Shown: positions 1 to 42,586 of the stretch, piece by piece
How positions within the stretch are numbered: position 1 is the first letter of the stretch
How the letters are laid out: each line of letters begins with the position of its first letter
Origin: Bacteroidales bacterium
GTDB taxonomy: Bacteria; Bacteroidota; Bacteroidia; Bacteroidales; UBA4417
Length of the DNA stretch: 42,586 bases
Direction: 5' to 3'
Assembly: GCA_035403045.1 (NCBI GenBank)
Contig: DAONEL010000003.1
Location: forward strand, 1 to 42,586
Notes under the pieces: model-generated
What the model was told of the DNA's origin: nothing
What the model saw: the letters and a program-made list of their open reading frames with translations, nothing else
Databases searched by the model: none
Position numbers and translations under genes: made by a program

Positions 1-23
1 TAAATAATCCATCCGTTCTTCTT

Positions 24-61
24 AAAAAAAGGCTGTTTTGGTTATCCAATACAGCCTTTTT
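24..61 (-). terminator. Intrinsic terminator downstream of uvrB
   Basis: AAAGGCTGT (28-36) pairs with ACAGCCTTT (51-59), with inner TTGG/CCAA pairing. On the minus strand the hairpin is followed by a T-run (complement of A24-A30). It lies 25 nt past the uvrB stop. Confidence 0.6.
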
Positions 62-85
62 CGTTGATAAACAATTCGAAATATC

Positions 86-2119
86 TTATAGCGACTTCCT
101 CTTGTCAAGCAGATCCTTATACGCCAGCATTTCATCACGCAGTCGCGCTGCTTCAATAAAATCGAGTTCCTTGGCTGCTTTTTCCATAGCCCGCCGGGTT
201 TGATCAACCATTTTCTTCAACTGGTCGGTAGGCATATACCCGATCACCGGATCGGCAGCGGCACTTATTTTTTCGCTCTCCACATAAGCTGCGGGCTGAG
301 GTTTTGCTTTGGCATCAGCAACAGCTGTTTGACCCATGATTTGCTCAGTACTTTTAATAATTGGCGTTGGTGTGATATTATACTTCTGATTGTAAGCTAT
401 CTGTTTTTCACGGCGGCGGCTTGTTTCATCGATGGCACGCCGCATCGAATCAGTGATTTTGTCAGCATAAAAGATCACCCTGGCGTTCAGGTTCCGGGCT
501 GCGCGGCCCGCAGTTTGTGTAAGCGACCGTTCCGAACGAAGGAAACCTTCCTTATCGGCATCAAGAATTGCCACCAGCGAAACTTCCGGCAGATCGAGGC
601 CTTCTCGAAGCAGGTTTACGCCGACAAGCACATCAAATGAACCCATGCGCAGTTCACGCAGGATGTCAATGCGGTCGAGCGTGTCAACCTCGCTGTGAAT
701 GTACTGGCACCTGATGCCCAGCCTGGAGAGATACTTGGTCAGTTCTTCGGCCATTCTTTTTGTAAGTGTAGTAACCAGTGTGCGCTCGCCTTTCTGAATT
801 CGTTGTTCAATTTCATCAAGCAGGTCGTCCATCTGGTTGAGGCTCGGCTTCACTTCAATGAGCGGGTCAAGCAAGCCGGTCGGCCTGATGAGCTGCTCCA
901 CAACCACTCCCTGGCTTTGCTGAAGTTCATAATCGGCAGGAGTAGCGCTCACATAGATAACCTGTGAATACATCGATTCAAATTCCTCGAACTTCAAAGG
1001 GCGGTTATCCATGGCTGAAGGTAGCCTGAAACCGTATTCAACAAGGGTTTGCTTGCGCGAACGGTCACCTCCGTACATAGCCCTGATCTGCGGTACCGTC
1101 ACATGACTTTCATCAATCACCATCAGGAAATCATCAGGAAAATAGTCGAGGAGGCAGAATGGCCGGGCTCCTGGAACTCTGCCGTCAAAATACCTGGAAT
1201 AGTTTTCAATACCTGAGCAATATCCGAGTTCCCTGAGCATTTCAACATCATAAGTTACACGGTCTTCAAGCCGCTTGGCCTCGAGATTATGGTTCAGTGA
1301 CTTGAAATACTCCACCTGCTTAACCATGTCTGTTTGTATGTCCCACAAGGCATCTTTCATCTTATCTTTCGAGGTGACAAAAATATTGGCAGGAAAGAGC
1401 ACCAGGCTAGGGACTTCTTCAATTATTCTCCCATTCAGGGGATCGAACGAGTGGATGCTTTCAATCTCGTCGCCAAACATGATCACACGGTATGCAATGT
1501 CAGCGTAAGCCGGGAAAATATCAATGGTATCGCCTTTAACCCTGAATTTACCTCGTGTAAGATCAAGCTCGGTGCGGGAGTATAGTGCATCAACCAGTGC
1601 ATAGAGCAGCTTATTCCGGCTTACACGGCTTCCGGTTTCAATTCTGATGACGTTATTGGTAAAATCATCCGGGTTACCGATACCATAAATACATGATACA
1701 GAGGATACTACAATTACATCCCTGCGGCCCGACAGAAGCGCTGAAGAGGCACTCAGTCTTAGTTTTTCGATCTCTTCGTTGATCGAAAGATCCTTTTCAA
1801 TGTATGTGTTAGTGACAGGTATAAAAGCTTCCGGCTGATAATAGTCGTAATACGAAACGAAATATTCAACAGCATTCTCAGGAAAAAACTGTTTGAATTC
1901 ACCATAAAGCTGTGCAGCCAGTGTCTTGTTGTGGCTCAACACAAGGGTGGGCCGCCCGATTTCCTTGATAACATTGGCTATTGTGAATGTCTTACCTGAT
2001 CCGGTAACACCAAGCAGCACCTGGGCCTGATCACCGCTGTTCAATCCCAGCACTAACTGGCGGATTGCTTCGGGCTGGTCGCCGGTCGGCATATAATCGG
2101 ATGTAAGCTTAAACTGCAT
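86..2119 (-). CDS. uvrB: Excinuclease ABC subunit B (UvrB)
   Basis: 677-aa ORF. N-terminus MQFKLTSDYMPTGDQPEAI, Walker A GVTGSGKT, helicase motif DESH, and a C-terminal UVR motif (ELDFIEAARLRDEM). Confidence 0.97.
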   Translation of the reverse strand: MQFKLTSDYMPTGDQPEAIRQLVLGLNSGDQAQVLLGVTGSGKTFTIANVIKEIGRPTLVLSHNKTLAAQLYGEFKQFFPENAVEYFVSYYDYYQPEAFIPVTNTYIEKDLSINEEIEKLRLSASSALLSGRRDVIVVSSVSCIYGIGNPDDFTNNVIRIETGSRVSRNKLLYALVDALYSRTELDLTRGKFRVKGDTIDIFPAYADIAYRVIMFGDEIESIHSFDPLNGRIIEEVPSLVLFPANIFVTSKDKMKDALWDIQTDMVKQVEYFKSLNHNLEAKRLEDRVTYDVEMLRELGYCSGIENYSRYFDGRVPGARPFCLLDYFPDDFLMVIDESHVTVPQIRAMYGGDRSRKQTLVEYGFRLPSAMDNRPLKFEEFESMYSQVIYVSATPADYELQQSQGVVVEQLIRPTGLLDPLIEVKPSLNQMDDLLDEIEQRIQKGERTLVTTLTKRMAEELTKYLSRLGIRCQYIHSEVDTLDRIDILRELRMGSFDVLVGVNLLREGLDLPEVSLVAILDADKEGFLRSERSLTQTAGRAARNLNARVIFYADKITDSMRRAIDETSRRREKQIAYNQKYNITPTPIIKSTEQIMGQTAVADAKAKPQPAAYVESEKISAAADPVIGYMPTDQLKKMVDQTRRAMEKAAKELDFIEAARLRDEMLAYKDLLDKRKSL

Positions 2120-2142
2120 CTTTTTTTGTCAATGGAGAATGG

Positions 2143-3291
2143 TTATCTGTCATTATTACCGGCTTTTGTCTCGATGTGGGCGATGATAGGATAATGGTCG
2201 GAATACGACTTTCTTACGACATCGAATCCGCTTACCTTGAGTGACTTGCTTATCATAATGTAATCAATTCTCAGCCAGGGTAATACTTCTGTATAAGTCT
2301 GGCCAATTCCTTTCCCTGCCAGAACAAATGCATCATCAAGATTATTTGTCAGTTTTTTGTAAGCAAAGGATGCCGGGGTATCGTTCAGGTCGCCACAAAA
2401 AATTACCGGGTACGGCGATTCTGTAATAAGATGCTCAATGACAGGTAACTGTGATGACCGCTTAATGAAAGCACTTTTAATTTTTCTTAAAATTGCCCGT
2501 GATTTCTGCTGATAATTTATCGTAGAATCATTCAATGAATTCCATTCAGTAACAAGGCTGAAATCTTCCTTTCCAAGTTTCACTGATTCGAGGTGAGTAT
2601 TGATAACTCGTAAAGTATCAGTGCCCTTAACAATATCGCTCACCAGGCAGAAATTCACGTCACTGTTTATAAATCCGACCTTTTCAGTAAAAATAATCGG
2701 GTATTTGCTAAAAGTGGCCTGACCAACAGGTAATTCCCTGCCTCCAGAGTGAATGAATGAAATATAATTATATTCCGCAGATATTGCTTTTGAGATTGTA
2801 TCGGCATAATCTGCTTTTAATCCTTTGCCGCTGTAATATTCCTGCAGGCACAGGATATCAGGTGATTCCGTTTTGATAAGGTCGAAAATAGCCTGCCTCA
2901 TCTCCCGGTGACTGTTCCCTTTCCAACCGTATAGATTGAACAACCTGACGTTATAAGACATCACTTTTAATCCATCTTCTGAATCAGTCACTCCGTTGTG
3001 CGAACCAAAGCTGAAAAAGGAAACCAGGTAATTATAGCCGAGAACTATTGTAATAAGTGAAAGAAGGAAAAACGGCTTGAGAAACACCAGCCAGAACAGC
3101 AGAAAAAAAATATTGATAATGAGAAAGACCGGGTAAGCGAGTCCTGCAAAAGCAACCGGCCAGAAGTATCCGGGTGAAATAAAGCGGCTGGAGTAGGAGA
3201 GGAGTAACAGGAGAACAGCGATCCAGTTCAGAAACAGCATAGTACGCGTTCCAAACGATCGTTTCTTGCTACTATTTCCAGCTTTCTTCAC
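2143..3291 (-). CDS. Membrane-anchored endonuclease/exonuclease/phosphatase (EEP) family protein
   Basis: 382-aa ORF. Several N-terminal TM helices, then EEP-fold motifs (MSYNVRLFN, ILCLQE, GDLND, SDHYPI). Confidence 0.85.
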   Translation of the reverse strand: MKKAGNSSKKRSFGTRTMLFLNWIAVLLLLLSYSSRFISPGYFWPVAFAGLAYPVFLIINIFFLLFWLVFLKPFFLLSLITIVLGYNYLVSFFSFGSHNGVTDSEDGLKVMSYNVRLFNLYGWKGNSHREMRQAIFDLIKTESPDILCLQEYYSGKGLKADYADTISKAISAEYNYISFIHSGGRELPVGQATFSKYPIIFTEKVGFINSDVNFCLVSDIVKGTDTLRVINTHLESVKLGKEDFSLVTEWNSLNDSTINYQQKSRAILRKIKSAFIKRSSQLPVIEHLITESPYPVIFCGDLNDTPASFAYKKLTNNLDDAFVLAGKGIGQTYTEVLPWLRIDYIMISKSLKVSGFDVVRKSYSDHYPIIAHIETKAGNNDR

Positions 3292-3325
3292 AATATACGG
3301 TTTACTTCAACCAGGCTGTTTATCA

Positions 3326-4252
3326 CTATTTCTTACTGGATTTAAACAGGAACTCTTTCTCTTCTTTAGATAGTGTTGAGTATCCTGATTTCGCAATTTT
3401 ATCAAGAATATTATCTATTTTCTGCTGGTTTTCAGCTCTTTGGGCGTTATACTCTTCATCTGATAACGGTTTTCCGGTCGCATGTACCTTCTTGAATTTT
3501 ACTTTTCTGGGCCTTGCATACCCGGTTTTCTTATTCCCCTTATCAAACAGGCTCAGTACTCTTGCAGGATCAAGGCCTTTACGGATAAGCAATGCATAAG
3601 ATATTCCCCATAAAGCGCCTCCCAGGTGGGCAAAATGTCCGCCCGCATTCCCCGATCGTATCATAAGTATATCCATAACTACCATCACAATGGCTATATA
3701 CTTGATTTTCAACTTTCCGATAAACATCAGGTTAATGGTATAATCGGGCACTACAAACGAGATCATGATTACGATAGCCAACACCGAAGCTGAGGCTCCA
3801 AGGGCAATGGATTGACCTACAGTTGAACTGAAAACCGGGAAAATATTATATGCCGCCATGAATACCAGCCCCCCGGCTATGCCGCCAAGCAGGTATGCCG
3901 TTAACAATTGACGGCTGCTGAGGAATTCAAGGAAAATCTTCCCAAACCAATACAACCAAAACATATTGAACAGCATGTGCCAGAATTCGATATGCAGGAA
4001 CATATAGGTGATGATGGTCCATGGCCGCGCCAGCAGGCCAGGCACCGAGGCCGGAATGGCAAGCCATGTCTGAACATTTTGAATCCAGAATATCTCAGAA
4101 TCGTTTCCGGGCACCTTATATAGAAATGCAATGATGCGCCCGAGATATATGATCAGCCACACGGCGATATTAATAAGTAACAGCTTGGGCAACATACTGT
4201 TGCTCCTAAAAAAGCTTTTAATCCTTTCGCCCGGCGATTGTGTAGTGTACAT
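3326..4252 (-). CDS. Rhomboid family intramembrane serine protease
   Basis: 308-aa polytopic ORF. HIEFWHMLFN (HxxxxHxxxN), GASAS serine motif, AHLGG histidine motif, and a lysine-rich soluble C-terminal tail. Confidence 0.88.
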   Translation of the reverse strand: MYTTQSPGERIKSFFRSNSMLPKLLLINIAVWLIIYLGRIIAFLYKVPGNDSEIFWIQNVQTWLAIPASVPGLLARPWTIITYMFLHIEFWHMLFNMFWLYWFGKIFLEFLSSRQLLTAYLLGGIAGGLVFMAAYNIFPVFSSTVGQSIALGASASVLAIVIMISFVVPDYTINLMFIGKLKIKYIAIVMVVMDILMIRSGNAGGHFAHLGGALWGISYALLIRKGLDPARVLSLFDKGNKKTGYARPRKVKFKKVHATGKPLSDEEYNAQRAENQQKIDNILDKIAKSGYSTLSKEEKEFLFKSSKK

Positions 4253-4271
4253 TGTTGATTATCAACTGATA

Positions 4272-5156
4272 TTAATAACCGGTACTGTCCCAGTATTGAT
4301 TCCTTTTCTTTCTGTCAGTTCGTCGCCAAAGCAAAATCAGTACTATCCCGAAGATCATTCCGCCAAGGTGGGCGAAATGTGCGACATTATCACCAGGCCT
4401 CCAAATGGCCGAAAACAGTTCGAGTGCACCGTAAAACACTACAAACCACTTAGCTTTCATGGGGAACAAAAAGTAAATGTATATCATGGAATTCGGGAAC
4501 ATCATTCCAAAAGCGAGCAACAATCCGTAAATAGCTCCTGAAGCGCCCACCACAACAGGCATATTTAGAAAATGTTCCCTGTATTCCGATACAAAATTCA
4601 CACAACCTTGTAATGCCTGCACATTTTGATGGTCCTGGGTAAGAACAGCATAATCAGACTGGAATTTTTGAAATTGAGTCCAGATTTCTCCTGAATTATC
4701 ACTGATAATGAATTTGTGTGATGTTATAAACGCATTAAGTGATTGAAAGTCAGGGTGACTGATAAAGACATTCATGGCTGTTAATACCGGGTCAACCTGG
4801 AAATAGAAAACCAGGTAATGGATAAGTGCAGCACCGATTCCGGTAACAAAATAATAAACCAGAAACCGCTTTGGCCCCCAGAAATTCTCCAGAGCGCTGC
4901 CAAACATCCATAACGCAAACATATTGAAGAAGATATGCGTTAAATTTCCATGCATGAACATGTAAGTAACAAACTGGTAAACATGGAATTTTTGAGATGC
5001 AAAATAGTGCAGGCCGAGCATATCGGACAGATCGATAGAACCGATGCTGTCAAATACAATCATGGCCAGAAAAAACAAGCCATTGATAATCAGCAGGTTC
5101 TTAACAACTGGAGGCAAAACCCTGAAACCGGTCGGACTATATTGTTCGTAGCTCAT
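4272..5156 (-). CDS. Rhomboid family intramembrane serine protease (paralog with internal soluble insertion)
   Basis: 294-aa ORF. HGNLTHIFFN, GASGAIYG, AHLGG. About 80 aa of non-hydrophobic insertion lie between the TM2/3 region and the GxSG helix. Confidence 0.88.
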   Translation of the reverse strand: MSYEQYSPTGFRVLPPVVKNLLIINGLFFLAMIVFDSIGSIDLSDMLGLHYFASQKFHVYQFVTYMFMHGNLTHIFFNMFALWMFGSALENFWGPKRFLVYYFVTGIGAALIHYLVFYFQVDPVLTAMNVFISHPDFQSLNAFITSHKFIISDNSGEIWTQFQKFQSDYAVLTQDHQNVQALQGCVNFVSEYREHFLNMPVVVGASGAIYGLLLAFGMMFPNSMIYIYFLFPMKAKWFVVFYGALELFSAIWRPGDNVAHFAHLGGMIFGIVLILLWRRTDRKKRNQYWDSTGY

Positions 5157-5165
5157 TGACGATAA

Positions 5166-7013
5166 TTATTGGAATAGTTTTTCAATTTCCTGAACCGGAA
5201 GAATTTTTATGATCCGGCTTCCGTCAAATGCAATTTCAGGTGACTGGCAGGCAAAAAGCTCATCAACAATGGATTGCATTTCAGGTTGTTTGAGTGGACG
5301 GTAAAACTTCTGTGCTATGTTTCGTGCTACCATCGCAGCCACGGCAGGTTGCTTGTCCATGGCCAGCAGCGGCTTGTTGTTCTTGAAATTCTCAATCAGG
5401 TTTTCGATAAAGCCTTCAGGCTGAATTGATTTCATTGCTGCAGGTACACTATTCAGCAGGAAAGTGCCATCCCCAAGATCTGAGATTTCAAAGCCAAAGC
5501 GGTCAAGGTCGGGCAACATTTCTTCAAATATAGATGCATCAGCCGCTGACAAATGAATGGTTTGAGGAAACAAACAACGCTGTTTTTCACCGTTACCTGA
5601 TGCAAGCGACGTTGTAAGTCTCTCATATTCTATGCGTTCAATCGCCTTTTGCTGATCAATCATCATTACCCCCGAACGAATAACCGCCACTATATAACGG
5701 TTATGAACCTGCAAAAGTTTTGTTGTGGCTTCACCAGGCTCGCGGTTGTCATCAAAAAGACGATTACCCTGCTGATTATCCTCCGGTTGAACCGGCGTAG
5801 CCATTGTTCCTGCATCAGCCCTGGCCGGAGTCATGTTAATCTCAAAAAGTTTTTCCCAGCCTTCACGGTTTGCACTCATTCCAGCGCCGCTACCTGAGGG
5901 TCTGGGATTACTAAATGGGTTGTAATCGGGGTTTACCTTGATAGTGGGCGGTTTGGGCTGATAATTGGCCGGCATCCTGATATCGAAACTTTGCTCTGTA
6001 TCAAAATCAAGTGTCGGTGCAAGACTGAACATTCCAAGCGAGTGTTTTACTGCCGACCTTACTGCGGCATACACCAGTTGTCCGTACTGGAAATTAACCT
6101 CCGTTTTTGTCGGATGTATGTTCACATCTATCGAGCCGGGATCAACCTCAAGTCCAATGAAATAGGTAGGGTAAGCCGAATCAGGAATCAGTTCCTGATA
6201 AGCCTGTTCTACCGCATGATTCAGATACGGATGGCGGATAAAGCGGCCGTTGGCAAACAGGTACTGTTCTCCCTTGGTTTTCCGGGCTGTTTCAGGTTTC
6301 CCGATGAATCCGCTGATGGTCACTTGCTCGGTCACAAGTTCAACCGGAACCAGCTTTTCGTTCATCGGGTTGCCGAAAATACTGACAATCCGCTGCTTAA
6401 GGTTCGATTTATTCAACTGGAAAACCAGTTTATCGTTGTGATGGAGTGAAAGTTCAATGTCGGGGTGTATCAGCGCAACTCGCTGAAATTCTTCAATGAT
6501 ATGCCTGAATTCAATCACATCCGACTTCAGGAAATTCCGCCTGGCGGGTACATTGTAAAATAAGTTCTTCACCGCGATGGATGTGCCTGCCGAACAAGCT
6601 GTCTCTTCCTGCAATTTTACTTTTGAGCCTTCGATGAGTAGAAACGTTCCCACTTCGTCGCTTTCTTTCCTCGATTTCATTTCCACCTGTGCTATGGCAG
6701 CGATCGAAGCGAGGGCTTCACCCCTGAAACCAAAAGTGCGGATCGCAAAAAGGTCTTTGGCGCTGTTTATTTTAGAAGTCGCATGGCGTTCGAAACTCAT
6801 ACGGGCATCAGTCGCCGACATGCCGCATCCGTTATCAATCACTTGGAGTAAAGTCTTGCCGGCATCTTTGGCAATAATACGAATGATAGTAGCACCCGCA
6901 TCAATGGCATTCTCCAGCAACTCCTTGATTGCTGATGCAGGCCGCTGAATAACTTCTCCGGCTGCGATCTGGTTCGCGACCGAATCCGGCAATAACCTGA
7001 TTATATCGGGCAT
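5166..7013 (-). CDS. mutL: DNA mismatch repair protein MutL
   Basis: 615-aa ORF. GHKL ATPase motifs (VANQIAAGEVIQRPASAIKELLENAIDAG, DNGCGM, FGFRGEAL) and a C-terminal dimerisation/endonuclease region. Confidence 0.97.
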   Translation of the reverse strand: MPDIIRLLPDSVANQIAAGEVIQRPASAIKELLENAIDAGATIIRIIAKDAGKTLLQVIDNGCGMSATDARMSFERHATSKINSAKDLFAIRTFGFRGEALASIAAIAQVEMKSRKESDEVGTFLLIEGSKVKLQEETACSAGTSIAVKNLFYNVPARRNFLKSDVIEFRHIIEEFQRVALIHPDIELSLHHNDKLVFQLNKSNLKQRIVSIFGNPMNEKLVPVELVTEQVTISGFIGKPETARKTKGEQYLFANGRFIRHPYLNHAVEQAYQELIPDSAYPTYFIGLEVDPGSIDVNIHPTKTEVNFQYGQLVYAAVRSAVKHSLGMFSLAPTLDFDTEQSFDIRMPANYQPKPPTIKVNPDYNPFSNPRPSGSGAGMSANREGWEKLFEINMTPARADAGTMATPVQPEDNQQGNRLFDDNREPGEATTKLLQVHNRYIVAVIRSGVMMIDQQKAIERIEYERLTTSLASGNGEKQRCLFPQTIHLSAADASIFEEMLPDLDRFGFEISDLGDGTFLLNSVPAAMKSIQPEGFIENLIENFKNNKPLLAMDKQPAVAAMVARNIAQKFYRPLKQPEMQSIVDELFACQSPEIAFDGSRIIKILPVQEIEKLFQ

Positions 7014-7076
7014 TTAGTAACTGTTTAACTGCTGCTTTAGAATGATAATTTACGCTTTGATGTAACTCTTTAAATA

Positions 7077-7346
7077 TCAGATGAAAAAGATCAGGTAAAG
7101 CAACAAAAATACGAGCGCAATGGCAATGGCAAGCCCGCGCATATTCTTTAAGGTTCTTGATTCCGTGTTTCTCCTTCGTTTCCACGATTGTTCCATCTTC
7201 TGCCTAAGATCACCTGAAACGGGTTCCTGCGATCCTTCCATAATTTTCTTCATTTTTCCTTCAAATTCATCATCCGATTTATTGTAGAACAATGGTTTGT
7301 AATCAAACTTTCTTGGTTTGGGTGTTCTGAAGCCTATGAGAGCCAT
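7077..7346 (-). CDS. Small hypothetical protein with a single C-terminal TM helix
   Basis: 89-aa ORF directly upstream of mutL on the same strand. Hydrophobic tail GLAIAIALVFLLLYLIFFI. Minus-strand TAnnTTTG boxes at 7403-7410 and 7414-7421 lie upstream of it. Confidence 0.55.
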   Translation of the reverse strand: MALIGFRTPKPRKFDYKPLFYNKSDDEFEGKMKKIMEGSQEPVSGDLRQKMEQSWKRRRNTESRTLKNMRGLAIAIALVFLLLYLIFFI

Positions 7347-7402
7347 ATCGCATCCTTTCTTGTTATACCATTCGTTGTGTTGAAAAAGTCGGTGTTAACC
7401 TG

Positions 7403-7421
7403 CAAAGTTACCTCAAATTTA
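7403..7421 (-). promoter_or_regulatory. Two Bacteroidota-type -7 boxes (TAACTTTG, TAAATTTG) for the small ORF/mutL transcript
   Basis: The forward strand reads CAAAGTTA (7403-7410) and CAAATTTA (7414-7421). Both are exact TAnnTTTG on the minus strand, 57-75 nt upstream of the start at 7346. Confidence 0.45.
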
Positions 7422-7425
7422 TATG

Positions 7426-7433
7426 TATGTTTG
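7426..7433 (+). promoter_or_regulatory. Bacteroidota-type -7 box TATGTTTG for the GroES-like gene
   Basis: Exact TAnnTTTG. It overlaps the ORF-track start at 7427, which argues that the real start is the ATG at 7484. Confidence 0.5.
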
Positions 7434-7483
7434 TAGTTCACTACGAAAATACTACTATATCCCCGGATATAAACAGCGTTATA

Positions 7484-7855
7484 ATGAATAAGCTTGACAA
7501 ATTAATTGTTGTAGGAGATAAAGTACTTATTAAGCCCAAAGCATTAAACAGCAGGACCAAAGGCGGGCTATTCCTCCCTCCGGGATACTCTGAAAAGGAA
7601 GAACTCCTGACGGGCTACATCATAAAGATCGGACCTGGTTACCCGATCCCTTATGTGATGGATGACGATAATGAGCCCTGGAAAAAGCATGGTGAAGAAA
7701 AAGTACGTTACATTCCCTTGCAGGCAAAAGTGGGCGACAAAGCCATTTTCCTGCAAAAGGGCGCCATCGAGATCGTGTATGATGATGAAAAATATTACAT
7801 CGTTCCCCAGCACTCAATCCTGTTGCTCGAGCGCGACGAGTCATTGTTTGAATAG
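7484..7855 (+). CDS. GroES/Cpn10-family co-chaperone-like protein (orphan, no adjacent groEL)
   Basis: The ORF frame spans 7427-7855. I chose the ATG at 7484 because of the upstream -7 box. GroES-like layout: GDKVLIKP, mobile-loop-like SRTKGGLFLP, KVGDKAIF, with an insertion (PYVMDDDNEPWKKHGEEKV). Confidence 0.75.
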   Translation: MNKLDKLIVVGDKVLIKPKALNSRTKGGLFLPPGYSEKEELLTGYIIKIGPGYPIPYVMDDDNEPWKKHGEEKVRYIPLQAKVGDKAIFLQKGAIEIVYDDEKYYIVPQHSILLLERDESLFE

Positions 7856-7879
7856 GCTCGATATCAGGTATATAAAAAC

Positions 7880-7904
7880 AAAGCCCCTCACGATAAGGGG
7901 CTTT
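7880..7904. terminator. Bidirectional hairpin terminator between convergent genes
   Basis: AAAGCCCCT (7880-7888), loop CACGATA, AGGGGCTTT (7896-7904). It sits between the GroES-like stop (7855) and the DUF6580-like stop (7927). Confidence 0.6.
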
Positions 7905-7926
7905 GCAATTTAATATCGAGGGCAAT

Positions 7927-8454
7927 CTACGCTTCTTTAAATACCGACACCCTTGAAGTGATGAGATAATAGGCGCCGAAAAGGATTCCATTGTAAAACA
8001 GGTCACCCATCATGCCATTCCACAGGAAAGGAAGTCCGGCTGCATAGGAAGCAGCAAGTCCGGCAGTAGTATGCGGGTAAGGCACCAGCCCTGAATACCA
8101 TACGGCAAAATTAGTGACAAGGAAAAAAAGCAGGGAAGAAGCCAGTGAGGCGATCACCACTCCGTGAACAGAAACCATACGCCGGAGAACAAATCCCATG
8201 GCAACGATGATTATAAAACTGGCGTAAACAGCAATCATAGTGCTGTGAAAACCTAGAAACAGGTCACTGATGAGCAGAGCTGAAACCGGGATAATGAAAG
8301 CCAACTCTTTCCGCTTGAGATAGGTTCCGCCAAACAGTGCTATGGCTGCAATGGGGGTAAAATTGGGCCAATGCGGTATAAGGCGCATCATTGCCCCTGT
8401 AAGTATCAGTGTAACAATCAGGTAAAAGCGTGTCGTAAGTATTTTATTTCCCAT
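7927..8454 (-). CDS. DUF6580-family integral membrane protein
   Basis: 175-aa polytopic ORF with the family-typical RLIPHWPNFTPIAAIALFGGTY N-terminal signature. Confidence 0.8.
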   Translation of the reverse strand: MGNKILTTRFYLIVTLILTGAMMRLIPHWPNFTPIAAIALFGGTYLKRKELAFIIPVSALLISDLFLGFHSTMIAVYASFIIIVAMGFVLRRMVSVHGVVIASLASSLLFFLVTNFAVWYSGLVPYPHTTAGLAASYAAGLPFLWNGMMGDLFYNGILFGAYYLITSRVSVFKEA

Positions 8455-8476
8455 TGCTGATTTTGTTGTGATTCCG

Positions 8477-8484
8477 CAAAAATA
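8477..8484 (-). promoter_or_regulatory. -7 box TATTTTTG for the DUF6580 gene
   Basis: The forward strand reads CAAAAATA, an exact TAnnTTTG on the minus strand 23 nt upstream of the start at 8454. This implies a short leader. Confidence 0.45.
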
Positions 8485-8703
8485 ATAAAAAACTATCGCT
8501 TTCTAAACGAATATTATTTTCTCGTGAGTCTGTCTTTTCTGAACCATAATTTAGTCGCTGCAACGATTAACCACAATGGAGTTTACTTTTCTCACATAAT
8601 GTCATTTCATTGGGTCTCAACAATCATTTGGGCGTTCTCAATACCCGATAAATCACCTTTATAGAACACAGCAGTTAAGGAAACTTTTTTCATTACATGT
8701 CTG

Positions 8704-8711
8704 TAGCTTTG
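8704..8711 (+). promoter_or_regulatory. -7 box TAGCTTTG for the amidohydrolase gene
   Basis: Exact TAnnTTTG ending 2 nt before the ORF-track ATG at 8713. Translation therefore probably starts at the ATG at 8806. Confidence 0.45.
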
Positions 8712-8805
8712 TATGAAAAATAAAAGCAAGGTGTTCACTGCCTCTCATCATCTTTGCGTGAAACCTGATTATATCTCTACCTTTGCCGTGGAAAAAAACC
8801 ACTCA

Positions 8806-10461
8806 ATGAAACGCACGGGAAATCTGATCCTAACTGCTTTCGTCCTGACGATTTCAGTGTTACTGTCATCATGCAATGATATGAAAAGAAAAGCCGACCT
8901 TATCGTTTACAATGCCAGGATATATACCGTAGATAGCTCATTTTCTGTAGTTTCGGCTATTGCTGTCAGAGATGGCAAAATCCTTGACCTTGGTACCACC
9001 GATCATATTTTAAGCCGCTATGGAGCAACAGTTCAGATCAATGCAAAACAGCAGTTTGTTTACCCCGGCTTTATTGATGCCCATTCACACTTTTACGGAC
9101 TGGCTTACGAACAACAATATGCTGATCTGACAAGCGCCAAATCATTTGACGAAGTAATTGATATATTAAAGGCCTGGCGAAAGAATCATCCTTCGGACTG
9201 GCTGCTTGGCAGGGGATGGGACCAGAATAAATGGTCCGGACAGAAGTTTCCTGATAACACTTTGTTAGACAAAACTTTCCCCGGAGTTCCGGTAGTCCTG
9301 ACCCGCATCGATGGCCATGCAGTGCTGGCAAGTTCTGAAGCCATCGAAAAAGCCACCCTCAAAAACATTCCGGCCGGCGAAGCGCTCTTTAATGGTGAGC
9401 GGTTTACAGGAATCTTCCTGGAAGGGACTGCTGACAAGATCAAAAATTCTGTTCCGCCACTTGCCGAAACGGAAACTGAAAAATTACTGATTGAAGCATC
9501 TCAAAAATGTTTTGAAGCCGGCCTTACCAGTGTTACCGATGCCGGCCTCGACCTTAAAGATATCATTCGTCTTGAAAAACTTCAGCAACAGCAAAAGCTG
9601 AACCTTAGGCTAAATGTTATGCTGAACCCTACCGAAGAAAACTTCAAAGCTTTTGTTGAGAAAGGCATTCATAAAACTTCCTGGATCACGGTAAGGTCGG
9701 TCAAACTTTATGCCGACGGCGCTTTGGGTTCAAGGGGTGCATGCCTCAAACAGCCATATTCTGACGATCCTTCAAACAAAGGGTTACTGGTGATCACACC
9801 GGAATTTATGCAGAAGGTCTGCGAGATCGCCTATAAATCAGGCTACCAGGTCAGCACACACGCCATTGGTGACTCGGCGGTAGGATTTGTGCTCCGTTCC
9901 TATGCTCGCGTGCTTCAGGGCATCAACGACAGGCGCTGGCGTATTGAGCACTCACAGGTGGTTGACCCCGATGACATTGAATTATTTGGCAAGTACAATA
10001 TTATTCCGTCGGTTCAGGGCACTCATGCCACATCTGATATGGCATGGGCAAAGTTGAGGTTGGGCAAGAGAGTAGCCAATGCATATGCCTATAAAAGGTT
10101 ATTGCAGCAAAACGGATGGCTGCCCAATGGTACAGATTTTCCTATAGAAAGCATCGAACCCCTTAAAACATTCTATGCCAGCGTAGTAAGGAAAGATGCT
10201 GAAGGCAATCCTGCAGAAGGTTTCCAGTTAATTGACGCGCTGACCCGCGAAGAAGCGCTGAAAAGTGTTACCATTTGGGCAGCTAAGGCAGCATTTGAAG
10301 AAAATGAAAAAGGATCCCTTGAAAAAGGAAAATTCGGCGACCTGGTGATTCTTGATAAAGATATAATGCATGTCCCGGAAAAAGAATTATTGAAAACAAG
10401 GGTGCTTTACACTATCCTCGACGGCAAGGTTGTATATGATGCATCGAAGCATAAGGAGTAA
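8806..10461 (+). CDS. Amidohydrolase-family (Amidohydro_3/YtcJ-like) metal-dependent hydrolase, lipoprotein
   Basis: The ORF frame spans 8713-10461. Starting at M32 (8806) gives the lipoprotein signal MKRTGNLILTAFVLTISVLLSSC. Metal-binding FIDAHSHF and the later HAIGD and EH motifs are present. Confidence 0.85.
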   Translation: MKRTGNLILTAFVLTISVLLSSCNDMKRKADLIVYNARIYTVDSSFSVVSAIAVRDGKILDLGTTDHILSRYGATVQINAKQQFVYPGFIDAHSHFYGLAYEQQYADLTSAKSFDEVIDILKAWRKNHPSDWLLGRGWDQNKWSGQKFPDNTLLDKTFPGVPVVLTRIDGHAVLASSEAIEKATLKNIPAGEALFNGERFTGIFLEGTADKIKNSVPPLAETETEKLLIEASQKCFEAGLTSVTDAGLDLKDIIRLEKLQQQQKLNLRLNVMLNPTEENFKAFVEKGIHKTSWITVRSVKLYADGALGSRGACLKQPYSDDPSNKGLLVITPEFMQKVCEIAYKSGYQVSTHAIGDSAVGFVLRSYARVLQGINDRRWRIEHSQVVDPDDIELFGKYNIIPSVQGTHATSDMAWAKLRLGKRVANAYAYKRLLQQNGWLPNGTDFPIESIEPLKTFYASVVRKDAEGNPAEGFQLIDALTREEALKSVTIWAAKAAFEENEKGSLEKGKFGDLVILDKDIMHVPEKELLKTRVLYTILDGKVVYDASKHKE

Positions 10462-10467
10462 AAAAGG

Positions 10468-11145
10468 CTAATCCGGATAGGTGATCTTTTTCACAATCTC
10501 TATAAATTCGCTGAAAATCATTGCAGTAGCTCCCCACATAAAGTGTCCGTAAGCATCAAATCCAGGGGCAACTATTGATATATTTCCTATTTTAAGTTTC
10601 TTCTCAATCACTGCGTCAGGTGCTAAAAGATCATCAAGTTTAAGGATCAGCAGTTCCTTAACCTCCTTAGGATCAGTGTCAAAAAGTGGTTTCTTGTCAA
10701 TAGCGGCTACAAACGGGTGAACAAGGAAATTACTGCGTGGAATATATAAATCTGTCAGTTTACCGCAATAAACCATTTCTCCTGACTTCACTCCAATCTC
10801 TTCAAATGTTTCACGCAAGGCAGTCGAGTAGTCCGAAATATCCTGATTCTCTTTTCTTCCACCCGGAAGGCTTATTTGTCCCGAATGAGCTCCATTGTAT
10901 TCATTGCGAAGAATAACCGGCAAATATACCCTGCCATTATCGGTGAACAAAAGCATCAGAACGCTGCTTTCAACCGGCCGGTGATATGCTGCATCATATT
11001 CATCTTCTGCTAATCGGTGAAGAGGTGCAAGCTTGTATTGGGCTGTTTTTCCTGGTAGCTGCCCCGACAACCGTTTGCTAAGCTGTTTTTTAAAGCTGTT
11101 CCAGCCTGTGAATTGATTCGACAAATTATCTTCGTCACTTAACAT
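10468..11145 (-). CDS. NUDIX hydrolase, CoA pyrophosphatase-like
   Basis: 225-aa ORF. Nudix box GGRKENQDISDYSTALRETFEEIGV, preceded by HSGQISLPGG, which is typical of CoA pyrophosphatases. Confidence 0.85.
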   Translation of the reverse strand: MLSDEDNLSNQFTGWNSFKKQLSKRLSGQLPGKTAQYKLAPLHRLAEDEYDAAYHRPVESSVLMLLFTDNGRVYLPVILRNEYNGAHSGQISLPGGRKENQDISDYSTALRETFEEIGVKSGEMVYCGKLTDLYIPRSNFLVHPFVAAIDKKPLFDTDPKEVKELLILKLDDLLAPDAVIEKKLKIGNISIVAPGFDAYGHFMWGATAMIFSEFIEIVKKITYPD

Positions 11146-11242
11146 CGCTCAATTGGTATGTTTTTTGTTATTTTGATTTTGCATCAACTGATAAAAATAG
11201 TTTATCAGAACGTCGGATGTGCGAAATGGTTCAGAAATACTT

Positions 11243-11250
11243 TAATTTTG
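11243..11250 (+). promoter_or_regulatory. -7 box TAATTTTG for clpS
   Basis: Exact TAnnTTTG, 20 nt upstream of the clpS ATG at 11270. Confidence 0.5.
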
Positions 11251-11269
11251 TCATAACTGCCACTGAAAA

Positions 11270-11542
11270 ATGACAAAGAATAAACCACTTTTCAACGAAA
11301 CCACCAATACCGGCAAAGGTATGGGAAGTGAGATCGTTCTGTTCAACGACGACTTCAATACTTTTGAATATGTTATCAATGTACTGGTTGAGGTTTGCGG
11401 ACATGAGCCTGAACAAGCTGAACAGGTGGCCCTTATAACACATTACAAGGGGAAATGCGGCGTAAAAACCGGAAGGCGTGAAGAACTGCTTCCTATATGC
11501 TTGGAACTGAATCGTCGTAACCTTACTGCCAAAATCAACTAG
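11270..11542 (+). CDS. clpS: ATP-dependent Clp protease adaptor ClpS
   Basis: 90-aa ORF. ClpS core VLFNDDFNTFEYVINVLVEVCGHEPEQAEQVALITHYKGKCGV. Confidence 0.92.
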   Translation: MTKNKPLFNETTNTGKGMGSEIVLFNDDFNTFEYVINVLVEVCGHEPEQAEQVALITHYKGKCGVKTGRREELLPICLELNRRNLTAKIN

Positions 11543-11568
11543 CGATAAACAAATTAATCAAATACAGC

Positions 11569-12528
11569 ATGAAAAAGTCAATTATTTATTTATTAGCAAC
11601 AATCTTATTATCAACGACATTTATGTCGTGCCAGAAAGTACCCATTACTGGTCGCAAACAGCTGAAATTGCTGCCTTCGAGCTACATCAACAGTATGGGA
11701 AATGAAAGCTATGCTTCATTCCTGAAAGAGAATCCCGCAGTAGCACCTCCAACTATACAGTCAGCAGCCGTTACCGCTGTTGGAGAGAGGGTGAGTGCTG
11801 CTGTAACAAAATACATGAACGACAATGGAATGGCTAAGCGCATCGAAGGGTATAAATGGGAATTCAACACGGTTGACAGTAAAGATGTGAATGCCTGGTG
11901 TATGCCGGGAGGCAAAGTTGTTGTGTACACCGGATTGCTGCCAATAACCAAAGATGATGCCGGGCTTGCAGTTGTTATGGGCCATGAGATTGCCCATGCT
12001 ATTGCTGAACACGGAAACGAACGCATGAGTCAGCAATTGGCTATTGAAGCAGCCGGCATTGGCTTAGAACTTTACATGCAACAAAAGCCAGAACAAACCC
12101 GCAATATATTTCTCTCGGCTTTTGGGGTCGGTTCACAATTAGGCATTCTGGCATATTCAAGGCAGCATGAACTGGAAGCTGATAAGCTTGGGCTCATATT
12201 TATGGCAATGGCCGGATATGATCCCCAGAGGTCATTATCCTTTTGGAAAGAAATGGCTGCATCTGGCAGTGGAAGCGTTCCTGAATTTCTAAGCACTCAT
12301 CCAAGCGATGAACACAGGATTGCTGAAATCACAAAATTCCTTCCCGAAGCTCAAAAGTATTATGTAGCCGGAGGACAGCAAACAACCCCGCAAAAGACTA
12401 TTCAGCCATCAGGCACAACTATTCCTGGCAATACAACCAAAACTGCAACAAAAACCACTACAACCACACCTTCAAATACAAATAATAAAAAGTCAACGGG
12501 CACTGTGATAATAAAGCCGGGCAAGTAA
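11569..12528 (+). CDS. M48-family zinc metallopeptidase, lipoprotein
   Basis: 319-aa ORF. Signal peptide with a lipobox (TTFMSC), HEIAH zinc motif (VVMGHEIAHAIAEHGNER), and a Thr-rich low-complexity C-terminus. Confidence 0.88.
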   Translation: MKKSIIYLLATILLSTTFMSCQKVPITGRKQLKLLPSSYINSMGNESYASFLKENPAVAPPTIQSAAVTAVGERVSAAVTKYMNDNGMAKRIEGYKWEFNTVDSKDVNAWCMPGGKVVVYTGLLPITKDDAGLAVVMGHEIAHAIAEHGNERMSQQLAIEAAGIGLELYMQQKPEQTRNIFLSAFGVGSQLGILAYSRQHELEADKLGLIFMAMAGYDPQRSLSFWKEMAASGSGSVPEFLSTHPSDEHRIAEITKFLPEAQKYYVAGGQQTTPQKTIQPSGTTIPGNTTKTATKTTTTTPSNTNNKKSTGTVIIKPGK

Positions 12529-12550
12529 TTCGCAACACATATCAATGCGA

Positions 12551-12580
12551 AAAACGCCCGGCAACATCCGGGCGTTTTTT
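12551..12580 (+). terminator. Intrinsic terminator after the M48 peptidase gene
   Basis: AAAACGCCCGG (12551-12561), loop CAACAT, then CCGGGCGTTTT followed by extra Ts (to 12580). Confidence 0.7.
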
Positions 12581-12604
12581 CTTCATCTCTAAACATTTTG
12601 CCTC

Positions 12605-14809
12605 TTGAAAACTTCATCTCCGGACGATATACTCCTGAACAGGAGATCGCTCATACGCCAATACTATCGCAGGCTATACAAGTCAATTAAAGACCTGCCC
12701 GGCGAGCCTGATAAAATGCTTATCAGAAAGGCATTCTGTTTCCTTGCTTCTTCGCTGGAAAATGAAAGTAACGAAACATTTATCAGCACAATTTCACATT
12801 CCTGTTCGGTTGCCGTAACACTAAGCAGAGAGATGGAGATGCCGGTATCGAGCCTGCTTGCAGCACTGCTGCAGGATTGCGCAAAAAACGATCAGCAAAT
12901 GGCTGAGATCAGCAACCATTTTGCACCAGATATTGCAGGATTGATTTCTCAGTTAAACAGGATCTCCGGGTTGCACACTGAAAGGATATCTATCCAGGCT
13001 GAGAATTTCATTCAACTGGTACTAACCATAACCAATGACATCCGGGTAATCCTTATCCGCCTCGCCGACAGACTCATACTCATGCGCAACATCGATAATT
13101 TCCCGCTTGAGGAACAGCGCAAGATATCGATGGAAACTTTAAACCTCTATATTCCGCTAGCCCACAGGCTCGGTTTATATAAAATCAAAGCAGAACTTGA
13201 AGAACTTTCGATGCGGCATGTTTACCCCGAAATTTACAGGAGCATTGCCGATAAGATCGAACAATCAAAAGAATCACAGGCAAAATACATCGCTGAGTTT
13301 ATCAGGCCGATAGAGGAGGAATTGCAGAAAGGTCAGCATAAGTATTACATCAAATCCAGGACGAAATCCATTCCGTCGATCTGGAATAAGATGAAAACGC
13401 AGAACATTGATTTCGAGCAGGTATATGATATTTTCGCTATCCGTATCATCACTGATAGCAAGCCGGCTACCGAAAAGCACGATTGCTGGGAAGTATATTC
13501 TATCGTTACCAATATCTATAAACCAAATGCATCGCGCATGCGCGACTGGATATCATCACCCAAGAGCAGCGGATACGAATCACTGCATGCCACTGTAGCA
13601 GGTCCCGGTAATAAATGGGTAGAAGTACAGATCAGGTCAAAAAGAATGGATGAAGATGCAGAAAAAGGGCAGGCTGCACATTGGAAATACAAGTCGGATG
13701 CTCATGGTGAAAATGAAGCCGACCAGAGGTTACGCAATATCAGGTCGATACTCGAAAACTACAACTTATTTGATCCCGACTCGGAAAATGAAACCCAGAT
13801 ACAGCCTTTTGATAAACACGTTTATATTTTCACTCCTCAGGGTGACCTTAAGAAACTGCATACCGGGGCTACATTACTCGATTTTGCTTTTGAAGTTCAT
13901 ACTGATGTCGGACATCACTGCACCGGCGGCAAGGTCAACAAGACATTTGTCCCTTTAAAGCATGTACTGAAGACCGGTGACCTTGTTGAAGTGATCACAG
14001 CAAAGAATCAGCACCCTACAAAGGATTGGCTGAATATAGCCACAACTTCTAAAGCGCTGTCAAAGATCAAGCGACACCTCAAAGAAGAAGAGTTCCAGCA
14101 GGCTAACATTGGGCACGACATTCTTACAAGAAAGCTGAACCAACTAAAAATCAACAATATAGATGAAGCCATTCATAGGCTCGTGATATATTTCAAAGCT
14201 TCCAACTCTCTTGATCTCTATCATGATATTGCCACAGAACGCATTGATATACAAAAAATCAAAGATGTTCTGCTTGCTTCGACCAAACCTGAAGAGCCAA
14301 AAATCAATGAGAGACAGCCTGAAAAGAAGATTAAAAAGCCAGTGGCTTCACAATCGCAGGCGCTGGTAATCATCAATAATGAAACGCCCATGAGCGATGT
14401 AAAGCTGGCCCGATGCTGCCATCCTGTGCTGGGTGATGAAATTTTCGGGTTTGTTACCGTATCCGAAGGGATTAAGATACACCGGAAAGATTGTACCAAT
14501 GCTCACGAAATGCATACCCGGTACCTCTACCGCGTGTTGGAAGCGCGCTGGACCGATAATGCCGGGCTGAGCAATTTCCTGGCAACCATCAAAGTGACCG
14601 GAAACGACAGGGTAGGGATTCTCAGTTCAATCACTTCAGTACTTTCTGATGAACTGAATGCCAACACGCGCTCAATCAACATTGAGAGCAAAAACGGTAA
14701 ATTTGAAGGTATAATCACTATCAATGTTTCGGGAAAAAACCATCTCGAAATGATCATTGCCAGGCTTTTAAAGGTCAAAGACGTGAGCAGGGTCAGCAGG
14801 ATTAACTGA
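12605..14809 (+). CDS. relA: RelA/SpoT-family (p)ppGpp synthetase with degenerate hydrolase (HD) site
   Basis: 734-aa ORF with a TTG start at 12605; an alternative ATG lies at 12716. The synthetase core is intact (YDIFAIRIIT, GYESLHATV, VEVQIRSKRMDEDAEKGQAAHWKYK). TGS (VYIFTPQGDLKKL...GDLVEVIT) and a C-terminal ACT-like domain are present. The HD motif reads LLQDCAKN instead of LLHDxxED. Confidence 0.9.
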   Translation: MKTSSPDDILLNRRSLIRQYYRRLYKSIKDLPGEPDKMLIRKAFCFLASSLENESNETFISTISHSCSVAVTLSREMEMPVSSLLAALLQDCAKNDQQMAEISNHFAPDIAGLISQLNRISGLHTERISIQAENFIQLVLTITNDIRVILIRLADRLILMRNIDNFPLEEQRKISMETLNLYIPLAHRLGLYKIKAELEELSMRHVYPEIYRSIADKIEQSKESQAKYIAEFIRPIEEELQKGQHKYYIKSRTKSIPSIWNKMKTQNIDFEQVYDIFAIRIITDSKPATEKHDCWEVYSIVTNIYKPNASRMRDWISSPKSSGYESLHATVAGPGNKWVEVQIRSKRMDEDAEKGQAAHWKYKSDAHGENEADQRLRNIRSILENYNLFDPDSENETQIQPFDKHVYIFTPQGDLKKLHTGATLLDFAFEVHTDVGHHCTGGKVNKTFVPLKHVLKTGDLVEVITAKNQHPTKDWLNIATTSKALSKIKRHLKEEEFQQANIGHDILTRKLNQLKINNIDEAIHRLVIYFKASNSLDLYHDIATERIDIQKIKDVLLASTKPEEPKINERQPEKKIKKPVASQSQALVIINNETPMSDVKLARCCHPVLGDEIFGFVTVSEGIKIHRKDCTNAHEMHTRYLYRVLEARWTDNAGLSNFLATIKVTGNDRVGILSSITSVLSDELNANTRSINIESKNGKFEGIITINVSGKNHLEMIIARLLKVKDVSRVSRIN

Positions 14810-14932
14810 CGTAACCCTTTGCTCAGATATTCTCTCTGATTCACTGACCACTTTTAGTGTATTATTTTCCCATGGGAACAGTTGCCTGAGAATCTTTTGT
14901 TGCAGGTATGATTCTGAGAGAAAATATTTTTT

Positions 14933-14952
14933 CTCCTCTTTGAGGAGTTTTT
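14933..14952 (+). terminator. Candidate intrinsic terminator for the relA-like gene
   Basis: CTCCTC (14933-14938), loop TTT, GAGGAG (14942-14947), then TTTTT (14948-14952). It lies about 125 nt past the stop. The 3-nt loop is short. Confidence 0.4.
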
Positions 14953-15081
14953 CCGGGCTGCAAGAAGTGAATAAACTCCATGTCTTCCGGAATGAATGAA
15001 TGAAGTTGCCGATTCAAAACATTTCTACTGAGTGCCAGATGCTTATCAAGATATTGATATACAAGATGATACATTATAAAA

Positions 15082-15103
15082 GTTATTAACAATTGTTAAT
15101 AAC
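15082..15103. repeat. Perfect 22-bp palindrome GTTATTAACAATTGTTAATAAC (candidate operator)
   Basis: The two 11-nt halves are exact reverse complements. It sits in the ORF-free gap, immediately upstream of the candidate promoters of the putative ncRNA. Confidence 0.7.
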
Positions 15104-15115
15104 TCGCGTTAAAAC

Positions 15116-15174
15116 AATGTTTGGTTCTTTAGCTAAAAAAGCTTGACCCGGCCCCTCGTTTCGTTGTACTTTTA
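15116..15174 (+). promoter_or_regulatory. Candidate promoter region of the putative ncRNA (two one-mismatch -7 boxes)
   Basis: AATGTTTG (15116-15123) has a TTG 20 nt upstream, inside the palindrome (15093-15095). TACTTTTA (15167-15174) has a TTG at 15143-15145, 21 nt upstream. Each deviates from TAnnTTTG at one position. Confidence 0.3.
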
Positions 15175-15180
15175 ATTCAC

Positions 15181-15881
15181 CGGACACGATCATGGAGACC
15201 GGCCGCAAACCGGGAGAAAGAAGTTTCGAGAGGAACAACCGACGACCGGCAAACTGCAAAACCAGGAACAGAAATTCTGCAAAGAACAAACGGGACAGGC
15301 AATGCAGGAGGTCAGAGCAAAATAGCTGGTACGCAAGTACCGGTAACGTTGCAGGAGAACATAAGCACTTACGGGTGCTGAAATTCACCGCTCCATATCA
15401 GGAAGATCGACTCAGCGGCTGAAAGTACTGCTTCGCAAGAAGTAAATACCTGAAACCGCAACTGACAACCTGAAGAACCTTAACGGGAGAAACAGGGGAA
15501 ACAGCAAAAGAGTCGGGCAACACAGTGCACATGCGCTGGTTGTTTAATACACGGTACTTCCTTCGGGAAAAGACCGGTTGAAGATCTTCCGACCGCCGAG
15601 GATGACCTCAGAGGCAAAACTGCCGGACTTCGCAAGAAGCAGGGAAAGATGCCCCGGTGACAAACAAACAGGCAATTTCTGCAAGGAAAAATCCTGAGAG
15701 CGAGTCAGAGGTTGTTGATGTAAGCCGGACAACGAAAGTTATTCGGATTACACCAGATGAACAAAGGGTAAAACCTTTCTTCAGTCCCTCGCAATCGGCG
15801 TTCGGTCCGCTACAGCAGCTACGGTTGCTGTAAACGGAGGTGGGGAACCTTTCAGAATGGGAGGTTCTCCATCTTTTTTTT
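15181..15881 (+). ncRNA. Candidate large (about 0.7 kb) structured ncRNA of unassigned family
   Basis: Ten strong hairpins on the + strand. Seven are capped by GNRA or UNCG tetraloops: GCAA at 15333, 15435 and 15632; GAAA at 15734; UACG at 15370 and 15820; UUCG at 15562. Linkers are purine-rich. The element ends in an intrinsic terminator at 15842-15881. There is no credible ORF. The 5' end is uncertain (15130-15185). Confidence 0.6.
15842..15881 (+). terminator. Intrinsic terminator ending the putative ncRNA
   Basis: GGGGAACCT (15842-15850) pairs with AGGTTCTCC (15862-15870), 9 bp including one G-U. It is followed by ATC and T8 (15874-15881). Confidence 0.75.
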
Positions 15882-15969
15882 ATAGTATCCTGTTTATCAA
15901 TCCAATACTACTGAAGTCCCGCTCATTAAATTTTGATGATCCAGATAGCCAATAGCACTCAAATAACAG

Positions 15970-15977
15970 TACATTTG
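15970..15977 (+). promoter_or_regulatory. -7 box TACATTTG for trkA-trkH
   Basis: Exact TAnnTTTG, 30 nt upstream of the trkA ATG (16007) and downstream of the terminator at 15881. Confidence 0.55.
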
Positions 15978-16006
15978 CAGGTTTTAATTCCACTGCTGAC
16001 AATAAC

Positions 16007-16702
16007 ATGGCAACGAAAAAATATGCTGTAATTGGTATTGGTCAATTCGGAAAGGCGATAGCCAAAGTCCTGTCTTCCAAAGGATTTGAGGTTATGGCCA
16101 TTGACAATAATACTGAAGTTATCGATTCAATAGGAGAAGATGTAGCTTATGCTGTTGCACTTGATGCCACTGATAAAAAAGCATTACAATCTCAGAATAT
16201 CGCTGAATTTGATGCTGTTGTGGTTGCGATAGGTTCCGATTTTGAAAAAAGATTACTTTGCTCATCCATTCTGCTCGACTTGCAGGTTAAACGTATTATA
16301 ACCCGCGCCAATGGTGAAGCCCAGCGCATCATTCTTCAAAAGATGGGCATCACTGAAATACTGTCACCCGAAGAAGAAGTCGGCGTTATTGTTGCTGAGA
16401 GGCTCTCAAATCCAAGTATCGTCAGCTACCTTCAGCTTCCTGATGATTACCGTATCGCTGAAATTATTTCACCCAAGAACTGTATCAACAAAACTTTTGG
16501 TGAGATTGACCTCCGGGATAAGTATAAACTGAGCCTTATCACATTAAAAAAGGAAATAAAGTCAGTAAAAGGAGGAAAAGAACTGTCAGAGCACCATATT
16601 ATGGGAGTTCCTGATTCAAAACAGATTCTCGAAGCAACTGACCGGCTTCTCATATTTGGACACATTAAAGATATTGACCGTTTCCTTCAAATCAATACTT
16701 AA
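16007..16702 (+). CDS. trkA: Potassium uptake RCK-domain subunit (TrkA/KtrA type)
   Basis: 231-aa ORF. Rossmann motif VIGIGQFGKAIAKVL (TrkA-N) plus a C-terminal TrkA-C-like domain. Confidence 0.92.
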   Translation: MATKKYAVIGIGQFGKAIAKVLSSKGFEVMAIDNNTEVIDSIGEDVAYAVALDATDKKALQSQNIAEFDAVVVAIGSDFEKRLLCSSILLDLQVKRIITRANGEAQRIILQKMGITEILSPEEEVGVIVAERLSNPSIVSYLQLPDDYRIAEIISPKNCINKTFGEIDLRDKYKLSLITLKKEIKSVKGGKELSEHHIMGVPDSKQILEATDRLLIFGHIKDIDRFLQINT

Positions 16703-16717
16703 TATTCCAGGTTTACT

Positions 16718-18532
16718 ATGCCATCAACAAGAGTCGATAGGATCCGGGAATATATAAATATCCGCTTGTACCGGCATAAAGCCTATGTTATTGGCATCAT
16801 GCAAATACTCAGCGTGTTTATAGCGCTGATTGCTGTTTCATCAATTATCTATTACTATGGTTTCCCTAAAACGTCCAGGAGCTATGAGCTCAATTACTGG
16901 GTAATGGAAGGAAGCTTTATTTTCTATTTTGTTAAATTCATGGTGAAGATCTTTTATGATTTCCACCCGATAGATTTTATCAAGAACAACTTGTTTGAGG
17001 CACTTATAATGCTTAGCCTTCTGCTTGACGGGCTTGGGTTACTGCTGTTCAGGGAGCATATAGTTATACTCTTATTCAACCTCATAGGTCTGCCCAAACT
17101 TTCGGAATACTTTATCGTATTCGTCCAGCTGTACTTTTTCGTTTTCGTCGCTGTGGAAGTGGGTAAGGCCAGCGAACACTTATCAATGATCAGAGTAGGC
17201 CCGTCCGCTATGCTTGCATTATCGTTTATTGTACTCATACTCAGCGGTGCCGGATTGCTTTTCCTCCCTGAAATGACATTCAAAGGCATTTCTTTCCTTG
17301 ATGCACTCTTTACTTCAACCAGTGCTTGTTGCGTAACCGGACTTACCGTAGTTGACACCGCTAACTGTTTTACCATTAAAGGTCAGATAATCATAATGTT
17401 GCTTATCCAGCTTGGTGGTATAAACATTATCTCATTCGCTGCTTTTTTTGCGACATTCTCAAAAAGTTCAGCAGGGTTGAGATACCAATCACTGATGAAA
17501 GAAGTGGTAGCCACAAACCGGCTGAGTGATACACGTTCAATGTTGAGAAGAATCATTTTTTACAGTTTATTCATTGAACTCATCGGTGCACTCTTAATAT
17601 TTATTAACTGGCCGGCAGAGTTAACATTCAGTGGGAGAGGGGGTAAGCTGTTTTTTTCGCTTTTCCATTCAATTTCAGCATACAACAATGCCGGTTTTGC
17701 CTTATTCACCGACAATCTGTATGACGTAGGTGTGCGCCATGCCTATAATATTCAACTAATAATTGCTACACTTATATTCCTGGGAGGTATCGGGATCATG
17801 GTGCTGGAGGATATTTTCAGCCTTTCGCGAATACGCGAGCGCTCCCAGCTGAAATGGAAAAAGCTGGCTGTCCATTCTAAGGTTGCGCTTTACACTTCTT
17901 TTGCACTCATTCTGGCTGGAACTGTCGTTTTCTATGTCATCGAAAGGAATAATACAATCAAGGACTATGATTATTATGGTGCAATAGTTGCATCCATTTT
18001 TCAATCGGTTACCTGCAGGACAGCCGGCTTCAATTCGGTGGATTTTTCTCACCTGGGTCAACCGGTGTTAATGTTTATGATCTTTCTGATGTTTATCGGG
18101 GCTTCACCTGCATCCACCGGAGGTGGCATCAAAACAACCACATTTGCAACGATTGTAGCATCAGCCTATGCCACTATCAGGGGAAAGAAAAATGTAGAAA
18201 TGCTCAAACACACCGTCTCATTCGAATTAATTGATAAATCATATTCTATCGCACTATTCTCGGTCTCCCTGATATTTATCTCCACGTTTTTCCTATCGAT
18301 AACCGATAGCAACCAACCTTTCCTGAAATTAATCTTCGAAGAAGTATCGGCATTTGGTACTGTTGGACTTTCAACAGGGATTACACCGTTTCTCTCAAGT
18401 GCAGGCAAACTTATACTGATTGTCACGATGTATGTTGGAAGAATCGGAACACTTACTCTGGCGCTTGCATTGATGCGGAAAGTGAGTTATTCAAACTACA
18501 AATACGCGCAAATCTCACTTCTGGTTGGTTGA
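16718..18532 (+). CDS. trkH: TrkH/KtrB-family potassium transporter with an N-terminal extension of about 145 aa (4 TM)
   Basis: 604-aa ORF. The KtrB-like core starts near residue 158 (GPSAMLALSFIVLILSGAGLLFLP, TSACCVTGLTVVD, IQLGGINI, SAYNNAGFALF, TCRTAGFNSVD, GASPASTGGGIKTTT, SAFGTVGLSTG). The start is 16 nt after the trkA stop. Confidence 0.92.
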   Translation: MPSTRVDRIREYINIRLYRHKAYVIGIMQILSVFIALIAVSSIIYYYGFPKTSRSYELNYWVMEGSFIFYFVKFMVKIFYDFHPIDFIKNNLFEALIMLSLLLDGLGLLLFREHIVILLFNLIGLPKLSEYFIVFVQLYFFVFVAVEVGKASEHLSMIRVGPSAMLALSFIVLILSGAGLLFLPEMTFKGISFLDALFTSTSACCVTGLTVVDTANCFTIKGQIIIMLLIQLGGINIISFAAFFATFSKSSAGLRYQSLMKEVVATNRLSDTRSMLRRIIFYSLFIELIGALLIFINWPAELTFSGRGGKLFFSLFHSISAYNNAGFALFTDNLYDVGVRHAYNIQLIIATLIFLGGIGIMVLEDIFSLSRIRERSQLKWKKLAVHSKVALYTSFALILAGTVVFYVIERNNTIKDYDYYGAIVASIFQSVTCRTAGFNSVDFSHLGQPVLMFMIFLMFIGASPASTGGGIKTTTFATIVASAYATIRGKKNVEMLKHTVSFELIDKSYSIALFSVSLIFISTFFLSITDSNQPFLKLIFEEVSAFGTVGLSTGITPFLSSAGKLILIVTMYVGRIGTLTLALALMRKVSYSNYKYAQISLLVG

Positions 18533-18550
18533 TTATCAATCACACAAAAT

Positions 18551-18582
18551 AAAAAAAAGAAGCCGAGTCGGCTTCTTTTTTT
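18551..18582. terminator. Bidirectional intrinsic terminator after trkH
   Basis: A8 run, GAAGCCG (18559-18565), loop AGT, CGGCTTC (18569-18575), then T7 (18576-18582). Confidence 0.75.
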
Positions 18583-18712
18583 ATGGCTGTTTTTTAATTA
18601 ATAAATCGATATTATTGTTGCTAAAATGAACAACGGGACTAAAGTACAATGATTTGGTTCGATTCTTAGTTTTTATTTGTTAAAAGATGTTAAGGAATTG
18701 CATGGATACTGA

Positions 18713-19039
18713 TCAGTCATCCCTTTCGCGATCGTTTTCCTGTTCTTTCTCTTCTTCGTTGCCTGCTTCTTCCGTCTCCTTCATATCAACTGATTCTGCA
18801 AAGAAATCCTCATCATCTTTATCAGATTTCTGATCAATCTTAACAGGTACTTTAATCAGGTAACTTATTTCATCGGTATCAAGGGTGATTGCATGGAAAT
18901 ATGAATCACCGGCACCCTTGACTTTAATCATATGATTTACCCATCCGAGCGGGTATTTTTTAAGAATGGCCTCTTTCAATTCGGCTGTTAGATTCTGATA
19001 ACTAACAATCAGTTTCTTCTTCGCAGTCTGATTACTCAT
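18713..19039 (-). CDS. Hypothetical protein with acidic C-terminal tail
   Basis: 108-aa ORF. A minus-strand exact TAnnTTTG box lies at 19068-19075. The C-terminus is Glu/Asp-rich (EEAGNEEEKEQENDRERDD). I do not recognise a family. Confidence 0.6.
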   Translation of the reverse strand: MSNQTAKKKLIVSYQNLTAELKEAILKKYPLGWVNHMIKVKGAGDSYFHAITLDTDEISYLIKVPVKIDQKSDKDDEDFFAESVDMKETEEAGNEEEKEQENDRERDD

Positions 19040-19067
19040 GTTTCAATCAATTTTCGGGGCAATTATA

Positions 19068-19075
19068 CAAAAGTA
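19068..19075 (-). promoter_or_regulatory. -7 box TACTTTTG for the 108-aa ORF
   Basis: The forward strand reads CAAAAGTA, an exact TAnnTTTG on the minus strand 29 nt upstream of the start at 19039. Confidence 0.45.
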
Positions 19076-19127
19076 TTTTTGAAAACAATAAGGTTTTTTG
19101 TTAATTCATTTTAAATAGAGCAGAAAT

Positions 19128-21155
19128 TTAGGATAATCTCTCCAGGATCAATGCAGTTCGGTTTGGTAAATAGACCTTGAGTTTGTAACAGGAGAACAGC
19201 GGGTCAAATACAGCATGGTGAATTGTCGCGTCGTCAATGCGGCCATGGCCGCCATGTTTCCTGCTGTCGCTGTTTAGCAATATAGCGTATGTACCCGGTT
19301 CCGGAACAGTGAATTCATAATCCGGGATGGAATTCGTCGTATGAAAATTAAAAAGAAACAACAGTCCGCCACGTTCATAGATAATGCATTTGTTGGCCTC
19401 ATCCATATTCAATTGGCGGGCATATCCTGCTGACATAATCTTATGGCCCCTGATAATTCCTATCATTTCACGATCAAAATCAGCCAGGAAATGGTATTTC
19501 AGCGATTCATCATCAACCAGAGACCACTGGCGTCTTGCATATTTATAACTCCAGTCGTTGCCAAGCCTCGGGAAATCAATCCATTCAGGATGACCAAACT
19601 CATTTCCCATAAAATTTAACCATGCTTGTCCACCAAGTGAAATTGAAAACAGCCTGATCATTTTATGCAACGCCATGCCCCGGTCAATGATCAGGTTGTT
19701 GTCAGTTACCCGCATGTTAAAATACATCTCTTTATCCATCAACCTGAATGCCAATGTTTTATCTCCCACCAATGCCTGGTCGTGCGATTCGCAATAGGCT
19801 ACAGTCCTCACAAATGGAAGCCTGTCGTTTAGCGTATTCCACATTTCATATATATTCCAGTCTTCATCCTGAGTATCTTTCAGGTATTTGATCCAGAAGT
19901 CGGGGATACCCATACCAAGGCGATAGGTGAATCCAATTCCTCCATCCGCAATAGGTGCCGTAAGTCCGGGCATACCAGTGACATCTTCAGCAATAGATAC
20001 TGCAGTCGGCTTTACCTTCTTAATAAGGTAGTTAGCAAGTTGCAGGTACCTCACAGCATCCCATTCGACACCCTGATTGAAATACTTGTCGGGGCTGTCG
20101 ATGGTTTCATTGCCATGGTGGAAATAAAGCATTGAACCAACTCCATCGAACCGGAATCCGTCAAAATGAAATTCCTGAAGCCAGAATTTAACATTTGACA
20201 GCAGGAAGCGAAGCACCTCGGTCTTTCCATAGTCAAAAAGCTTTGAATCCCAGTCAGGGTGCTCACCCCTGGGACCCGGATGAAAATATTGCGTTTCGGT
20301 ACCGTCAAACAGGTTAAGACCTTCGTTAATATTCTTAACAGTATGAGAATGAACAATGTCCATAATCACGGCAATTCCCATGCTATGTGCGGTCTTGATA
20401 AGGGTTTTCAGCTCTTCGGGCGTACCAAAACGGGATGAAGGGGCAAAGAAATTCGCTACGTGATAGCCAAAGGATCCATAATACGGATGTTCCTGCACAG
20501 CCATGAGTTGAACGGCATTATATCCGGCTTTCTTTATGCGGGGCAGAACATTCTGTGTGAATTCACTGTAAGTACCGATCCCTTCCTTTTCCTGGGCCAT
20601 TCCTACATGCGCTTCATAGATAAAGAGGTCACGGGTCATATCTGTTTTAAAATTATCACCCGACCAGTCGAACCGTTTAGGGAACCAGATTTGCCCTGTA
20701 AAATCTTTGGTTTGCTCATCCTGCACAACCCTGCGAATATACGCAGGTATCCGCTTCTGCAAGCCAAGGTCGCTCATTACAACTACTTTTATGAAACTTC
20801 CATGCTTAAGGCGGTCTTTATAGGTCTCATAATCGAGAAATATTTCCCAGACTCCATATTCTATGCGGCACATGGGATGAGAGGTTTCGTGCCAGTGATT
20901 AAAATCGCCTGTAAGGTATAACTGACGTGCACCAGGAGCCCATTCTCGGTAAACAAAACGGTTATTCTTTTTATCGATATGAAATCCAAAATATTCGTAG
21001 CCTGAAGCAAATTTCACTAAACTGCCGAAATCAGCCTCAATTGAATTCAATCTGGCTTCAAAATAGTCAATCCTGTTGATAACATCCTGTGTATTTGGCG
21101 TTAACCAAGGATCGGCTTTTACTAATCGGGGAATCCTGGAAGTTTGTCTGGCCAT
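19128..21155 (-). CDS. glgB: 1,4-alpha-glucan branching enzyme (GH13, eukaryote-like type)
   Basis: 675-aa ORF. GH13 conserved regions VIMDIVHSH, GFRFDGV, IAEDVTG and CESHDQ. The N-terminal CBM48-like region contains EWAPGA. Confidence 0.93.
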   Translation of the reverse strand: MARQTSRIPRLVKADPWLTPNTQDVINRIDYFEARLNSIEADFGSLVKFASGYEYFGFHIDKKNNRFVYREWAPGARQLYLTGDFNHWHETSHPMCRIEYGVWEIFLDYETYKDRLKHGSFIKVVVMSDLGLQKRIPAYIRRVVQDEQTKDFTGQIWFPKRFDWSGDNFKTDMTRDLFIYEAHVGMAQEKEGIGTYSEFTQNVLPRIKKAGYNAVQLMAVQEHPYYGSFGYHVANFFAPSSRFGTPEELKTLIKTAHSMGIAVIMDIVHSHTVKNINEGLNLFDGTETQYFHPGPRGEHPDWDSKLFDYGKTEVLRFLLSNVKFWLQEFHFDGFRFDGVGSMLYFHHGNETIDSPDKYFNQGVEWDAVRYLQLANYLIKKVKPTAVSIAEDVTGMPGLTAPIADGGIGFTYRLGMGIPDFWIKYLKDTQDEDWNIYEMWNTLNDRLPFVRTVAYCESHDQALVGDKTLAFRLMDKEMYFNMRVTDNNLIIDRGMALHKMIRLFSISLGGQAWLNFMGNEFGHPEWIDFPRLGNDWSYKYARRQWSLVDDESLKYHFLADFDREMIGIIRGHKIMSAGYARQLNMDEANKCIIYERGGLLFLFNFHTTNSIPDYEFTVPEPGTYAILLNSDSRKHGGHGRIDDATIHHAVFDPLFSCYKLKVYLPNRTALILERLS

Positions 21156-21175
21156 AACTCAACATTTATGAAAAG

Positions 21176-21183
21176 CAAACGTA
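21176..21183 (-). promoter_or_regulatory. -7 box TACGTTTG for glgB
   Basis: The forward strand reads CAAACGTA, an exact TAnnTTTG on the minus strand 21 nt upstream of the start at 21155. Confidence 0.45.
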
Positions 21184-21310
21184 AGAATAAATTACAGAAT
21201 AAAGATATTATGAGTAAATCTAAAATGGATAGCTGCAAGGTAGATTTCTGCAATGTTCAAAACAGAATAACAGAATTACGCTAGGGGAGAGGTTAATATG
21301 AAGTAAAAGC

Positions 21311-22318
21311 CTATTTCAGAGGTACATAAATATTGGTTTGCCATTTTGAAGAATCCTTTTCAACGGATGAGTCAGTAATATATTCTTCCATGACAGGTGT
21401 GCCTGTTTGTAACTTATTTTCAACTGCATAAGTCTCAAGATCATTATAAGCCTGAACGATGCCTTTGTAATTACCTGTATATATTGTACTTAATACATGA
21501 CGCCGGGGAAATTCGCGAAATATAATTGTAGAGTCCTGCAGCAGCAATAGCTTGTTGATTTTTATACCAGCCTCAAAATCAATCAATTCAGGTGTAACTG
21601 TATAATACATTGCATATGGCGCTCCTGTAACTTGTAGCTTTCTTAATTTTATTATGTTAAATAACTTTTTATAAATTGCAGCAAGTTTGGCGCTAATTGT
21701 CTGATAATTAGAAGTGTCGCGAACTGCAATTGTAATACAGGCAGGAATGTCCGTTTCAAATATGTTTGAAACAGACATGTTTTTCGGTAATGAACCGAGG
21801 TAGTATTGAAGATTCATCAGGCTTTTGTCAAAATCATTTCCAGCAAATTTGTTAAATAATAAGCCTAAATAACGATTTACGGGGTTATAACCGAGGTCGC
21901 TGGTCATTTGAAAAGTTACAAAGGTTTCGTTCCCTGACTTCGTGAGCGTGAATTTTCCCAGGGCATTTCCACGATCCCCGAAATTCATGCTAAAAATCAC
22001 TGAATCATAAGGATAACTATTAACAATTAAAATCGCACCATTGCCAATTTTGTCACTCTGGCTTGTCCAGGTAAACGATGCATTGGCGCCTTTTTCGGGG
22101 CCTGAATAATCAATCGTGACAGATTGACTGAGTTTACTCCAAGGTGACCAGTTTTCCCAGTTTTTTATGATATTCATCTGGTCAAAAACCTGGCGAGGTT
22201 GAGCATGAATCAGCATTGACCGTGAAACCAAAGCTGTACGGGGCAAAAGAAAACCAATCCCAAATGCTGATACGACAATAATGAGAATTATCAAAAGTAT
22301 TGCCTTCAAAGTTCTCAT
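21311..22318 (-). CDS. Membrane-anchored SRPBCC-domain plus GyrI-like (AraC effector-binding-like) domain protein
   Basis: The ORF frame spans 21311-22360. I chose M15 (22318), which gives the TM anchor MRTLKAILLIILIIVVSAFGIGFLL. The N-terminal half looks like a polyketide-cyclase/SRPBCC fold and the C-terminal half is GyrI-like. Confidence 0.7.
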   Translation of the reverse strand: MRTLKAILLIILIIVVSAFGIGFLLPRTALVSRSMLIHAQPRQVFDQMNIIKNWENWSPWSKLSQSVTIDYSGPEKGANASFTWTSQSDKIGNGAILIVNSYPYDSVIFSMNFGDRGNALGKFTLTKSGNETFVTFQMTSDLGYNPVNRYLGLLFNKFAGNDFDKSLMNLQYYLGSLPKNMSVSNIFETDIPACITIAVRDTSNYQTISAKLAAIYKKLFNIIKLRKLQVTGAPYAMYYTVTPELIDFEAGIKINKLLLLQDSTIIFREFPRRHVLSTIYTGNYKGIVQAYNDLETYAVENKLQTGTPVMEEYITDSSVEKDSSKWQTNIYVPLK

Positions 22319-22431
22319 AAAGGATTTTTCAATAAAAGTAATTGAAATTGGCAGAACCACATGGTAAGTCTCGTAAAAATGAAATATAAAATATTCTTAT
22401 AATTTATATTATGTTAAATATAAATTTAACA

Positions 22432-22457
22432 AACAAAGGCTCTCGCGAGCCTTTGTT
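22432..22457 (-). terminator. Hairpin downstream of the TPR gene
   Basis: AACAAAGGCTC (22432-22442), loop TCGC, GAGCCTTTGTT (22447-22457). This is an 11-bp perfect stem with a weak U-tract. Confidence 0.45.
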
Positions 22458-22463
22458 ATAAGT

Positions 22464-23633
22464 TTACTGATTCAATTTATCATTGATTTCTTTAAGTTTA
22501 TCATACATAGCCAACCTTGTATAAACTTCCTTGAGCGAAAGTAATGTGTCCCTGTCGCCGGTTTTAACTTGTTCGGCTTTTTCAAGGTAAGGCAGCGCTT
22601 TGTTAAGGAAATCTTTTCCTTCAGCTTCAAGTGCTTCATAGCGATTGTCGCCAAGAGGCAGCCTGTTAGCTTCATTAATCAGATCTCCGCCCTTATTAAA
22701 ATATACAGCACCTATGTTGAAAAGAGCATCAAAATAAGTTGGATCAAGATCAATGGTTTCCTGGTATGCTTTGACTGCATTATCAAAATAGATTTTGCGA
22801 TCAGAAGCCGGCAGCGTCGTATCATTCTTTAACATATCATAGGTAACACCAACAGCAAATGCAATCGATTTGTTTTGAGGATCCTTCTCTTTGGCTACTG
22901 ACAAACTCTGCAAAGCTTTTTGATGCTGTTTGGTTTTGATATAAAAATTGGCCGTATTGAGGATCATGTCAAAATTTCCAGGGAACTTATCCAGTCCTTC
23001 CTGAAGGATTTTGTCGGCTTTGTCAACCATATTCTTTTCAAGATAAACATTTGCCAAAGAGCTATAAATACTGGGCTCCTTCATTTGAATCTGGATAAGT
23101 TTCTCGTAAGTAGCCATAGCATTATCGTAATCCAGCAGTTTTTCATAACAAAGGGCAGTACCGTATATGCCAAGCGTATCAGTACTATGGTTCTCCTCTC
23201 CTATTTTAGCGGCCTGCTTAAACTGAGTGAGTGCATCGGCGAAATTGTTTTCCTTGAAGAAATCGGCACCGGCATTGAAGAATTGGCCTCCGAGTGTAAG
23301 CATACGTATCATGAGTTCTGACTTGAACTCACCTTTGGTATCAAGTTCCTGGGCTTTTTTCATTTCATCATAAGCAGTTTGTAATGCATTGGGAGCCAGG
23401 GTTTTCAAGTCTGGTTTGAAATGAATATCGAGATAGATAGCACCACAATAGTAGTGTACTTTTGCATCGGTAGAAGCTTCCGGATAGGCAATTGCCTTGT
23501 CGATATATTCCTTTGCCTTGGTCAGGTCACCTTTCTGCCAGTAATTATAGGCAGAAGTCCGGTCTTTCTTGAACTGAGCAAAAGTTATTCCGGTCACTAA
23601 AACCAAGGCCAGCAGAAGAATGGTCTTTTTCAT
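22464..23633 (-). CDS. Secreted tetratricopeptide (TPR) repeat protein
   Basis: The ORF frame extends to 23696. A -7 box at 23694-23701 overlaps that start, so I chose M22 (23633), which gives the signal peptide MKKTILLLALVLVTGITFAQ. The protein contains multiple TPR-like repeats. Confidence 0.8.
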   Translation of the reverse strand: MKKTILLLALVLVTGITFAQFKKDRTSAYNYWQKGDLTKAKEYIDKAIAYPEASTDAKVHYYCGAIYLDIHFKPDLKTLAPNALQTAYDEMKKAQELDTKGEFKSELMIRMLTLGGQFFNAGADFFKENNFADALTQFKQAAKIGEENHSTDTLGIYGTALCYEKLLDYDNAMATYEKLIQIQMKEPSIYSSLANVYLEKNMVDKADKILQEGLDKFPGNFDMILNTANFYIKTKQHQKALQSLSVAKEKDPQNKSIAFAVGVTYDMLKNDTTLPASDRKIYFDNAVKAYQETIDLDPTYFDALFNIGAVYFNKGGDLINEANRLPLGDNRYEALEAEGKDFLNKALPYLEKAEQVKTGDRDTLLSLKEVYTRLAMYDKLKEINDKLNQ

Positions 23634-23693
23634 TGTAATTTCAATTTTAAGGGGTTTATTTGCGATTGACTTTAATTTTTTTTGAATTCTGGG

Positions 23694-23701
23694 CAAAGGT
23701 A
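23694..23701 (-). promoter_or_regulatory. -7 box TACCTTTG for the TPR gene
   Basis: The forward strand reads CAAAGGTA, an exact TAnnTTTG on the minus strand. Confidence 0.4.
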
Positions 23702-23733
23702 AGTAGTTTGAGTTGGTTACAGATTCGAATTTA

Positions 23734-26289
23734 TTAGTTTTCGTCGTTTTCAGCAGTGCTTTCTACATCATTTTCATCAATTTCCAGGGGTGCATTGGTC
23801 TCTTCTGATTCATCACCCAGGTCTTCAATTCCTTCTTCTTCATAGACTTCTACCTTAGCTACGGCTGCAATAGAGTCGCTATCCTTCAGATTAATGAGCC
23901 TGACACCCTGTGTTGCTCTTCCCATGATCCTCAGATCGCCGATTGCCATGCGGATAATAATTCCGGACCGGTTGATGATCATCAGGTCGTCGCTGTCAGT
24001 TACATCCTTTATTGCGATCAGTTTTCCGGTTTTATCGGTGATATTAATTGTTTTAACACCTTTTCCGCCTCTGTTTGTTACCCGGTAATCTTCGAGCGAC
24101 GACCGTTTACCATATCCATTCTCTGAAACAACCAGGATGTTTGCATTTTCATTATCAACACATATCATGCCAATTACTTCATCGGTTTTACCTGCAAGTC
24201 GTATACCCCTTACCCCTGTAGCGTTCCGGCCCATTGGCCTCACTGTGGTTTCATTGAAACGAATTGCCCTTCCCGATCTCAGTGCCATTAAAATTTCACT
24301 CCTGCCATCCGTAAGCCTGGCTTCAAGCAGGCAATCACCTTCAGCAATGTTAATGGCATTAATTCCGTTGGCACGAGGCCGTGAGTAGGCTTCGAGCGAA
24401 GTCTTTTTAATTGTTCCCTGCTTGGTACAGAGAATAATGAAGTTGTTATTAACGTATTCCTCGTCTTTCAGGTCTTTCAGGTTAATTACAGCCCTTACTT
24501 TATCATCAGGCTCAATGTTCAGAATATTCTGAATCGCCCTGCCTTTTGAGGCCTTGCCACCTTCTGGTATTTCAAAAGCTCTGAGCCAGAAGCATTTACC
24601 TTTTTCAGTAAAAAACAGGAGATAATTGTGTGCGGTAGCTATATAAAGGTGTTCAAGAAAATCCTCGTCCCTGATATCTGACCCCCTGGCTCCTCTCCCG
24701 CCCCTGTTCTGACGCCTGTATTCAGCCAGCATGGTACGTTTTATATAGCCCATGTGAGAAATTGTGATCACCACGCTTTCATCAGCAATGGTATCTTCAA
24801 TCCTGAAATCTTTGGCAGTATATTCAACTCTTGTGCGTGGCTCGTCGCCATATTTTTCCTTAATCTCCAGGAGTTCCTCCTTGATAATCTGCATCCTGAG
24901 AGACTCATCGGCCAGAATATCTTTAAGATGCTGAATCAGTTTCAGCAACTCGGCATATTCCTCTTTGATTTTATCACGTTCAAGGCCGGTAAGCCGCTGT
25001 AAACGCATATCAAGTATGGCTTTTGCCTGAATCTCTGTCAGACCGAAGCGTTCCATCAATCCGTTCTTGGCATCTTCAGGAGTAACTGATGCCCTGATGA
25101 GGGCGATCACTTCATCAAGATGATCAAGCGCAATGAGCAAGCCTTCAAGTATATGGGCTCTTTTTTCGGCTTCACGTAATTCAAATTGCGTACGGCGGAT
25201 AACTACTTCATGGCGATGCTCAACAAACCGGGCAATAAGTTGCTTAAGATTAAGCTGCACAGGCCTGCCTTTAACAAGGGCAATGTTATTAACCGAAAAT
25301 GAAGTTTGAAGCGGGGTATACTGGTATAGTTTATTGAGAACTATATTGGTGATCGCATCGCGTTTAAGTTCATAAACTATCCTCAAACCGTTTCTGTCAC
25401 TTTCGTCACGTATATCCGAGATACCTTCAATCTTCTTTTCATTGACAAGGTCAGCTGTTTTCTTTATCATTTCAGCTTTGTTGACCTGGTATGGGATTGA
25501 AGTTGCGACAATACTTTCGCGTCCTTTTTCGTCAGTTTCAGTTGTAGTTTCACCACGGATTACAAGTCGGCCGCGCCCGGTCTCAAAAGCATCGCGGACT
25601 CCGTCGTAGCCATAAATCACTCCGCCGGTCGGAAAATCAGGAGCTTTAATATACTCCATTAATCCCTCTACAGAAATTTCATGATCGTCAATATATGCAA
25701 TTGTACCATCAATAACCTGGCTGAGATTATGGGGTGCGATATTTGTTGCCATCCCTACTGCGATACCCGATGAGCCGTTAATCAGCAGATTGGGCACCTT
25801 TGAGGGCAGAACTGTCGGTTCTTCAAGTGAGTCGTCGAAATTTAACTTGAAATCAACGGTATCTTTATCAATGTCTGACAACATTTCTTCGGCAAGCTTC
25901 TTAAGCCTGGCCTCGGTATACCTCATGGCTGCAGGGCTATCTCCATCAATTGACCCAAAATTGCCTTGTCCGTCAATGAGCGGGTAACGCAGTGACCAGT
26001 CCTGTGCCATACGAACCATGGCATCATAAACCGAAGAGTCTCCGTGAGGATGATATTTACCAAGCACCTCCCCTACTATACGAGCTGACTTTTTATATGG
26101 CCTGTTTGACAAAACTCCCAGATCAAGCATCCCAAACAATACCCTGCGGTGAACTGGTTTTAAACCGTCACGGGCATCAGGCAATGCCCGCGACACAATG
26201 ACCGACATTGAATAATCAATGTAGGCCGATTTCATCTGGTTTTCTATATTGACTTGAACAATTTTTTCGCCTTCTTCGTTGTAATCCAT
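23734..26289 (-). CDS. gyrA: DNA gyrase subunit A
   Basis: 851-aa [14 protein letters not shown], active-site region [11 protein letters not shown]-terminal beta-pinwheel repeats and an acidic tail. Confidence 0.98.
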
Positions 26290-26498
26290 TTCGTAATAAT
26301 CACATTATTAATCACTTATGTTCATTCGAACAATTGTACGAAGGTAATCATTTTAATGATATGAGCTAGTTTTATTTGCAGTCGTTTTATGCCATCTTAC
26401 TAACATTCACGTGTTAAAAAGACTATGGCATATTAATTGATCAGGTCGTAGATTGAAAGTAATTTTGAAACTGTAAACATATCTGCCTGTTTTAGTGC

Positions 26499-26506
26499 TA
26501 ATTTTG
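26499..26506 (+). promoter_or_regulatory. -7 box TAATTTTG for clpC (second identical box at 26460-26467)
   Basis: Two exact TAnnTTTG matches, 56 and 95 nt upstream of the ATG at 26562. Confidence 0.45.
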
Positions 26507-26561
26507 AATGAGAAATGAGAATTAACGCCCGCTGCAGGTGGCTAGTAATAAGGAGTAACGG

Positions 26562-29165
26562 ATGGAAGCTAAATTTTCACAAAGGGTAAAAGACGTACTG
26601 TCATTCAGCCGGGAAGCTGCGGTGATGCTGGGAAACGATTATATAGGTGTTGAACATCTTTTCCTTGGCATCCTCCGTGAAGGCGAAGGCCTGGCCATCA
26701 GGATACTGAATTATATGAATGTTGACCTTGCAGAGGTCAGGAAAAGCATTGAAACAACAATTGTTAACAGGTCAAAGAAAGTTGATCTGAATGATTTGAA
26801 GAACCTGCCATTGGCAAAACAAGCTGAAAGAGCCCTCAAATTGACCTATCTCGAAGCAAAGCTTTTCAATAGTGAACTTATCGGCACCGAACATCTTTTA
26901 TTGGCAATACTCAAAGATGAAGACAACATTGTAACGCGGTCATTATTGAAATACGGTATTGATTATGAGCTTGTTAAAGAGGAGGTGAAATCTTATCTCG
27001 TATCACGTGACGAAGACATCATTCGTGAGCAGGATAATTCACAGAAGAGTGACAGCAGCGAATTCAGGGATGAATTACCCGGTGGTGCACAGGATGAAGA
27101 TTCTGACGAAGGTTCGCCTTTTGGTACCGGTAAAAAAGTTGCTGACAGTAAATCAAAAACGCCTGTCCTCGACAATTTTGGCCGCGACCTTACCCGTGCT
27201 GCTGAAGAAAACCGCCTCGACCCGATAGTCGGGAGAGAGAAAGAACTTGAACGTATTTCTCAAATCCTCAGCCGCCGCAAAAAGAACAATCCAATCCTTA
27301 TTGGTGAACCAGGTGTTGGTAAATCAGCAATAGCTGAAGGCCTGGCGCTTCGTATTACTCAACGAAAGGTATCACGTGCGCTGTTTAACAAAAGAGTCTT
27401 TACACTGGATCTGGCATCTCTCGTTGCCGGTACTAAGTATCGTGGTCAGTTTGAGGAACGCATGAAAGCTGTGCTCAATGAGCTTGAGAAGAACCGTGAT
27501 ATCATCCTGTTTATTGATGAAATACACACGATTGTAGGTGCAGGAAATGCTTCCGGTTCGCTTGATGCGTCCAATATGTTCAAACCTGCACTCGCCCGCG
27601 GCGAAATTCAGTGCATTGGGGCTACCACATTAGATGAATACAGGCAGTACATTGAGAAAGACGGAGCCCTGGAACGTCGATTCCAGAAAGTGCTGGTCGA
27701 TCCTACCAGCAGCGAGGAAACGATTGAAATACTTAACCAGATCAAGGAAAAGTACGAAGATCACCACCTGGTAAAATATGATGATGAGGCAATTGATGCA
27801 TGTGTATCATTAACAAACCGTTATGTGACCGACCGTTGCCTTCCTGACAAGGCCATTGACGCTTTGGATGAAGCCGGTGCCAGGGTTCATATTTCCAATA
27901 TGCATGTGCCGGTTGAAATCGTGAACATTGAAGCACAGATAGAAGAGGTAAAACAGCGGAAAATGAAGGCCATTAAGGCCCAGAAATTTGAAGAAGCCGC
28001 TAATTACAGGGATTCAGAGCGCCGCTTGCAGAATGAACTGGAGATGGCAAAACGCAGGTGGGAAGATGAATCGAAGATAAACCGCGAAACCGTGACCGCC
28101 GAGAATGTTGCCGAAGTGGTTGCCATGATGACAGGAGTTCCTGTTCAGCGTATCGCCCAGAATGAAAGCGACAGGCTATTGAACATGGAAAAGGAATTGG
28201 GCGGTTCGGTGATTGGACAGGATGAAGCTATCAAAAAAGTTGTAAAAGCCATACGACGCAACCGGGCTGGGCTCAAAGACCCGAACAAACCTATCGGAAC
28301 CTTTATTTTCCTGGGACCCACAGGAGTCGGAAAAACACATCTTGCCAAAGTTCTGGCAAAATACCTGTTCGATTCGGAAGACACGCTGGTAAGAATTGAC
28401 ATGAGTGAGTACATGGAGAAATTTGCCGTATCAAGGCTTGTCGGAGCACCTCCGGGATATGTTGGCTATGAAGAAGGCGGTCAACTGACAGAGAAAGTTC
28501 GTCGCAGGCCATATTCCATCGTACTTCTTGATGAGATTGAAAAGGCACATCCTGACATTTTCCACATACTGCTGCAGGTGCTTGACGATGGTGTGCTCAC
28601 CGACAGTCTTGGACGTAAAGTCGATTTTAAGAACACTATTGTCATCATGACCTCAAACATCGGGTCAAGGCAATTAAAGGATTTCGGTTCAGGGGTTGGA
28701 TTCTCCACAACAGCCAGGCAATCACAGTGGTCGAGCCAGGCGCAGGGTGTGATAGAAAACGCCCTTAAGAAGACATTTGCACCGGAATTCCTGAACAGGA
28801 TTGACGATATAGTGATCTTCGAGTCGCTTGGTCGTGATGATATTCATAAGATCATCGATATAGAACTCAGGCATCTTTTCGACAGAATCCGCAAAATGGG
28901 ATATCAGCCGCAGGTAACCGATGCAGCAAAGGATTTCATTCTCGACCGTGGCTGGGACGAACAGTTTGGTGCACGTCCGCTCAAACGCGCAATCCAGAAA
29001 TATATTGAAGATACGCTTGCTGAAGAAATTATTAAATCAACGCTTAAAGAAGGCGATACGATTCTGGTTGACTATGAGAAAGATGCCAGCGAATTAGCCA
29101 TCAAAGTGCTTCCGTCAGCTAAACTCGAAATCCCACCGGTTACCGGCGAATCAGTAACAGGCTAA
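26562..29165 (+). CDS. clpC: AAA+ Clp/Hsp100 ATPase, ClpC-type
   Basis: 867-aa ORF. Two Clp_N repeats, Walker A motifs GEPGVGKS and GPTGVGKT, a UVR-like motif ([16 protein letters not shown]) and a short middle domain. Confidence 0.93.
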
Positions 29166-29185
29166 GAGCTGTTATACCGAAAACA

Positions 29186-29216
29186 AAAACAGCCTGACAA
29201 ATTGCCAGGCTGTTTT
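29186..29216. terminator. Bidirectional intrinsic terminator between clpC and the acyl-CoA dehydrogenase gene
   Basis: AAAACAGCCTG (29186-29196), loop ACAAATTGC, CAGGCTGTTTT (29206-29216). It is flanked by A-runs and T-runs. Confidence 0.75.
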
Positions 29217-29235
29217 ATTTTTAAATGATTGATAA

Positions 29236-31011
29236 TCAGAACTTATATTCGTTATCGGCAATCAGTTTGTCGGCAATACGACGTCGTGCTTCTTTAATAT
29301 TTACCGGAGCAACTTTTGACAGACTTTCAATTGCTGCAGAAAGTATTGGCATTTGCTCCGCAGCGGCAAAGGAATTGATCGCATCAAGCGCTGACTTCCT
29401 GACAAGGTCGGCCGAATCGTAAACATACACATCCAGAATGTCCCTGTATACGCTGTTTGTTCCCTTCAATGATTCCAGTTTGGCAATCCTCAAAGCCATG
29501 GACTCAGCAATATAGATCTGCATCATGATGTCGGAAATGTTGTTGAGAACCTCCTGTTCATGAACCAGTTTTTTACCAAACTGTTTTGATGCCCCGTCAA
29601 TAGCCAGCAAAGCTACTTTCTTGAAGTTGCTGATATACAGAGCTTTTTCATCAAAATATGACAAGTTCTGAGCATCAAAAGAGGGTAGGCTGCCAAGTTC
29701 AGCAGCCAGTTTTTCAGCTTCCCCAAACAGGTCGAAATCGCCTTTCATCGCGCGTTTCATGGCAGTGTCAACAATCAGAAGGCGGTTGATTTCATTGGTG
29801 CCTTCAAAAATCCTGTTAATTCGTGAATCGCGGTATCCGCGCTCCACTGCCATTTCGGCAGAATATCCCATTCCGCCATGTATCTGGACCGCCTCATCAG
29901 CAACAAAATCGAGCATCTCAGAACCATAAACCTTCAGCAGTGCAGCTTCTACAGCGTAATGACTGATGGCTTCAATGGTTGCCCTGCCTTTATCCATACC
30001 AGTAGCTTTCATCTCGCTGATCAGCTGATCAATATCAAAACTCACACGGTAGGTGGCCGATTCATGTCCAAATGTCCTGATAACCTGCTCTGCAAGCTTA
30101 TGTTTGATAGAACCAAACGATGAAATAAGCATACAGAATTGTTTGCGCTCATTGGCATATTTCACTGAATCAGTAATTGCTTTTTTTGCAGCACCAATAA
30201 CATTGGCACCAAGTTTCAGGCGGCCCATATGTAAGATACTCAGCGCAATACGAAATCCTTCTCCCCTGGTTCCAATCAGGTTTTCGGCAGGGACTTTCAC
30301 ATCGTTGTAGAAAATCTGGGCAGTTGACGATCCTTTGATACCCATTTTTTTCTCATCAGGTGCTATGACTACTCCCGGCCAGGCACTTTCAACAATAAAA
30401 GCACTCAATACACGGTCATTCTCAATTTTGGCAAAAACTACCTGTGTATCGGCAAAACCAGCATTTGTAATCCACATTTTCTGGCCATTCAGGATGTAAT
30501 GTGTGCCATCTGCTGAAGGAACTGCGTTGGTTTTGCCTGAGTTTGCATCGCTTCCTGCGCCTGGTTCTGTAAGGCAGTATGCGCCCAGCAACTCCCCTGT
30601 AGCAAGCCTCGAAACATATTTCTGACGTTGCTCTTCGTTGCCGTAATACATGATTGGCAACGTACCGATACCACAATGAGCCATAAAAGCGACAGAAAAT
30701 GAGTATCCTGCGCCAATGGTCTCAGCAGTAAGCATCTGCGTTACAAACGATTGTCCAAATCCATTGTATTCTTCCGGCAGCGAGATTCCCATCAGCCCGA
30801 GTTCGCCTGATTTCTTCAGAATCTCTTTCATCAATTCACGATCCTGTTTATCGAGTTTATCGAGATTGGGATAAACTTCAGTATTCAGGAAATCGCGGCA
30901 GGTCTGGGCGATCATGAGCTGTTCTTCATCATATTCTTCAGGAATGAAAATATCTTCCGGCCTTACCGTACCAACGAGAAACTCACCGCTTTTCAATGCT
31001 TTTTTGTCCAT
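29236..31011 (-). CDS. Acyl-CoA dehydrogenase with extended C-terminal domain
   Basis: 591-aa ORF. ACAD motifs CLTEPGAGSD, QIHGGMGYSAE and RDSRINRIFEGTNEI, plus a C-terminal helical extension of about 170 aa. Confidence 0.92.
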   Translation of the reverse strand: MDKKALKSGEFLVGTVRPEDIFIPEEYDEEQLMIAQTCRDFLNTEVYPNLDKLDKQDRELMKEILKKSGELGLMGISLPEEYNGFGQSFVTQMLTAETIGAGYSFSVAFMAHCGIGTLPIMYYGNEEQRQKYVSRLATGELLGAYCLTEPGAGSDANSGKTNAVPSADGTHYILNGQKMWITNAGFADTQVVFAKIENDRVLSAFIVESAWPGVVIAPDEKKMGIKGSSTAQIFYNDVKVPAENLIGTRGEGFRIALSILHMGRLKLGANVIGAAKKAITDSVKYANERKQFCMLISSFGSIKHKLAEQVIRTFGHESATYRVSFDIDQLISEMKATGMDKGRATIEAISHYAVEAALLKVYGSEMLDFVADEAVQIHGGMGYSAEMAVERGYRDSRINRIFEGTNEINRLLIVDTAMKRAMKGDFDLFGEAEKLAAELGSLPSFDAQNLSYFDEKALYISNFKKVALLAIDGASKQFGKKLVHEQEVLNNISDIMMQIYIAESMALRIAKLESLKGTNSVYRDILDVYVYDSADLVRKSALDAINSFAAAEQMPILSAAIESLSKVAPVNIKEARRRIADKLIADNEYKF

Positions 31012-31401
31012 GTGTTTGGTTTTATCTTTTTGACTTTTGTTATGAATGCTTAGTAATTGAGTGCCGAAAAGTACGAAATTTCACTGAATCAGAAACTGCA
31101 AAGCCATCGCACTAATATGACAATCATCATTTATTAATTAAATAACCGACTGATAAACAATTGGTTATTATATGATTAACGGGGCAAAGGAAATTTCTCA
31201 AAGCTTAAAGTCATTCACATCTTTTGGATGAAAAATGGTTAATGAAGCTGTCGGCAACAACATTTTCGGCTCTTCCCTTATGAATGAATACATCAGCCTA
31301 TGAGGCGTATTTTTCATCGCTGGCAGCGTCATATACGAGCAGATAACCAATAATGATGTTTACTGCCATTTTTACTGCTTGAAACAGAAGTAAAAGAAAA
31401 A

Positions 31402-32190
31402 TCAGAGGTTTAATGAGAGTGAAATCAGCTCGGCTATATCAAGATTTTTTACTGACTCTTCTTTGTTGGCATACTTGATTCCGTCAGTCATCATGGTCAT
31501 ACAAAACGGGCATGCGGTTGCTATTACATCGGTTCCTGTGGCCAGGGCTTCCTTTGTACGTTCAATAAAAACCTCAGTTGTACCTTTTTCGGCCTCTTTG
31601 AACATTTGTGCTCCGCCAGCCCCGCAGCACAAAGCAAAGCTTTTATTTCTGGCCATCTCAACATTCTTATCTGTCAATTTCGAAAGAATGTGGCGTGGCG
31701 CTTCATAAATGCCATTTGCCCGGCCCAGGTAACAGGGGTCGTGGTAAGTGATGGCTTCTTTCAACTTGTTCTCTAAAACCAGCTTACCATTATTTATTTG
31801 TTCTTCAATAAATTGAAGGTAGTTAATTACAGTAAAAGTTGCACCAAGATCAGGGTATTCATTTTTAAATGTATTATAGCAATGAGGACAAACTGTGATC
31901 ACCTTTGTTACTTCATACATTTTGAACGTCTCAAGCACCGTGAATGCCTGCATTTGAAACAGCATTTCATTTCCGGCACGCCGGGCCGGGTCGCCGGTGC
32001 AGGTTTCTTCTTTGCCAAGAACCGCAAAATCAATTTTCAGATAGGTTAAAATTTTAGCAAATTGCCTGACTACCTTCTTATAGCGGTCATCAAAGGCGCC
32101 TGCACAACCCACCCATAACAGGTACTCAGGTTTTTCACCGCGGGCAAAAAGATCAGCCATCACCGGGATTTCAACGTTCACTTTTTCCAT
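31402..32190 (-). CDS. Cysteine-rich (CCG-domain) Fe-S oxidoreductase subunit, HdrD/GlpC-like
   Basis: 262-aa ORF with two CCG-type cysteine clusters (VGCAGAFD...CPHCYN and DPCYLGR...LCCGAGG...CPFC). Confidence 0.85.
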   Translation of the reverse strand: MEKVNVEIPVMADLFARGEKPEYLLWVGCAGAFDDRYKKVVRQFAKILTYLKIDFAVLGKEETCTGDPARRAGNEMLFQMQAFTVLETFKMYEVTKVITVCPHCYNTFKNEYPDLGATFTVINYLQFIEEQINNGKLVLENKLKEAITYHDPCYLGRANGIYEAPRHILSKLTDKNVEMARNKSFALCCGAGGAQMFKEAEKGTTEVFIERTKEALATGTDVIATACPFCMTMMTDGIKYANKEESVKNLDIAELISLSLNL

Positions 32191-32210
32191 TGCTGTTCTT
32201 TTATCATTGG

Positions 32211-33527
32211 TTAATTGACATTCATTTCGAGATTGGCGGCCCAGTTGAGGCGATCTTCAGGCGAATATTGCCAGGGTGCACCATTGTTCTCAATGTTGTT
32301 AAAGACCTTTTTCAATTCACCTGGCGCTGACCCCTCTTCCATTACCAGATAACGCCTCAGGTCAACAATGAGTGTCGGATGGTTAATATTTACCGGGCAT
32401 TCCATTGCGCAGGCATTGCACGTTGTGCAGGCCCATATTTCTTCTTCCGTTATGTAATCGCGGATCAGTGATCGCGAATCGTCATAAGCCCTGTTCTTTA
32501 GCAATTGCGGTCCTTTCTCCTTCATTCTTGCCCGTACATCCATCAATATCTTCCTTGGCGACAGTTTTTTCCCGGTGATATTGGCGGGACAAACAGATGT
32601 GCATCGCCCGCATTCAGTGCACGATAGTGAATCAAAATAATTCTTCCAGCTGATATCCTCAGCATCTTTGACGCCAAAACGCTCAACCGGGACTTCAGCA
32701 GGAGCTGCTGAATAGGCAGTTTCAGGATTGAGCATGAGTTTAACTTCAGTAGTAATATTCTCCATATTTGGCAACTTTCCGAGCGGATCGAGGCGCGAAA
32801 GAAAAACATTGGGCACCGACATAAAAACGTGGAAATGCTTGGAATATGGCAACATGTTGGCGAATATAAAGATGAGCAAAATGTGGCTCCACCAGAATAT
32901 CTCATGCCAGGTTTGAATTGATGAAAGCTGGTATCCGCTAAAGATTGCTGATAAAGAATAACTTATAGGGTAAATACCTTCAATAACCTCACCCGGCAAC
33001 AGCCTTGAAGCAACATAGGAGGCATTCATGCCAAGCAGCGATATCATCAGCAACAATATCATTGTGAGCGCGATATTGGCATCAATGTGTGATTTCTTCT
33101 TCATTTCGATACCTTCGAAACGCCTGACGTGCATGAAAAGGCGCCTGAAAAGAAATACAAGGATTGAAATCGCTACCAGTAAGGCAAATATGTCTCCCGA
33201 AGCCATGATGAGGTCATGAAGCCAACCCAGCACCGACAACGACTTCTCGATGCCGGACAATCCATCGATTACCATTTCGATACTTCCGAAGAGGATCACA
33301 CAAAATCCCCAGAAAACCAAAGCATGAAACAACCCTATTACCGGACGGCGAAAAATTTTTGTCTGGCCGAAAGCCACCTCCATCATGATTCCAAACCGCT
33401 TTCCAAAGTCCTTTACAGGGAAAGCTTTTCGTGTCAGTTTAAAGAAGCCGATTATCCGCCTGATGGTATAAGCAAAAACCAGCAGAGTAATAATAAGGGT
33501 AATTGCGAAAACGATTTGTTTGGCCAT
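32211..33527 (-). CDS. Membrane-bound 2x[4Fe-4S] ferredoxin-domain oxidoreductase subunit
   Basis: 438-aa ORF. The N-terminal half is polytopic with conserved His residues (HALVFWGF, KHFHVF). It is followed by CTECGRCTSVCP and CTTCNACAMECP. Confidence 0.85.
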   Translation of the reverse strand: MAKQIVFAITLIITLLVFAYTIRRIIGFFKLTRKAFPVKDFGKRFGIMMEVAFGQTKIFRRPVIGLFHALVFWGFCVILFGSIEMVIDGLSGIEKSLSVLGWLHDLIMASGDIFALLVAISILVFLFRRLFMHVRRFEGIEMKKKSHIDANIALTMILLLMISLLGMNASYVASRLLPGEVIEGIYPISYSLSAIFSGYQLSSIQTWHEIFWWSHILLIFIFANMLPYSKHFHVFMSVPNVFLSRLDPLGKLPNMENITTEVKLMLNPETAYSAAPAEVPVERFGVKDAEDISWKNYFDSLSCTECGRCTSVCPANITGKKLSPRKILMDVRARMKEKGPQLLKNRAYDDSRSLIRDYITEEEIWACTTCNACAMECPVNINHPTLIVDLRRYLVMEEGSAPGELKKVFNNIENNGAPWQYSPEDRLNWAANLEMNVN

Positions 33528-33620
33528 ATCGAATGGTTACTTATTCAACAATCTGTTATTGAACTAAATACAATGAGAATGAAGAGATGATTCTTACCTG
33601 TGTTCCAAACTGGCAGGCAT

Positions 33621-34592
33621 CTATTTTGCTTTCATCTCTTTGACAGCTTCAACGAGTTTGGGAAGTACTTTTGATGCATCACCAACAATCCCGTACTGCG
33701 CAGCACTGAAAATGGGCGCATCCTTATCAGTATTAACTGCGACAATATACTTTGAAGAACTTACACCTGCGAGATGCTGGGTAGCTCCTGATATACCGAT
33801 GGCAAAATACAGGTTTGGAGCAATGATTTTGCCTGTCTGGCCGGTGTGTTCTTCGTGAGGCCGCCAGCCTTCATCAGAAACCGGGCGCGAACAGGCAGTA
33901 GCTGCACCAAGCAATCCAGCAAGTTCAACCAGAGGTGCCCAGTTGTCAGGCGATTTCATACCACGCCCTCCCGAGACTACCACATCGGCATCAGTAAGCA
34001 AGATTTTGCCTGTCTGTTTTTGAACATCCTTTACAACAGTTTTCATGATTCCTTCGCTAAGATCAGCAGTGAAATTCTCGATAGAAGATTCACCCCCTGT
34101 TTCTTTAAGTTCAAATGAATTCTGCGCGAGTGTGAGGATTTTAACCGGAGTTTTGATCAGCAGGTTTGCAAAAGCATTGCCAGAATAAGCTCGCTTTTGA
34201 ACCACGAATGGTGAGAAGCTCAGCGGTAAATGATTCACTCCGGAACCAATACCAGCTTTCAACCTGACAGAAAGGCGCGGAGCAAGTGCTTTACCAGTGT
34301 TATTATTTGAAAGAATCACAATACCTGCATTTTCTTTCTCAGCTACCTGAGCGATCACCGAAGTATAAGCCTGGTTATCAAGGAAAACGAGCTTGTCGTT
34401 CGAAACCGAAACAACTTTGGTGGCACCATATTTGCCAAGTTTGTCAAGTTCAGCATTTTCAACAATCCCGATGGAAAGCGCAACCACATTAGTATTGCTC
34501 AACTCAGCCACACCGCTGGCATAAGACACCAGTTCAAACGTGGCCTTTTTGAATTTACCATCCCAATTTTCTACAAAAACAAGTACTGACAT
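33621..34592 (-). CDS. etfA: Electron transfer flavoprotein subunit alpha
   Basis: 323-aa ORF with a C-terminal FAD-binding region (VVSGGRGM, APNLYFAIGISGATQHLAG). Confidence 0.95.
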   Translation of the reverse strand: MSVLVFVENWDGKFKKATFELVSYASGVAELSNTNVVALSIGIVENAELDKLGKYGATKVVSVSNDKLVFLDNQAYTSVIAQVAEKENAGIVILSNNNTGKALAPRLSVRLKAGIGSGVNHLPLSFSPFVVQKRAYSGNAFANLLIKTPVKILTLAQNSFELKETGGESSIENFTADLSEGIMKTVVKDVQKQTGKILLTDADVVVSGGRGMKSPDNWAPLVELAGLLGAATACSRPVSDEGWRPHEEHTGQTGKIIAPNLYFAIGISGATQHLAGVSSSKYIVAVNTDKDAPIFSAAQYGIVGDASKVLPKLVEAVKEMKAK

Positions 34593-34616
34593 ATAATTAA
34601 GTTGTTTGATTTGTGA

Positions 34617-35366
34617 TTAAAGTACTTTGGCTTCGTTTTGCAGCAAGGCAATCAACTGTCCGGCATTTTCGGCATCCACAAATTTGCAGGCTGCACGCGG
34701 TTTAGGCATTTCATAAGCCATAACCTCTGTGAAAGCCTCAACGGTTGCAGGCTCCACAACTGCGATCGGCTTAGTGCGTGCCATCATAATTCCGCGCATT
34801 GCTGCAATTCTGGGTTCTTTGGCTATACCTTTCTGCACGATAGCAACAAAAGGTGAAGGAACATTTACAATTTCCTTGCCGCCGTCGATTTCCCGGGACA
34901 TCACTACGGCACCGTTTTCAATTGCGAGAGATGAAACAGCAGAAACCGAAGGAATACCAAGCAGTTCGGCGAGCATCCCTCCTACCGTTGAACCATTATG
35001 ATCGCTTGATTCGATGCCGCACATAATGATATCGTATGGGTTTTGTTTAAGGACTTCCGATAACTGAGAAGCTACAAAAAAAGCGTCGGATGCTTCTGCA
35101 TTCACGCGTATGGCATCATCGGCACCGATTGCGAGCGCTTTGCGGATAACTGGTTCAGCAGCAGCAGTACCAACATGAGCTACTGTAACTTTCTCAATTC
35201 CGTTTGCGGCAACATCCTTCAGTTCAAGTGCGCGGGTGAGGGAAAGTTCATCCCATGGATTAATAACCCATTGAATGCCAGTCGTATCTAGTTTCTTGTT
35301 ATCATCTATAAATCTGACTTTCGTGGTGGTGTCAGGCACATTGCTGATGCAAACTAATACTTTCAT
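34617..35366 (-). CDS. etfB: Electron transfer flavoprotein subunit beta
   Basis: 249-aa ORF. MKVLVCISNVPDTTTKV N-terminus and DIIMCGIESSDHNGSTVGGMLAELLG. Confidence 0.95.
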   Translation of the reverse strand: MKVLVCISNVPDTTTKVRFIDDNKKLDTTGIQWVINPWDELSLTRALELKDVAANGIEKVTVAHVGTAAAEPVIRKALAIGADDAIRVNAEASDAFFVASQLSEVLKQNPYDIIMCGIESSDHNGSTVGGMLAELLGIPSVSAVSSLAIENGAVVMSREIDGGKEIVNVPSPFVAIVQKGIAKEPRIAAMRGIMMARTKPIAVVEPATVEAFTEVMAYEMPKPRAACKFVDAENAGQLIALLQNEAKVL

Positions 35367-35438
35367 TGATCAGGATTTTTTGATTTATTTTTTCAAACCA
35401 CAGGAATTCAATCATTCTGCGGGTTGATTTTACCGCGA

Positions 35439-35446
35439 CAAAGATA
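35439..35446 (-). promoter_or_regulatory. -7 box TATCTTTG for the etfB-etfA-FeS operon
   Basis: The forward strand reads CAAAGATA, an exact TAnnTTTG on the minus strand 73 nt upstream of the etfB start. Confidence 0.4.
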
Positions 35447-35664
35447 AAATAAACTCACAAAAGGGATACTTTTTCACGTTTTGGACTCGTTGATCGTGAT
35501 AGAATAAGCTGTTCTTTTATGCCAATTCATAACATCTTCTAATTGTAAATATCTATCAACCTGTTACTTATCAAAAATAAATAGAATTCGTATAAACTTT
35601 GGCAGGCTTGAAATTTCTTTGCCGAATCAAATATTACCTATTTTTAACTCTTCAGAGCATACCA

Positions 35665-36138
35665 ATGAAACACTCCGACGACAATCATCATAAATCAAGG
35701 AAATTTTTAAAAATGCCGGTTTACCCGGGAGGTAAAGATTCGTTCCGGGCGTTTGTTGCAGAAAACCTCAGGTATCCTGAATCCGCCCTTCAAAATAATG
35801 TTCAAGGCACTGTGTATCTTGAATATACGGTTGATAACATAGGTACAATCGATAATATTATCGTTACCAGGGGAATAGGATATGGCTGCGACGAAGAAGC
35901 AGTGAGGCTGGTAAAACTCATTGCCTATCCATCGGTGCGGAACCGCGGCGTGAAAATGAAAGTAACCATGAAAACCAGGATCGCCTTCACCTTACCTGCG
36001 AAACAAAAAGAGCAGAAAGAAGTGACCTCTGAAATAAAACTCAGTTATTCAAAACCTGAGGAAGCCAAACCACAGAAAGAAGCAGCTCTGCCAAAGCCAA
36101 CCTACGGTTATACAATCACCATCAATCAGAATTCCTGA
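35665..36138 (+). CDS. TonB C-terminal-domain protein (no evident membrane anchor)
   Basis: The ORF frame starts at a TTG at 35599, but I prefer the ATG at 35665. TonB_C signature: MPVYPGGKDSFRAFVAENLRYPESALQNNVQGTVYLEYTVDNIG. The tail is Lys/Glu/Pro-rich. Confidence 0.75.
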   Translation: MKHSDDNHHKSRKFLKMPVYPGGKDSFRAFVAENLRYPESALQNNVQGTVYLEYTVDNIGTIDNIIVTRGIGYGCDEEAVRLVKLIAYPSVRNRGVKMKVTMKTRIAFTLPAKQKEQKEVTSEIKLSYSKPEEAKPQKEAALPKPTYGYTITINQNS

Positions 36139-36157
36139 CAATTAACGCCCAGGCAGA

Positions 36158-37030
36158 TCAAATTTTCAGGTCAGGCTCTCCTTCCAAAGACTTTCCATTA
36201 CATTCCTTGCAGTCGAGGCTGCGGTTATACATCTGCATGGCGCGGTAGCTCATACCCATGCTGCTGAATCCTCCATCGTTATAAAGGTTCTGCATGGTAA
36301 CCTTCTTTGTAAGATCGCTGAAAAGTGTGATACAGTAATCGGCACATTCTTCGGCAGTTGCATTTCCTAGCGGCGCCATTCGTTCGGTGAAATCCATCAG
36401 TCCGTTGATTCCTTTTACACCACTGCCTGCGGTAGTCAGTGTGGGAGACTGTGAAATAGTATTGATGCGGATATGGCTCTTCCTTCCATAAATATAGCCG
36501 AAACTGCGTGCAATGCTTTCAAGCGCTGCTTTGGCATCAGCCATGTCGTTATATTCAAACAGCGTGCGTTGTGCGGCGATATATGACAAGGCCACAACCG
36601 ATCCCCATTCGTTCAGGGCATCAAATTTATTGGCTGTCTGCAACACTTTGTGAAACGAAATGGCCGAAATGTCCATCGTTTTCAGGTAATAATCATAGTT
36701 GATCTGGTCGTAAGGAATTTTCTTCCTCACATTTGGCGACATACCGATTGAATGCAGTATAAAATCGATTTTACCGCCGAAATGATCCATGGTTTGCTGA
36801 AAAAGGTTTTCAAGATCAGGAATGCTGGTGGCATCTGCAGGCACTACGAGCGCATTGCATTTCTCTGCCAGTATGTGGGTATCACCCATCCTGAGGGCCA
36901 TTGGTGTATTTGTCAATACAAATTCGGCTCCTTCTTCATATGCCCTTTCGGCTGTTTTCCAGGCTATTGACAATTCGTTCAATGCACCGAAAATAATTCC
37001 TTTTTTACCTTTGAGCAGGTTGTATGCCAT
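36158..37030 (-). CDS. fabI: Enoyl-[acyl-carrier-protein] reductase (NADH), FabI
   Basis: 290-aa ORF. GKKGIIFGALNELSIAW dinucleotide-binding motif and Y-x6-K active site (YNDMADAKAALES). Confidence 0.9.
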   Translation of the reverse strand: MAYNLLKGKKGIIFGALNELSIAWKTAERAYEEGAEFVLTNTPMALRMGDTHILAEKCNALVVPADATSIPDLENLFQQTMDHFGGKIDFILHSIGMSPNVRKKIPYDQINYDYYLKTMDISAISFHKVLQTANKFDALNEWGSVVALSYIAAQRTLFEYNDMADAKAALESIARSFGYIYGRKSHIRINTISQSPTLTTAGSGVKGINGLMDFTERMAPLGNATAEECADYCITLFSDLTKKVTMQNLYNDGGFSSMGMSYRAMQMYNRSLDCKECNGKSLEGEPDLKI

Positions 37031-37086
37031 AATGTTTAGTTTTCAGGATTAGTAAAAGTTAATTTCATTAACAATCGGGAAATAAA

Positions 37087-38742
37087 TTAGTTCCTGATAA
37101 GTTCTCTTGCCGCAGCTTTTGCCGTTTCTGTAATCATGTCATCGCTGAGCATACGGGCAATTTCATTGATTCTTTCTTCCTGAGAAAGCCTTCTGAGGTT
37201 CGAAAACGTATTCTTCTCACCTTCTTCCTTATATGCGAGGTAATGCAGTTTGCTTTTCCCGGCAATCTGAGGCAAATGTGTAATGGCTATTACCTGCATA
37301 GTTCCTGCCATTCTGCTTAGAATGCTTCCGATACGTCCGGCAATTTCGCCTGATACACCGCTATCGATCTCGTCAAATAGTATTGTGGGCAAAATACTCC
37401 TGCTCAATACCAATGATTTAACAGCCAGCATGAGTCTCGAAAGTTCACCACCAGAGGCTACTTTCTGCAATTCACGGGGTTCACCGCCTTTGTTGGCCGA
37501 AAACATGAACGTTACTTTGTCGGTGCCCGACCTGGTATAATCAGCAGTGAGCTGGTGATTTATAGTGAAGACTGCTGATGGCATCCCAAGGTCAGCCAGC
37601 TTCTTCACCATTTCACCTTCAATAAAAGGAATGACATTTTTTCTGCTTTCCGAAAGTATGGAGCCGGCATTTTGGAGTTGCGATCTGAGTTCGTCAAGCG
37701 CTGATTCCATCTCTTCAATTTTTGACTGGAGAGATTCTATACTTCCAAGGCTTTGCTCCAGTTCGCCCATTAGTATCAGTAACTCATTCTCTGACTGTTT
37801 TTTATGCTTTCGCAAAAGGTGGTTAATCAAATCAATTCTGGCCGTGAGTTGTTCTATCCTCTCCTGGTCAAAAGTAATCTGGTCAGCATAAGCTGCTGTT
37901 TCGGTATAGATATCCTTCAGATCAATATGAATCGTTTCCAGCCGCTCGGAAACCACTGACAATGAAGCGCCTAAATGCACTGCCTGATCAATTGCCTGGC
38001 GTATTGAAGCAATTTCACCAATCAGGTTAGGCTCGTTCTCGTTTAAAATATTTAACACTGAAAACAAGCGCGTCCGGATCTCTTCGGAATGTGTGAGCAA
38101 TGTGAATTCCGATTCTGCCTCTTCAAGTTCACCTTCCCTTAATCCTGCTGAATGAAGCTCATCAAACAAAAACTGCTGGTAATCCCTGTCGGCATTTGCT
38201 TTTTCATGTCGTAACCTGAGCTCGGACAACTCGTTTCTTGTCTTAACAAATTTATCGTAGTAACGGGTATAGTTACTAAGAAGTTCCGGCTTTGCAACAT
38301 ATGAATCGACAAGCGACAGCTGAAATGCGGCTTCGTTTAATTCAAGAGTTTGGTTCTGCGAGTGAATATCAACCAGTTTATCCCCCAATTGCTTCAGAAC
38401 TGCAAGGTTTACAGGAGTGTCATTCACGAAAGCCCTTGATTTTCCCTGTGGTGTGATTTCACGCCTTATGGTTGTTTTTGTGTCGTAATCAAGGTCATTC
38501 TCGATAAATATTGTTTCCAACCCATAGTTCTCAATTTTATAAGCACCTTCAACGATGCATTTTCTATCCTTATCATGAAGCACAAGGGTGTCGGCACGCT
38601 GCCCAAGAATTAATCCCAGCGCACCGACAAGAATTGATTTACCGGCACCGGTTTCGCCGGTAATTACCGAAAATCCATCCTCGAAATCAATCTCAAGATG
38701 ATCGATAAGTATGAAATTATCAACTGAGAGGTGTAAAAGCAT
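37087..38742 (-). CDS. recN: DNA repair protein RecN
   Basis: 551-aa ORF. Walker A GETGAGKS, long coiled-coil, signature ASGGELSRLMLA, Walker B ILFDEIDSG. Confidence 0.96.
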   Translation of the reverse strand: MLLHLSVDNFILIDHLEIDFEDGFSVITGETGAGKSILVGALGLILGQRADTLVLHDKDRKCIVEGAYKIENYGLETIFIENDLDYDTKTTIRREITPQGKSRAFVNDTPVNLAVLKQLGDKLVDIHSQNQTLELNEAAFQLSLVDSYVAKPELLSNYTRYYDKFVKTRNELSELRLRHEKANADRDYQQFLFDELHSAGLREGELEEAESEFTLLTHSEEIRTRLFSVLNILNENEPNLIGEIASIRQAIDQAVHLGASLSVVSERLETIHIDLKDIYTETAAYADQITFDQERIEQLTARIDLINHLLRKHKKQSENELLILMGELEQSLGSIESLQSKIEEMESALDELRSQLQNAGSILSESRKNVIPFIEGEMVKKLADLGMPSAVFTINHQLTADYTRSGTDKVTFMFSANKGGEPRELQKVASGGELSRLMLAVKSLVLSRSILPTILFDEIDSGVSGEIAGRIGSILSRMAGTMQVIAITHLPQIAGKSKLHYLAYKEEGEKNTFSNLRRLSQEERINEIARMLSDDMITETAKAAARELIRN

Positions 38743-38794
38743 TCAGTATCGGAATTGCCGGAAGCTAAAATACAAAATATGTTATACCGAAAGT

Positions 38795-39718
38795 TTATTT
38801 GCCACCAATACCAGGACCGGAGGATGATGACATTATCTGCTGGTATTTGCCGCTGTTGGAAGGATCTATCTCCTTGAGAATATTCACAGCCCTGGTTTTA
38901 TCCATGGGAGCAGCCTGCGAATAAACATTGATGAGTTCGTCGCGTTTGGCCTCAGTCATAAGCTGGAGTATAAACAGGCCCGGTTTTTCACGGTATGCAC
39001 GCTGAAAATTCTCAAGACAGTCGGAAATGGCTGACCTCCCCATATCAATGTTATCTGACATTACATCCAATCCCAGACGGTGATATTGGTAAATTCCTTC
39101 CCGAAGCGGAGAATATGCTCCGTTCATGAGATTTTCAACCAGCCAGAACCTGTTTTTCATGCTTTCAAACGCCTTCCATCCTTTTTCCTGGGCATTTTGA
39201 GCTGAGTTTACAATAGCTTTTGCTTTTTCATAATATGGAGTCCCTCCCATTAATGAATAAGAGTCAGCATCGAGTCCCAGAAAAATATAAGCATAATATG
39301 CGAGTACCGAGGTCAGGTTAGATGTAAAAGCATCATCAGAATAAATCAGTGGCTCGTATTCCACGTACTTGAAATCGAAGTCGTTATCAACATAATTAAG
39401 CAGGTTTGTATTATATGATGTCTTATAAACCGGGCGCTGCAGAACGAGATTCAGCCTGCCTTTGAACTGGTCCGATGTTACGCGGGATGTGATGGTAATC
39501 ATCATCGAACATTCAATGCGCTCTTCAGGCTTATAGACATAATTGGTCCATTTACGGTTGTTAACAAACTCATATATAGCCGATTGCAGTGTCTGGAATA
39601 CCTTACGTTCCGATCCTTCCACATTCGGGGCGTTTACCGAAACCTGGCAAATAAATTCCTGTGCTTTTATGATCATCGGGAGAACAATGGCGAGCACCAG
39701 CAGAATTCTTCGTTTCAT
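38795..39718 (-). CDS. DUF4835-family protein (PorD-like, T9SS-associated family in Bacteroidota)
   Basis: 307-aa ORF with a signal peptide (MKRRILLVLAIVLPMIIKAQ). It sits in the conserved position between coaBC and recN. The PorD name is from memory of recent annotations and is tentative. Confidence 0.7.
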   Translation of the reverse strand: MKRRILLVLAIVLPMIIKAQEFICQVSVNAPNVEGSERKVFQTLQSAIYEFVNNRKWTNYVYKPEERIECSMMITITSRVTSDQFKGRLNLVLQRPVYKTSYNTNLLNYVDNDFDFKYVEYEPLIYSDDAFTSNLTSVLAYYAYIFLGLDADSYSLMGGTPYYEKAKAIVNSAQNAQEKGWKAFESMKNRFWLVENLMNGAYSPLREGIYQYHRLGLDVMSDNIDMGRSAISDCLENFQRAYREKPGLFILQLMTEAKRDELINVYSQAAPMDKTRAVNILKEIDPSNSGKYQQIMSSSSGPGIGGK

Positions 39719-39729
39719 AAGCTCAGGTT

Positions 39730-40950
39730 TTAATGTTTGTTTTTGTTACTGGGGAAATATTCCGATATGTAGTCAAGAATGTCGGAGGCAACTTCCTTCT
39801 TGGGTTTCAGTTCGAAATGCTTAATTTTCCCATTTTTATTTAAAATGTCCACCTTGTTGGTCTGATGCCCAAAACCGGCACCTTTATCCTGCAGTGAATT
39901 AAGAACGATACAATCGAGGTTTTTGGTATGCAGCTTCTTTGTGGCATTGCTCATTTCATCATCGGTTTCCAGGGCAAAACCAACCAGAACCTGGCCTGCT
40001 TTCTTAAGCTTTCCGCATTCAGCAAGGATATCTTGTGTAGTCTCCAACTCAAGTACCAGGGTTTCCGTAGCACCTTTCTTTATTTTTTTCTCAGAAACTT
40101 TTACAGGAGTATAGTCAGCTACAGCCGCTGCCATTACAGCAATATCAGCTTTACGGAAAGCTTTAACAGCCTTTTCATACATTTCGGCGGCTGAGGTGAC
40201 ACTAACAACTTCAATATCAGGATGTACCGGCAACTCTTTTACCGGGCCTGTAACAAGGGTAACTTTTGCACCTCTCGAGGCTGCTTCAATAGCAATGCTG
40301 TTGCCCATTAATCCGGAAGAATGATTGCTTATAAAACGCACCGGATCAATTGGTTCTATTGTCGGGCCGCTGGTAACAAGTAATTTCTTCCCTGCAAGGC
40401 TTGCTGCTTTATCTAAATAGTCAGTAATAATCCTGAAAATATTCTCAGGTTCTTCAAGCCTGCCAAAACCATGCAGTCCGCTTGCCAGTTCTCCTTCAGA
40501 AGGCGAAATCAGCATGTTTCCATAAGATTGCAGTGTTCTGATGTTTGCTTGCGTTGACGGATGATTGAACATATCGACATCCATCGCCGGGGCAAAAAAC
40601 ACCGGACAGCGGGCAGCGAGATAAACAGCTGTCAGCAGGTTATCGGTGATACCGGTAGCCATTTTGGCCATCGTATTTGCTGAAAGCGGGGCCATGACAA
40701 TGATATCGGCCCAGCTCCCAAGCTCAATATGGCTGGTCCAGGAGCCGTCGGATTCATTAAAAGGCTTGATATAAACCGGCGACTGTGATAGCGTGGAAAG
40801 CGTCAAAGGGGTTACAAAGTCGCAGGCTGATGGAGTCATCACTACTTTGACTTTGGCTCCGTTTCGGATCAGCAGGCGCACCAACAAAGGAATTTTGTAT
40901 GCGGCAATGCTACCGGTGATACCAATCAGAACTTTTTTCCCTTTCAGCAT
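39730..40950 (-). CDS. coaBC: Bifunctional phosphopantothenoylcysteine decarboxylase / phosphopantothenate-cysteine ligase
   Basis: The ORF frame extends to 40992. I prefer M15 (40950), which gives MLKGKKVLIGITGSIAAYK. The CoaB motif FISNHSSGLMG is present. Confidence 0.93.
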   Translation of the reverse strand: MLKGKKVLIGITGSIAAYKIPLLVRLLIRNGAKVKVVMTPSACDFVTPLTLSTLSQSPVYIKPFNESDGSWTSHIELGSWADIIVMAPLSANTMAKMATGITDNLLTAVYLAARCPVFFAPAMDVDMFNHPSTQANIRTLQSYGNMLISPSEGELASGLHGFGRLEEPENIFRIITDYLDKAASLAGKKLLVTSGPTIEPIDPVRFISNHSSGLMGNSIAIEAASRGAKVTLVTGPVKELPVHPDIEVVSVTSAAEMYEKAVKAFRKADIAVMAAAVADYTPVKVSEKKIKKGATETLVLELETTQDILAECGKLKKAGQVLVGFALETDDEMSNATKKLHTKNLDCIVLNSLQDKGAGFGHQTNKVDILNKNGKIKHFELKPKKEVASDILDYISEYFPSNKNKH

Positions 40951-41042
40951 AATGCTTGTTTTTAAACCATAAAGCCAGGCAATGCCTGGCAATCAGTGTC
41001 GTAGGAGCATCTGATTCAGGCAGACAGCCTGAAATGCGCCAG

Positions 41043-41375
41043 TTATTCAGCTTTCAGATCCTTCGAAGGGTTACGGTAGTAAATCTGATTATTCAGAAAC
41101 TCGTTAGTGGAAATGAGCGTAGGTTTGGGAAGATGTTCGTAAAACTTGGCCAGTTCAATCTGCTCACGGTTTTCGAATACTTCTTCAAGATTATCCGTAG
41201 GAGTAGCAAATTCATCAATTTTGTTATCAAGTTCTTCCTTGATTTCAAGTGCTACCTGGTTAGCCCTTTTAGCAAGAACAGCCACTGTTTCATAAATATT
41301 CTCAGTGGGAGCATTTAAGTCGCTCATATTCCTGGTGATGGTCGTCGTTTCTATTTTCAGTTTTTTGTAATCCAT
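41043..41375 (-). CDS. rpoZ: DNA-directed RNA polymerase subunit omega (Bacteroidota long form)
   Basis: The ORF frame starts at a TTG at 41390, but I prefer the ATG at 41375. RpoZ-like core NIYETVAVLAKRANQVALE. Confidence 0.75.
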   Translation of the reverse strand: MDYKKLKIETTTITRNMSDLNAPTENIYETVAVLAKRANQVALEIKEELDNKIDEFATPTDNLEEVFENREQIELAKFYEHLPKPTLISTNEFLNNQIYYRNPSKDLKAE

Positions 41376-41402
41376 ATGTGTGCTGATCAAATTAATTACA
41401 GT

Positions 41403-42191
41403 TTACAACAATTTTAGAATGTTTTTTTCAATGCTCTTAGCATCTGAAAAATACTTGCCTTCAGGATATTCATTCATGAACGTCCTGGATGATTCAAGTG
41501 CATCATTCAAACGCTCTTTCTTCTTGGAATCTATACTGTTGACAGCATAATCAAATTTTGCCGTCAATATCTGGTACATGATGTTTTCCTTGTTGCGCGA
41601 ATCGGGGAAATCTTTAAGAATGTTGTTAAAAGTGACGATAGCCGCTTTATAATCCGCCATCTTGTAATACATGGTGGCTATATCGTACGCTTTTGTTTCG
41701 AGCTTTCCCCTGAGTTCATCAATGAGTTTATTGCATTCTTCGACACGCTCGCTTTGAGGATGTTGATTTATAAAAAGCTGCAAAGCGGCGATTGCGTCAT
41801 TTGTGCTGGTAGGATCGAGACTCGACCTGGGTGAATCAAGATAACTGCAGTAAGCGCTCATATAGGCGCATTCTTCAGCAAACTTGCTTGCCGGATAACT
41901 GGTAGAGAACGACTTAAACTGGTACCCTCCCATTATGTAGTCCTTCTGCTTAAAGTAGCAATATGAGTTCAGGTAAGAAATCTTTTCAGCCTTTTCGGTT
42001 CCCCTGAAAAAGGTATAGATTTGCTCAAATAGTTGCTGGGCCTTGTAATATTCTCCCTTCTCGTAATAGCCGATAGCTTTCTCATATTTGAGATCGTTGT
42101 CAGAGCTTTTGAGTAATTTCTGGTATTTACTGCATGATGGCAGGAGAATAGCAAAAATGAGTAAAGAGAATAGGATGTTCTTTTTGATCAT
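41403..42191 (-). CDS. bamD: Outer membrane protein assembly factor BamD (TPR lipoprotein)
   Basis: The ORF frame extends to 42239. M17 (42191) gives the lipoprotein signal MIKKNILFSLLIFAILLPSC. TPR-like repeats are present, along with the YfiO/BamD-typical motif YEKGEYYKAQQLFE. Confidence 0.88.
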   Translation of the reverse strand: MIKKNILFSLLIFAILLPSCSKYQKLLKSSDNDLKYEKAIGYYEKGEYYKAQQLFEQIYTFFRGTEKAEKISYLNSYCYFKQKDYIMGGYQFKSFSTSYPASKFAEECAYMSAYCSYLDSPRSSLDPTSTNDAIAALQLFINQHPQSERVEECNKLIDELRGKLETKAYDIATMYYKMADYKAAIVTFNNILKDFPDSRNKENIMYQILTAKFDYAVNSIDSKKKERLNDALESSRTFMNEYPEGKYFSDAKSIEKNILKLL

Positions 42192-42379
42192 GCTGCAAAA
42201 GTACATATTTTTCACGTTCAATGAAACGCACGAATACAAGCAGTTATTTCGTGAACAAAATCGTTAAAAATTATCGCTAAAACCATTAAATATTTAATAA
42301 ATTACATCAAATGCCAGATTATCAATAGCTTATGTCAGCCGATTGACTGCCATATTATTGATCACATGAAATAAAGCTT

Positions 42380-42387
42380 TAGCTTTG
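42380..42387 (+). promoter_or_regulatory. -7 box TAGCTTTG for the right-edge gene
   Basis: Exact TAnnTTTG, 42 nt upstream of the proposed GTG start at 42429. Confidence 0.4.
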
Positions 42388-42428
42388 CAATGAAAATTAA
42401 TATCGAAAAACTTTAAAAAAGTATTGCT

Positions 42429-42586
42429 GTGGATATTTTTGAAAAGCGCGTTAAAAATCTTGGCCCATTGGGTCAATATGGCAAAGATGCTGACGGTTAC
42501 TTTATGTTCCCGAAACTTGAAGGTGAGATAGGTAACCGTATGGTATTCAGGGGTAAAGAACGGCTTGTATGGAGCCTCAACAACTA
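42429..42586 (+). CDS. PLP-dependent alpha-oxoamine synthase family protein (N-terminal fragment, truncated by the window edge)
   Basis: The frame is open from 42417 to the window end. The GTG at 42429 gives MDIFEKRVKNLGPLGQYGKDADGYFMFPKLEGEIGNRMVFRGKERLVWSLNNY. This resembles the N-termini of Bacteroidota Kbl/BioF/serine-palmitoyltransferase-like enzymes. Confidence 0.6.
   Translation, partial: MDIFEKRVKNLGPLGQYGKDADGYFMFPKLEGEIGNRMVFRGKERLVWSLNN

What the first reader, a model, noticed from the sequence alone, without database searches (positions are those of the whole stretch)
15082..15890. Candidate stand-alone large (about 0.7 kb) structured ncRNA between relA-like and trkA, rich in GNRA/UNCG-capped hairpins
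The gap from 14810 to 16006 has no credible ORF. The track ORFs there are short, overlap each other on both strands, or are Arg/Lys/Asn-rich translations of purine-rich sequence. Read on the + strand, the region holds an unusually dense series of well-paired hairpins. (1) GCUGGUAC[GCAA]GUACCGGU, 15325-15344. (2) AGCACU[UACG]GGUGCU, 15364-15379. (3) GUAcUGCUUC[GCAA]GAAGUAaaUAC, 15425-15449. (4) CGGUaCUUCC[UUCG]GGAAaaGACCG, 15552-15576. (5) GCC-GAGG[AUGA]CCUC-aga-GGC, 15595-15615. (6) CUGccggaCUUC[GCAA]GAAGCAG, 15620-15642. (7) CAGG..AUUUC[UGCAAG]GAAA..CCUG, 15669-15696. (8) CCGGACAAC[GAAA]GUUAUUCGG, 15725-15746. (9) GAAcAAAGG[GUAAAA]CCUUUcUUC, 15759-15782. (10) CAGCAGC[UACG]GUUGCUG, 15813-15830. 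Seven of the ten are capped by the stable GNRA or UNCG tetraloops typical of large folded RNAs. These loops read correctly only on the + strand. The linkers are A/G-rich; for example, GAAACAG occurs twice, at 15489-15495 and 15498-15504. CUUCGCAAGAAG occurs twice, at 15431 and 15628. A 7-bp long-range pairing is possible between UCACCGG (15177-15183) and CCGGUGA (15654-15660), and a competing near-copy UCACCG lies at 15385-15390. The element ends in a clean intrinsic terminator (15842-15881). trkA then has its own exact TAnnTTTG box at 15970-15977, so this looks like a self-contained transcript rather than just a trkA leader. I do not see the conserved cores of RNase P, tmRNA, 6S, SRP RNA, group I/II introns or any riboswitch class I know. 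I cannot tell by eye whether it belongs to GOLLD, ROOL or another large ornate class.
Basis: seen in the sequence. Interest (0 to 1): 0.86.

Follow-up and report, generated by a model that had tools for sequence, protein, structure and literature searches.

The report
New large structured RNA gene, Lentimicrobiaceae
The gap between relA and trkA holds a real, independently transcribed, roughly 700-base folded non-coding RNA from a previously undescribed family confined to one group of anaerobic Bacteroidales; large RNAs of this kind with unknown function are rare.

Summary
All ten hairpins and the terminator are at the stated coordinates. The region is non-coding, and Rfam 15 gives no match. 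Homologues occur in about 50 lineages of Lentimicrobiaceae-like Bacteroidales, in two size classes: about 700 nt (the window's group) and about 890 nt. Covariation is strong. A structure derived from 14 genomes was tested on 16 other metagenome sequences: 94.8% of cells pair against 31-41% in slid controls, and 67 pairs show compensatory change. Loop identity (59% GNRA, 10% UNCG), G-U pairs and the terminator all point to the + strand. The unit runs from an invariant 24-bp palindrome (15081-15104), through a Bacteroidetes-type promoter, to an RNA from about 15176 to 15881. The invariant 5' end, UCACCGGAC..GAUCAUGG, pairs with distant segments and closes the molecule. It is not a trkA leader, because in relatives other genes follow it and trkA keeps its own promoter. 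In all relatives except the window and L001, a 157-aa gene predicted to form a tandem OB fold sits directly upstream at a fixed distance. Function is unknown. My best guess is a trans-acting RNA scaffold or ribonucleoprotein under operator control.

The parts
15081..15104 (.). Perfect 24-bp palindrome AGTTATTAACAATTGTTAATAACT, a candidate operator or activator site. It is DNA-level and not part of the RNA.
   Evidence: The core AACAATTGTT is invariant. Its centre lies exactly 90 bp before CACCGGAC in every locus. There are no indels from -150 to +25 in 46 distinct sequences. The arm mismatch in group B (TTATTAAC/GTTCATAA) is not compensated, so this is not an RNA hairpin.
15142..15174 (+). Promoter-like element: CTTGAC (-33-like, 15142-15147), a 19-nt gap (21 nt from the end of TTG to TA), then TACTTTTA (-7-like TAnnTTTx, 15167-15174).
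   Evidence: Both boxes and their spacing are conserved in all homologues. The match to the Bacteroidetes TTTG/TAnnTTTG promoter type rests on established knowledge. The transcription start is inferred, not mapped.
15176..15881 (+). The RNA itself, about 700 nt (group A of the family). The 5' end is known to within about 5 nt.
   Evidence: nhmmer finds full-length matches in L001, L002, L003 and L186. The consensus has 170 pairs, 54 of them with compensatory change, across five lineages. No period-3 signal. There is a single copy in the window.
15177..15195 (+). 5' segment UCACCGGACACGAUCAUGG. It is the only stretch whose primary sequence is conserved between the 700-nt and 890-nt groups.
   Evidence: k-mer census and alignments.
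15180..15190 (+). 5' strand of the closing helix P1: CCGGAC pairs with GUUCGG (15800-15805), and CGAU pairs with AUCG (15794-15797).
   Evidence: Group B has the equivalent CCGG(A)CG/CGCCGG. In the divergent L187 the helix is kept by a shifted bulge.
15794..15805 (+). 3' strand of the closing helix P1.
15193..15197 (+). UGGAG, which pairs with CUCCA at 15391-15395 (helix P2).
   Evidence: 25 of 25 cells pair, with one G-C to A-U compensatory change. The group-B counterpart GAUC.UG/CA.GAUC shows a C-G to U-A change in L187.
15401..15407 (+). GGAAGAU, which pairs with AUCUUCC at 15584-15590. This long-range helix encloses a central domain.
   Evidence: 34 of 35 cells pair, with a U-A to A-U change in L002.
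15812..15831 (+).
   Evidence: 38 of 40 cells pair, and 3 pairs have compensatory change. It is also present in group B.
15838..15881 (+). Intrinsic terminator: a 16-bp stem (15838-15853/15859-15874) followed by a run of eight T (15874-15881).
   Evidence: It is conserved, with compensatory changes. It always lies 692-701 nt (group A) or 885-892 nt (group B) after CACCGGAC.
15970..15977 (+). Context, not part of the RNA: trkA's own -7 box, TACATTTG.
   Evidence: GTAAATTTGC lies 33-39 nt before the trkA ATG in relatives. This includes genomes where the RNA is not upstream of trkA.

Best explanation
The region is a stand-alone gene for a large, highly folded non-coding RNA. The RNA is about 700 nt long (about 15176-15881, + strand) and belongs to a previously undescribed family limited to a clade of Lentimicrobiaceae-like Bacteroidales.

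Shown here:
- The RNA has its own conserved promoter-like boxes and a strong intrinsic terminator.
- It is non-coding.
- It folds into about 30 helices (about 48 in the 890-nt form), most capped by GNRA or UNCG tetraloops.
- Its invariant 5' end pairs with two distant segments, so the molecule is closed by a 5'-3' helix next to the terminator.
- It is as conserved as the neighbouring TrkA gene.
- It travels with relA/spoT and a 157-aa gene, not with trkA.

Inferred:
- The RNA acts in trans as a compact tertiary scaffold. The many GNRA loops would make intramolecular or intermolecular A-minor or receptor contacts.
- In most lineages it works as a ribonucleoprotein with the adjacent 157-aa protein, which is predicted to be a tandem OB fold.
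- Its synthesis is controlled by a factor that binds the invariant palindrome 90 bp upstream.
- Its fixed place behind the (p)ppGpp synthetase/hydrolase gene suggests a role in starvation or stress physiology.

The biochemical activity is not known.
For: Family and boundaries: 18 genome loci and 36 metagenome loci share the 5' motif, and the terminator sits at a constant distance.

Structure:
- Group B has 221 consensus pairs, 67 of them compensatory.
- The same structure counted on other sequences gives 94.8% paired against 31-41% in slid controls, and 187 cells with a change on both sides against 20-47. No shuffle out of 500 reached the observed value.
- The 63%-identical L187 keeps 172 of 207 pairs, with 34 changes on both sides.
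- Group A has 170 pairs, 54 of them compensatory.

Strand: on the + strand 59% of hairpin loops are GNRA and 10% UNCG, against almost none on the - strand. G-U cells make up 8-11% against 2% for A-C.

Non-coding: no period-3 signal. Stop-free frames on the - strand shift between relatives. The ORF starting at the 5' ATG runs 8-96 aa and lacks its start codon in one lineage (L004).

Independence from trkA.

Promoter and operator: fixed 90-bp spacing and no indels.

Protein partner: the ORF157 start codon is at -616/-617 in every group-B locus. It is present in every locus fetched through ORF157 whose sequence reaches downstream of the gene. AF2 gives pLDDT 84.6 with two OB barrels. Foldseek matches Teb1, HIN-200, RNase II/R and exosome S1.

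Not mobile: absent from the viral, phage and plasmid collections.
Against: - No transcript data were available. The transcription start, the 3' end and the abundance are inferred from sequence only.
- The window and its nearest relative L001 lack ORF157, with no remnant left. Their RNAs still show compensatory changes. So the adjacent protein is dispensable, relocated, or replaced by another protein.
- Larger relatives of ORF157 (about 300 aa, two modules) occur widely in Bacteroidales with no RNA beside them. The fold is therefore not specific to this RNA.
- OB folds also bind DNA or small ligands (ModE/ModG appear among the matches).
- Several long-range helices differ between consensus runs and remain uncertain.
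- Only the two ends are alignable between the two size classes.
Confidence: 0.6

Rival explanations
1. A protein-independent RNA machine. The RNA works alone, either as a homo-oligomeric assembly like ROOL or GOLLD or as a ribozyme. ORF157 would be only a neighbour.
For: The RNA persists under structural selection in the window and in L001 without ORF157. The GNRA density is very high, at 10-11 of 18 hairpin loops. Such loops mediate the RNA-RNA contacts seen in ROOL, GOLLD and OLE assemblies (PMC12286853).
Against: ORF157 sits at a fixed distance in about 50 other lineages. No self-cleavage or multimer data exist. There is no match to any ribozyme or ornate-RNA model.
Confidence: 0.25
2. Not an independent gene. 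It would be the structured 3' part of a relA-ORF157 operon transcript, for example a processed 3' UTR-derived RNA. The conserved upstream block would then serve another purpose.
For: It has the same orientation as relA and ORF157 and lies immediately downstream of them in all loci. No strong terminator was seen between ORF157 and the RNA in relatives, but I did not examine this systematically.
Against: -33/-7-like boxes are invariant at fixed spacing just before the invariant 5' segment. In the window, a terminator-like hairpin follows relA at 14933-14947. The spacer at 14810-15050 is poorly conserved against L001, whereas conservation rises from the palindrome onward.
Confidence: 0.08
3. A long cis-regulatory leader, such as a riboswitch or attenuator, for the ktrA/trkA-trkH potassium uptake genes. 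This would be comparable to c-di-AMP riboswitches upstream of ktr genes.
For: In the window and in most relatives it lies directly upstream of trkA on the same strand and ends in a terminator.
Against: In L014 a convergent GH92 gene lies between the RNA and trkA. In two complete genomes the RNA is followed by an ABC transporter gene or by endonuclease III, while trkA sits elsewhere behind an ECF sigma gene. trkA always has its own -7 box. There is no ydaO-yuaA match, even at E <= 10.
Confidence: 0.03
4. Protein-coding sequence or a decayed gene, on either strand. Candidates are the 76-aa + strand ORF at 15192-15422 and the long stop-free frames on the - strand.
For: Stop-free frames of 160-250 codons occur on the - strand in some relatives. 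An ATG lies within the invariant 5' segment.
Against: No period-3 substitution signal, whereas it is strong in the neighbouring genes. The frames differ in phase and position between relatives, and their translations are Cys/Phe/Ser/Leu/Arg-rich junk. The 5' ORF varies from 8 to 96 aa and lacks its ATG in L004. No Pfam match.
Confidence: 0.01

Closest known systems
OLE RNA (Rfam RF01071) and its OapA/OapB/OapC ribonucleoprotein
   Same: It is a large, ornate, multi-helix bacterial ncRNA of unknown biochemical function found in anaerobes, with functionally important GNRA tetraloops. OLE works with a small beta-barrel protein, OapB, which reads the shape of a GNRA loop with a Gly-Arg loop tip (PMC7936274). 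ORF157 is predicted to be all-beta-barrel, and it has an invariant N-C-T-G-R loop between two strands.
   Different: There is no match to the OLE model, even at E <= 10. The host is Bacteroidota, not Bacillota. No oapA-like membrane protein gene lies beside it. ORF157 is a tandem OB fold, not a KOW/SBB protein. This is a resemblance in kind only.
ROOL (RF03087) and GOLLD (RF01998) RNAs
   Same: The size range is 600-900 nt, with many helices carrying covariation and no known function. GNRA-rich RNAs of this sort build homo-oligomeric cages (PMC12286853).
   Different: There is no model match. It is chromosomal, in fixed housekeeping synteny after relA. It is not found in viral contigs, phage records or plasmids, and no tRNA genes are nearby. 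From my own knowledge, ROOL and GOLLD are often prophage- or tRNA-associated.
c-di-AMP riboswitch (ydaO-yuaA, RF00379) upstream of ktr/kdp potassium transport genes
   Same: In the window it lies upstream of a ktrA/trkA-trkH operon and ends in a terminator.
   Different: It is five times larger and has no model match. It is followed by unrelated genes in several relatives, and trkA has its own promoter.
RNase P RNA and tmRNA (housekeeping RNAs closed by a 5'-3' helix)
   Same: The 5' and 3' ends pair to close the molecule, and the gene has its own promoter and terminator.
   Different: No conserved cores are present. There is no Rfam match, and ARAGORN finds no tmRNA. The taxonomic range is narrow, which does not fit a universal housekeeping RNA.

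Membership tests
OLE RNA (RF01071) | Match to the family covariance model | tested here: not met
   cmscan at gathering score and at E <= 10 gives no OLE hit for the window 14700-16100 or for L009 4800-6000.
OLE RNA (RF01071) | Gene neighbourhood with oapA (a small multi-pass membrane protein) | tested here: not met
   The neighbours are relA/spoT, ORF157 (soluble, all-beta) and trkA or other genes.
ROOL (RF03087) / GOLLD (RF01998) | Match to the family covariance model | tested here: not met
   No hit at E <= 10.
ROOL (RF03087) / GOLLD (RF01998) | Frequent prophage or tRNA-cluster context | tested here: not met
   All 80 viral-contig pattern hits were chance matches. No match in phages or plasmids. 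No tRNA in the window. Chromosomal synteny is fixed.
ROOL (RF03087) / GOLLD (RF01998) | Homo-oligomeric quaternary assembly | not testable with these tools
   This needs cryo-EM, SEC-MALS or mass photometry.
c-di-AMP riboswitch ydaO-yuaA (RF00379), or any cis-acting leader of trkA | Model match, and a constant position directly upstream of the regulated gene | tested here: not met
   No hit. The downstream gene varies: GH92, ABC transporter or endonuclease III. trkA has its own -7 box.
RNase P RNA, tmRNA, 6S, SRP RNA, group I/II introns | Match to the Rfam models; for tmRNA, also a tag reading frame and a tRNA-like domain | tested here: not met
   ARAGORN finds nothing.
Large ornate bacterial ncRNA (a descriptive category, not a homologous family) | More than 500 nt, non-coding, many helices supported by covariation, conserved across species | tested here: met
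   700-890 nt. 170-221 consensus pairs with 54-67 compensatory. Cross-validated on other sequences. No coding signal.
Independent transcription unit | Own promoter and own terminator | tested here: inconclusive
   -33/-7-like boxes and the intrinsic terminator are conserved at fixed distances. No transcript ends were available to confirm them.

The most novel reading that the evidence does not exclude
This would be a new class of large ornate bacterial RNA, the first of its size described for Bacteroidota. It would form a dedicated ribonucleoprotein, or an RNA-only higher-order assembly or ribozyme. It would be switched on through its own operator and act in the starvation or stress circuitry around the RelA/SpoT enzyme. 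Its partner would be a previously unannotated family of tandem-OB proteins.
Probability: 0.3. Interest if true: 0.9.

Novelty: categorically new. Interest (0 to 1): 0.8.

Why it matters
Bacterial non-coding RNAs longer than about 500 nt with elaborate conserved folds are very few: ribosomal RNAs, group II introns, OLE, GOLLD, ROOL and HEARO. Each has revealed either unusual biochemistry or unexpected architecture.

This family adds a 700-890 nt RNA with 30-48 helices and an exceptional density of GNRA loops. It comes from a phylum where no comparable RNA is described. The gene boundaries are clean, there is a candidate operator, and there is a candidate protein partner, so it can be tested directly. 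Suitable tests are a Northern blot or RNA-seq, binding assays and cryo-EM.

The work also exposes an unannotated tandem-OB protein family that is widespread in Bacteroidales.

One limitation tempers the interest. The known range is a single clade of uncultured or little-studied anaerobes, and nothing yet indicates what the RNA does.

Tried and rejected
- Rfam 15 at gathering score on the whole window, and at E <= 10 on the region and on a group-B homologue. This gave only chance hits such as ctRNA_pND324 on the terminator hairpin and snoRNA or miRNA models.
- Coding hypotheses. These were the + strand ORF at 15192-15422, the ORF starting at the invariant ATG, and the long stop-free frames on the - strand. 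I rejected all three on periodicity, frame inconsistency and variable length.
- The trkA-leader hypothesis, rejected on synteny.
- Phage or plasmid origin. The viral pattern scan returned 80 chance matches, and BLAST against the phage and plasmid collections found nothing.
- A remnant of ORF157 in the window spacer (14810-15080) or anywhere else in the 42.6-kb window. None was found with hmmsearch --max.
- ORF157 annotation by Pfam, NCBIfam and PDB sequence search. Nothing was found. Only fold comparison gave a signal.
- Whether the 300-aa double-module relatives of ORF157 sit beside large RNAs in other Bacteroidales. They do not, in the three loci examined.
- The palindrome as an RNA hairpin, rejected because its arm asymmetry is not compensated.
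- A second ACAATTGT-type site upstream of the clpB-like gene. Its frequency is near chance.
- mafft-qinsi structure-aware alignment was unavailable.
- Literature searches found no description of this RNA.
Full report
**Observation.** The gap between a RelA/SpoT gene (12605-14809) and a ktrA/trkA-trkH pair (16007-18532) was confirmed by ORF listing and Pfam. From 15150 to 15800 the G+C content rises to 0.48-0.51, against 0.34-0.40 in the flanks, and there is a strong A-over-T skew on the + strand. The + strand folds to -243.9 kcal/mol, compared with -207 +/- 8 for shuffles (z -4.7). The - strand is similar (z -5.1), so energy alone does not identify the strand. Rfam 15 returns nothing at gathering score for the whole window. 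At E <= 10 it returns only chance hits for the region.

**Homologues.** A scan of species-representative genomes with TrkA returned 58 loci, which place the window in Lentimicrobiaceae-like Bacteroidales. nhmmer found full-length homologues in L001, L002 and L003. In 14 further loci it found a conserved 5' part of about 180 nt, and there the gap is about 1.15 kb. Every one of these loci contains the motif CACCGGAC(R)(M)GATCAT. A conserved intrinsic terminator lies either 692-701 nt or 885-892 nt downstream of it. The family therefore has a 700-nt form (group A, which includes the window) and an 890-nt form (group B). A metagenome scan for TTTANNTCACCGGACNNGATCAT gave 43 loci. Thirty-six are true members of one of the two groups, and seven are chance matches inside unrelated sequence, about the number expected. 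Look-ups through the neighbouring protein added a fifth group-A lineage (L186) and a divergent group-B lineage (L187, 63% identical to L009).

**It is an RNA, read on the + strand.**
- RNAalifold on 14 group-B genome sequences predicts 221 pairs, 67 of them with compensatory changes.
- I projected that structure onto 16 other metagenome sequences, with L009 as the coordinate reference. There, 94.8% of cells pair, against 31-41% when partners are slid by 1-3 columns. Sixty-seven pairs and 187 cells have changes on both sides, against 16-32 pairs and 20-47 cells in the slid controls. No shuffle out of 500 reached any observed measure.
- L187 keeps 172 of 207 pairs, with 34 changes on both sides.
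- For the window's own group, five lineages give 170 pairs, 54 of them compensatory.
On the five lineages they score 85% paired against 39-51%, and 25 covarying pairs against 6-14.
- In the consensus structures, 59% of hairpin-loop instances are GNRA and 10% UNCG on the + strand, against none or one on the - strand. G-U cells (8-11%) far outnumber A-C cells (2%).

**It is not coding.** Column variability shows no period-3 signal in the RNA (power 0.01, p = 0.96). The same loci give 18.3 for the upstream ORF and 81.7 for TrkA. The RNA is nearly as conserved as TrkA (mean column entropy 0.48 against 0.42) and much more conserved than the upstream ORF (0.84). Long stop-free frames on the - strand in some relatives initially looked worrying. 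They fall in different frames and positions from one sequence to the next, and their translations are low-complexity junk. The ATG inside the invariant 5' segment opens frames of 8 to 96 codons and is missing in one lineage (L004).

**Anatomy in the window.** Conservation begins at a perfect 24-bp palindrome, AGTTATTAACAATTGTTAATAACT (15081-15104). Its centre is exactly 90 bp before CACCGGAC in every locus. From -150 to +25 there is not one indel among 46 distinct sequences. Downstream come CTTGAC (15142-15147) and TACTTTTA (15167-15174). Their spacing fits the Bacteroidetes -33/-7 promoter type as I know it. This places the start of the RNA near 15176, which is an inference. In group B one arm of the palindrome is asymmetric and the other arm does not compensate. 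It is therefore a DNA site, most simply an operator or activator site, and not an RNA hairpin.

The first 19 nt of the RNA (15177-15195) are the only primary sequence shared by both size classes. They form long-range helices:
- CCGGAC pairs with GUUCGG (15800-15805).
- CGAU pairs with AUCG (15794-15797).
- UGGAG (15193-15197) pairs with CUCCA (15391-15395).

Group B has the equivalent pairings. In L187 one of them changes from C-G to U-A, and the closing helix is kept by a shifted bulge. A further long-range helix, GGAAGAU/AUCUUCC (15401-15407/15584-15590), encloses a central domain. The molecule ends with a UACG hairpin (15812-15831) and the terminator (15838-15881). Some long-range helices differ between the four-sequence and five-sequence consensus runs, for example the partner of GAGG at 15598-15601. 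These should be treated as provisional.

The loop-proximal stems of hairpins 1 and 6-10 and of the terminator show compensatory changes. Hairpins 2-5 are kept mostly by conservation or by one-sided changes. The outer extensions of hairpins 3, 4 and 6 are not conserved. The proposed UCACCGG/CCGGUGA pairing is broken in L002, L003 and L186.

**Context.** The order NUDIX, ClpS, M48 peptidase, (NfeD, FloA), RelA/SpoT, a 151-161-aa ORF ("ORF157"), RNA is constant. In group B the ORF157 start codon is at -616 or -617 relative to CACCGGAC in every locus.

The gene after the RNA is usually trkA. In L014 it is a convergent GH92 gene. In two complete genomes it is an ABC transporter gene or endonuclease III, and trkA lies elsewhere behind an ECF sigma gene. 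trkA carries its own conserved -7 box, GTAAATTTGC, wherever it is. The RNA is therefore not a trkA leader.

The window and its closest relative L001 are the only members without ORF157, and no remnant is left. The spacer at 14810-15050 is poorly conserved between them, while the RNA is 78-96% identical. The two RNAs also differ by compensatory changes, so the RNA has stayed under selection without the adjacent gene.

**ORF157.** Pfam, NCBIfam and PDB sequence searches give no hit. A profile search finds 160 clusters, all annotated as hypothetical. AlphaFold2 on a 47-sequence alignment gives a confident model (pLDDT 84.6) of two beta-barrels. Each has a helix between strands 3 and 4, which is the OB-fold pattern. 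Foldseek against the PDB matches tandem-OB or S1-type nucleic-acid binders: Teb1 AB, HIN-200 domains, RNase II/R and exosome S1 subunits. It also matches the di-Mop domains of ModE/ModG.

The module belongs to a much larger unannotated family. There are 407 representatives at 50% clustering, most of them about 300 aa with two modules, from Bacteroidales and related MAGs. Three such genes lie in unrelated contexts with no large gap beside them. The RNA linkage is thus specific to the single-module form.

An invariant N-C-T-G-R loop lies between two strands of the first barrel. OapB, the small beta-barrel partner of OLE RNA, inserts a Gly-Arg loop tip into a GNRA tetraloop (PMC7936274). This is a lead, not a test.

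**Interpretation.**
- Shown: a new, non-coding, highly structured, + strand RNA family with its own promoter-like and terminator signals, in fixed synteny after relA-ORF157, chromosomal and single-copy.
- Inferred: it acts in trans as a compact scaffold. It probably works with an OB-fold protein in most lineages. It is controlled through the palindrome and is plausibly connected with stress or starvation physiology, given its fixed place beside the (p)ppGpp enzyme gene.
- Alternatives I cannot separate: an RNA-only assembly or a ribozyme.
- Minor alternative: a processed operon 3' end.

**Comparison with known systems.** In kind it resembles OLE, ROOL and GOLLD: large, ornate, rich in GNRA loops and of unknown function. 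It fails every membership test I could run. None of their models match, and none of their contexts fit. No paper in the searchable library describes it. I therefore class it as a new family. As caveats, its known range is one clade, no expression data were available, and its function is unknown.

Noticed in passing
Loci L002-L029, L139-L190, directly upstream of the RNA (for example L005:4367-4840). Absent from the window.: A conserved 151-161-aa gene lies between relA and the RNA. It has no Pfam, NCBIfam or PDB sequence match. It is predicted to be a tandem OB fold, with an invariant N-C-T-G-R loop and conserved aromatic residues. The window and L001 have lost it without trace.
   Followed up: yes
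Proteins P0121-P0370; loci L191-L193: The ORF157 module defines a large unannotated protein family. There are 407 representatives at 50% identity, most of them about 300 aa with two modules (four predicted OB barrels). They are spread over Bacteroidales, Bacteroidota and 'Chlorobi' MAGs in varied gene contexts, and none has a described function.
   Followed up: partly
window 26329-26340: A near-palindrome, GAACAATTGTAC, lies in the divergent intergenic region upstream of a clpB-like ORF (26562-29165). It shares the ACAATTGT core of the RNA's upstream palindrome. A third copy, at 26757, is inside that ORF. Three copies in 42.6 kb is close to the chance expectation.
   Followed up: partly
window 14933-14947: A terminator-like hairpin, CTCCTCTTTGAGGAG followed by TTTTT, lies about 125 nt after the relA stop. 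It sits in the poorly conserved spacer left where relatives carry ORF157.
   Followed up: no
window 15970-15977 and the equivalent positions in L001-L031: trkA has a strongly conserved -7 box, (G)TAAATTTGC, 33-39 nt before its start codon in nearly all relatives, whatever lies upstream.
   Followed up: yes
RNA region, - strand, in L001, L003, L016, L024, L025, L153, L169 and others: Stop-free frames of 160-250 codons occur on the antisense strand of the RNA. They are longer than simple base composition predicts, but their frame and position are inconsistent between relatives. They probably result from the purine-rich, structured sense strand. Automatic gene callers could annotate them as spurious genes; one 64-aa call already overlaps the element in L182.
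   Followed up: partly
L182, L184, L185 (complete genomes) compared with the window: In some relatives an NfeD-FloA (flotillin) gene pair is inserted between the M48 peptidase gene and relA. In these genomes trkA-trkH has moved away and sits behind an ECF sigma factor gene.
   Followed up: no
window 18533-19127: A 596-nt gap with no long ORF lies between trkH and the convergent alpha-amylase-family gene. I did not examine it for conservation or structure.
   Followed up: no
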